Made by a program: the position numbers and the translations under genes
NCBI GenBank assembly: GCA_028826165.1
Contig: JAPDFW010000100.1
Span: forward strand, 173,905-237,904
DNA length: 64,000 bases
DNA from: Anaeramoeba ignava BMAN
Lineage: Eukaryota; Protista; Anaeramoebae
Direction: 5' to 3'
Shown here: positions 1-64,000 of the stretch, one piece after another
Layout of the letters: each line of letters begins with the position of its first letter
How positions within the stretch are numbered: the stretch's first letter is position 1
The notes under the pieces: generated by a model
Database searches by the model: none
What the model was told of the DNA's origin: nothing
Seen by the model: only the letters and a program-made list of their open reading frames with translations

Positions 1-441
1 TTTACAATTTAATTTCTTTGCTAATTCTTTTCCTTGTTTAATTGAAACTTCTCTTTTCATTGTTAAATCACTTTTATTTCCAATTAAAATTTTTGGATAA
101 TCTTTATCTTCAATATCAAGAATTCTTTTAATTCTTTCATTAAAATATTTAATATCTTCAAAACTTCTTTTATAAGTAATAGAATAAATCAAAACAAAAA
201 TATCTGTGTATTGCACATATCTTGGAAATGGATCATAATGTTCTTCTTGGGGTGCTGTATCAAGAATATAGAATAATATTTTCTTATTATTTAAATCATT
301 TTCTTTTTTATATTCATCTTCAATAGTTGGATCATAATCTTCAACAAAAATATCCTTTGAAAATCTTATTGCTATTGTTGATTTTCCAACTCCTCCACTT
401 CCAAATAATCCAACTTTTATTTTCATTTCTTTATTTTCCAT
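1..441 (-). CDS. Ras-family small GTPase, tandem copy 1 (3' end runs off window)
   Basis: Manual translation from ATG 441: GSGGVGKS P-loop, EDYDPTIED effector loop, DTAPQEE, LIGNKSD; near-identical to 1857-2426. Confidence 0.9.
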   Translation of the reverse strand, partial: MENKEMKIKVGLFGSGGVGKSTIAIRFSKDIFVEDYDPTIEDEYKKENDLNNKKILFYILDTAPQEEHYDPFPRYVQYTDIFVLIYSITYKRSFEDIKYFNERIKRILDIEDKDYPKILIGNKSDLTMKREVSIKQGKELAKKLNCK

Positions 442-537
442 TTTTATTATTTAAAAACAAAAAAATGAAAAAAAATGAAAAAAATGAAAAAAATGAAAAA
501 AATGAAAAAAAATGAAAAAAATGAAAATTTTTTTTTT

Positions 538-1186
538 GAATTAATAATAATTTGGAAATAAAATTAAATCAATTATTTAAAAAATGAGAAAATAAAGATT
601 ATTTGTTTAAAATTTAATTTTACTTTTTAAATTAATAATAATTTGGAAATAAAATTAAATCAATTATTTAAAAAATGAGAAAAATAAAGATTATTTGTTT
701 AAAATTTAATTTTACTTTTTCTTGAATTAATAATAATTTGGAAATAAAATTAAATCAATTATTTAAAAAATGAGAAAATAAAGATTATTTGTTTAAAATT
801 TGATTTTACTTTTTTTAAATTAATAATAATTTGGAAATAAAATTAAATCAATTATTTAAAAAATGAAAAATAAAGATTATTTGTTTAAAATTTAATTTTA
901 CTTTTCTTGAATTAATAATAATTTGGAAATAAATCAAATCAATTATTTAAAAAATGAGAAAATAAAGATTATTTGTTTAAAATTTAATTTTACTTTTCTT
1001 AAATTAATAATAATTTAGAAATAAATTAAATCAATTATTTAAAAAATGAGAAAATAAAGATTATTTGTTTAAAATTTGATTTTACTTTTTTTAAATTAAT
1101 AATAATTTGGAAATAAATCAAATCAATTATTTAAAAAATGAAAAAATAAAGATTATTTGTTTAAAATTTGATTTTACTTTTTTTAA
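538..1186. repeat. Tandem minisatellite, ~92-bp unit, ~7 copies
   Basis: Unit gaattaataataatttggaaataaaattaaatcaattatttaaaaaatgagaaaataaagattatttgtttaaaatttaattttactttt repeated head-to-tail. Confidence 0.95.
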
Positions 1187-1198
1187 AAAAATCAAAAT

Positions 1199-1797
1199 TC
1201 ACATTAATAAACATTTTCCTTTTTTCTTTTTCTTTTTCTTTTGATTTAGATTTTCTTCTTTTATTGTTTTCAATCTTTCAATTTCAAGAAGAATTGTTTC
1301 ATAAAATATTTGATTAATATTTTCTCCATTTTTAGCAGAAGTTTCAATATATTTACAATTTAATTCTTTTGCTAATTTTTTTCCTTCTTTAATTGAAATT
1401 TCTCTTTTCATTGTTAAATCACTATTATTTCCAATTAAAACTTTTGGATAATCTTTATCTTCAATATTAAGAATTCTTTTAATTCTTTCATCAAAATATT
1501 TAATATCTTCAAAGCTATGCTTATCAGTAATTGAATAAACTAAAACAAAAATATCTCTTCTTCTAATAGAACGTGAGAGTGTATCACCAAATTCTTCTTG
1601 ATGAGATATATCAAAAATATTTAATTTTATTTTCTTATCATTTAAATTAATTTTATTTCTTTTTCATATTCTTCTTCAATAGTTGGATCATATTCTTCAA
1701 TAAAAATATCTTGAATATATTTGATTACTATTCTTGATTTATAAGATCCATAACCTCCAACTATTCCAATTTTTATTTCCATTTCTTTATTTTCCAT
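1199..1797 (-). pseudogene. Degenerate Ras-like copy 2 (frameshift ~1650-1665; G1/G3/G4 altered)
   Basis: ATG 1797; P-loop reads GGYGSYKS, G3 DISHQE, G4 GNNSD; retains YDPTIEE, ETSAK and KKKGKCLLM. Frameshift lies in an A-rich run, so it may be a sequencing error. Confidence 0.7.
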
Positions 1798-1856
1798 TTT
1801 TATTATTTAAAAACAAATATTTAAAAAAAATGAAAAAAATGAAAAAATGAAAAAAA

Positions 1857-2426
1857 TCACATTAATAAACATTTTCCTTTTTTCTTTTTCTTTTGATTTT
1901 GATTTTTTAATTCAATTTCAAGAAGAATTGTTTCATAAAATATTTGATTAATATTTTCTCCAGTTTTAGCAGAAGTTTCAATAAATTTACAATTTAATTC
2001 TTTTGCTAATTCTTTTCCTTTTTCAATTGAAATTTCTCTTTTCATTGTTAAATCACTTTTATTTCCAATTAAAACTTTTGGATAATCTTTATCTTCAATA
2101 TCAAGAATGTATTTAATTTCTTTATCAAAATTTTTAATAACTTCAAAGCTATGCTTATCAGTAATAGAATAAATCAAAACAAAAATATTTGTTTGACGAA
2201 CATAATTTGGAAATGGATCATAACTGCTGTCTTGAGATGCTGTATCAAGAATATTGAATTTTATTTTCTTATTATTTAAATCATTTTTTTTTATATAAAT
2301 ATCATCAATAGTTGGATCATAATCTTCAATAAAAATATTCTTTAAAAATCTAGTTGTTATTGTTGATTTACCAACTCCTCCAACTCCAAATAATCCAATT
2401 TTTATTTCTATTTCTTTATTTTCCAT
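1857..2426 (-). CDS. Ras-family small GTPase, tandem copy 3
   Basis: GVGGVGKS, YDPTIDD, DTASQD, NKSD, ETSAK, polybasic tail plus CaaX CLLM. Confidence 0.95.
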   Translation of the reverse strand: MENKEIEIKIGLFGVGGVGKSTITTRFLKNIFIEDYDPTIDDIYIKKNDLNNKKIKFNILDTASQDSSYDPFPNYVRQTNIFVLIYSITDKHSFEVIKNFDKEIKYILDIEDKDYPKVLIGNKSDLTMKREISIEKGKELAKELNCKFIETSAKTGENINQIFYETILLEIELKNQNQKKKKKGKCLLM

Positions 2427-2500
2427 TTTTATTATTTAAAAACAAAAAAATGAAAAAAATGAAAAAAATGAAAAAAAATGAAAAAAATGAAAATTTTTTT

Positions 2501-3512
2501 GAATTAATAATAATTTGGAAATAAAATCAAATCAATTATTTAAAAAATGAAAAAATAAAGATTATTTGTTTAAAATTTTATTTTACTTTTCTTAAATTAA
2601 TAATAATTTGGAAATAAATCAAATCAATTATTTAAAAAATGAAAAAATAAAGATTATTTGTTTAAAATTTTATTTTACTTTTCTTGAATTAATAATAATT
2701 TGGAAATAAATTAAATCAATTATTTAAAAAATGAAAAAAAGATTATTTGTTTAAAATTTAATTTTAATTTTTTTGAATTAATAATAATTTAGAAATAAAT
2801 TAAATCAATTATTTAAAAAATGAGAAAATAAAGATTATTTGTTTAAAATTTTATTTTAATTTTTTTGAATTAATAATAATTTGGAAATAAAATCAAATCA
2901 ATTATTTAAAAAATGAGAAAATAAAGATTATTTGTTTAAAATTTTATTTTACTTTTCTTGAATTAATAATAATTTGGAAATAAAATTAAATCAATTATTT
3001 AAAAAATGAGAAAATAAAGATTATTTGTTTAAAATTTTATTTTACTTTTCTTGAATTAATAATAATTTAGAAATAAATTAAATCAATTATTTAAAAAATG
3101 AGAAAATAAAGATTATTTGTTTAAAATTTTATTTTAATTTTTTTGAATTAATAATAATTTGGAAATAAAATCAAATCAATTATTTAAAAAATGAGAAAAT
3201 AAAAATTATTTGTTTAAAATTTAATTTTAATTTTTTTGAATTAATAATAATTTGGAAATAAAATCAAATCAATTATTTAAAAAATGAGAAAATAAGGATT
3301 ATTTGTTTAAAATTTAATTTTAATTTTTTTGAATTAATAATAATTTAGAAATAAATTAAATCAATTATTTAAAAAATGAAAAATAAAGATTATTTGTTTA
3401 AAATTTTATTTTACTTTTCTTGAATTAATAATAATTTGGAAATAAAATAAATCAATTATTTAAAAAATGAAAAATAAAGATTATTTGTTTAAAATTTTAT
3501 TTTACTTTTTTT
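2501..3512. repeat. Tandem minisatellite, same ~92-bp unit, ~11 copies
   Basis: Same unit as 538-1186; period visible as 2501 to 2594. Confidence 0.95.
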
Positions 3513-3526
3513 AAAAAAATCAAAAT

Positions 3527-4123
3527 TCACATTAATAAACATTTTCCTTTTTTCTTTTTCTTTTGATTTTGATTATTTTGATTTTCTTTTTGATTTTCTA
3601 TTGTTTTCAATCTTTCAATTTCAAGAAGAATTGTTTCATAAAATATTTGATTAATATTTTCTCCAGTTTTAGCAGAAGTTTCAATAAATTTACAATTTAA
3701 TTCTTTTGCTAATTTTTTTCCTTTTTCAATTGAAACTTCTCTTTTTGTAAATAAATCACTTTTATTTCCAATTAAAACTTTTGGATAATTTTCACAATCA
3801 AAAAATCTCTGAATTTTGTCATGAAAAAATTGAACTTCTTTCAAACTAAGTTTTCTAGTAATTGAATAAACTAAAACAAAAATATTTGATTCTTTGATCC
3901 AATTTTCAATAATTAGAGAATATTCTTCATTTCCTGCAGTATCAATAATTGAAAAATTAATTTGTTCATCATTTAAAGTTATTCTTTTTCGAAAAAAATC
4001 TTCAATAGTTGGATCATATTCTGGAAGAAATCTTTCATCAATAAATTTTGTTACTATTGATGATTTTCCAACTCCTCCAGCTCCAAAAATACACACTTTC
4101 ACTTTTAATTCTTTATCATCCAT
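3527..4123 (-). CDS. Ras-family small GTPase, tandem copy 4
   Basis: GAGGVGKS, YDPTIED, DTAGNEE, NKSD, ETSAK, CLLM. Confidence 0.95.
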   Translation of the reverse strand: MDDKELKVKVCIFGAGGVGKSSIVTKFIDERFLPEYDPTIEDFFRKRITLNDEQINFSIIDTAGNEEYSLIIENWIKESNIFVLVYSITRKLSLKEVQFFHDKIQRFFDCENYPKVLIGNKSDLFTKREVSIEKGKKLAKELNCKFIETSAKTGENINQIFYETILLEIERLKTIENQKENQNNQNQKKKKKGKCLLM

Positions 4124-4217
4124 TTTGATATTTTGATATTTTTTAAAAAGGAGAATAAAAAAATGAAAATGATTTTTTTTTTGAAAAATTTTTTATTTTA
4201 GAAATTTGAAAAGAATT

Positions 4218-4871
4218 TCACATTAATAAACATTTTCCTTTCTTCTTTTGATTTTGATTATTTTGATTTTGATTTTGATTTTGATTATTTTGATTTTGAT
4301 TATTTTGATTTTGATTATTTTGATTTTGATTATTTTGATTTTGATTTTGATTCTTTTTTAATTCTTCAAATTCAAGAAGTAAAGATTCATAAAATATTTG
4401 ATTAATATTTTCTCCAGTTTTAGCAGAAGTTTCAATATATTTACAATTTAATTCTCTTGCTAATTCTTTTCCTTCTTTACATGTGATTTGCCTTTTTGTA
4501 AATAAATCACTTTTATTTCCAATTAAAATTTTTGGATACTTTTTTTCTTCTTTTGAATAATCAGTAATTTTTTGATAAATAATTTTGATTTGATTAAAAC
4601 TCAATCTATCAGTAATAGAATAAACCAAAATAATTCTATCACAATATTCAATAGAGTTATTAAATATAAATTCAGAATCATCACTTGTTGTATCAAGAAT
4701 ATAAATATAAATTGATTCATCATCTAAATCAAATTTTCTTCTAAATCTATTTCCCATTCCCATTTCTATTTCTTCAACAAATTCATTCATTAAAAATCTC
4801 ATTATCATTGATGATTTTCCAACACCTTTGAATCCAAACAAACCAATTCTTATTTCTAAATCATTATCCAT
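4218..4871 (-). CDS. Divergent Ras-family small GTPase, tandem copy 5
   Basis: GFKGVGKS, NKSD, ETSAK, CLLM; effector loop (EEIEMGMG) and G3 (DTTSDD) divergent; (NQ)n hypervariable tail. Confidence 0.9.
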   Translation of the reverse strand: MDNDLEIRIGLFGFKGVGKSSMIMRFLMNEFVEEIEMGMGNRFRRKFDLDDESIYIYILDTTSDDSEFIFNNSIEYCDRIILVYSITDRLSFNQIKIIYQKITDYSKEEKKYPKILIGNKSDLFTKRQITCKEGKELARELNCKYIETSAKTGENINQIFYESLLLEFEELKKNQNQNQNNQNQNNQNQNNQNQNNQNQNQNQNNQNQKKKGKCLLM

Positions 4872-5042
4872 TTTTTTAATTATTAAATAAAAATAAAAAT
4901 GAAAATGAAAATGAAAATGAAAATGAAAATATTTTTACTTTTTTTTTAGTTTAATTTTTGTTCTCAAAGTAAGAAAAAAAAAACAGAAAGAAAAGAAATT
5001 TTTTTTTTTTTGAGGAAAAATAAATGTTGATCTCCTTTTAAA

Positions 5043-8000
5043 TCATTTTCTTTCTGAAAAATAATTTGTTTTTGTCATTTCTGAAAATTCAATTTTTGGA
5101 GGGAAAATATTAAGAAATCCATTGCATTTTGAAATTTCATTTTGAGTTTGAATATCATAATGTTTGAATTTAATTTCTTTAGATTGACAACCAATAATTG
5201 AAATTTGAGGGAATCTAACAACACCCGATTTTAAAGGAACAATTTTCCAGAATAAAGTATGTGATAGTTTCCTTTGGAATGTAAAGAAATATTTAGTTTT
5301 TCCAGCAATTAACCATTCAGAAAAATCAGCATTTAATTCCAAACAAAATTTTTTATCGATAGAATTTTGATTATTTGTTGAAAGAATAACTTTGATTGAG
5401 AAATCCTCTCCAAAATTAAAGGAAACAGGTCGATATATTGAGCAAATTACTTTTCTGGGTGTTTTTGATTGAAATAAATTGAGTGGATATGAAAAAAACT
5501 CCAAAATATCTGGTGGTGAATTTTCTTGTTTTGCAACTTGTTCCAATTGAGCTTTTTTAAAGTAAATGTAGAATTGAGATAATCCTTTCAAGGTTTTTGG
5601 TTTGTCTTCAAGATTCTTTTCAGAATTTGAGTCTAAAATTTCGGATTCGAAAACTTGATTATCGAATCCGAATAATTTTTTTGTGATCATTTTACTCTTT
5701 GGAATATTTTGATCTGAAATAAATCGTTTGGCAACTTTTTTGGAATTTGGAGTGCCATCCAAATTTTCTAAATTTTGGTATGTTTGTGGTTCTTGATCTT
5801 GTTGTGATTTATCGAAGTTTATTCTTTTCTGGTGATTTATAGTTTCTTCTCCACTTTTTTCTGAAAAAGACATATCTTTTGTTAAATCAATAATGCACCA
5901 ATTTTCATTAGAAGTATTTGATGATCTGTTTGAAATGCTTTGATTATTTTCTGAAGTTTTGATTATTTTCTGAGTTTTGATTATTTTCTGAGTTTTGATT
6001 ATTTTCTGAGTTTTGATTTAAACTGATAGAATTAAATACTGGTTCTGTTTTTTCATTTTCATTTTCATTTTCATTTATTTCATTTTCATTTTCATTTTCA
6101 ATTACATTTATTTTTGTTTTTTCTTTATCTAAATCACTTTCTGTTTCGCTTTCAATATCACTTTCTGTTTCACTTTCAATATCACTTTCTGTTTGACTTT
6201 TAGTTACACTTTCACTTATACTTTCACTTTCAGTTTCATGTATTAAATCTATTTCTTGTTCTTGAAAATTAAAAAATAGTGAATTTTCTTCATTTTGTGA
6301 ATTGAGGTTTGATTTTTCTTGATCTTGCAATTCTGATAAATTCAATTTCTCACGTTTTTCTTTCAGTTTGTAAACAAAAGAAATTTGTTGAGATGGTGCA
6401 ATAACTGTTCCAATATTCAGAGCTTCTTTTGGCAAAGGAACACTTTCGTAAACAATTTTCTCATCATTTTGAATGATATCACTAATCATGATATTTTGAT
6501 CCACAATTTCAATAGGAAATGAAACTTTTGATTCTAAAACAATTTGAACAAATTTGAAAAAATCCTTATCAATTTGTATATTTTTGACATTGGTCGAGAT
6601 ATCAAAGGGAACTTTTGTGTTGAGATTGTATTGATTCTGGAAGATTGTATGAAGATCTTTTGGTTCTTGTTTGGTGTAGTCGAATTTGATTTGGATGTTG
6701 TTTGATAATTCATGTTTTTCTTTTGGATTATCAAAATTGATGCCATTTTTAATTGGAATTGGAATTGGAATTGGAACAATAGGAAGAAAAAAAATAACTT
6801 CTTGATTCTTGGGAATATCTTTCATTTCAATTTTTGCTTCGTTATAAAATGGACTTTGTTTGGAAACTTTTATGCAAGTTAGAGGAATATTAATGGATGT
6901 GAATTTTTGTTCTTGATCTTTGATATAAATTGTGATTTGGTCTTTTTCTTGAAGAGAATCTGTTTTATTTCGAGAAATAGTTGAAAGTAAATGTTTGATA
7001 TCGTGTGCTGAATAAATGGAAGCATTTGAAGATTCAATTTGTAAGTTTTGTTTTGGAAGAATTTGTATATTTGACGAAAAAATTTTGAGTGTTCCTGAAT
7101 TAATTGAATCGTTTTGAGTTTTTATATTTGCTTGGATCACGCATGGTTTATTTGGTGAGAAAGACTCTGGTTGAAACAATTGGAAATCAAGGAATGAATT
7201 TTTTGGAGAAACTCGACAAAATGTATGATGTTGTTTTTGGTATTTTTTAACAACTCGAAGATTTCCCAAATAAAGTTTCAATTTCGAAAGGATAAATCTT
7301 CCTATTATATTTGAAATTTGAGAAAATTTCATTGAATTAGTTCCTGGTTGAAGAATAATCGTTGGTTTTTTGTCTTTGTCTTTTTTCTCGTTATTTTTGT
7401 CTTTTTCTTGAATTATTTCTTGAATTATTTCTTTTCCAATTTCAAATTTATATTCTCTTTTTTTGGGACTTGATTTTTCTTTCTTTGTGTTTTTGGAAGT
7501 AAGAATTAAGACTATTCTTTCACAAGAAAAAGGAACTCCAATTAAATTTGTAATTTCGCAATCAATATCAATAGGAAATCCTATTGGAACACTTTCTTGA
7601 TTATGTGATTTTTTCAGTTCAATTTTGAATAAAGAATTTGTTGAATGAGTAAAAATACGTGCACAATTTTTAATTTTATTTTGTATATCAAGAATTATCA
7701 AGTTTTTCTCGTATTCTGGGTATTCAAAATTAGGAGAAAGACTAACAAGACGTGTGATGATATATTTGTCCCAACTATTCATTTTTGAATAACAAAGCAA
7801 TAATTTTGGAATTAAATCTTTTGCAAGTGAAAACCAATTTTCTTCCATAAAATTTTGGAGTAATAATCGTAAAATTTCTTCTGCTTGAACAAATTTTTCA
7901 TTAATTCTAAAAAGTAATAAATTGAATTAATTAAATTAAATTAATTGAATTAATTAAATAAAATAAAAATTAAATTAAATAAATTAAATTAAATAAATTA

Positions 8001-11000
8001 AATTAAATAAATAAATTAAATAAAATTAAATTAAATAAAAGGTAAATAAAATGTAAATAAAATGTAAATAAAAAGGTAAATAAATAAAATGTAAATAAAA
8101 TAAATTAAAATAAATAAATAAAAAGGTAAATAAAAGGTAAATAAAATTAAATAAAATGTAAATAAAATGTAAATTAAAATAAATAAAAAGGTAAATAAAA
8201 GGTAAATAAAAGGTAAATAAAATGTAAATAAAATAAAGGTAAATAAAAGGTAAATAAAATAAAGGTAAATAAAAGGTAAATAAAAGGTAAATAAAAGGTA
8301 AATAAAAATGTAAAATAAAATGTAAATAAAAAGGTAAATAAAAGGTAAATAAAAGGTAAATAAAAGGTAAATAAAAAGGTAAAAAAAATGTAAATAAAAA
8401 GGTAAATAAAAGGTAAATAAAATGTAAATAAAAGGTAAATAAAATGTAAATAAAATGTAAATAAAAGGTAAATAAAATGTAAATAAAAGGTAAATAAAAG
8501 GTAAATAAAAGGTAAATAAAAGGTAAATAAAATGTAAATAAAATGTAAATAAAAGGTAAATAAAAGGTAAATAAAAGGTAAATAAAATGTAAATAAAAGG
8601 TAAATAAAATGTAAATAAAAGGTAAATAAAAGGTAAATAAAAAGGTAAATAAAATGTAAATTAAAGTAAATAAAAGGTAAATAAAAGGTAAATAAAAGGT
8701 AAATAAAATGTAAATAAAAAGGTAAATAAAAGGTAAATAAAAGTAAATAAAGATAAATTAAAAAGTAAATAAAAAGGTAAATAAAATTAAAGTAAATAAA
8801 AGGTAAATAAAAAGGTAAATAAAAGGTAAAATAAAAGGTAAATAAAATGTAAAATAAATATAAATATAAATTAAATTAAATTAAAGTAAATAAAAGGTAA
8901 ATAAAATGTAAATAAAAGGTAAATAAAAGGTAAATAAAAGGTAAATAAAATGTAAATAAAAATTAAAAAATAAAAAGGTAAATAAAAGGTAAATAAAATG
9001 TAAATAAAATGTAAATAAAAGGTAAATAAAATGTAAATAAAATGTAAATAAAATGTAAATAAAAGGTAAATAAAATGTAAATAAAAGGTAAATAAAAGGT
9101 AAATAAAAGGTAAATAAAAGGTAAATAAAAGGTAAATAAAAGGTAAAATAAAATGTAAATAAAAGGTAAATAAAATGTAAATTAAATGTAAATAAAAGGT
9201 AAATAAAAGGTAAATAAAAAGTAAAAAAATAAATATAAATATAAATTAAATTAAATTAAATAAAATGTACATATATGCATTTGCTAGATCAATTTCAAGT
9301 TTTTGAGCAGAATGTGTTCTAAGTTTATTTGATTGACTATACTTATTAATTGTTGATTGAGTAAGAGATATATAAAAGAGCCAAAATTCATTATCATTTT
9401 GGAAAGCTTGTTGAATCTTAATATTTTCTGCAAAAAATTTATTAAAAATAGAATTTGTAATAGGATCTGCTGATTGTATTGATTTAGGGATTTGTTTTTC
9501 AAGAACAAAAATAGAAAGCTTCCGAGCAAGTTCAACTTTTCCAACCAAATGTTTAAGAGAGAAAATTAAATCACGAACAAAAATATCGAGCTGACCTTGC
9601 ATAGCAAATAGTTGTTTGGCTTCATTTTCAGGAAGTAAAGCAAGAGGATTTTCAAGAGTGCATGCACTTATGATATCAAACGAAGATGAAATTGCCCAAA
9701 TTGTACTGAAAATGGGAGTGAAATTTGTGTTTAGAAGAAGTTCTCTCTTCATGGATTGAATAAAAATTAAACCGTGTTTTGCAAGATCTTTTAATAAGCG
9801 TTTTTTGAGGAAAAGTTTTGATTTTCTTATCATAATGTATAAACGACAATCAAATTCTGTGATTTTCTTTGATAGAAGAAGATCTCGATAAGGTTTTGCA
9901 TTTTCTGATAAAATATTTATTCCCCAATAAGGTGAATTTTCTGATACAAATTCTTGAAATAATTGACCTTTGTTTTTCTTTATTATTGCTTGATTTTCTT
10001 TTATTAAATTATTTGTATTGTTTGTTTTGTTTTTATAAAAATTAATTGTTTCTTTGAGTAAAATTTCTAGTTTATCATATTGTTTAACAGCTTTTTCGAT
10101 GAGATCAAATTGTTCGAATAAAAATGCTTTTTGTTCCTTTTTTTAAATTTAAATTTATTTATAAAATTCATTTATAAATTTAAAATTTATTTAAAATTTC
10201 ATTTATAAAATTCATTTATAAAATTAAAATTAAAATTATAATTAAATTTAAATTTGAAATTAAAAATATATTTTTTACTTTTGCTACAAAAATATCAAAA
10301 AAATCTGCTTCTTTTTTATCTTCCATTTCAAGAATCTTCATTGAAATATTTTCCTTTCTTTGACCAAAAGCATTACAAATATTAGATTGAAATTTAGAAA
10401 GAAAATCAGCCCAACTAGGATCTTCAGCAGAAAAATCACCACCTTCTTGAAATTGAACAACTCTAACATGAGAACATCTATTTTTAACAGTAACTTCTTT
10501 TTGGAGTAAATCGTATATTTTTTTTTGTCTGCGTGAAGCAAACATTTTATTGCCGCTATAATAAGTAACAGTTGCAAATAAAATGAGCCAATCGACTCTA
10601 AGTGAATTCTTGTTTTCCCACCATATTTTAAGTTGTGGTTTAATTGATTTCTTAAATAAATTTGTTTCGTCGCATTTGAATACATAAAGATATAAAAATG
10701 GTTCTTGTTCTTGTTTTTTGCTTGTGTTTCTTGTTGATATTATGTTACGATCAGTTATAAATTGTGGGTTAATTGTCATTGATTCATAAATTTTATCTCT
10801 TCTTCTTGAATTAATATTTGTAAGTGGAAAATGTTTTTGAAGTGATATTGAAACATCTTTCCAAACATCTGAAACGTCTTCAACTAATTAATATTAAATT
10901 AAATATTAAAATAAATATTATATTAAATATTAAAATAAATATTAAAATAAATATTATATTAAATATTAAATTAAATATTAAATTAAATATTAAATTAAAT

Positions 11001-11525
11001 ATTAAATTAAATATTATATTAAATATTATATTAAATATTAAATTAAATATTATATTAAATATTATATTAAATATTATATTAAATATTAAATTAAATATTA
11101 AATTAAATATTATATTAAATATTAAATTAAATATTAAAATAAATATTAAATTAAATATTAAAATAAATATTATATTAAATATTAAAATAAATATTAAATT
11201 AAATATTATATTAAATATTAAATATTATATTAAATATTATAAATTAAATATTTAAATTAAATATTATATTAAATGTCAAATAAATATTATATTAAATATT
11301 ATATTTAATATTAAATATTATATTAAATATTATATTAAATATTATATTAAATATTATATTAAATATTAAATTAAATATTATATTAAATATTAAATTAAAT
11401 ATTAAATTAAATATTAAATTAAATATTAAAATAAATATTATAATAAATATTATATTAAATATTATATATTATATTAAATATTATTTGTTATTTTTAAACA
11501 AACCAAATATAATTGGATTTTGCAT
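5043..11525 (-). CDS. TRAPPC10: TRAPP II subunit TRAPPC10/Trs130 homologue, 4 exons
   Basis: Spliced model MQNPIIF|VEDVSDVWKDV...HFPLTNI...PFLYLYVFKCDE...KPQLKIW; C-terminal WLIAGK...IVPLKSGVVRFPQI. ORFs 10216-10779, 9246-9833, 5944-7848 and 5043-5873 are parts of it. A 1-nt insertion at ~5954 in an (NQNSEN)n repeat splits the last exon. Confidence 0.85.
7920..9260. repeat. Intronic satellite (aaataaaaggt/aaataaaatgt, ~11-bp unit) in TRAPPC10
   Basis: Direct inspection; lies between GT (~9269) and AG (~7907) on the minus strand. Confidence 0.9.
10890..11480. repeat. Intronic satellite (attaaatattaa/attaaatattat, 12-bp unit) in TRAPPC10 intron 1
   Basis: Direct inspection; source of spurious ORF 10824-11255. 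Confidence 0.9.
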
Positions 11526-11662
11526 TAAATTTATTTTATTTTTAATTAATTAATTAATTAGAAAAAAATGAAAAAATGAAAAATGAAAAAATGAAAAAAA
11601 TATTTTTTTTTTTAAATTTTTTTTAAATTTTTTTTTTCATTTTTTTCCTTTATTCTTTTTAA
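11526..11662. promoter_or_regulatory. Compact bidirectional promoter (TRAPPC10/Miro) with outward-facing TCATTTT initiator-like elements
   Basis: 137 bp between divergent ATGs; (aaaaatg)n on the left and tttcattttt on the right. Confidence 0.55.
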
Positions 11663-14576
11663 ATGTTACCAAAATATTGCAAAAAAGAAATTTCTCCAAC
11701 TGATAATATTAATATTTGTTTTATTGGAGATGGTAAAAATCAAATTTAAAAACAAAAAAAAATTTCAAAAAAAAAAATTAAAAAAAAAAAACAATTTTCA
11801 TTTTATAAAAGATGGGGTCGGAAAAACAACTTTAATAAACACATTTATAATTAAGCATTTTCCTTTACAAGTATCAAATACAAAATTTCCAAATTAAAAT
11901 ATTTAAGAAAACATATTCATTTATGGATATAATAATGATAGGTTCCTGACATTTTATTAGAATCCAAAATTCCAAAAGATTCCTCTCATTTCGAAAACAT
12001 ACTTACAATCATGGATACAACAACAAAAAGACTAGAATCAATGTATGCAAAGATGTCTGCATGTGATGTGCTTTGTCTTCTTTATTCCAAAGATAACTAT
12101 GAGTCTTTTTTTCAAGTTGAAAATTATTGGATTCCTTTAATCAAAAAATTGAACCTTTTAAAAATACCTATTATTCTTATTGAGACAAAAGCTGATTTAA
12201 AATCACAAACAAAAAAAATCACAAAAGAAAATATAGAAACATTATTACGCAATGAACCAGTATTTTATTGTTCTTGTTTTGCTTGTTTTTCTTCCAAATT
12301 AATTTCCGTTGAAATTTTTTAGATTTTTGAATTTTGTGCAAGTTGTTCATCAAGAGAACTTGATTCTGTTGATCAAGTCTTTTATATGATTGAGAAATCA
12401 TGTATTTATCCTCGATTCTTGTTATATGACCTTTCAAAGCAGGTTTAGATCTCTTTATTTTTGTTCAATTTTGGAATTGCTTATTTTTTTTAATTACTTT
12501 TTTTAATTTAGAATTTAACAAAAAAAGCTGTTGAAGTTTTTCAAGAAATATTTAATCAAATTGACCAAGATAAAGATAATTTACTTTCAAATCAAGAAAT
12601 TTCAAAACTTGAAGTATTTTTGATTGAAAATTTTAAAAAAAAATTTAAATCAAATTAAATTAAATCAAATCAAAAAAAAAAGTCTTTTGTTTTTCAATCA
12701 ACATTAAAAGATCAAGAAGTTCAAGGAATATTATCAGTTATTAAACAAAATTATCCGAATGGAATAACAAATGAAAAACTTAATTTTCAAGGATTTTTAT
12801 TTTTAATGAAAATATTTATTGAAAATGATGCAAATGAAACAACTTGGATGATTTTAAATAAATTTAATTTTCGGAAAAATTTAACGAAAAAAAAACATTT
12901 AAATAATTTAAAGTATATCAAAAAATCAAATAATTAAATATAAAAATGATTTAATTTGGAAATATTTATCAAATAATCAAATAATTAAATAATCAATCAA
13001 AAAGTGTTAAAGAAGAAAGTGGAAAGGTTAGAAATGAAAATAATAATAACAACAAATTTTAAAGAAATTTAATCAAAAGAAAAAAAAAATTTCTTTTTAA
13101 AATGAAAAATCAAAAGATTTTCGAATTAAATTCAAAAGGAATTCAATTTCTATTAAATTTATTCAAGAAACATGATCAAGATAATGATGGAGCATTAAGT
13201 AGATTAGAATTAAAAAATCTTTTTGAACCAATTGGAGGAATAATTTGGCCAGATAATTTTCAAGAAAATTCAATAAAAAATGATTCAGGAAATTTAACTT
13301 TAACTGGATTTCTTTCCCAATGGCAGTAAAATATAAATGATCCAAAAAAAAAGGATTTTATTTTAAGGATTAATTGATTGAATGATAAATTTATTTTCAT
13401 TTTTATTTTCATTTTCATTTTCATTTGAACTTGATTTAGATTAAGTTTAATGCTTGATCCTCAATTAACTATTAATTATTTGCATGAATTGGGTTTAGAT
13501 TTTCCAACACTTGATTTTATTTCAGTTTGTAAAAATAGGAATGTGGATTTTCAATCTAAACAAATTTTAAGAAATGTTTTGGTTGCTTTTGTTATTGGAA
13601 AACAAAAAACTGGAAAATCTTCTATTCTTAATGGTTTAATTGGAAATCCTTTTGATCCAACTTATATTCCAACAACAAAGATCAGAAATACTATAAATGA
13701 AGTTGATATTGGAGGAAGAACAAAATATCTTATTGTATATAAAAATTAAATTGAAATTTAAAATTAAATTCAAATGAAATTAAAATGAAATGAAATTTTA
13801 AAAAAATTAAATTGAAAATAAATTTAAAATGAAAAATAAATTAAAATGAAATTCAAATGAAATTAAAATGAAATTAAAATGAAATTTAAAATGAAATTTG
13901 AAATGAAATTTAAAATGAAATTCAAATGAAATTCAAATGAAATTTAAAATGAAATGAAATAAATTTAAAATTAAAATTAAATTCAAAATGAAATTTGAAA
14001 TGAAATGAAATTAAAAATTAAAATGAAATTTATTATTTAAATTCAAATTCAAAAAAAGTTATGCGAAATTCCAGAAAAAAGTGTTTCAAATTTATTAAAA
14101 TTCCCAGATTTCTGGAAACAATGTGATATTATATGCTTAGTTTATGAACAAGATAATATGGAATCATTTTATTTTATTGAAGAACTTTTATCTTTTTTTG
14201 AAAAAAAACCTTGCATTTTAATTCAAAACAAAACAGATTTATCAGATTTTTCAAAAAATAAAAAAGAAGAAATTCAAAAAATCTTTGAGAAAAAGAAAAT
14301 TAAAGAAGATTCAATATTAAAAGTATCAATGAAAACTGATCAACATATTGAAGATTTTTATACAAAAATAGCAAAAACAATTTTAAATCGGTAAAAAAAA
14401 TTTATATTTAAAATTTATATTTAAAATTTATTTAATTTTAATTTAAAAAAATATTTAGTTGGGATTATATTATTACTCAAAAAAGTTCTTTTGGTTGGGG
14501 TACTGGTTTATTAATTGGAATTGCTTTAGTTATTACAGTTTATCAAGTTTCAAAAAAAATGAACAAGAAAAAGTGA
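11663..14576 (+). CDS. RHOT: Mitochondrial Rho GTPase Miro/Gem1, multi-exon
   Basis: N-GTPase (IGDDGVGKT...IPIILIETKAD...CIYPRFLLYD), EF-hand DQDKDNLLS, ETTWMILNKF, EF-hand DQDNDGALSRLEL, GNLTLTGFLSQW, second GTPase (IGKQKTGKS, NKTD), C-terminal TM helix GTGLLIGIALVITVY plus basic tail; TGA at 14574-14576. Confidence 0.92.
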
Positions 14577-14837
14577 AAACAAAAACAATCAAAAAACAAA
14601 AACAATCAAAAATCAAATTTTTCTTTTCTTTTCTTTACTTTTTCTAAAACTTAAATAAATTCAAAAAAAAAAACAATTTTAGTTTACTTTCTCTTTTTAA
14701 AAAAAGTGGAACAAAAAATTTGTTTTAATTTTAAATTTTTTGTTGAGTATACAAATTATTTTATTCTTTCTAATGATTAATTTACTAATTAATTAATTAA
14801 TTTACTAATCAATTAATTCTTTTTTTTTCTTCTTCTT

Positions 14838-17800
14838 TTAATTAATTTTTGGTTTTTCTTGAATTTTTTGTGAATGATTTTGATTTGGTTTTGGATTTAG
14901 ATTATCATTATTAATTTTATTTGAATTATTATCATTATCAATTATTTCATTTCCATTTCCATTTCCATTTCCATTTTTATTTTTATTTTTATTTTTATTT
15001 TTATTTTTATATTGATTTTGATTTTGATTTTGATTTTGATTTTGATTTTGATTTTGATTTTGATTTTGATTTTGATTTTGATTTTGATTTTGATTTTGAT
15101 TTTGATTTTGATTTTGATTTTGATTTTGATTTTGATTTTCATTTTGATTTTGATTTTGATTTTGATTTTGATTTTGATTTTTATTTTGATTTTGATTTCC
15201 ATTTTCTTTTTCTTTTTGATTTTCATTTTGATTTTGATTTTGATTTTGATTTTCAAATAAATTTTTGTTTTTGATTTTTTGATTTTGATTTTTGATTTTG
15301 ATTTTGATTTTGATTTTGATTTTGATTTTCATTTTGATTTTGATTTTGATTTTGATTTTGATTTTGATTTTGATTTTGATTTTGATTTTGATTTTGGTTT
15401 GATTTTGATTTTGATTTTGATTTTCTTTTTCTTTATTTTCAAAACTTTTTGATAAATTTTTAATTAAATTTATTTGATTTTCATTTTTATTTTTTTCATT
15501 TATTTTATTTTGATTTTGATTTTCATTTATATTTTCATTTTATATTCTATATTTTCATTTATATCTATATTTATATCTATATTTTCATTTATATCTTCAT
15601 TTATATTTTCATTTATATTTTCATTTATATCATTTTCATTTATATTTTCATTTATATTTTCATTTAACACTTTCAGATCCCATTCATCTTTTGGAACATT
15701 TCCTTGAAAATGGTCATTTGGGATATTTCCTTGAAAATCATCCTTTGAAACATTTTCCTTTAAATCACTAAATTTATGTTGATCAAGAGTAAAATCAAAA
15801 TCAAAATTAACAAAATTTTGAGAAGAAGATCTATTTTCATGAGAAAGTTTTTCAAGTTCTTTTTATTTTTATAAGCTGAACGAGACTTAAGATTAATATC
15901 ACCCAATGATTTGTTTTTCTTGTGACCTAAAGGAAATTTTCTAGTTGTTCCTTCTAATAATCTACCAATTGAATCTTTTCCTAATTCGAATGCAAATTGA
16001 AGAGGTGTTTTACCATCTGAATTGGAAATATTTGGATTTGCTTTACTTTTAATAAGTAATTCCACAAGCTTAAAATTTCCTCTAATAACAGCTTTATGAA
16101 TTGGTGTCCATTCCTTAAATTAAGTGTTCATAAACGAGAAAAACTTGTTAATATATTTTATATGTTTTTTTAATTTTTGTTAATTTTTGTTAATTTTACA
16201 TTTTTATCTTGATGATTAACATCTGCTCCATGTGATATTAATATCTGAATTAAACGTAATTGGGAATTGGAACCACATGCAATATGTAATGGTGTACTAT
16301 TCTGTTTTGATATTATTGAATAAAAAGTTGAATTTTATTGTTAAATTTTTCATTTTAAATGAATAACTTTTTTCTTCAATTTTAACAAAAAAAAGATAAA
16401 TTTTTTTACATCAAAATTTGTTGAATTTACATTTGCTCCTTTTTGAAGTAATTCAAGACATGCAGAAACATTTCCTGATTCACAACAGAAATGTAAAGGA
16501 GTATTTCCCTAAATATTTATATATTTTGAATATTTTTATTATTTATATATTATGAATATTTTTATTAATAATATTTTGAATATTTTGAATATTTTTAATT
16601 TGAATATTTTAAATATTTTTATTCTGAATAATTTGAATATTTTTAATCTGAATATTTTTAATTTGAATATTTTTATATTTTGAATATTTTTAATTTGAAT
16701 ATTTTTATTATTTATATATTTTGAATATTTTTATTTTGAATAATTTGAATATTTTTAATTTGAATATTTTTATTAATAATATTTTGAATATTTTTATTTT
16801 GAATATTTTTAATTTGAATATTTTAAATATTTATATTCTGAATAATTTGAATATTTTTATATTTTGAATATTTTGAATATTTTGAATATTTTTTTACACA
16901 ATAATCTTTTTGATTATAATCTGCTCCCTTTTCAATTAAAAATCGAATAATACTTGCAGAACAAATTTGTGCTGCTGAATGTATTGGTTGCCATCCCTAA
17001 AAGAAATATATAAAGGAAATAATAAATCATTGAATTATTTTTTTTTGAAAATTTTTTACAGTTCTAGTTTCATTTTTAACATTTGCTGAATGTGAAACTA
17101 AAATTTCTAATAATTCAACAGAACAATTTGGATTTGAACAAGCATAATTTATTGGAGTTGCTCCCTATTAATAATCAATAAAAAAATTATTAAAATATTC
17201 TAAAATAGAAAAGAAAAGAGAAATTTACATTCTAAATTAAATATTAAATATTAAATTATTATTAAATATTATTAAATATTATTAAATATTAAATATTAAA
17301 TATTAAATATTATTAAATATTAAATATTAAATATTAAATATTATTAAATATTAAATATTAAATATTAAATAAATATTATTAAATATTCAAATATTATTAA
17401 ATATTATTAAATATTCAAATATTATTAAATATTATTAAATATTCAAATATTAAATATTATTAAATATTAAATATTAAATATTAAATATTAAATATTATTA
17501 AATATTAAATAATATTCAAATATTATTAAATATTATTAAATATTCAAATATACTTTGTTTTTTATATTTGTTTGTGCTCCAGAAAAAATTAGAGTTTTTG
17601 TCATTTCTAAATCTGCTAATTTACAACTAATATGTAATGGAGTATCTCCCTTTATTTTGATTAATTCAAATTATTTTTAAAAAAGATTTTTTTGTATTTT
17701 TAAAAAAATTTTTTTGTTTTTTTAGTTTAGTTTGCTAATCAAAAATTTAAAGAAAATAAAAAAATAAATCATTTTAAAAAGAAAATACATTTGGTCCAGG

Positions 17801-18012
17801 AAAATCAACTGGAGCTTTATATGATAAAAATAATTGAAGAATTTGTAATTTTTTAGAAAGAATTGTAAAATGAATAACAGGAACTCCCTTTAATAAAAAT
17901 AAGAATAATTTTCAATAAGTTTTTCTTAAAATTGTTTTTTAATTTCTTTTCATTTTCTTTTTACATTCTATTTTTTAATTTATTTTTTTAATTTATTTTG
18001 TTTTTTACTTTC

Positions 18013-18045
<33 letters not shown>

Positions 18046-18157
18046 TTTATTTTTTTACTGAATCTTTTTTTTGAAAATCAATTTTATTATTTTCAAGTAA
18101 CTTTTTTAATTTTATTGTGTCTCCTTTTTGAATACTTTTAAAAACATTATTTCCCAT
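14838..18157 (-). CDS. Ankyrin-repeat protein (~8 repeats, mostly one exon per repeat, two 3-nt microexons) with long N/Q-rich tail
   Basis: ATG 18157; exons begin GVPVIH, GDTPLH, GATPIN, GWQPIH, GNTPLH, NSTPLH, EWTPIH; all introns phase 0. The tail has apparent frameshifts, so the 3' end is approximate. Confidence 0.85.
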
Positions 18158-18309
18158 TTAAAATAAAAATAAAAATAAATGAAAAATGAAAAATGAAAAT
18201 TGAAAATTCGAAAAAAAAAATTTTTTTTATTGAATTTGGATTAAATCTAAATTAAATCTAAATAATTTAATTATAAATTTAATTATAAATTCTGAAATAA
18301 ATTTAATTA

Positions 18310-19000
18310 TAAATTCTGTTTTTAAATTGTTTTTAAATTGTTTTTAAATTGTTTTTAAATTGTTTTTAAATTGTTTTTAAATTGTTTTTAAATTGTTTTT
18401 AAATTGTTTTTAAATTGTTTTTAAATTGTTTTTAAATTGTTTTAAATTGTTTTTAAATTGTTTTTAAAATGTTTTAAAGTTTTAAATTGTTTTTAAATTG
18501 TTTTTAAATTGTTTTTAAATTGTTTTTAAATTGTTTTTAAATTTAATTATAAATTCTGTTTTAAAATTGTTTTTAAATTGTTTTTAAATTGTTTTTAAAT
18601 TGTTTTTAAATTGTTTTTAAATTGTTTTTAAATTGTTTTTAAATTGTTTTTAAATTGTTTTTAAATTGTTTTTAAATTGTTTTTAAATTGTTTTTAAATT
18701 GTTTTTAAATTGTTTTTAAATTCTGTTTTTAAATTGTTTTTAAATTGTTTTTAAAATTGTTTTTAAATTGTTTTTAAATTGTTTTTAAATTGTTTTTAAA
18801 TTTAATTATAAATTGTTTTAAAATTGTAGATTGTTTTTAAATTGTTTTTAAATTGTTTTAAAATTGTTTTTAAATTGTTTTTAAATTGTTTTTAAAGTTT
18901 TAAATTGTTTTTAAAGTTTTAAATTGTTTTAAAGTTTTAAATTGTTTTTAAAGTTGTAAATTGTTTTTAAAGTTGTAAATTGTTTTTAATTGTTGTAAAT
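18310..19000. repeat. Intergenic satellite (aaattgttttt)n, 11-bp unit
   Basis: Direct inspection. Confidence 0.95.
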
Positions 19001-19013
19001 TGTAATATAAAAT

Positions 19014-20363
19014 TTAGTATCTATAACCTCTTCCACGATATCTTCTTCCACGATATCCTCTTCCACGATATGGAGAATATCGATAAGAACGACCTCTAGT
19101 TCTTCTTGAATTTATAAGGATTTCTTGAAGTTCTTTATGAGTAGATGTATAATATCTTGGACGATTTCCTCTTCCTCTTCTATAACCACCATAATAAGAA
19201 TAAGGATAAGAATAAGGATATCGATAAGAAAATCTTGAAAGAACTGCAACTTCATCCATTTTTTTTGAATCACGAATAAAATTCAACCACGAAAAATCAT
19301 TGAGTTGATAAAAAATAACAGCATCTTCTGATTCAGTTAAAAATTGAGAATCCATTTCTTTAATTTCATCTGTATAAAAAAATTCAACTAATTTCTCAAT
19401 TGTTTTATATGATTTGTTTGAATAATCATGAACTGAATCTGAACTATCTTGAACACTTATAAACATTGATTTGAAAAGATTGCTTCTTGTTGTCAAAACA
19501 AATTTGTGTGCTTTGATTGGTTTCTCATCAACAATAATTGTAAAATCTTTGCCTTTTTCATCCAAATAAAGTCTTTTCATTGCTTCCATTATATCTTTTT
19601 TCTTGTTTTTCTTGATTAAATCGGGTTTTTTCAACTTCTCACAAAAATCCTTAACAATTTCTTCATTTTCAATTTCTCCTGTGTAAATAAAATTCCTAAA
19701 AACTAATACTTCATGAATTGTTTTACTTTTGAAAACTTCATAAATTTGATTAATATCATAAATTTCAAGTCGCGAAAAAATCCAACATTTATGAAATCCA
19801 ATACTTGAATCAATTGTTGAAATGTGAATATCAAATGATTCTAAACATTCTAATACTTCTTTAAGATCAGAAATAATACTAAAATATTGATCGATAAATT
19901 CATACAATTTCGTTAAATTATGTTCACCAATTGATCGATAAATATTTTTCACTGCTTGATCTCCATCTTTTATATCTGGGGTATCTATGTTTACTTCTTC
20001 AAACTTGATTTTATATGAATATGAATATATATATATATATGTATAAAAAATATTTTTCTTTTATTTGATTTTAATAAATACTTTTTTTGGTTTTTCTGCT
20101 CCATAATCAAATAATAATTTGAAAATCTTAAATGGTGTAAATTTTTTCATACAAACAAGAAGTGGTGTTATTTTCTTTTGGGAATTGAAATTGTATTTTT
20201 ATTTAGTAAAAAAAAATTATTTGTTGTTTTTTTGTTGTGATTTTGATAAATTTACACTCTATTTATTTTTTTTGATTTGTATTAGTTTATTTATATACTT
20301 ATATATTTAGAAAAGGAATGAAAAAAAAAAGTTTACATTCTAAAATTAGAAAAACAATTTGAG

Positions 20364-20401
<38 letters not shown>

Positions 20402-23400
20402 AAAATATTTATTTTTTTTTTCTTTTAAATAAAACTAACATCTGTTAAATTTGGATCTGCTCCATTTTTAAGTAAAAGTTCTAAAGTATCAAAGTTTTCA
20501 TGAGAACAAGCCATATATAAAGGTGTAATTCCCTAAAATAAAATCATTTATATTAACTAAAAATTAAAAATAATTTTTTTAATACTTACATTCTAATAAA
20601 TTTTTAAAATTAAAATTAAAATTAAATTTAAATTGAAAAATTTTTCTTTTTATTATTTACTTCCTTTTTATTTTCATTATTATTTTCATTATTATTTTCA
20701 TTATTATTTTCATTATTATTTTTATTATTATTTTCATTATTATTTTTATTTTCATTATTTTTATTATTATTTTTATTATTAATTTTACATCTTGTTTATT
20801 AATATCCACTTTATGATCTAATAATAACTGAACAATTTCTGGATTATCTTTTTGAGAGCAAACAAAATGGAGAGTATTACATTGCTAAAATTATATAAAA
20901 ATTATTTTAAAATCTCAAATTTAATGAATATTTAAAAATGACAAAATTTACATTCTATTTTTATTTTTTCCAAAAAAAAAATAAATATAAATTTGAAATT
21001 TTTCTTTTATAATAATACAGTCTAATCATTTCCAAATAAAAACAAAAACAAAAACAATTAGAAATGAAATTGTTTTTGTTTTCCAAAATAATTTCAAACA
21101 GTTAAAATATTAGGATCTGCTCCATGTTTTAATAATAAAGAAATTAATTCTTTATTAGGTTCTCTTATTCCACATATATAATGAAGTGGAGTTCGATTCT
21201 AAAAGAAATTTTATTTTTTTTTTTGGTATTAAATTACTTCTATTAAATAATTGATTTTTTATTGTATTACCTTTGATTCATCCTAAAACAAAAATTTGAA
21301 GAAAAGAAAGAAAAAATTAAAATCTAAAAATGAAAAAAAAAAAGAGAATAATAATGATTAATAAATTTTACACATTGAACATTTGGATCAGCTCCATGTT
21401 CTAATAAAAATTTAATGCAATCAATATTTTTCATATTTTTGCAAAGAATATGTAATGGTGTAAATCCCTTTTTCATAAATAAATAATATTAATATAATAA
21501 AAAATTTTTTTTTATTTTTAATAATCTTTATTTACAACCTTAAAAAGAAAAAGATTAATTTAGATTAATTTAAATGGAAAATTTTTCCTTTTTTTTTTAA
21601 TATTAAATGTTAAATTTACAGTCTAGAAAAATAATAAAAATGAATAAAAATCAAACAATTCAAATTCTTAAAACAAATTTACAGATTTTTTGTTTATATC
21701 TAATTTGTAATCAAGTAATAACTGAAACATTTCCAACTTAGGATTTAAAGATGATGCCAAATGAAAAGCATTCTCTTGCTAATAAATAAAATAATTATTT
21801 TGATTTGATTAAAAAAAAACCATTTTAAGAAATTTATAAAAAATAAATCTTTTTTACTTGCTTTAAATTTTTTAATAATTTTTTTTCAAATTTAATAATA
21901 AATTTTCTTTCAGAAAGAAAAAATGAAATATAAATCTAAATACGTTCTAAAATTTTTTAAAAAATAAATAATAAATTAATTGAATATATTATTTTATTTA
22001 TTTTTAATCATCAAAATTATGAATTACATTTAATGTATCAATATTAGCTCCAGAAGATATTAAATATTGAATAGTTTCCATAAATCCTGAAACGAAAGCA
22101 ACATGTAAAGGAGTTCTTCCCTAATATCCATTTTAAATTATTTTAAATTAAATTTCAATAAATAAAAATAATAAAAATATCATTTTACAGCCTAAAAATA
22201 AAAATAAAAATAAAAATTTTATTAACAAAAATTGTTTTTTTTTGGAATTGATTCAATAATAATTTTTATTTACATACTAAAATTATTATTAAATTTAAAA
22301 TTATTATTAAAATTATTTTGAAAAATAAAAATACATCTTTTGCATTAATATATGATCCAGAATCAACTAAAAATTTAATAATTTTAAGATTATCTTGATT
22401 TCTGCATGCAATATGAAGAGGTGTTTGCTAATAAAATTTAAATTAAAATTTATATATTTTTTTAATAATAATAAATTGATTTTGAAAAATTTACAATATT
22501 TTCAATCTATAATTTTAATATATATAAATATGTATTAAATTTAAATTTAATAAAAAACACAAAAAAAATTGATTAAAATTTAACATTTTCATATTTAAGA
22601 ATTGCACCATGTTCAACAAGTAATTTAATAATTTCAAAATTTTTCTTTTGACTTGCAGCACAAAGTGGTGTAAAATTCTAATAAAAAAATTAAAAGAGAA
22701 AATTAATAAATTTCTATAAATAAATAAGATTATCTATTAGTTGTTTACATCCTTTTAAAAAAGAATAAATTATAATTTTCAAAATCAAAATCAAAAATCA
22801 AAAATATTATATTATATTATATTATACATCATTTCCATTTACTTTAGCTCCATATTCTAAAAGAAATTTTACAAGTTCTAATTTTTCTTGTAAGCATGCA
22901 ACATGTAAAGGTGTTTTTCCCTAATATCCATTTTAAATTAAATTAAATTAAATTAAATTTGAATAAATAATAATATTATTTTACACTCTAAAAAATTTTA
23001 TTTTATTAACAAAAATTGTTTTTTTTTGGAATTGATTCAATAATAATTTTTATTTACATACTAAAATTAATATTATTATTAAATTTAAAATTATTATTAA
23101 AATTATTTTGAAAAATAAAAATACATCTTGTGCATTAATATCTGATCCAGAATCAATTAAAAATTTAATCACTTCAATATTATCTTGATTTCTGCATGCA
23201 ATATGAAGAGGTGCTTGCTAATAAAATTTAAATTAAAATTTATATATTTTTTTAATAATAATAAATTGATTTTGAAAAATTTACAATATTTTCAATCTAT
23301 AATTTTAATATATATAAATATGTATTAAATTTAAATTTAATAAAAAACACAAAAAAAATTGATTAAAATTTAACATTTTCATATTTAAGAATTGCACCAT

Positions 23401-26400
23401 GTTCAACAAGTAATTTAATAATTTCAAAATTCTTCTTTTGGCATGCAACACAAAGTGGTGTAAAATTCTAATAAAAAAAATTAAAAGAGAAAATTAATAA
23501 ATTTCTATAAATAAATAAGATTATCTATTAATTGTTTACATCCTTTTAAAAAAGAATAAATTATAATTTTCAAAATCAAAATCAAAATCAAAATCAAAAT
23601 CAAAATCAAAATCAAAAAAATATTATATTATATTATACTTCATTTCCATTTACTTTAGCTCCATATTCTAAAAGAAATTTTACAAGTTCTAATTTTTCTT
23701 CGTAACATGCAACATGTAAAGGTGTTTTTCCCTAATATTTAAATTAAATTTCAATAAATAATAATAATAATATTAATATTATTTTACACCCTAAAAAATA
23801 AAAATAAAAATAAAAATAAATATAAATATAAAAATAAATATAAAAATAAAGTTTGTTTTTTTGGAATTGAATTAAATTAATGATTCTTTTTCTTCAAAAA
23901 TAAAATCAATACAAAATTTTCATTAATATCTGATCCAGAATCAATTAAAAATTTAATCACTTCAATAGATTGAAATTTGCATGCTTTATGAAGGAAATTC
24001 AAAGGCTTAAATAAAAACAAACAAACAAGTTAATAAAAAAAATAATTAATTTTGAAAAAAAAAATACAAATCTCCTCTTTATAATTTTTTGATAAGAAAA
24101 AAAAAAGGTATAATAAAATGATTATTAAAATTTAACATTTCTAAAAATAAATAAATAAATAAATTTGTTATTACATAACCATCATCAGAACTTTTTAATT
24201 GTATTCCACTATCAATAATTTCTTTATAAATTTCTAAATTATTTGAATATTTAATCAAAATTCTTAAAGGTGTCCATATCTAAAATTGAAAAATAAATTT
24301 AATATTAAATTAAAAAATTTTACTTTTTATTTCAAAAAAAAGAAGAAGGAATTTTAAATTTACAAACTTTTTAAATTATTTCAAGATATTTTCAATTAAT
24401 TAGAATTAGAATTAGAATTAAAAGAAGAAGATTTAATCTCTTTTAATTTTCTTCAAAAAGAAAAATTTACTTTCTTTTATTATAATTATTATTAATAAAT
24501 TTCCAAAAATAAAAGAAAATAAAAGAAAATAAAAAAAAAGCTTTTTTATTATTACAGTTTCACTTTCAGGATCAGCTTGATACTTAATTAATAATCTAAC
24601 AAGTTCTAGATTATTTTGTTTACAAGCAAAATGTAAAGGTGTCATTTTCTATTTAAATTAAAAATTAAAAATTAAAAATTAAATGAAAAGATTCTGAAAA
24701 TTATTTAATATTTACAAACTAATTTTATATTTTATATTTTATCATTGAATTTTTTTAAATATTAAATAGGAAATGAAGTGAAAGATAAAAATTTATAATT
24801 TACATTCTAAAAAAAAAACGAAAACAAAATTTTTTTTTTAAAATTTTAAGTTGAAAAAAAATAATTTTTCTTATTTAAAATTTGTTTACATTTCCCCAAT
24901 TAATTGTTTTAATACATTCTGATTTTAACAATACTTCGATAATTTCCAAATTTTTATTCCTTTGGCAAGCTAATAATAATGGGAAAGTATTCTAAAAAAA
25001 ATTAAGAAGAATAAAAACTATTTAATAATTTTTTTTTCAAACTAAAATGATGAAAAAATTTGAAGAATTATATTTTACAGTCTAAAAACAAAATAAAACG
25101 AAACGAAATGAAATAAATAAATGATTTTTTTCTTCATCAATATTTTTACATTCTTTCAATAAGAAAATTAAGAAGATTAAAAAACTATAATTTGAATTAT
25201 AATTTTATAATTATACATCATTTATAAAAGGAACCATAAAATATTCTAAAATTTCTTTCATAACAGGAATTGATTGTTGAAATTCACATGCAACATGAAA
25301 AGGAGTTCTTCCCTAAAATTTTATTAAAAAAACAAAAGAATAATTTCAATAAATATAAATATATATATTATTATTAAAACTATTTTGGAATTTACTAACT
25401 ATAATTAATTCAAATTTAATTAATAAAACAAAGGAAACGAAGAATTTTAATTGATTTCAAACATTCTAAATAAAAAATATATAAAAGGATTATTAGTTAT
25501 CTAAATTAAAACAATTGTTTTATTTTATTTTAAATACATTTTTTGATTGTCTTTTTGCATGATTTTTTGATAAAATTTGAATAACTTTTGGATCTTTTGT
25601 AAATGCACAAGCAAAATGAGTTGGAGTCCATTTCTATAATAAATATCATTAAGAAAGAAAAGAAAAGATGAATAAAAATCATTTCCAAATTTTATTTTGA
25701 AAGATTATTTATTTACAAACTATTTTTTTTTCAAATTTATTAATTAAAATAATAAATTTGAAAATAATAAAAATCAACATTCTAAGAAAATATTATAAAT
25801 ATAAATATAAAATAAAACAATTTAAATTTGTTTTTTTTTAACTGTTTTAGCTCTAATATCTGCACCAAACTTTAATAGTAAATCAACAATTTCTGAATCA
25901 CATTTTTTACAAGCAAAATGAAGAGGTGTCCAATTCTAAATAAAATTAAAATTAAAATTAAAATTAAAAATAAATTTAAAAATAAAACAATTTTTTACCA
26001 ACTTTTATATTTAAAATTTATATTTAAAATTTATATTTAAAATTTATATTAATATTTAAATTTATATTTAAAAATAACTTTACATCCTTTTTTTTATATT
26101 AATTTTTTTTTTTCGAAATTTTTTTATTAAAAAAAAATGACATAATTTTAAAAAGAAAGAAAAAAGTTAAAAAATAAAAAAAATTTCTTTGTTTACAGTT
26201 TTAAGTTTAATATCAGCTCCTTTTTCTATTAATAAATTAATAACTTCTGGTTTAGAATTTTTAAAACAAGCAAAATGTAACCAAGACCAATTCTATTTAT
26301 TTTTATTAAATAATGAAAATTAATAAATAAAATCATTTTTAAATTTTTTTTTTTCATTTAATTTTTACATGTTTTTTTGAAGGGAAAAATTGATTCACAT

Positions 26401-26479
26401 CAATATTTTCAATTTTAGTTTTTAATCCTTGAATATCATTATTTTTAATTAATTGTTTAACTTCTTGAATTTCATTCAT
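19014..26479 (-). CDS. Ankyrin-repeat (21 repeat exons) plus BTB/POZ protein with ~33 microexons (~56 exons total)
   Basis: ATG 26479; 21 exons of ~90-105 nt, each starting at the (G)xTPLH position; last exon (from 20003) has a degenerate BTB and a clear BTB (DFTIIVDEKPIKAHKFVLTTRSNLFKSMF...LVEFFYTD) plus an R/G/Y-rich tail. Confidence 0.9.
20256..26086 (-). other. Array of 29 single-codon (3-nt) and three 12-nt microexons
   Basis: AG|NNN|GT on minus strand at 26084,25999,25779,25717,25463,25396,25150,25079,24804,24716,24471,24364,23788,23540,23058,22985,22749,22274,22189,21944,21858,21620,21536,21019,20952,20661,20590,20337,20256 (lowest coordinate of each triplet); 12-nt exons at 23285-23296, 22495-22506 and 21271-21282. 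Confidence 0.85.
22110..23960. repeat. Internal tandem duplication of a three-ankyrin block, ~800-bp period, ~2.3 copies, introns included
   Basis: For example 22421-22700 is nearly identical to 23211-23490; equivalent microexons at 22189, 22985 and 23788. Confidence 0.9.
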
Positions 26480-26699
26480 TATAATTTTAATAAAAAAATG
26501 AAAAATGAAAAAATTAAAAAATTAAAAAAATTATTATTTAAAAAAAAAAGTGAAATTGAATAAAGAAAAAGTATTTATTATTTTTTTTTTGTTTTATTTT
26601 CCTTTTAAATTTTAATTTTACTTCAAATTTGTTTTTAAATTCTGTTTAAATTTCTTTTCTTTTTTTTTAAAAAAAAAAAACACAATCCAAAAAAAAAAA

Positions 26700-27519
26700 G
26701 ATTATTTTTGATTTCAATTTTTGGATTTGATTTTTGATTTCAATTTAATTTGATTTCAATTTAATTTTTGGATTTGATTTCAATTTGATTTTTGATTTGA
26801 TTTCAATTTAATTTTTGGATTTGATTTTTGATTTTTGATTTTTGGATTTGATTTCAATTTAATTTGATTTAATTTTTGGATTTGATTTTGATTTGATTTC
26901 AATTTAATTTTTGATTTGATTTTTGATTTTTGATTTTTGGATTTGATTTCAATTTAATTTGATTTAATTTGATTTTTTGATTTGATTTGATTTTTGGATT
27001 TGATTTTTGATTTGATTTTTGATTTGATTTTTGATTTTTGATTTTTGATTTTTAATTTGATTTGATTTCAATTTGATTTCAATTTAATTTGATTTAATTT
27101 TTGGATTTAATTTCAATTTAATTTGATTTAATTTGATTTGATTTCAATTTGATTTCAATTTGATTTCAATTTAATTTGATTTTTGATTTGATTTCAATTT
27201 GATTTCAATTTAATTTGATTTGATTTTTGATTTTTAATTTGATTTGATTTTTGGTTTGATTTGATTTCAATTTAATTTTTAATTTGATTTCAATTTAATT
27301 TGATTTGATTTTTAATTTGATTTCAATTTAATTTCAATTTAATTTGATTTAATTTGATTTTTCATTTCAATTTAATTTGATTTTTGATTTAATTTAATTT
27401 AATTTAATTTGATTTTAATTTGATTTAATTTAATTTGATTTAATTTAATTTGATTTTAAATTTCATTTTTGATTTGATTTTAAATTTCATTTTTGATTTG
27501 ATTTCAAATTTGTTTGATT
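26700..27519. repeat. Intergenic low-complexity satellite (tttgatttcaatttaa-type)
   Basis: Direct inspection. Confidence 0.85.
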
Positions 27520-30500
27520 TCACTTCCTAAAAAATTTTGAACGTTCTTTATCTTTATCTTTATCTTTTTCTTTTTCCTTAGATTTCTCATTTTTCATTTG
27601 TTCAAGAACATCGGAAATAAGTTTAACCCAATCATTAGTAACTTCTTTTGAATCTGAATAAACCAAATAATCACGATATTCGACTGTAATTTTAAAACAA
27701 TTTTTCTTTTTATGATTGGGAAGAAATTCAATAGATCCATCTTTAAGAGGGATAACACCACAAAGATGTGTAGATTTCTTTGATTTAAAATAATACAAGC
27801 ATTGATCATTTTTCAAAACAAACCATCTTTTTCTCCAACCGCTTTTGAGTCCAGTTCCACCGTGTTTTCTTAAAAATCCAGATTTGAGAACTTTTTGAGG
27901 ATCAAACACTGTGTCTGGAAGGAATTTTTTCTCTGCAGGTTGGGTTTGTTTTACTGTTTCTGCCTGAATCAAATCCTTCAAAAAATCGTTTAAATTCAAT
28001 GAAATATTTTCATTAATTGAAATCAAAGTATTTATGAATAGTTTAAGTAAATATGGCGGCATATCTGCCTCGAAACGATGCTTATCAAAAATGAGCCTGA
28101 TCAAAATTTCGTTTGCAGTATCGTCGCAATAGACAACCAGAAGCAACGGATATCTGAGGGATTCATGGATGGAGATTTTCTGGAAAGTGAGTCTCGCTTT
28201 TTCGGTATTAATTTGGAAAATGTAGTTATTTTCACCGACATCGCGGATTGGGATGATAAGATCATTGGGGTATTTTTCAACAAGAAGAACACCGCCATCA
28301 AAGAGATCCTGGGTTTCATGGAGTCCGCACCACTTGCGGATCTGGGATACTGTTGTGTTTGAAAAGTAAGCAGTTTTAGAAAGTCCAAGTTGGATTTGCT
28401 CAATGTGATTTAAAACGCTTTGTTCCTTAACTAACGCGACTCTGAAAGGTAGAACGCGCGAATAATACCCAATCATCTGCTCTATTCCTGGACCCAATAT
28501 TGGAGGCCGTCCGGTAATATATGTTCCGAAACATACATTTGAGAATTTGGAATGAAGAGCAAGTGCAATTGCCCATGAAAAGTGGAAAATGGAAGATAAA
28601 GTGAATTGATTTGATTTTCCGATTTCCTTGAGTTTCTCGAATTTTGAGGCGTCAATTCGCATTGAAATCTCATGGAAAGGTGTTGCATTTAAATGGAATT
28701 GGCCTGTGATTTCACGTGATTCTGTCTCAATTTCTGTGTTGTCTTCAATCATTTCGCCTTTGTCGCCAAAAGGAGTTGTTCTTTTCTTTGTGATTGGAAT
28801 TGAAAAATCAACATCGCCAAAAATATGCTTGAAAAAACGCTTTGCCTCAACGATCTTTGTTGAGTGTTCCCATTCGAGATATTTGAGATACATCAACGAG
28901 GGATTTTTTATGAGATTTATAGGGAAAGAAGGGCGATTTTGTTTCAAAATAGGGTCTTCTTTTTCTGAATGGATAAAATCGCTTTCGGACTCATTTTTAT
29001 ATTCAGAATCTTTCTCAGTATTTCTTGAAAGATCGCCATCCGAAATGGAATCGTTGTTGAATATTGATTGGACATAGTCCTTTGAGGTGATGATATTTGT
29101 TGGCATCGGGACACTTGATTTCCCACCGACTACCAACGCAGTGTATAAGGTGAATGTTTCTTTGATAATAACGGGAAGAGACCAGAAATCGAACATAAAC
29201 GGCTCAAAAGAAAAGATCAAGAGATGTTCTCCTCGACCGTCGACAATAACATGTATAAATCTATAAAGCGGCGGAGAGGCAAAACGGAATGTTTTTTGGC
29301 GATCATCCTTCAGAAGTGATGCTTTCAAATTGAATCTCTGTGTCGCATCGTACTTCTCCCAGCTGATCTCCTTCCAGTTGAGTTCCACAGACTTTCGTGT
29401 GATTTGTAATATGGTGAAGTTATCCTCGTCGTCGTCGTCGTCGTCGGACGGATTGCGAATGAAATACGAGCGCATGATTGGATGTCTTGCAATCATGATT
29501 TCAAGAGCTTTTTTGAAAATCTCAGTGTGAAATTTTCGCGAATGAAAGGAAAGTATGAGTTGTTTGCAGAAATGCTGTTTGACAATCTGGTTTTTTCTGT
29601 GGAAAAACTGGACAATTTCGTGTTGTCCGCGAACAGGAAAAATAACGTCTTCAATTTTGTCATCTTCGGAAAGAATGGCTTGAATTATTGATGTTTTTGA
29701 AGTCAACGAAAACGGGAAATTAATGATTGAATTGAGTTCTTCCTGTTTGAGGAATTCCTTGTACATTTTTGATAGGATTTTCAAGCTGTTTGTGGCCAAA
29801 GAGCGGATATCTTGGGGATTGTTTGTTTTGTGGTTGAAGAGAAATTTAAAATGCAATGCGCCTTTGTGGATGTAAGTGATGATGTTAATTAAATAACTTC
29901 TTGTTTGTTGTTGAGGATAGAAACTTCCGAAAACGGAGTTGTCAACCACAGGCCAATGCTGGACCTCTCCCAATGAGAAGTCGGGCATGTCGATGTCGCC
30001 AAGAAATGTGAAGCTGATTTCGGACTTTTTCAGAGACTCGAGAACCGTTTTGAAATCATTGGGAATCTGTGCGAGGAGTTGGTCGATATCCGATATGTCT
30101 CTTTTTTCAGTGGTTGTTCCTGAAATATTGAAGAAGGAATTAAACGAGTCTTTGTCGTCCTGTTTTGACTTTGTTCGTGTTGGTTGCGTTTTGTTTTGCT
30201 TGGTCTGTCCCTTTATGGGTTCGTTTGCTTGGTTGGTAGACTCGATGGCGTTCGCCTTTTCTTTTTCTACAATTAAATTTTCAACGAATCCAGTGTAAAG
30301 TAAGGAATTTAATTGGTTCAAGAATTTGCGTGATTCGTAAACTTGCTGTTTGACAACCATAAGTGCCTTTTTCTTGTCGGAATTGACTCCTGGAGCTGTA
30401 AAAGAGAGGAGAACAGGGACAAGTAATTCTTGCCAACCCAAGATTTTTGAGTAATTGTAATTGAAAATGGAGGAATTTGTTTTGCGTTGGGAAACAAAAA

Positions 30501-33500
30501 GATGGAAGAATTGGTGGACAGAACCTGTCCATTTGTTCAGAGCAAGGGAAATTGCAGTGAGAATAATTGCAATCAATTCGTCGGGTTGATTCCGGCATAT
30601 TCGACTGAATAAATCAGACGTTATTTTGGAATTGACAGCAAGAACAAGACTGGACTTGTATTCTTGCAGATTTGCGATCCATTGCTGGCCTTCTCTTGGG
30701 AGATACTTAACCGTATTCTGATCGGATACTTTCTTTGCGATTTTTTCCCAAAAGGAGTAGCCTTCTTTTGAGGGTTCTTCGGAAAATTGTTCCGAAATCC
30801 AGTTGAAATGAGGCATCAATTTACTGGTTAATTTCGCTTGAGTTGGATTTGTCATGAATTGATGATACGCGTCGTCTAGATCGTTGGAAAATAGTCTCAT
30901 TGATTCGAGATCAGCGATGAGACGGTGTGAAGAGATGACGAGATAACGTTGATCATCGAGATCTTTAAATGCAACAAAACGGATAAGTGGACCGTTAGTG
31001 ATGTCAAGACTTTTCTGTAATTGTGAGCACATTTGTGACATTGTTGGCGTATTTGGTGTCACTTCAACATACGCAAATGAAAGCTTGATTTCCGCGTTGA
31101 TCTTCATTTTGCGTTTCAGTTTTGTTTCCAAAAAACACATCTTCATTGCTTCGTGATGATCGTAAATCAAATTCAATGATTTCTCAACAATTGGGATCAT
31201 CACATCCTTTTTCAGTCGGATAACAGTCATTATATTATACTGGTTCGGTTGGAAAAAATTCTGTTCGAAAAACCAAGATTGAACTGGCGAAAGTGGACCT
31301 TCATTTTCTTCAAAAAAATCAACGGATTCATTTCTTTTTAAATCTTGAAAGGAATTAATTGCAAAATCTGCAATGTTGAATTTGTTTTTGAGAACAAACG
31401 CCGCAAGATCCGAGATGATCGGATACTGGAAAAGAGCTTGATAAGTGAATTTAACGCCGGCCCTGATCGCCTTGGAAACGATTCTCATTGCGTCTATGGA
31501 ATTGCCACCGAGAACAAAAAAATTATCATTAATGCTAACTCGTTCGTATTTTAAAACAGACGCATAAGTTTGGCACAGAAACTCTTCAACCTCATTAGTA
31601 GGTCTCACCAATGCGCGTTCAGAGTTTTTTCGATCGCCCTTCTGAGCGTCTCTTGTTGTGTGTATTTTGAGTCGATCAATCTTGCCGTCGTTGTTTGTTG
31701 GGAAGCTGTCAACAATTGAGAACGAATCGGGAATCCAACTTGGCGGCAAATGCTCCTTCATAAAAGTCGACAACTCTGTCGATGATGGCGGCACTTCAGT
31801 ATTGGGAGAGATGCACGCAATCATCCGCCGCAGAGACTGTTGTTGTGGATCCCTGATAACGGCAATAACCTCGGAAACTTTTGGATGATTTTGAAGGATG
31901 TTTTCCACACCCCATACATTTACTCGCTCATCCTGATTATATAATGAGTTGATTTCCTTTTCTTGATATCCCAGATGCTCGAGCTCGCCTGAGCTCAAAA
32001 TACATCCTGTTTCTCCCGTTCTGAACATGAGTCCGCCAGAAGGTGAATCCACAAAAAGTAAATCTGTCATTTCTTCATTTTCATAATAACCGCTACACAT
32101 TGATTCCCCACAAACAAACAGTATCCCTTTAACGCCAGGTGGAACTGGTCTGTAATACTCGTCAAGAATAAATATTTCTGTGTCTGCAAATGATTTTCCT
32201 ATAGGTCCTGCGTTTGTTGTGCTTTTTCTCACTGATTGAAGTAATCCATTTTTTTTGATTTCTGAATCGTATAATTTTACTACTGAAATTATTGATGAAT
32301 TTTCTGGGATTCCATAACAATAGATTAATTCTTTCGGTTTCTTTTCCAGCCGCATAAATTCTTCCAATAATTCGAAATCAATTGGATCTCCATAAACAAT
32401 TACTTGCTCAAATTCCTCAAATGGCCATTTTAATTCTTGTTCTGAATTTTCCAATTTTTCATTTTCATTTTTAACTTGATTTTGATTTTTAATTTGATTT
32501 TGATTTTCATTTTGATTTTTAATTTGATTTTGATTTTCATTTTCATTTTTAATTTGATTTTCATTTTCATTTTCATTTTCATTTTTAATTTGATTTTGAT
32601 TTTCATTTTGATTTTGATTTTGATCATTAAAATCCTCTTCAAAAAACTCAAAATCAACCGAACTATCCGAAGATTCATCATTTTTATCAATTTTTTGATT
32701 TTGATTTTGTTGTTTCTTTTTGGGAATTTCCTTTTGTTTTTCTTTTTCTTTTTCTTTTTGTTTTTCCTTTTGTTTTTCTTTTTCCTTCTCAATTTCATTG
32801 AAATTTTCTGCTTCATTAATTAACGCCTCAATTTGTGGGATATTATAAAGCTCCTTACTCAATATTCTCCTGAACGAAAACGTTGTCAGAATAATGACTT
32901 TTGTTGCGAGAAATTTTGTAATGATTGGGAAATTATTGCTAAGTACAAATTTTTTGGATGTGATTGCAAGCTTTCCTCCATTTAAAAGTGTACCCCACAT
33001 TTCAATAATGGCTCTTTCCGAAGAGAGTGGAGAATAATGCGCAATAGAACTGGTCATTCTAAAGTGCTCATAACAAGCAAGAGATTTATTGATAATATTT
33101 GAGTGAGTTATTTGTATTCCGAGCGGTTTTCCTTCATCAGAAAATGTCACTAAAATGCATGCATTATCTTCAGCTTTGATCGCGTTAATGTTTGTGGATA
33201 ATTGCTGTGGTTTGTCATTGCTGTCTTTGTGTATATTATCTATAGTGTCCTCGCTTAAACACATGATTTTCAAAGAATCATCACCAAGAATTTGCGGAAT
33301 TCCAGCAAAAATATCTTGTGTTTTTTGGTCTGTGAACAGTAAATTAATACCAAATTGCTTGATTAATTTGCTATTCAGTTTGTTACTAAATCGCGGATCA
33401 AGGGGAACATAAACACAACCTAAATAATCATTGGAAAATCCAAAAAAAAAATTTTTTTGATTAAAATATTTTTTGATTTAAAAATAATTTTTTTTGATTT

Positions 33501-34755
33501 TTCTCTTTTACCAAGTTTGATAATTGCGAGAATGGTAATTGTAGATGGTATGGAACAAAGCATTGATATTCCAATAAGCGATCCAGACTTGACATTCAGC
33601 TCCTCTTTCATGTATTTTGCAAAGGAATTGGATTTCATATCGAGAGATTCGTAAGTCATTTTTTTAGTTAAAGTTCGAATTGCAATTGCGGTTTTTTTGG
33701 ATTCAACAATTTTCGCGAAGAATTGGATAATATTTTTCTTGCCCAATTTCTGTTGTTTGGGAATATTTGAGAACTGAAAATTTTTGTTCCACTTTTGAAT
33801 AATTTTTTGGTTTTCAAAACGAGTTAAAAGAGGAAAAGAATGAAGTGAAATATCCTCTTTAGAAGACACCAATTTATCAAGAATGGTTGTAAAATGGGAA
33901 GTGAAAAGGGAGATGAAAGAATCGCGAAAACGCGCGGTATTGAAAACTATTCTGTTGTGGAACATAATCTTAGTCTCAATGTCTGATTTCTCGGAATATT
34001 CTTCATCAACTATTAAAATAATTAAATCAAATACTTCAAGTGCTTTGTATTCATATTTTTTTTTCACTCCATTCTTTTCAGGTTTGTTGTTTTCGTTTGT
34101 GTTTTCTTGCTCAGAATTCTCGGCGTTTTCTTGATCAACTGATTCAAAAGATTGATCCAGAACATATTTTGAGTTTTCAAAATTTTCAATTATATTCGAT
34201 GAATCAAAAATAAATAAAATTCGAGTTGGATTTTTCTTGTTGAAATTTTCAAGCAATTTCGAATATAAAGTATCTTTGTATTGCTTGATTTCTTGAATTT
34301 TTTCTGACACATTTTGCAAATATTCTTGAAATGTTTCAAATTCAGAAATATTTGAGTTAAAAAATACTGGATTTATTGGTGATTTTCTTTCTTTCTTCAT
34401 TTCCCTCAATTTTGTCTATCATAATTGCTAGTGAAATGTTATCTGTTGCTACAAAATGAGAAAGAAGAAAAGTGAATGAACTTATAAAAAAATCAAAGTG
34501 TGAAAATTTTGGAAAACATTTCGATATTAAATTGTATTTTTGAAATAGAAAACAATATGAAGAAATGAATGATATTGCGTTTTTTTCATTTTTCTCGTTT
34601 CCATAAAATGATAATTCTTGTATTTTTTTAATTTCTTCATTCCAGAAAATTGTACTTTTTAATTTTAAAAAAAAAATTTTATAATTAAAATTTTAAAAAA
34701 AATTTTTTTTTGCTTTTTTTTAGTTTTGAATTTTCAATTTTTTAACTTACTCCAT
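27520..34755 (-). CDS. Degenerate NRPS-like protein: partial C - A - PCP - E-like - C - PH domain
   Basis: Model: ATGGA|intron|TACA.. (MDTIFWNEEI), frameshift ~34390-34410, intron 33420-33511 joining AIIKLG|CVYVPLDP. A-domain motifs MTYESLD, CYGIPE, GILFVCGESMCSGY, FRTGETG, PTNNDGKIDR; PCP DNFFVLGGNSI; E-type start PLSPVQSWFF; C domain ARHPIMRSYF/CFGTYITGR; PH domain KSGFLRKHGG..WRKRWFVL..LYYFK..DWVKLI. Confidence 0.88.
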
Positions 34756-34922
34756 TTTATTTTTAATAAAGATAAAAATATAAAAAAAAAAAGAAGAAAA
34801 GAAATTAAATTAAAAGAAAAAAAGATTAAAAAAGAAAAAAATGAAAAAATTTTTTATTTTTTTTTTCTCCTTTTTTATTTTTTCATTTTTTTTCTTTTTC
34901 TTTTTAAAAAAAATTTTTTCAA
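34756..34922. promoter_or_regulatory. Compact bidirectional promoter (NRPS-PH/Rab) with TCATTTT elements
   Basis: 167 bp between divergent ATGs; aaaaatgaaaa at ~34840 and tttcattttt at ~34881. Confidence 0.5.
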
Positions 34923-37900
34923 ATGACAAATTTTCAACAATTTGATGAACAATTAAATATTTTATTAGTTGGATTTTCAAGTAAAATTTTAATTTAAAAA
35001 AAAATTTAAATAAAATTAAAATCAAATTAAAATAAAATAAATAAGCAGAAGTTGGAAAAAGTTCTTTAATTCTTAGATTTATTGTAAATTTAATCTAAAA
35101 AGATAAAAAAGACAAAAATAAAAACCAAAACCAAAATAAAAGCAAAACAAAAACCAAAACAAAAATCAAAACAAAAACCAAAATCAAATCAAAACAAAAA
35201 TAAAAACAAAAATCAAAACAAAAACCAAAAACCAAAACAAAAATCAAAACAAAAACCAAAACAAAAACCAAAAACAAAAACAAAAAACAAAACCAAAATC
35301 AAAATCAAAAACCAAAATCAAAAACAAAAATCAAAACAAAAACCAAAACAAAAACAAAAACAAAAACCAAAATCAAAATCAAATCAAAAACCAAAATCAA
35401 AACAAAAACAAAAATCAAAATCAAAACAAAAATCAAAACAAAAATCAAAACAAAAATCAAAACAAAAACCAAAATCAAAATCAAAATCAAAATCAAAACA
35501 AAAACCAAAACAAAATCAAAAATAAAAATCAAAACAAAAATCAAAACAAAAATCAAAATCAAAATCAAAAACAAAAATCAAAACCAAAATCAAAACCAAA
35601 ATCAAAACAAAAATCAAAACAAAAATCAAAATCAAAAATCAAAACCAAAACAAAATCAAAAACAAAAATCAAAACAAAAACAAAAACAAAAACAAAAACA
35701 AAAATCAAAAATAAAAATCAAAACAAAACCAAAATCAAAATCAAAAACCAAAATCAAAAACCAAAACCAAAATAAAAGCAAAACAAAAACCAAAACAAAA
35801 ATCAAAACAAAAACCAAAACAAAAACCAAAACCAAAATAAAAGCAAAATCCAAAATCAAATCAAAAACCAAAATAAAAACCAAAACAAAAATCAAAACAA
35901 AAATCAAAATCAAAAATCAAAACCAAAACAAAATCAAAAACAAAAATCAAAACAAAAACAAAAACAAAAACAAAAATCAAAAACAAAAATCAAAACAAAA
36001 ACCAAAACAAAATCAAAAACCAAAACAAAAACCAAAACAAAAATCAAAACAAAAACCAAAACAAAAACAAAAATCAAAGCAAAAACCAAAACAAAAACCA
36101 AAACAAAAATCAAAACAAAACCAAAATCAAATCAAAAACCAAAATAAAAACAAAAATCAAAACAAAAACCAAAAACCAAAACAAAAACCAAAACCAAAAT
36201 CAAAAACCAAAACAAAAACCAAAACAAAAACCAAAACAAAAATCAAATCAAAAACCAAAATAAAAACAAAAACCAAAATCAAAAACCAAAACAAAAATCA
36301 AAACAAAAACCAAAATCAAAAACAAAAACAAAAACAAAAACAAATATCAAAAATCAAAACAAAAATCAAAACAAAAACCAAAACCAAAATAAAAGCAAAA
36401 TCCAAATCAAAAATCAAAACAAAAACCAAAACAAAATCAAAAACCAAAACAAAAACCAAAAACAAAAACAAAAACAAAAACCAAAATCAAAAACCAAAAT
36501 AAAAACCAAAACAAAAATCAAAACAAAAACCAAAACAAAAATCAAAAACCAAATCAAAAATCAAAACAAAAACCAAAACAAAAACCAAAAACAAAAACAA
36601 AAACAAAAACCAAAATCAAAAACCAAAACAAAAATCAAAACAAAAACAAAAAACAAAAACCAAAACAAAAACAAAAATCAAAACAAAAACCAAAACAAAA
36701 ATCAAAACAAAAATCAAAACAAAAACCAAAAACAAAACAAAAAAACAAATATCAAAAATCAAAACAAAAACCAAAACAAAAATCAAAACAAAAATCAAAA
36801 CAAAAACCAAAACAAAAACCAAAATCAAAAACCAAAATAAAAGCAAAACAAAAACCAAAACAAAAATCAAAACAACCAAAACAAAAACCAAAACCAAAAT
36901 AAAAGCAAAATCCAAAACAAAAATCAAAATCAAAACAAAAACCAAAACAAAAACAAAAACAAAAACAAAAACAAAAACAAAAACCAAAACCAAAATCAAA
37001 AACAAAAATCAAAACCAAAATCAAAAACCAAAACAAAAACCAAAACAAAAACCAAAACAAAATCAAAACAAAAACCAAAATCAAAACCAAAACAAAAACC
37101 AAAACAAAAATCAAAACAAAAATCAAATCAAAAATAATTTTCCTAATTTAATTTTCCTAATTTAATTTAATTTAATTTTCCTAATTTAATTTAATCTAAT
37201 TTAATTTTCCTAATTTAATTTAATTTAATTTAAGGATAATACTTTCGATGAAAATCCTCCAATAACAATTGGATTTACTTTTGTAAATTATATATTTCTT
37301 TATAAATTATTTTATTTTATTTTATTTTATTTAATTTAATATTATTTTAGAAAACTACAATTATTGAACAAGAACAAAAAAGGATTAAATTGAAAATTGT
37401 AAATTATCATTTATTTTATATTATTTTATTTTAATATTAATATTTATTCAACTTTAAAAAATAAAGTGGCATTCTTCAAGTCAAGAAAAATTTATATCTA
37501 GTGTTCGTCATCATTATGGGTATTTTTAAAATTTATCAAGAAATTTATAATGAAATTTAAAATGAAATTTAAAATAAAATTTAAAATGAAATTTAAAATG
37601 AAATTTAAAATTAAATTTATAATTAAATTTATATCAAAATTTATAATTAAATTTATAATGAAATTTATAATGAAATTTAAAATGAAATTTATAATTAAAT
37701 TTATAATTAAATTTAAAATGAAATTTATAATGAAATTTATAATGAAATTTATAATGAAATTTAAAATGAAATTTAAAATGAAATTTAAAATGAAATTTAT
37801 ATCAAAATTTATAATTAAATTTATAATGAAATTTATAATGAAATTTAAAATGAAATTTATAATAAAATTTAAAATGAAATTTAAAATGAAATTTAAAATG

Positions 37901-39758
37901 AAATTTAAAATGAAATTTAAAATGAAATTTATAATGAAATTTATAATGAAATTTAAAATGAAATTTATAATGAAATTTAAAATGAAATTTAAAATGAAAT
38001 TTAAAATGAAATTTAAAATGAAATTTAAAATGAAATTTAAAATGAAATTTAAAATGAAATTTAAAATGAAATTTATAATGAAATTTAAAATGAAATTTAT
38101 AATGAAATTTATAATGAAATTTAAAATGAAATTTAAAATGAAATTTATCAAGAAATTTAAAATGAAATTTAAAATGAAATTTATAATGAAATTTAAAATG
38201 AAATTTATAATGAAATTTATATCAAAATTTATATCAAAATTTATATCAAAATTTATATCAAAATTTAAAATGAAATTTAAAATGAAATTTATAATGAAAT
38301 TTATAATGAAATTTAAAATGAAATTTAAAATGAAATTTATAATGAAATTTAAAATGAAATTTAAAATGAAATTTAAAATGAAATTTAAAATAAAATTTAT
38401 AATGAAATTTATAATGAAATTTATAATAAAATTTAAAATTAAATTTATAATGAAATTTATAATGAAATTTATAATGAAATTTATAATTAAATTTATAATA
38501 AAATTTAAAATGAAATTTAAAATGAAATTTAAAATGAAATTTATAATAAAATTTAAAATGAAATTTAAAATGAAATTTAAAATGAAATTTAAAATGAAAT
38601 TTAAAATGAAATTTATAATGAAATTTAAAATGAAATTTAAAATGAAATTTATAATGAAATTTATAATGAAATTTATAATGAAATTTAAAATGAAATTTAA
38701 AATGAAATTTATAATGAAATTTAAAATGAAATTTAAAATAAAATTTATAATGAAATTTATAAATGAAATTTATAATGAAATTTATAATTAAATTTAAAAT
38801 GAAATTTAAAAATGAAATTTAAAAATGAAATTTATAACAAAATTTATAATTAAATTTAAAATGAGAATTTATAATTAAATTTAAAATTAAATTTATAATT
38901 AAATTTATAATGAAATTTATAACAAAATTTATAATAAAATTTAAAATGAAATTTAAAATTAAATTTAAAATGAAATTTAAAATAAAATTTAAAATGAAAT
39001 TTAAAATGAAATTTAAAATGAAATTTAAAATGAAATTTATCAAGAAATTTATAATTAAATTTAAAATTAAATTTATAATTAAATTTATAATGAAATTTAT
39101 AACAAAATTTAAAATGAAATTTATAATGAAATTTAAAATTAAATTTATAATGAAATTTATAATGAAATTTATAATAAAATTTAAAATGAAATTTAAAATG
39201 AAATTTAAAATGAAATTTATAATAAAATTTAAAATGAAATTTATAATAAAATTTAAAATGAAATTTATAATGAAATTTATAATGAAATTTATAATAAAAT
39301 TTAAAATGAAATTTATAATGAAATTTATATCAAAATTTATATCAAAATTTATATCAAAATTTATATCAAAATTTAAATCAAAATTTATTAGAACTGCAGA
39401 TGCAATTCTTGTTATATATGATATTACAAATCTTGAAACATTTGAATTTGTTAAAACATGGATGGAAGAAATAGAAAAACATTCCAAACCACAAACATTA
39501 AAAATTTTAATAGGAAATAAAGCAGATCTTCGAAAAGAAAGAATTATTAATTACGAAGTTGGAAAAAAAGTTGCAGAATCTCATGGATATTTATTTTATG
39601 AAACAAGCTCAAAAGATTCTGTTAATGTTGAAACTACTTTTAGAACTGCAGTTTCTTCTATTCTTCAACAAGATAGAACAAAAGATTGGGATGAAAATGC
39701 TCCTTTACTTCAAAATGAAAACAAAAAAGAAAAAAAAGAAAAAAAAGGTTGTTGTTAA
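34923..39758 (+). CDS. Divergent Rab-family GTPase, 6 exons, two satellite-expanded introns
   Basis: Spliced MTNFQQFDEQLNILLVGFS|KVGKSSLILRFI|DNTFDENPPITIGFTF|KTTII..IKLKI|WHSSSQEKF..HYG|TADAILVIYDIT..GNKAD..ETSSK..GCC stop. Confidence 0.88.
35100..37230. repeat. Intronic A/C-rich satellite (caaaacaaaaat/caaaacaaaaac) in Rab intron 2
   Basis: Direct inspection; nearly G-free on the + strand. Confidence 0.95.
37530..39385. repeat. Intronic 12-bp satellite (atgaaatttaaa/atgaaatttata) in Rab intron 5
   Basis: Direct inspection; source of the spurious MKFK/NFIL ORFs. Confidence 0.95.
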
Positions 39759-39910
39759 AAAATTTAACAAATTTTAAATTCTTTCTTATTCTTCTTTTTT
39801 TATTTTTTATTCCAAATTTTTTTTAAAACAAAAAATAAACAAAATTTTTTTTTTCATTTTTTTCATTTTTCATTTTTTTCTTTTCAAAATTAAAATTAAA
39901 AGAAATTAAA

Positions 39911-41239
39911 ATGTCTTTTTCAATTAAATCTGCTTCAGTTTATCAAATTTATCAATTATTAGAATTTTTAGATCTTTTTAAAAGTGAAAAACAGAAAGAA
40001 AAAGAAAAAGAAAAAGAAAATGAAAAAGAAAATGAAAAAGAAAATGAAAAAGAAAAAGAAATGGAAAAAGAAAAAGAAAAAGGAAATGAAAATGAAAATG
40101 AAAATGAAATTAATGAAAAAGAAATAAATGAAAAAGAAATTGTTTTTTGGAATGTCTTTAAAGCAAATAAATTTGAAATGGATTTTATAAATGCATCTTT
40201 CAATACAATTCAACAAACTTTATCTCAAATTAATCCTCAAATTCAAATTATTTTTAATGAAAATGAAAAAGTGTTAAATATTCAAAAAATGAATGGAAAT
40301 AATTCAAGTTATATTAATATTAAAGAATATAATGAATTAATAAGTATTTTAGAAGATCAAATCAATAAAAAAGGATTATTTGATTATATGTCTTTAGCTA
40401 AAGATTTTCTTGATGAAATTAAAAAATATTGTTTAAAAAAATTTCCATTCATTTCTAAAGAAGAAATTGAACCAATTTATATTAAAGAAAATGTTGGATT
40501 TCAAGAAGAATGGTCAGTTCATTTTGATCTTGCTTTTGAATCAGGAGATGATTATGGAAATTGTATTTCATGTCCAAATCCAAATAACTTTAACAAAAGA
40601 TTACTTGATGCTTGTTATGAACTTCGAGGAAGTGGATATGGAAGAGTTTATGCTGATTATTTCCAGAGCTTTTTCACTCATATTACACATGAATTTGTTC
40701 ATTGTATTCAATCCAAAAAGAAACAACTTGATTATTCATCTTTAAATTGGATTATTGAACATGATGCATCAATTCTTGGAACAAGTTTTTTTTATCATAT
40801 TGTTAAAAATATGGATCAAAAAACATTTCATAAATTTTTTCCTATTGAAGGATTAATTGAACAATTCATTTTATATGAATTTAATGAGGCACTTAGGTTA
40901 CACAAGAAATCTTATACAGAGAATATTCAAAAACTTTATTTAAATTGGATTGATGATTATGGACTTAATTATCCTGAAGAAGATGATCCAAATCTTGTTG
41001 GTCAATCAGTTTATTATATGAAACAAAGAGTTTCTATTGAAGGATTTTTTTATTCAGAAGATTTATTTAATACTTGTTTTGAATATTGTTTAAAAGATAG
41101 AACTGGAGATTTAAAAAAATTAAAGAAAATTATTCCAAATCAAATTAAAGTTGATCAACAAAAAACAAGTATTTCAAAACTTTCTAAACCTTTAAAAGAA
41201 GAATTAATTTTGAAATTTATTGAAAGAATTAAGAATTAA
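39911..41239 (+). CDS. Uncharacterised HExxH (putative zinc-peptidase-like) protein, copy 1
   Basis: Intronless 442-aa ORF; THEFVH with downstream WIIEHDA; paralogous to the next two genes. Confidence 0.8.
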   Translation: MSFSIKSASVYQIYQLLEFLDLFKSEKQKEKEKEKENEKENEKENEKEKEMEKEKEKGNENENENEINEKEINEKEIVFWNVFKANKFEMDFINASFNTIQQTLSQINPQIQIIFNENEKVLNIQKMNGNNSSYINIKEYNELISILEDQINKKGLFDYMSLAKDFLDEIKKYCLKKFPFISKEEIEPIYIKENVGFQEEWSVHFDLAFESGDDYGNCISCPNPNNFNKRLLDACYELRGSGYGRVYADYFQSFFTHITHEFVHCIQSKKKQLDYSSLNWIIEHDASILGTSFFYHIVKNMDQKTFHKFFPIEGLIEQFILYEFNEALRLHKKSYTENIQKLYLNWIDDYGLNYPEEDDPNLVGQSVYYMKQRVSIEGFFYSEDLFNTCFEYCLKDRTGDLKKLKKIIPNQIKVDQQKTSISKLSKPLKEELILKFIERIKN

Positions 41240-41603
41240 AAATTAAGAATTAAGAATTAAATTAAATTAAATTAAAATTTGGATTAGTTAATCATAACTT
41301 AATAAAAAGAAATTTTCTTAAAATATTTAAAAGAAGAATTAATTTTGAAATTTATTGAAAGAATTGAGAATTAAGAATTAAAAATTAAGAATTAAAAATT
41401 AAGAATTAAAAAAGTGGAATAAATTAAATTAAATTAAAATAAATTAAATTAATTTGGATTAGTTAATCATAACTTAATAAAAAGAAATTTTCTTAAAATT
41501 TTAAGTTTAATTCATCAACTTTTTATTAAAATAAAAAAAACCAAAAAAACTTTTTTCATTTTTTTATTTTTTATATTTTTTATTTTTTTTATTTAAAATT
41601 AAA

Positions 41604-43057
41604 ATGTCTTTTTCAATTAAATCTGCTTCAGTTTATCAAATTTATCAATTATTAGAATTTTTAGATCTTTTTAAAAGTGAAAAGGAAAAAGAAAAACAAA
41701 AACAAATTCAAAAAAATAAACTAATTCTAAAAGAAATCAAAAAACAATTTTCCAGAAGATATAGAAAGAAATTCAAGTTAGAATATGAAAGACAATTTAA
41801 GAGACAAGAAAAAGAAATGGAAAAAGAAATTAATGAAAAAGAAATTGTTTTTTGGAATGTCTTTAAAGCAAATAAATTTGAAATGGATTTTATAAATTCA
41901 TCCTTCAATACAATCCAACAAACTTTATCTCAAATTAATCCTCAAATTCAAATTATTTTTAATGAAAATGAAAAAGTGTTAAATATTCAAAAAATGAATG
42001 GAAATAATTCAAGTTATATTAATATTAAAGAATATAATGAATTAATAAGTATTTTAGAAAATCAAATCAATAAAAAAGGATTATTTGATTATATGTCTTT
42101 AGCTAAAGATTTTCTTGATGAAATTAAAAAATATTGTTTAAAAAAATTTCCATTCATTTCTAAAGAAGAAATTGAACCAATTTATATTAAAGAAAATGTT
42201 GGATTTCAAGAAGAATGGTCAGTTCATTTTGATCTTTCATTTGATTCAGGAGATGATTATGGAAATTGTATTTCATGTCCAAATCCAAATAACTTTAACA
42301 AAAGATTACTTGATGAATGTTATGATTCTCGATTAATTGGATATGGAAGAGTTTATGTTGATTATTTTCAAAGTATTTTCACTTCCATTCCACATGAATT
42401 TGTTCATTGTATTCAATCCAAAAAGAAACAACTTGATTATTCATCTTTAAGCTGGATTACTGAACATGATGCATCAATTCTTGGAACAAGTTTTTTTTAT
42501 CATATTGTTAAAAATATGGATCAAAAAACATTTCATAAATTTTTTCCTATTGAAGGATTAATTGAATTATTTGTTTTGCATGAATTTAATCACACTATTG
42601 AATTAAAAGAAAAATATTCTAATGAATATATTCAAAAACTCTATTTAAATTGGATTGATGATTTTGGACTTAATTATCCTGAAGAAGATGATCCAAATAT
42701 AAATGAAGAAACAAGTAATTATATGAAACAAAGAGTTTCTATTGAAGGATTTTTTTATTCAGAAGATTTATTTAATACTTGTTTTGATTATTGTTTAAAA
42801 ATAGAACTGGAGATTTAAAAAAACTAAAGAAAATTATTCCAAATCAAATTAAAGTTAATCAACAAAAAACAAGTATTTCAAAACTTTCTAAACCTTTAAA
42901 AGAAGAATTAATTTTGAAATTTATTCAAAGAATTGAAAATGAAAATTGGTTTCTTTCTTTAACAAAAAAAAGTGGAACAAACAAACAAAAAAAACAAAAA
43001 CAAAATTCATTTTTTGATTTAAAAAAGAAAAGGAAAATCGCAATACAATTCAAATAA
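41604..43057 (+). CDS. HExxH protein copy 2 (1-nt deletion ~42800; true 3' end uncertain)
   Basis: PHEFVH, WITEHDA; ORF 42791-43057 continues the paralogous C-terminus (RTGDLKKLKK) in another frame. Confidence 0.75.
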
Positions 43058-43174
43058 AAAAATTTGATTAAATATATTAATAACTTAATTGAATAAAAAT
43101 AAACAAAATTTTTTTTTTCATTTTTTCATTTTTTCATTTTTTTCTTTTCAAAATTAAAATTAAAAGAAATTAAA

Positions 43175-44482
43175 ATGTCTTTTTCAATTAAATCTGCTTC
43201 AGTTTATCAAATTTATCAATTATTAGAATTTTTAGATCTTTTTAAAAGTGAAAAACAGAAAGAAAAAGAAAAAGAAAAAGAAAAAGAAAATGAAAAAGAA
43301 AAAGAAAAACAAAAACAAAATGAAAAAGAAAAAGAAAAAGAAAAAGAAAAAGAAATGGAAAAAGAAATAAATGAAAAAGAAATTGTTTTTTGGAATGTTT
43401 TTAAAGCAAATAAATTTGAAATGGATTTTATAAATTCATCTTTCAATACAATCCAACAAACTTTATCTCAAATTAATCCTCAAATTCAAATTATTTTTAA
43501 TGAAAATGAAAAAGTGTTAAATATTCAAAAAATGAATGGAAATAATTCAAATTATATTAATATTAAAGAATATAATGAATTAATAAGTATTTTAGAAGAT
43601 CAAATCAATAAAAAAGGATTATTTGATTACATGTCTTTAGCTAAAGATTTTCTTGATGAAATTAAAAAATATTGTTTAAAAAAATTTCCATTCATTTCTA
43701 AAGAAGAAATTGAACCAATTTATATTAAAGAAAATGTTGGATTTCAAGAAGAATGGTCAACTTTTTTTGATCTCTCATTTGAATCAGGAGATGATTATGG
43801 AAATTGTATTTCATGTCCAAATCCAAATAACTTTAACAAAAGATTACTTGATGCTTGTTATGATGCTCGATTAATTGGATATGGAAGAGTTTATGCTGAT
43901 TATTTTGAAAGTATTTTCACTCACATTCCACATGAATTTGTACATTGTATTCAATCCAAAAAGAAACAACTTGATTATTCAGAAAGAAGCTGGATTACTG
44001 AGCATGATGCATCAATTCTTGGAACAAGTTTTTTTTATCATATTGTTAAAAATATGAATCAAAAAACATTTCATAAATTTTTTCCTATTGAAGGATTAAT
44101 TGAACAATTCATTTTATATGAATTCAATCACACTATTGAATTAAAAGAAAAATATTCTAATGAAAATATTCAAAAACTTTATTTAAATTGGATTGATGAT
44201 TATGGACTTAATTATCCTGAAGAAGATGATCCAAATATAAATGAAGAAACAAATTATTATATGAAACAAAGAGTTTCTATTGAAGGATTTTTTTATTCAG
44301 AAGATTTATTTAATACTTGTTTTGATTATTGTTTAAAAGATAGAACTGGAGATTTAAAAAAATTAAAGAAAATTATTCCAAATCAAATTAAAATTGATCA
44401 ACAAAAAACAAGCATTTCAAAACTTTCTAAACCTTTAAAAGAAGAATTAATTTTGAAATTTATTGAAAGAATTAAGGATTAA
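43175..44482 (+). CDS. HExxH protein copy 3
   Basis: PHEFVH, WITEHDA; 435-aa intronless ORF. Confidence 0.8.
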   Translation: MSFSIKSASVYQIYQLLEFLDLFKSEKQKEKEKEKEKENEKEKEKQKQNEKEKEKEKEKEMEKEINEKEIVFWNVFKANKFEMDFINSSFNTIQQTLSQINPQIQIIFNENEKVLNIQKMNGNNSNYINIKEYNELISILEDQINKKGLFDYMSLAKDFLDEIKKYCLKKFPFISKEEIEPIYIKENVGFQEEWSTFFDLSFESGDDYGNCISCPNPNNFNKRLLDACYDARLIGYGRVYADYFESIFTHIPHEFVHCIQSKKKQLDYSERSWITEHDASILGTSFFYHIVKNMNQKTFHKFFPIEGLIEQFILYEFNHTIELKEKYSNENIQKLYLNWIDDYGLNYPEEDDPNINEETNYYMKQRVSIEGFFYSEDLFNTCFDYCLKDRTGDLKKLKKIIPNQIKIDQQKTSISKLSKPLKEELILKFIERIKD

Positions 44483-44562
44483 GAATTGAAAATTAAGAAT
44501 TGAAAATTAAAAATGATTTTTTTCTTTCTTTTTCTTTTTCTCTTCAAAAAAATTAAAAAATC

Positions 44563-46453
44563 TTAATTCCATGATTTGAACCAAAACATTTTGGAGTGTT
44601 GATCTTGTGAGATTGGAAAAGAGTAAACCAAAGGAATAAAATACCACCAACCAAAACCAATAGCAGATAAAACTATCAAACTAAAGAAAATTTTGAGAAA
44701 AGTTTTTGAAAGAATATTCAAGAAAAAATCAAAAATTTTGGAAGTTAATAAAATAGCGAAAAGTAAAGAAGGAATATAATGATAAAGCCAAGTAACTCTT
44801 GGAACCAAAGCAAAAGGAATCAAGTTAAAAAAGTAACCAGAAAAGAAGAAGAGGAAGAACAAGAAATTTGAGTTAAAAAAACGGAAGAAATATGAAGTTT
44901 GATTTTGATTTTGATTTTGATTTTGATTTTGATTTTGATTTTGATTTTGATTTTTTCTGTTTTTGAATTTTTGGATCAAATAATTTAAAACAACTATAAA
45001 AAGAATAATGGCTCCAAAACATAAACCACCAAAAGAAATCCACCAAATGATCGGATTTCCGAGACAATAAACATATTCATTTCTTCCGTTTTGAGCTCCT
45101 TTTGTGTAATAAAATGCAATTTTCCCAATGTGTAAAGGCCATTCATACCAAAGTGATGAGAATGGATGAGTGTTTTTGATTCCCATGTTTGCATTATGCA
45201 TTGCTTTATTGAGCATTTCAATCCGAGCTAAAGAAGATGGGAATAATGAGAGATCACGTGCATAAATTTCTTCTTTAGTTGCAATACTTCTTCTGAAATC
45301 CATTGACATAAAATCATCTCCTTGTCCTTTATAAGGAAGAAGTTTCAAATGGAAATGAAAAGAGAGAAAAAACATGAAAAGTGGAACACCAATTAAAGCA
45401 GCAGCAGAAATTAATAATTCAAAAAATAATTTTCTGTATTTCTTGATTGATTTTGGAAAAGTAAATGAAAATAAATTTTGATTTGAATTTTGATTTGAAT
45501 TTTGATTTAATTTTTCATTTAATTTTTCATTTAAATTTTCATTTGATTTTTCATTTGAATTTTCATTTAATTTTTCATTTGAATTTTCATTTGAATTTTC
45601 ATTTGATTTTTCATTTGAATTTTCATTTGATTTTTCATTTGAATTTTCATTTGATTTTTCATTTGATTTTATATTTTTCCAAGTTTTCGATCCATTAAAA
45701 TATTCCGTTATTAAATAAACAAAATGAAAAAATCCAACTGATGCATAAGTTCCAAAAGATGTTAATTTTGTTGTGACTGCAAAACCCAAAGAAATACCAG
45801 AAATAAAGAGAAAGAAAATCCATTTAAAACTAAAAACTGGATATTTTCTAAAAGTGATTGAAAAAAGCAAAGAAATAGCAACAAAAAAAAACAAAAAACC
45901 ATCAGTTAAAATAAGCCTTGATTCGACCAAAATAGCATTATCAAAAATAATCATAAAAGAAGCAATTAAAGAAGAATAAATAGAAGAATTTAGCTGTCTC
46001 ATGATTAAATAAAAAACAGGCGCAATCAAACTTCCAATAAAGGCCTGTTGAGAGCGAATAGCCATATATCTTGTTTCCCCGTATTCTTGGCCAAGATGTC
46101 CAAAAGGAAACGTTGGTTCATATTTTCCTAGTTTTCCTAGTGCTGATAATACTAGTTTTGCTGTTGGTGGATGAATGTCAAAAAAATACTCCCCTTTTAA
46201 ATACCAATTTATAAACTTTCCAAAATGATATTCATCAAATACTACTCCGCTGGGTTGGGATAACCTCCAAAATCTTGTTCCAATTGATATTACTGTTATT
46301 AATACTAGAATCACAATTTCTTTTTTTCCTTTATTTGTTTTTATTTTTTTATTTCTTTTTTTTTTTTTTCTTTTTATTTCTTTTGATTTCTTTAATTTCT
46401 TTTTCTTTTTGTTTTCTGTTTTGTTTTTGTTTTTTTGTTTTTTGTTTTTGCAT
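44563..46453 (-). CDS. PMT: Dolichyl-phosphate-mannose:protein O-mannosyltransferase (GT39), no MIR domain; start approximate
   Basis: VVFDEYHFGKF..YFFDIHPP, ESRLILTD, TTKLT, HPFSSLWYEWP, LGNPIIWW, RVTWLYHYIPSL; multiple TM helices. Probable ATG 46453 is out of frame across an A-run. Confidence 0.9.
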
Positions 46454-46618
46454 TATTTTGATTGTTGAAAAATGAAAATAAAAAAAATGAAAAAAAAATT
46501 TTTTCCTTTTATTTAGAAATTAAAATAAAAAGGAATTAAAAAATAAAATTGATTTAAAAAGGAATTAAATTAAATTGAGAAATTGAATTAAATTGGGAAA
46601 TTTGGAAAGTTGTTTCGA

Positions 46619-49382
46619 TTAATTCTTTTTTGATTCCAAAAGATTATTTTTAATTAATTCAAGCAAATCTTTTTCTTTTTCTTTCAGTTTAAATTCAAGA
46701 ATTTTATCTGAATTAAAATAAAATCGAAAATTTTTTGTTGATGAAAAATGCTTAAAATGAATCTTCTGCGTAAAATAATAAGGAACTTCTTCTTTATTTG
46801 AGAATTTAAATGTAATTTTATCTTTTCCAAAAATAAAAGTAAATGTTTCATTTTTGGATTTTGGATTATTTTTATAATATAAAATAGTTCCTTCAAAAGT
46901 AAATTGATCTTCGTTTTCTTGATTTTGAACTGTTGTTTTAAAAACTGCATCAGATTGCGTTCTTCTTAGTGAGGGTGAGTTTTGGGGTTGATTTGAAGGT
47001 GATTTTCTGTGTTGTCTTGAAATTGTTTGTGATCTGCCTTGATTTCCAACTCTTTTATTTATATCTTGCTGATTGTGTGGTTTTGAAGGTTGTGATTTGA
47101 ATTGATTTTGGTTTGTTTGGTTTGCATCTTGTCCATTTATTTCATTGTGTTGTTGTTGTTTATCATCACTTTTCTTATTTGAATCATTTTGAATTTGAAT
47201 TTGATTTTGTTGATTTGAATCATTTTGATTTGAATCATTTGTATTTGTTGGATTGTGTTTATCAATTTTTGTTGAATTTGAATCATTTTGAATTTGAATT
47301 TGATTTTGTTGATGTAAATTTGTTGAATCATTTGAATCTGTTTGAATTTGATTTGAATTTGTTGAATCAATTTTTGTTGAATTTGAATCATTTTGAATTT
47401 GAATTTGATTTTTTTGATTTTGTTGATGTAAATTTGTTGAATCTGAATCATTTTGAATTTGAATTTGATTTTGTTGATCAATTTCTTGATTTGAATCTGC
47501 TTGAATTTGTTGTTGTGAATTTGTTGAATCATTTTGATTTTGTTTTTGTTTTTCAGTTAAATCATTTGTATCTGCTTGAATTTGTTGTTGTAAATTTGTT
47601 GAGTTCATTCTATTATTTTCCTTTTCCTTTTCTTCTTTCTTTTTCTTTTTCTCTTCCTTTTCCTTTTCCTTTTCTTTTTGTTTTTCTTTTTGTTGATGGA
47701 GAATTATCAAAAATAGATTTTTTTCTTCTTTTTTTTCAAAAGAAATAATTTTGGAATCTTGTTGAATTTGTAATCGAATTAATTGTGAAAATTTTGGATG
47801 AATTTGAATTGATAAACCTTTTAAATAATCATTTGTTTCAATTATATCTAAATTTTGATTTTGATTTTCATTTTCATTTTGATTTTGATTTTCATTTTCA
47901 TTTTCATTTCATTTTCATTTTCTTTTTCTTTTTCATTTCCATTTTCTTTTTCATTTTCTTTTTCTTTTTCAGGAATTAATTGAAATTTATCTCCAATTTT
48001 TATTGTTGCTTTTGAAATTAAATTTTGCCAATTATCTAATATTGTAATTTTAAATTCTTTTGGTAATTTTGGATCGAAATTAAGTTCTGATTTTTTAATT
48101 ATAATTTCTTGATTTTGTGGTTTTTGTTCTGGTTTTTGTTCAAATTGTTTTTTTTTGGTTTCATAATCATTAATAAATTTTTTAAATTCCTCTTCATTTG
48201 AAAATTTTAAAATGAATTTTTCACCATTTTCAAATGTAAATTGATAAACATCTTTCTGATTTTTAAATTTGTGTATTGTTAGATTGTGTTGATAAAATTC
48301 TTGAATTGATGTTTTAAAAATAATTTTATCATTTTCAATTTCAATATTTGTTTTTCCAATATTTTTAAGTTTTGAATTCAAAATATTGATTTCATATTGG
48401 TTTTGATTTTCATTTTCATTTTCATTTTCATTTTCATTTTCATTTTCATTTTCATTTTCATTTTCATTTTCACTTTGATTTTTATTTTCATTTTGATTTT
48501 GATTTTGATTTTGATTTTGATTTTGATTTTGATTTTGATTTTCATTTTCATTTTCATTTTGACTTGATTTTAAATTTTGATTTTGATTTGGATTTTGATT
48601 TTGATTTGTATTTTGATTTTGATTTTGATTTGGATTTGTATTTTGGATTTTCATTTTGATTTTTATTTTTCATTATTTTATTTTATTTTATCTTTTTGTG
48701 AATTATCATCTTTATTTGTATGTGTATTTATTTCAGTTGTGGTATTATCTTCATCTTTTTTTACTTGTGATTGATTATTATCTTTATCTGTTGAATTATT
48801 GATTTTGATTTTTCTTGTTTCATTATCCTTTTTTTTGATATCTCCTTTGATTCTTTTTTTGATTTGTTTTTCTTGATTTCCTTTACCTTTATCATTAATT
48901 TGAAATTCTTGAGAATTTGATTTTGAATTTGAATTTGATTTTGATTTTGATTTTGAATTTGATTTTGAATTTGATTTTGATTTTGATTTTGAATTTGATT
49001 TTGATTTTGATTTTGAATTTGGTTTTGATTTTGAATTTGATTTTGAATTTGAATTTGATTTTGAATTTGAATTTAATTTTGATTTTGATTTTGGATTTGG
49101 ATTTTGGTTTTGGTTTTGATCTGTATTTGGATTTGGTTTTGAATTTGAATTTGAATTTGATTTTGATTTTAGATCTGTATTTGGATTTGGATTTTGATTT
49201 GTTTCAGTTGTGGTATTATGTTCATCGTTTTTTTCTTTTTCTTGATTTTGGGTTGGTTTTCTTCTTCTCTCCTGTTCCAAATTTCGTGGTTTGTTTTTTT
49301 CTTTTTTTCCGTTATGTTCTTTATGTTCTGTTTCTTTAAGAGGGTGTTCAGATGTCTTTTCTTTATTTTTTTTAGAGCTCAT
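46619..49382 (-). CDS. Low-complexity N/Q/S/K-rich protein with possible PH-like blocks; probably one gene broken by frameshifts
   Basis: Three consecutive same-strand ORFs (48678-49382, 47848-48654, 46619-47710) separated inside simple repeats; two globular-looking blocks ending F.F.(S/K)..E...F/L helix. Confidence 0.5.
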
Positions 49383-49669
49383 AATAAAATAATAAAATAA
49401 TAAAAAGAAAAAAATGAAAAATAAAAAAAGGAAAAATAAAAAAAGGAAAAATAAAAAAAATAAATAAATAAAAAGTGGATTTTGAAAAAATTAGTCATTT
49501 TTATTTTAAAAAGAAAAAAAAGAATTTAAATTAATAAATTAAAAGAGGAATTAAAATTGGAATTAAAAATAAATTCATTTTCTTTTATTTTTGTTTATTA
49601 AATTATAAATTAAAAAATGAAAAAAATTTAAATTATTTTTTTTTTCATTTTTTTTCTTTTTATTTTAAA

Positions 49670-51465
49670 ATGGAAAAAAAATTTTGTATTGGAATTGATG
49701 AAGCTGGAAGGTAAATTAATTATTTAAAAAGAAAAATAAAAAACAATTTAAAAATTTTTAACGAATTTTATTATTTAAAATAAATAAAAAGAGGATGTGT
49801 TTTAGGTAAAATTCAAAATAGAAATTAAAATTTAAAAAAAATATCTTTTAAGAATTTATTATTATTTATATTATTATTATTATAAAATAAAAGGTTCAAT
49901 GATTTATTCAAGTTGTGTTTGTCCTAAAAATAAGAAAAAATCATTAAAAAAATATGGAGTTGATGATTCAAAAAAATTAACAAGAAAAAAAAGAAATGAA
50001 ATATTTAATACACTTAAAACTAAAAAATATGTTGAATTTGGGATTAAAGTTATTAGTTCTGAAGAAATTTCAATGAAAATGTTAAGAAATGAACCAGAAA
50101 ATTTAAATTTAATTTCGCATAAAGCAGCTATTAATTTAATTAAATTTGCAACTAAAAAATTTAATATTGCAGAGGTTTATGTTGATACTGTTGGGTATTT
50201 TTATTATTTCTGAATAATTTGAATTCAAATTCAAAATCAATTTAAAATCAAAATTCAAATTCAAATTCAAATTCAAAATCAAAATCAAAATTCAAATTCA
50301 AATTAAAATTAAAATTAAAATTAAAATTAAAATTCAAAATCAAATTCAAAATCAAAATCAATATAAAATTCAAATTCAAAATCAAAATCAAAATCAAATT
50401 CAAAATCAAAATCAAATTCAAAATTAAATTCAAAATCAAATTCAAAACAAAAATCAAATTTAAATTCAAAATCAATTTTTGGATATAATTTAGACCTGCT
50501 AAAAAATATAAACAATTATTAAAGAAAAATTTCCCAAAAATTCCAAAAATTGTTGTTGAAGAAAAAGCAGATTCAAAATATCCACTTGTTAGTGCAGCTA
50601 GTATTTGTGCTAAAGTACATAGAGATGATATGTTAGAGAATTGGATATTTAAAGAAATTAATATTAATATTGATCGTGCATTTGGATTAGGATATACAAG
50701 TGGTAGATAATTAAAATTCAAATTCAAAATCAAAATTAAAATTCAAATTCAAAATCAAAATTAAAATCAAATTAAATTCAAAATCAAATCAAATTCAAAT
50801 TCAAATTCAAAATCAAATTCAAATTTAAAACCAATATAAAATTCAAAATTAAAATTAAATTCAAAATCAAAATCAAAATCAAATCAAATTCAAATTTAAA
50901 TTCAAATTCAAATTTAAATTTAAATTCAAATTCAAATTCAAATTCAAATTCAAATTCAAAATTCAAAATTAAAATCTAAATCAAAATCAAATTCAAATTT
51001 AAATCAATATAAAAATAAAAATAAATAAAAATCAAAATCAAATTCAAAAATAAAATTAAAATCAATATAAAAATAAAAATAAATAAAAATCAAAATCAAA
51101 TTCAAAAATAAAATTAAAATCAATATAAAAATAAAAATAAATAAAAATGAAAAAATTTATTAGAATCGGCAGTCACAAATTGGATGAAAAAAAATTCAGA
51201 CTTCGTTTTTGGTTTCCCAACAATTATTAGATTCAGTTGGAAAACAACAATTTTATTTATGCAAAAAAATTGTGCTAAAATTAACTTGAAGAAAAAACAA
51301 GAAAAAATCAAAATAAAAAAAACAAATAAAAAATCAATTAGAGGGAAAAGAAAAAGATCACCAAATTCTTCACAATTAAGTCAAAATTCAATTGAAAAAG
51401 GGAATTTAAATACAACTTTTTTTATTAAAAGGGGAATTTCTTCAACTAAAATTAATGATTTATAA
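49670..51465 (+). CDS. RNASEH2A: Ribonuclease H2 catalytic subunit A, 5 exons
   Basis: IGIDEAGR|GCVLG|SMIY, VDDSKKL, NLNLISH, VYVDTVG, EEKADSKYPLVSAASICAKV.RD, GLGYTS, FGFPTIIRFSWKT. Confidence 0.95.
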
Positions 51466-51536
51466 AAAAAAAAATTTGAAAAATTATAATTTTCATTTTT
51501 TTTCATTTTTGGAAAATTTTTTTTTATAAAAAAGAA

Positions 51537-54074
51537 ATGTCAAGAATTGGTTTGTTTAATAAATCAAATAATTCACAAATCCCTTTAAAAAAAGTGAAAT
51601 TTCAAACGAATATTATCGATTTTGCTGCAAAAGTTTCTGTTGATCAAGTTTTTGAAAATGAAGAAAAATTTCCTATTGAAACTGTTTTTGTTTTTCCTCT
51701 TAATTCAAATTCTGCAATTTTTGGATTTGAAATTTTAATTAATAACGAAAAAATTATTGGAAAAGTGAAAGAAAAAGAAAAAGCACAACAAATTTACAAT
51801 GATTCAATTTCAAAAGGAAAAACAGCGTAAATAATTTAGGAAAATCAAAACAAAAAAAAAAAAGCAAAAAATTTTTTCGTTTATTATTTTTGAAATATTT
51901 TCGAAAAATTTTTTTTTAGGTTTAAATTAGATCAGGAAACTCCAGATATTTTTGTTACAAATGTTGGGAATTTAGCTCCGAAACAAAGTTGTACAATAAC
52001 AATCCTTTATGTCACAACTCTTTATGAAAATGAAAAAAACCAATATGGATTGTTTTTGCCAACTTCAATAACAAAATGCTATGTTCCACTTTCTGATCAA
52101 GAACGAGCGCAGAATTTAAACAGCCAAACACTCCAATATTCCACAGATATCGGTGTTGATATTGAATTCAGTTTCAGAATCAAAATGAGTTCTCGGATCG
52201 TTTCAATTACTTCAATAACTCATAGTTTGCCAAATCAAATCAATATTGAAAAAAATGAATCAAATTTTTTATTCAGTCCTCAAAAGAAGGAAATTGGGAA
52301 AGATTTTCTCATTTCAATTCAAGAGGAAACCCCTCATGCGCCCAGAGTAATTTCGGAGGTTGATGAAACAGAGGAAATTGTTTCAATGATCACAATGTAT
52401 CCGCAATTGCCGAAAGATAAACTCAACACGGAATTGATTTTCCTAGTTGATCGAAGTGGGAGCATGAGTGGGAAATCGATTGATTATGTCAAATCAACTT
52501 TGGAGCAGTTTCTCCAAATCATCCCCAAATCATCCTATTTCAATATTGTTGGATTTGGGTCTTCTTTTGTGTATTTGTTTCCAAAATCACGGAAATACTC
52601 AAGTGAATCAATCAAAGAAGCTGGTGATCATGTTTCTCAAATGAGCGCAAATCTTGGCGGAACGGAACTGAAGGAACCTTTGAAATCAATATTTGAAAAC
52701 GAACCGCCAGTTGGATTCTCGAGACAAATCTTCTTGCTCACTGATGGAGCTGTGTCAAATACCGAAGAGATCATTTCGCTTGTGAAATCGGAATCAAAGA
52801 CAACAAGGATATTCACTTTTGGGATCGGCCATGGAGCCTCAAAAGAGTTGATTGAGAACATCGCCAAAATCACAAATGCAAATTTCGAGATGATTTTGGA
52901 TCACTCATCAATACAATCTCAAGTTATGAAGCAATTCGAGCGTTCTTTGCAACCTTCGATTACAAATCTCAATATTTCATGGGAAGGCGTCTCTGCCAAG
53001 CATATAACACCTTATTATCTTCCTCCGATTTTCTCAAATCAACGATACTTATTTTTTGCCTTCATCTCAAATCAGAAGGAAAAAGTGGAAAAAGCAACCG
53101 TTATAATTTCAGGACAGATTTTGGATGAGAAAGTGGAATGGAAATTGGATTTCAATCCGCAAAACTTGCAAAGAGACTCAACTCTTCATAAATTAGCAGC
53201 AAAATCAATGATCAAGGATCTGGAACAGAAATCAAGTTCTTTCCACACAAAGATGGGGAAACTCAAAAAGGGATTAAGAAAAGAAGCTGTTGAACAGGAA
53301 ATTCTCAGATTGAGTCTGAAAAACCAAATTGTTTCTTCTCAAACAAGTTTTGTTTCTTATGTTCAAGATCCCTTAAATTTGAACCATTTCCAAGAAATGA
53401 AATTTGTTCCCATTGAAATACAATCCCCAACTCAATCCTCTCCCAAAAAAAATACCCGCAAATCATCCTTTAATAACTTTTCTTGTTTTGCTCAAAGAGT
53501 AACAAGATCCGAATTTTCCCAAAAAGAAGATTTTCAAGAAGATCAAAAAAATTTCCACAAAATGGAAAAGGAAGTCCATCAAGTTTTACATGAAATTTAT
53601 CAAGAAATGGGAAAAGATTCTCCTGTGGAAATTTATAAAAGAATGAACGAGAGAGAAGAACAAAAAGATGTGGAGATTACTGAAGTTTTCAAACAAAAAA
53701 TTCTTGAAAAACATCTTGAATCATTGGAAAAAATTAAAAACGAAAATTTTCAAATTCCAAAAATTGTTTTGAATGTTGGTTCTTTTGACATCATTTCTTC
53801 ATCACAAACCCAAGAAGGAAATTGGGAAATTTCTCAAGAATTATGTTCTGCTGTTGGTATTTCGCAAGAAGTTATTGAAAATTCAAATCCTTTTATAAGT
53901 TTTTCTTTGAAAACTTGGTTCAATATTTTAATTATTTCTTTAATTCAAGTTTGTTTTCCTAAATTTATTCAAATCTCTAAAAAAGCAGAAGAATGGTTAA
54001 AAAAAGAAGAAATTCAAAACATTGATTTAATAATTGAAGAAACAAAAAGAAGGATTTTTATAAGAGATTTTTAA
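51537..54074 (+). CDS. VIT + vWA domain protein (VWA5A/PARP4-like)
   Basis: VIT (QVFENEEKFPIETVFVFPL..KEKEKAQQIY), intron 51827-51919, vWA MIDAS FLVDRSGSM, ANLGGTEL, FLLTDG, RIFTFGIG. Confidence 0.92.
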
Positions 54075-54385
54075 ACTCAAAAATTTTAATTTTAATTTTA
54101 ATTTTAATTTTAAATTTGATTTTAATTTTAATTTGAATTTGATTTTAAATTTGGATCAAAAAAAATTTCCACTTTTTTGGTTTTTTACTTTTTTGGTTTT
54201 TTTTTATTATTATTAGATTACTTCGTTGTTCAAAATCAAAATTAAAAAAAAAATTATTTTGAGAAATATTTCCAATCCAAAAAAAAAAAAAAATATAAAG
54301 AGAAACAAAAACAGAAAAATGAACAAACAAATGAGAAAAAAAAAGGAAAAAAAAAAAGGAAAAAAAGGAAAAAAAGAAGAATAAA

Positions 54386-54946
54386 CTATAAAATGGAACA
54401 AAATTTCTTTTTGCGTTCAGGAAGAACAGATTGAGGATTCAAAGAGATTCTATTCATTTCTCTTGCCAAAAAATGGAAAGGATCTTCAACGTTTGTTCTA
54501 AGTTTAGCAGAAGTTTCAAAATAACGAGAATTTTTTTGCTTAGCGAATTTTTCCGCTTCAACAAAATCAACACATCTATCTTTTTCCAAATCTGATTTAT
54601 TTCCAACAATGACAATAGGGAATTTATCAGTTTCTTTAACTTTATAAATTTGGGAAATAAGATTCGGGACAGATTCATAAGATTCACGATCAACAAGAGA
54701 AAAAACAATAATAAAACCGTCACCAGATCTTAAATGAGTATCATGAATAACTGAGAATTCTTCTTGTCCTGCTGTGTCAAGAAGATCCAATACATAAACT
54801 TCATCGTCTAATTCAATTTGCCTTCTATAAATGTCTTCTATTGTTGGTTCATATGCATCTACAAATTTCCGATGAACAAATTGTAATGTTAATGCTGATT
54901 TGCCAACTCCTCCAATTCCAATTATTACTACTTTGAAATTTGGCAT
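54386..54946 (-). CDS. Canonical Ras/Rap-family GTPase
   Basis: GIGGVGKSALT, YEPTIED, DTAGQEE, NKSD, ETSAK, CaaX CSIL. Confidence 0.97.
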   Translation of the reverse strand: MPNFKVVIIGIGGVGKSALTLQFVHRKFVDAYEPTIEDIYRRQIELDDEVYVLDLLDTAGQEEFSVIHDTHLRSGDGFIIVFSLVDRESYESVPNLISQIYKVKETDKFPIVIVGNKSDLEKDRCVDFVEAEKFAKQKNSRYFETSAKLRTNVEDPFHFLAREMNRISLNPQSVLPERKKKFCSIL

Positions 54947-55944
54947 GTTTTTATTTTATTAAATTTTTTTTTTTTTTTCAATTTGAAAATGTAACTAAAA
55001 AAAAAAGCAAAAAAAAATTTTTAAAATTGACGAAAAAAGCAATTTTGTAATTTAAAAAAATAAAAACAGAAAAAAATGAAATTTTATTTTTCTTTAATTT
55101 TTTTTTTTAATTTTTTTTTTTAATAAGCGAATTTTTTTTTTTTTTGAATAAAAAAAATTTTTTTTTCTCCTTTTTTTTAAATTTTTAAAAATTTTTTAAA
55201 GAATTTTTATTAAATAAATATAAAAATAAATATTAAATTAAATATAAAAAGTGGAATAAATATTAAATTAAGCATAGAAATAAATATAGAAATAAATATT
55301 AAATCAATTTATAAATAAATATTAAATTAAATATTAATTCAATTTATAAATAAATATTAAAATAAATATAAAAAAAATATTAAATTAAATATTAAATTAA
55401 ATATAAAAAAAGTGGAATAAATAAATATAAAAAAAGTGGAATAAATATTAATTCAATTTATAAATAAATATAAAAAAAATGGAATAAATAAATAATAGAA
55501 ATAAATAAATAAAAAAAAAAATATTAGAAATAAATATTAAAATTTAGAAATAAAAATAAAATAAATATAGAATTTAAAAATAAATATAAATATTAAAAAT
55601 TAAATATAAAAATTTTGGAATAAAAATAAAAAATGGAATTAAATTAAATATAAATTTAGAAATAAATATTAAAAATAAAATATTAAAAAAAATAAATTAA
55701 CTCAATTTTTAGAAATAAATATAAAAATGGAATAAATAAATATTAGAAATAAATATTAGAAATAAATATTAAATTAAATATTAAAATAAAAAATTAAAAT
55801 AAAACAGTATTTAAAGATGTTTTAATTAAAAAAAAAGAAATAAAAAATTTTTTTTAATTAAATTTTTTTCATTTTTTTACTTTTATTTAAAAAAAAGCGA
55901 AAAAAAAACTTAATTAAAAAATTAAATTTAAATTAAATTAAAAA

Positions 55945-58871
55945 ATGGCAGATAGACAACAAGAAAGAGAAGATCTTATAAGTAATAAAATTATTGCAGA
56001 AATCAAAATTAAAAAATTAAAAGAATTTAGAGGAGAATTAAAAGAACATTTCAATTCAGTTGAAGAAGAATTAAAAAAACATGAAAATGATCCAATTAAT
56101 TATATAACTCAACTTCAAAAAGGATTAAATGAAGCAAAATTCGCACAAGAATCACTTCATGAACCAATAGATCTTGGTGCACTTTTTTATGAATATCAAC
56201 AAGGAAATCAAGAAATTTGTGATAATATTCTTGATGAACATAAACAAAAATTATTAAAACAAATGCAACAAATTAAAAACAGAGGAGAATTAGTTTATCT
56301 TTATGGAAAAATATTAGAAGAACAAGCAAATTATGATGAAGAACAATATATTGAAAGACAACAAGAAAGAGAATTAGCAAAAAAACAAAGAAAAGAACAA
56401 CTTGATAATGAAAATAACAATAATAATAATAATGATGAAAAAGAAAAAGATGAGAAAAAAGATGAGAAAAAGATGAAAAAAAAGAACCAGTTAAAAAAAC
56501 TTGGAAAGAAAGACTTGAAGAACATAAAAAAGAATATTCTAAATTATGGGCTCCTAAAACAAAACAAGAAATTGAAGTTCCTGAAGAATATATTAATTCA
56601 ATTTTTGATTTAATGGATCAAGAAATTTTAGAAATGGCAAGATTAAATGTTAAAAGTTTTATTGAAAATGAATTATTAGCACTTGTTCAAGAAGAAGAAT
56701 TAAAATATGTTTTGAGTTTTATTCGTAAAAATATTCATATGCCTGGATTTTTTAGACAAAATGCATCTGGAATACTTAGATCTGAATTAAAACTTTCTGA
56801 ATGGACTGGTGCTTTAACAATTTTAATTTCTAAATTTAAAGAATTTAAATGGAATGAAATAACATCACTTAGAAGTATTTTTACAAGAAAAAGATTTAGA
56901 ATATTTTTGAAAGAAGATTTTATGACACTTGTTTTAACTAATTTAATTGGATTAAGATGGCAAATGAAATTAAAACAAATTTTAAGAACACTTCATCATT
57001 CTGGAATTAATTTCCCTTCTTTTGTTAATCATTCATCAGCAATCCAATACAGAAAACAAAAAGTACATTCATTATTTATGCCATTTTGTCCTGATAATTT
57101 ATATGATTATCAAAATGTTGATAATTATGGACAAACAAGATTTTCAACAAATCAAACACAAGGACCTGATTCTTTTCAAAAATTATTATGCCATTTAAAT
57201 GGAGAATTATCATTTTTAAGAGCTGTTTTTCCAGAAAGATCATTAGCATTTTTTAGAACTGATATTAAAGATTATTTCCCAAGAATTCAACACAATACAC
57301 TTCTTTATATATTAAAGAAAATAGGAGTTACAGATGATTGGATTGAATTTTTTAGAAAATTTCTTGAAGTTGTTGTTCATATTGAAGGAGAAACATACGT
57401 TTGTCAAAGAGGAATTCCATTAGATCACAGTCTTTCAATTTTATTTAGTGATTTAATGTTATGGTTAATGGATGTATCAGTATTTAAAAAAACTGATGTT
57501 GAATTAATTAGAGCATTAGATGATATCTTCTTTATTACAGTTGATACTGAAAGAGCAACCAGAGCATTTAAAGAAATTGAAAACTTTTGTTCTAAAATGG
57601 GATTTGAATTAAATTATGATAAAACTGGATATTCATTTAGTGATGGAAGTAAAATTGAAGAACTTGAAAACAAAACCAAAGAAATCAAATGGGGATTATT
57701 AAAATTAAAAGATTGTGATTGGATAATAAGTGATGAAAGTTTAAAAGAAGTTCTTGATGGATTTAAAGATGCAATTTCATTTGATTCACCAGTTTTAACA
57801 ATTATTTCATTATGGAATAGTTATATTCATTATATTATCAAGAATTTAGGAATATTTGTTTATTTAGGAAAAGAACATCTTAATAATGTTTCTAAAAAGA
57901 TCAAAGAAATTGAAAAAGAAATATTTGGAGAAAAAGGAATTGTTAAATTAATTAAAGAAAAGATATTAGAAAGATTTGGAGAAGGAAACATTAAAGATAT
58001 TCCATTAGGATTTATTTTCTTACCATTAGAATGTGGAGGGCTTGGATTATTTCAACCTAATATTTACATTTACACATTCAAACAAAGTTCAGATTACAGA
58101 GTTGAAAAACCAACAACATTAAAACAATCAACAGAAGATCTTGGATTTGGATTATCACCATTTACACAATATGGAACAACATCATTATTACAACAACAAA
58201 ATCAAATGTTTTCAAATCAATATGGAGGAGGATTTGCAGCAAAAAAATCAGCATTTGGATTTGGGCCAAGATACACTTCTTCATCAATGAAATCAACATC
58301 AATGAAAGCAGTTCCTAAAATGATGGCTAAAAGAAAAGTATTTGGAAGAGCTAAATCCAAAAGCAAACCAATATTTGCCAAAATTGAATCAGAATCTGAT
58401 GAATATGAAGATGAATATGATGATAATGAAAAAGATATAAAAGATAAAAAAGGAGGAAAAGAAGAAAAAGAAGAAGAAGAATTAAAAGTGCCAGGAATTC
58501 CAGATTTTTTTAATTGTCCTGAAATGTTATTAAATCAAGAATATGGATATTTTTATAATCAACTTCAACAACCATTAGATCAAAGTGGACCATCACATCA
58601 TAATGTTGATTTATCATCACAATATTCATATGGATATGGATATGGATATGGAGGAGGAGGAGGAAGATTTGGATATAGATCAAAAATGATGGCAAGAAGA
58701 AGAGCAAGACCAAGAACAACAACAGCAAGTTATACAACACCATATCATATTTGGTTATTCCATATTTATGATGATTTAAAAGATTTTGCAGGCAAACTTG
58801 ATTATCAACATCCTGATTTAATTCCATCAATTTTAATCAAACAAATCAAATCAAATCAAAGAAATTTATAA
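55945..58871 (+). CDS. rvt: rvt-type cellular reverse-transcriptase-related protein (one gene; 1-nt frameshift at A-run 56467-56471)
   Basis: N-terminal coiled coil; EDFMTLVLTNLIGLRW; RT motifs RTDIKDYFPRIQH, RGIPLDHSLSILFSDL, IRALDDIFF, NYDKTG, IKWGLLKL; thumb/C-terminal WNSY, GKEHL, IPLGFIFLPLECGGLGLFQP, YHIWLFHIY..DLIP. These match the rvt layout as recalled; no endonuclease, RNase H or integrase domain. Confidence 0.85.
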
Positions 58872-58889
58872 TTTTCCAATTTACAATTT

Positions 58890-59550
58890 TCAATTCAATT
58901 TACAATTTAAAATCAATAATTCTTTTAATTTATAATTTAAAATTAATAATTCTTTTCAATTCAATTTATAATTTAAAATCAATAATTCTTTTTAATTCAA
59001 TTTATAATTTAAAATTAATAATTCTTTTTAATTCAATTTATAATTTAAAATTAATAATTCTTTTTAATTTAATTTACAATTTAAAATTAATAATTCTTTT
59101 TAATTTAATTTATAATTTAAAATTAATAATTCTTTTTAATTCAATTTATAATTTAAAATCAATAATTCTTTTCAATTTAATTTACAATTTAAAATCAATA
59201 ATTCTTTTTAATTTAATTTATAATTTAAAATCAATAATTCTTTTTAATTCAATTTACAATTTAAAATCAATAATTCTTTTTAATTCAATTTATAATTTAA
59301 AATCAATAATTCTTTTCAATTTAATTTACAATTTAAAATCAATAATTCTTTTTAATTCAATTTACAATTTAAAATTAATAATTCTTTTCAATTCAATTTA
59401 TAATTTAAAATTAATAATTCTTTTTAATTCAATTTATAATTTAAAATTAATAATTCTTTTTAATTTAATTTATAATTTAAAATTAATAATTCTTTTTAAT
59501 TTAATTTACAATTCAAAATCAATTATTCTTTTCAATTCAATTTACAATTT
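58890..59550. repeat. Tandem minisatellite, ~34-bp unit (tttaattcaatttataatttaaaattaataattc)
   Basis: Direct inspection, immediately 3' of rvt. Confidence 0.9.
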
Positions 59551-59660
59551 AATAAAAACAAAATTCAAACAAAATTTTTTTTCATTTTTTATTTTTCATT
59601 TTTTATTTTTCAAAAATAAATAAAAAATAAAAGTTTAAATTAAAAAAAATTAAATTAAAA

Positions 59661-62600
59661 ATGAATCAAGAAAATCAAAATCAAAACCAAAATCAAAATC
59701 AAAATCAAAATCAAAATCAAAATCAAAATCAAAATCAAAATCAAAATCAAAAGTAAAAAAATAAACAAAAAAAAACAAAAAATAAAAAAAATTTTTTTTT
59801 CTTTTTATTTCTTTATTAAATTAAAATTTAATTTATTTTAAACATTAAATCAATTCAAAAAACAAACAAAAAACACAAAAAAAAAAACAAATTTATTTTT
59901 ATTTTTAAATTATTTATTTTTTAATAATAATAAAAAAAACAGAAATCAAAAATCAAAATCAAAATCAAAATCAAAATCAAAATCAAAATCAAAATCAAAA
60001 TCAAAATCAATTCCAAAATCAAAATCAAAATCAAAATCAAAATCAAAATCAAAATCAATTCCAAAATGTAAGAAATCCAAGAAATTCAAGAAATTCAAGA
60101 AATCAAAGAAATCAAAGAAATCAAAATCAAAACCAAAGAAATCAAAATCAAAATCAAAATCAAAATCAAAATCAAAATCAAAATCAAAATCAAAATCAAT
60201 TCCAAAATCAAAATCAAAATCAAAATCAAAATCAAAATCAAAATCAATTTCAAAATGTAAGAAATCCAAGAAATTCAAGAAATTCAAGAAATCGAAGAAA
60301 TCCAAATCAAAATCAAAGAAATCCAAATCGAAGTCCAAATAAAAGTCCAAATCAAAGAAATCAAAATCAAAATCAAAATCAAAATAAACCAAAAACACAA
60401 AAAGAAATTGCTCAAAAAGAATTTCGAAATTTTACATTTGAACTTCATAATGGATTAAGAAATAATGATATACCAAAATTAAATGATCTTTATAATATTA
60501 AAGTTGTTGAATTATCAAAAATACAAGTTAGTTTATGGCCAAATACTCAAGAAATTCTTCAATTTATTCATAATATTTCTCAAAGTATATTTATTTATAA
60601 AAATTAATATTAAAATTAAAATTAAAATTAAAATTAAAATTAAAATTAAAATTAAAATTAAAATTAATATTAAAATTAAAATTTAAAATTAAAATAAAAT
60701 TAAAATTAAAATTAAAATAAAATTAAAATTAAAATTAATATTAAAATTAAAATTAAAATTAAAATTAAAATTAAAATTAAAATTAAAATAAAAATAAAAA
60801 TTAAAATTAAAATTAATATTAATATTAATATTAAAATTAAAATTAAAATTAAAATTAAAGACAAAAAACAACCACAAGAAACACATGAACTTCTTCCACT
60901 TTTATATCAAGAATTATATTATCGATATATCTTTTCCAAAGAAAAACCATCATTAGAATATTATGTTAAATCATATTTAAATTATGAAGAATTATTTGAA
61001 AAAGTAAAACAACCACAAAATAAAAGAAGTATAAATTTACCGATAAATTGGTGTTGGGATATTATTGATGAATTCATTTATCAATTTCAAAGCTTTTCAA
61101 TTTTTACAAATCAATTAAAATATCCAAGAGATAAAAATGAAATTAATGAATTAACAACCAAATATAAAGATATTTGGAATCCAAGAAATGTTTTGAAAAG
61201 ATTACAAAATCTTAGTCAAATATCTAAATTTGATGAATTACAAAATCCAGAAAAATTCAAAATTGAAAATTTATTAGGATATTTTTCAATGATTGGACAA
61301 ATTTTAATTAATACACAAATTGGAGATTATAATCTTGCATTACAATATGCTAAAAATTTCAATTTATTTGAAAGAGATTTTTATACAAGAGTATTAAGAT
61401 GTAGTATGAGTTTACATTATAATGTTGGATTTTGCTATTTAATGACAAATCAATTTGTAAATGGAATTAAACATTTTGCATCAATTTTAAGTTATTTTTC
61501 AAGAGTTAAACAAAATGATTTATTAGAATTTCAACAAGAAGCAATAATGAAAAAAGTCGATCAAATGTATTCATTACTTGCAATATGTTGGGTATTTGGA
61601 TCAGATAAATTTTCTAAAATACCTGATATAATATTAGAAAATTTAGAATCAAAACATTCATCACAAATTACAAGAATTAAGAATGGGTAAATAATATAAA
61701 TTAAAATTTAAAATTAAAATTAAAATTAAAATTAAAATTAAAATCAAAATTAAAATTAAAATCAAAATTAAAATTAAAATTAAAATTAAAATTAAAATTA
61801 AAATTAAAATTAAAATTAAAATTAAAATTAAAATTAAAATTAAAATTTAAAATTAAAATTAAAATTAAAAATAAAAATTAAAATTAAAAATTAAAATTAA
61901 AATTAAAATTAAAATTAAAATTAAAATTAAAATTAAAATTAAAATTAAAATTAAAAATTAAAATTAAAATTAAAATTAAAATTATAAATAAAATTTAAAA
62001 TTAAAATTAAAATTAAAATCAAAATTAAAATTAAAATTAAAAATAAAATTAAAATAAAAATTAAAAATTAAAATTAAAATTAAAATTAAAATTAAAATTA
62101 AAATTATAATTAAAATTAAAATTAAAATAAAATTAAAATTAAAATTAAAATTAAAATTAAAATTAAAATTTAAAATTAAAATTAAAATAATAAAATTAAA
62201 ATTAAAATTATAATCAAAATTAAAATTAAAATAAAATAGAGAAGAAGAAGCATTAATTGAATTATTTTCATTATCAACACCAAAAACAATTAATATTTCA
62301 CAAGCACAATTTTTAAAAGAAAACATGATTAAAAGAAAATTATCAAATCAAATTGAATTATTTAAAAACAAAATGAGACCACATCTTGAAGCATTAAAAC
62401 TTAAAAGAAATCTTGAAATGTATCAAAATGTTGAAATTTCTAAATTAGCAAAAAACACAAACAAAAATGAAAAGAAAATTATTGAAGAATTATTATTATT
62501 AAAATCAAGAATTTTAGAAATTAATTTATATAAAAACAAAAATGAAAAAAATGAAAAAAATGAAGAAGAAGAAGAAATTAATAAATTAGATCAAGGTATT

Positions 62601-62720
62601 CAATTTTTAATTGAAAAACAAACAGTTAAAATTGAAGAAATCAAAAATCAAAAGAAAATTGGAGCATATTTTATTTACCAAATTTCAAATTTATCAGATT
62701 TAAAACTTAATCAAATTTAA
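59661..62720 (+). CDS. EIF3L: Translation initiation factor eIF3 subunit L, multi-exon, (NQ)n N-terminus
   Basis: LYQELYYRYIF..SYLNY..LPINWCWDIIDEFIYQFQSF..IWNPRNVL..LGYFSMIG..GDYNLAL..YNVGFCYLM. N-terminal exon structure is uncertain. Confidence 0.9.
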
Positions 62721-62759
62721 AATCAAATTTAAAATAAAAATTAAAATTAAAATCTAGAA

Positions 62760-63270
62760 TCAAAATCAAAATCAAAAATAAAAACAAAATTAAAGCATAA
62801 TAAAATTTTCATTTTATATTGCTGGAAAAAGACGAAAAATTGAATTGGTAAATTTGATTTGAATTTAAATTTGAATTTAAATTTGAATTTTGATTTAAAT
62901 TTTGAGAAACAAATAAAGAAGAATTTGATTCAATTAATTACTAAATTTCGATGATATTTTTGAAATTTCTTCACACCATAAATTTAAAAGGTAAACCTCC
63001 TTGTTTTTCATTTCTTTGATATTTTATATTCTTTTCTGAATCAAAAATCAAATATATCAGCAACTCGACTTGAAACAATTTCAACAACATTTTTAAGAAA
63101 TTGTGGTTCTTGTTTCTTGCTTTTTAAGAAAAATTTTCTTTCATTTTCTAAAGATAGAAAAGTAATTGAATTTTTAAATCAATATCTAAATCTCCTAAAT
63201 TTTTTTAAAACATCATCAATAAATTCTTCATCTAAAAGAAACATATCTTGCTTTAAAGAATTTAAAATTG
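62760..63270 (-). other. Probable 3' exon(s) of a further gene, unreadable because of multiple frameshifts
   Basis: Codon-like text (TILNSLKQDMFLLDEEFIDDVLKK...) after an AG at ~63272; adjacent sequence looks like low-quality consensus. Confidence 0.35.
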
Positions 63271-64000
63271 TCTAAATTTTTTAAAATCAAATTTTAAATA
63301 TTAATTTAAATATTTATTTAAAAATTGATTTAAACATTAATTTAAATATTGATTTAAATACTAATTTAAAAATTAATTTTAATATTAATATAAATATAAT
63401 ATTGATTTAAAATATTAATTTAAATATTTTAAGATGAATTTAAATATGATTTAAATATTAATTTAAATATTTAATTTAAATATTAATTTAAATATTGATT
63501 TAAATATTGATTTTAAATATTAATGTTGTTTAATATGTAAATAATTTGGGTATGGTTGGTTTAAATATTATTATGTACATTGTTCTAAATATTTAAATAT
63601 TGATTTAAATATTGATTTAAATATTAATTTAGGTGGATTTAAATATTTGATTTTAAACATTTATTTAAAGAGAAGAGGTAAAATATTGGGCTACATTCAC
63701 TTGGGTTATTTGGGATATTAATATATAGAGGGATGATTTAAATATCAATTTTCAAATGGTTAATTTAAATATTAATTTAACACTTAAATATTAATTTAAA
63801 TATTAATTTAAATATTGATTTGGGTCATTTAGGTAGTCAAAATATTGATTTCTGCAAATGATATGATTAAATATTAATATAAATAGTTAAGTTCTCAAAT
63901 ACAGAATTTTAAACATAAATATTAATTTAGCCATCACTAAAGGCTTAATTTAAATATTAATTTAAAGAGCCATTATAAATATATTTAGTAAATAACATAC

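Follow-up and report, generated by a model that had tools for sequence, protein, structure and literature searches.

Inactive relatives of NRPS domains are known from bacterial assembly lines. In passages of PMC10510592, the glycopeptide X domain is described as an inactive C-type fold that recruits P450s as a docking platform, and the first A domain of PyrG as non-functional, lacking A3 residues and the lysine. The same passages report several C domains that are active despite missing the second His. In eukaryotes, the FAAL-like domains of DIP2 act on diacylglycerol (passages of PMC9342972). For Anaeramoeba, NRPS products have been proposed to select symbiosome-colonising bacteria, according to a part of PMC11550330.

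A literature search that covered the genome-paper supplements in part found no description of an NRPS-PH fusion, nor of a whole NRPS module retained as a stand-alone pseudoenzyme. One paper containing NRPS, PH and fusion terms used them in unrelated contexts. Here, we describe a family of at least four genes in Anaeramoeba ignava in which an eroded NRPS module is fused to a PH domain, starting from the copy in the window, a 64,000-nucleotide stretch of contig JAPDFW010000100.1.

Gene structure and domain architecture of the window copy

The NRPS-PH gene is an intact, spliced amoeba gene. Its features, in window coordinates, are:

34751..34755, minus strand: exon 1 (start codon plus 2 nt), with a start common to the NCBI model, P0123, and the paralogue P0124
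34655..34750, minus strand: intron 1, GT..AG, 96 nt, from splice signals and the NCBI model
33512..34654, minus strand: exon 2, coding for the C-terminal half of a condensation domain and the first part of the A domain, with an extra base near 34380
33420..33511, minus strand: intron 2, GT..AG, 92 nt, within the A domain, from splice signals and read contigs
31660..33419, minus strand: main part of the A domain, with A3, A4, A7 and A8 substituted and the A5 Glu and A10 Lys retained
32434..32868, minus strand: N/E/K/Q low-complexity insert within the A domain, about 145 aa long, with low pLDDT across most of it
31393..31581, minus strand: PCP, serine present (LGGNS), Pfam PP-binding E 1.6e-08
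29749..31308, minus strand: epimerization-type domain, catalytic His replaced by Arg, glutamate of EGHGR gone
27973..29646, minus strand: DCL-type condensation domain, EPFMFDF in place of HHxxxDG
27607..27888, minus strand: PH domain, Pfam PH E 2.7e-17
27520..27606, minus strand: charged C-terminal tail and stop codon, read from the sequence

With the introns and the extra base removed, the CDS has 2348 codons and no internal stops, alignment with the paralogue is restored, and A. ignava record KAJ5070019.1 matches the spliced product. The minus-strand ORF 33477-27520 is a single frame of 1985 aa between stops, unbroken from C into PH; the 1917 open codons of the first-pass annotation lie in this open frame, counted from an internal TTG. 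Both spliceosomal introns that it proposed have been recovered, the 96-nt one in the NCBI model and the 92-nt one spliced out in one contig of run X4, where the shorter flank is just 21 letters long. The latter is retained in runs X1 and X2. None of the runs listed as containing the sequence is recorded as RNA, which counts neither for nor against expression. The surplus base near 34380 shifts the exon 2 frame and is missing from 3/3 covering runs (four runs examined), and it is therefore likely an assembly error. The NCBI model's 64-nt intron within exon 2, a patch over this base, was dropped. Neighbouring genes in the window are eukaryotic, including Rab-type GTPases, TRAPPC10 and PMT.

Pfam searches of the ORF recover Condensation (three stretches), AMP-binding, AMP-binding_C, PP-binding and PH. 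The 2348-residue protein thereby reads half-C, A, PCP, E, DCL-type C and PH, with its C, A, PCP and E domains in assembly-line order, which confirms the earlier proposal of a partial C-A-PCP-E-C protein ending in PH instead of a thioesterase or reductase. Neither a TE, an R nor an acceptor module was found downstream in the protein or among 23 scanned window ORFs, and a search of the protein for a hydrophobic N-terminal stretch found none. The N-terminal half-C matches Pfam Condensation weakly (positions 295-455, E 0.0086) and Condensation clusters at 0.97 in the Atlas search; the Atlas searches returned nothing beyond generic Condensation clusters. The E-type domain scores 126 bits with the E profile, against 90 for LCL and 44 for DCL, and clusters with 40/40 E domains in the tree (support 1.0). 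For the last condensation domain, the DCL profile scores best, the tree nests it among DCL domains, and the matches in a fold search are C domains.

The predicted fold of the A domain resembles known A domains (TM 0.73 against 4d4i, normalised to target length), and the A-PCP-E model, at pLDDT 72.8, predicts that the folds persist. The C-PH model (pTM 0.36, mean pLDDT 57.5) is uninformative on domain contact. The insert of about 145 aa is of the host-style N/Q/E kind noted at first pass, and is absent or shorter in the paralogues. The PH domain has a predicted fold with pLDDT mostly near 90, and its closest solved relatives are those of myosin X, PLEKHA6, cytohesins and DAPP1. The K-Xn-(K/R)-X-R motif of the window copy fits a PI(3,4,5)P3-binding signature described in a part of PMC3216653. 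This motif is complete in the window copy and P0274 (2/4); in P0124 and P0275 its first Lys is replaced, by Glu and Gln respectively, and the predicted lipid specificity is therefore not uniform.

A paralogue family with selective residue loss

The window copy, P0123, has three further A. ignava paralogues, at 72, 32 and 31% identity and with the whole architecture in common; the family thus comprises P0123, P0124, P0274 and P0275. The four open frames span 2334-2405 aa, and EukProt also contains three family members, each as a single ORF labelled 'complete' that carries both NRPS and PH domains. One EukProt entry, P0003, combines two paralogues in a mosaic. The A, E and C phylogenies called for at first pass place the four paralogues in one clade (support 0.996-1.0); the trees are unrooted and long-branched and place no donor. 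The nearest A-domain neighbour was rejected as a donor, being itself divergent and likely drawn in by long-branch attraction.

All named NRPS matches outside Anaeramoeba are bacterial. A PH domain occurs on 0/396 other NRPS matches, and a PH query (proteins of 224-2000 aa) gave 10 matches with no new NRPS fusion. All known family members come from one species, A. ignava, and the searches made found no NRPS-PH fusion outside this family. Word-index searches missed the known 31-36% paralogues, and their blanks therefore prove little. No A. flamelloides protein was recognised in the best 150 of 15308 matches (five looked up individually), and the PANTHER rows present in the supplement of PMC11550330 number 0 for A. 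flamelloides and 1 for Kipferlia. antiSMASH reports three 'NRPS' regions per strain of A. flamelloides.

The altered motifs of the first-pass annotation have all been located in the window copy: TFSDEGKPLG (33147-33118), TGE (within 32025-32011), SHRLIAD (30930-30910) and EPFMFDF (29205-29185), along with the retained GKIDR (within 31689-31672) and LGGNS (31512-31498). Losses beyond those listed there are the A4 Asp, A8 Arg, A3 Lys and epimerase Glu. Only the Lys remains among the A3 loop, A7 TGD, A8 Arg and A10 Lys of this copy, which keeps 6/16 key A-domain residues; across the four paralogues, 6, 5, 2 and 4 of 16 ligand-binding residues are retained. At least 12/16 are present in 872/877 comparison A domains, and in 22/22 of those no more than 30% identical to the consensus. 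Other highly conserved A-domain columns are retained at 20-27/42 in the four paralogues, compared with 18-27/42 in the 15 most divergent comparison domains. This supports the view that ligand-binding residues have been lost selectively, with the fold apparently kept. As 5/877 comparison A domains are likewise eroded, part of the decay could predate the proposed transfer.

Losses recur throughout the family. In 4/4 paralogues the A3 loop that binds phosphate has been lost together with its Lys, as has the A8 Arg, and the HH of the DCL domain has become EP or ES in 4/4. The second His of the E domain is missing in 3/4 (P0124 retains HHxxxD) and the EGHGR motif in both paralogues where it is alignable; the His motif is present in 339/342 E and 408/433 DCL domains of the comparison set. 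P0123 and P0124 retain the A5 Glu and A3 Thr, and their A4 and A7 Asp to Glu changes are conservative. Retention of the PCP serine and A10 lysine, as first annotated, holds for the window copy but not family-wide: the serine is present in 3/4 (Glu in P0275) and the lysine in 2/4 (P0123 and P0124). The idea that shared substitutions form a new site was rejected. Only 2/16 A-site positions are invariant, not above the 18% background invariance, and hence nothing points to a new active or binding site.

The PCP is the best-conserved NRPS domain, in which distant paralogues are 49-61% identical (median of the comparison set, 49%), and that of P0275 is as conserved as the others despite its Ser to Glu change. 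Identity in A, E and C is 27-40% (comparison medians 36-39%). Divergence is concentrated in inserts, at 8-47% identity; for distant pairs, the folded portions of A, E and C stand at 25-51%.

Scaffold, sensor, enzyme, relic or artefact

On balance, the sequences favour reading the eroded module as a probably laterally acquired pseudoenzyme scaffold, likely recruited to phosphoinositide membranes through its PH domain. The marks of a pseudoenzyme seen here are a retained fold, apparently selective loss of catalytic residues, and an intact, conserved gene. Since the module is stripped of most catalytic residues and fused to PH, the proteins are likely membrane-docked scaffolds and not peptide makers. 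The lineage would have acquired, in one event, an uninterrupted segment of a multimodular NRPS from bacteria, with one break lying within a C domain and the other following the DCL domain, at the point where the next A domain would begin. The segment would then have been joined to a host PH domain, acquired introns and inserts, and undergone duplication. The protein, presumably soluble and cytosolic, may use PH to dock on membranes containing 3-phosphoinositides, whether phagocytic, endosomal or of the symbiosome, and offer some 2000 residues of folded C, E and A lobes as binding surfaces, much as the inactive X domain provides one for P450s. The PCP was likely kept as an internal docking arm, which could be modified in 3/4 paralogues. 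The first-pass proposal of a domesticated non-synthetase stands as to bacterial-type origin, fusion, host introns and inserts, and likely catalytic loss; its supporting Ser, Lys and PH motif (2/4) are not family-wide. Against the scaffold reading, the window copy retains the A10 Lys, A5 Glu and PCP Ser.

These residues bear on two other functions. One, to which we give a minor share of probability, is a membrane-targeted carrier or metabolite sensor, in which a PPTase-modified PCP would be loaded in trans, and the loaded arm would be read by the inactive E and C clefts, switching the protein's conformation at the membrane. The PCP being the most constrained NRPS domain speaks for it, as do its serine in 3/4 paralogues and the one A. 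ignava PANTHER PPTase, M0811_12138, which the suggested lookup found in the rows of the PMC11550330 supplement. However, the P0275 PCP is equally conserved without the serine, and no candidate loading enzyme was found. Four other NRPS-like proteins in the genome (PTHR44845) could be PPTase clients, and because of them the host PPTase is not evidence of PCP modification. We take these four to be A-T-R-like. The other function, less probable again, is an enzyme with altered chemistry, with P0123 and P0124 adenylating an unusual substrate or transferring an acyl group at the membrane. Both retain the A10 Lys, A5 Glu, A3 Thr and PCP Ser, with the conservative A4 and A7 changes and, in P0124, an E-domain HHxxxD; C domains that function without the His (passages of PMC10510592) and DIP2 (passages of PMC9342972) provide precedents. 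This reading has to contend with the family-wide loss of the A3 loop, A3 Lys and A8 Arg, the loss of the A10 Lys in 2/4 and the absence of a release domain, and the same passages have DIP2 requiring catalytic activity, a pattern that differs from the one here.

It is improbable that the genes are decaying relics, i.e. duplicated foreign genes drifting to loss with an incidental PH fusion. Long branches, low-complexity inserts, uneven motif loss across paralogues and restriction to one species would suit such drift, but four frames of 2334-2405 aa stay open down to about 31% identity, divergence falls mainly in inserts, and the window copy is spliced in run X4. That a misassembly or contaminant joins a bacterial NRPS to an adjacent host PH gene is already largely refuted, and we give it next to no weight. 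A single-base assembly error within the gene and the mosaic EukProt P0003 could prompt the suspicion; the fusion is nevertheless common to four loci on distinct contigs, the frame runs uninterrupted from C into PH, spliceosomal introns and eukaryotic neighbours are present, and 97-98% of the words of 27600-32200 occur in each of four runs, three of them possibly the source of the window.

In a further reading, which we put forward only tentatively and think rather unlikely, a whole NRPS module would have become a family of eukaryotic signalling pseudoenzymes. The PH domain would bring these to phagosome or symbiosome membranes; there the inactive clefts of A, E and C would bind bacterial or symbiont-derived metabolites, or sense whether their own phosphopantetheine arm is acylated, and pass the signal on to the trafficking machinery. 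The family would then be an NRPS-derived, symbiont-managing receptor or adaptor.

For the four NRPS-PH genes, sequence argues against their making any peptide and favours a membrane role, either structural or in signalling. They make the rewiring of a foreign metabolic gene into eukaryotic membrane biology open to test, and caution that protist NRPS counts made automatically can include dead enzymes. If the scaffold reading holds, the 'secondary metabolite' genes of this symbiont-housing anaerobic amoeba need re-reading.

Relation to described systems

TycA/TycB, LgrA, PvdL and bacitracin synthetase 3, in which A-PCP-E is followed by DCL, share domain order and folds with the window family. 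Such bacterial multimodular NRPSs are the best PDB matches by both sequence and structure, with the A, E and C domains some 20-27% identical. Unlike them, the window family has lost catalytic residues, starts with a half-C, ends in PH, contains introns, and has neither a release domain nor a next module. Cytohesin/Grp1, DAPP1, myosin X and PLEKHA have the closest solved PH domains, and their signature motif is complete in the window copy. Their PH domains serve a GEF, an adaptor or a motor, whereas here the effector is an NRPS module, and two paralogues lack the first Lys of the motif found in 3-phosphoinositide-binding PH proteins.

DIP2, which presumably has no C, E, PCP or PH domain, resembles the window family in using adenylate-forming domains in eukaryotic membrane and lipid biology, but relies on its own catalytic activity (passages of PMC9342972), unlike the eroded pattern here. 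The X domain, the inactive E domain of LgrA and the first A domain of PyrG likewise have a C- or A-type fold without catalytic residues. These domains are embedded in working bacterial assembly lines, whereas the window family consists of stand-alone eukaryotic proteins in which all three catalytic domains are eroded and a domain of membrane-targeting type has been added.

Gene structure and genomic setting

The gene under study lies on the minus strand and encodes a nonribosomal peptide synthetase (NRPS) part fused to a PH domain.

Features of the NRPS-PH gene
33477-27520, minus: main ORF, 1985 aa stop to stop
33511-33420, minus: 92-nt GT..AG intron inside the A domain, linking the main ORF to the upstream exon
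34750-34655, minus: GT..AG intron after a 5-nt first exon
~34380, minus: frame break of one extra base, in exon 2

Both spliceosomal introns proposed in the first-pass annotation were recovered with GT..AG borders. A contig from sequencing run X4 skips the 92-nt intron exactly, with a short side of only 21 letters and from a run not on record as RNA. Four runs (X1, X2, X4, X6) were compared over 32810-34790; X6 has no coverage of ~34380, and the extra base is missing from all three that cover it, X1 and X2 being from the same sample, possibly the source of the window. Because its removal yields a stop-free CDS of 2348 codons that realigns with a paralogue, the frame break is likely an assembly error. 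The NCBI model KAJ5070019.1 (2327 aa, annotated 'NONRIBOSOMAL PEPTIDE SYNTHETASE', Anaeramoeba ignava) spans the extra base with a 64-nt intron and therefore omits 21 residues around the break that are present in the paralogue; its first 93 and last 2229 residues are identical to the corrected protein.

The window DNA is eukaryotic and very AT-rich, with most 2-kb bins at 11-25% GC and the NRPS-PH gene at 30-40%. Third-codon-position GC of 27520-33417 is 0.36 (0.07-0.28 in nine other window ORFs); codon use tied to expression is one possible cause, a foreign origin another. A scan of 23 window ORFs places three Ras-family GTPases, TRAPPC10, a protein O-mannosyltransferase and Paf67/eIF3L among the neighbours. 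The three Ras-family (Rab-like) ORFs lie at 3527-4934 (minus) and 54386-54955 (minus), two in tandem beside TRAPPC10. An 801-aa ORF at 56466-58871 (plus) matches reverse transcriptase (RVT_1, E 1.2e-08), near a VWA/VIT protein at 51894-54074 with a weak deoxynucleoside-kinase match. Upstream of the NRPS-PH gene, tandem arrays at 35112-39327 (a 6-mer in ~330 copies, a 12-mer in ~150) produce spurious ORFs.

Paralogues and the PH fusion

Two EukProt proteins of A. ignava that combine NRPS and PH domains came up in a word search. A HMMER scan queried with the C-terminal 866 residues added two relatives (36% and 33%), both from A. ignava, in which a single matched stretch spans C and PH. There are four full-length paralogues (2327-2405 aa), the other three being 72, 32 and 31% identical to the gene under study. 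For three of the four, EukProt 'complete' ORFs, which judging by their entry names probably derive from transcripts, carry both domain types. The EukProt entry closest to the gene under study, P0003, tracks it as far as 28 residues that the gene has in common with the paralogue P0124, and its last 433 residues, past this stretch, match P0124; this mosaic is either a transcript-assembly chimera or a product of gene conversion. Since P0003 ends as P0124, it leaves the gene's own C-PH junction unconfirmed; the genomic reading frame confirms it. That the fusion is an artefact is scarcely credible, and the NRPS-PH gene is a real, intact architecture that has expanded, within a single protist species, to four copies or more.

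The first-pass annotation had allowed that such fusions might already be widespread. Among 405 non-Anaeramoeba proteins, search hits and not a census, 396 contain an A or C domain and nine a PH domain, and none combines NRPS and PH. The available supplement of PMC11550330 gives A. ignava seven NRPS and one NRPS-like antiSMASH regions, and two PANTHER families there contain six A. ignava proteins (three of them these paralogues, with up to two further candidate members) and no listed A. flamelloides proteins. M0811_06030, a candidate family member, is numbered beside the NRPS-like genes M0811_06028 and 06029 (available part of supplement file 14).

No paper describing an NRPS-PH fusion was found in the literature searched, where subscription journals are mostly outside coverage; one term match was unrelated. 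In the accessible text of PMC11550330, the genome paper, the NRPS genes are mentioned once, as possible makers of symbiont-selecting products, and 'PH domain' is absent from its main text. NRPS passages in the available part of the A. pumila preprint refer to its bacterial symbiont. The architecture is apparently undescribed, which means only not found in the literature searched, because coverage is partial and automated annotation already shows the domains.

Domain class, residue loss and origin

Pfam identifies Condensation, AMP-binding, AMP-binding_C, PP-binding and PH domains, and the protein starts with the C-terminal half of a C domain. Comparison domains were classified by context (259 E, 212 DCL and 161 LCL found; 70 each used), and the profiles made from them assign the domain after PCP to the epimerization (E) class and the next to the DCL condensation class. 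A FastTree phylogeny of 40 domains per class and eight Anaeramoeba domains agrees with the profiles: the four Anaeramoeba E domains cluster with every one of the 40 E (support 1.0). The four C domains fall inside a DCL clade (0.884) that also contains five domains labelled LCL by the context rule. The C(partial)-A-PCP-E-C-PH order read in the first pass holds, and the eroded motifs reported with it were also borne out. Domains follow one another in the same way (half-C, A, PCP, E, DCL) in bacterial assembly lines, so the NRPS part looks like one contiguous excerpt of such a line, with the PH domain in the place where the next A domain would start.

Erosion of the A domain was audited at 16 ligand-binding or catalytic positions chosen by us from A3, A4, A5, A7, A8 and A10, in PheA numbering. 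Motif roles follow the available text of PMC10510592. The four paralogues keep 6, 5, 2 and 4 of these residues, and at least 12 are kept by 872 of 877 comparison A domains, including all 22 at ≤30% identity to consensus. The remaining five keep 4-9 and sit in large comparison NRPSs (P0232, P0155, P0162 and P0262); eroded A domains are also present in intact assembly lines. Loss of key residues in the paralogues is selective, since they keep 20-27 of 42 other highly conserved columns, like the most divergent comparison domains. All four carry substitutions at A3 Ser, Gly and Lys, A4 Asp, A7 Asp and A8 Arg; A10 Lys is present in two. Both DCL histidines are gone in 4/4, with Asp retained, and the second E-domain His in 3/4.

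In both the A tree (114 of 881 sequences) and the C/E tree, the paralogues group into a single clade on long branches. Their identity to comparison A, E and C domains is 20-27%; no donor lineage can be named from these unrooted trees. Gene transfer into A. ignava is described as frequent in the available text of PMC11550330, and a term search of the accessible part of its gene-transfer supplement returned no NRPS-PH genes.

Proposed role and alternatives

The protein does not class as a functional NRPS, and the sequence argues strongly against peptide synthesis. An enzyme with changed chemistry, which would retain activity despite these losses, is improbable. Decay is more doubtful still. The folds are kept in the AlphaFold models; that of A-PCP-E (pLDDT 72.8) has a disordered insert. 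The C-PH model (pLDDT 57.5, from a poor 16-row alignment) has a confident PH domain and an undefined relative domain position. PCP is the NRPS domain best conserved relative to bacterial baselines, and its serine is present in three of the four paralogues; a PCP-based carrier or sensor is a tentative alternative, on the unlikely side.

The best fit, held with slightly better than even confidence, is a pseudoenzyme scaffold brought to membranes by PH. The fusion, the paralogue family and the residue losses are established; the PH domain would recruit a catalytically eroded, presumably inactive NRPS scaffold, and lipid binding, localisation and partners are predictions. PH identity among distant paralogues is 45-52%, above A, E or C. 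The available text of PMC3216653 defines a K-Xn-(K/R)-X-R signature that is complete in the gene under study and P0274; its first Lys is missing in P0124 and P0275. The available PMC11550330 supplement counts 12 phosphatidylinositol kinases and six PTEN-like proteins in A. ignava (PANTHER). The closest solved relatives of the PH domain are myosin X, PLEKHA6, cytohesins and DAPP1. As a docking platform, the NRPS part may be likened to the X domain, and the PH end to the type of anchor found in cytohesin.
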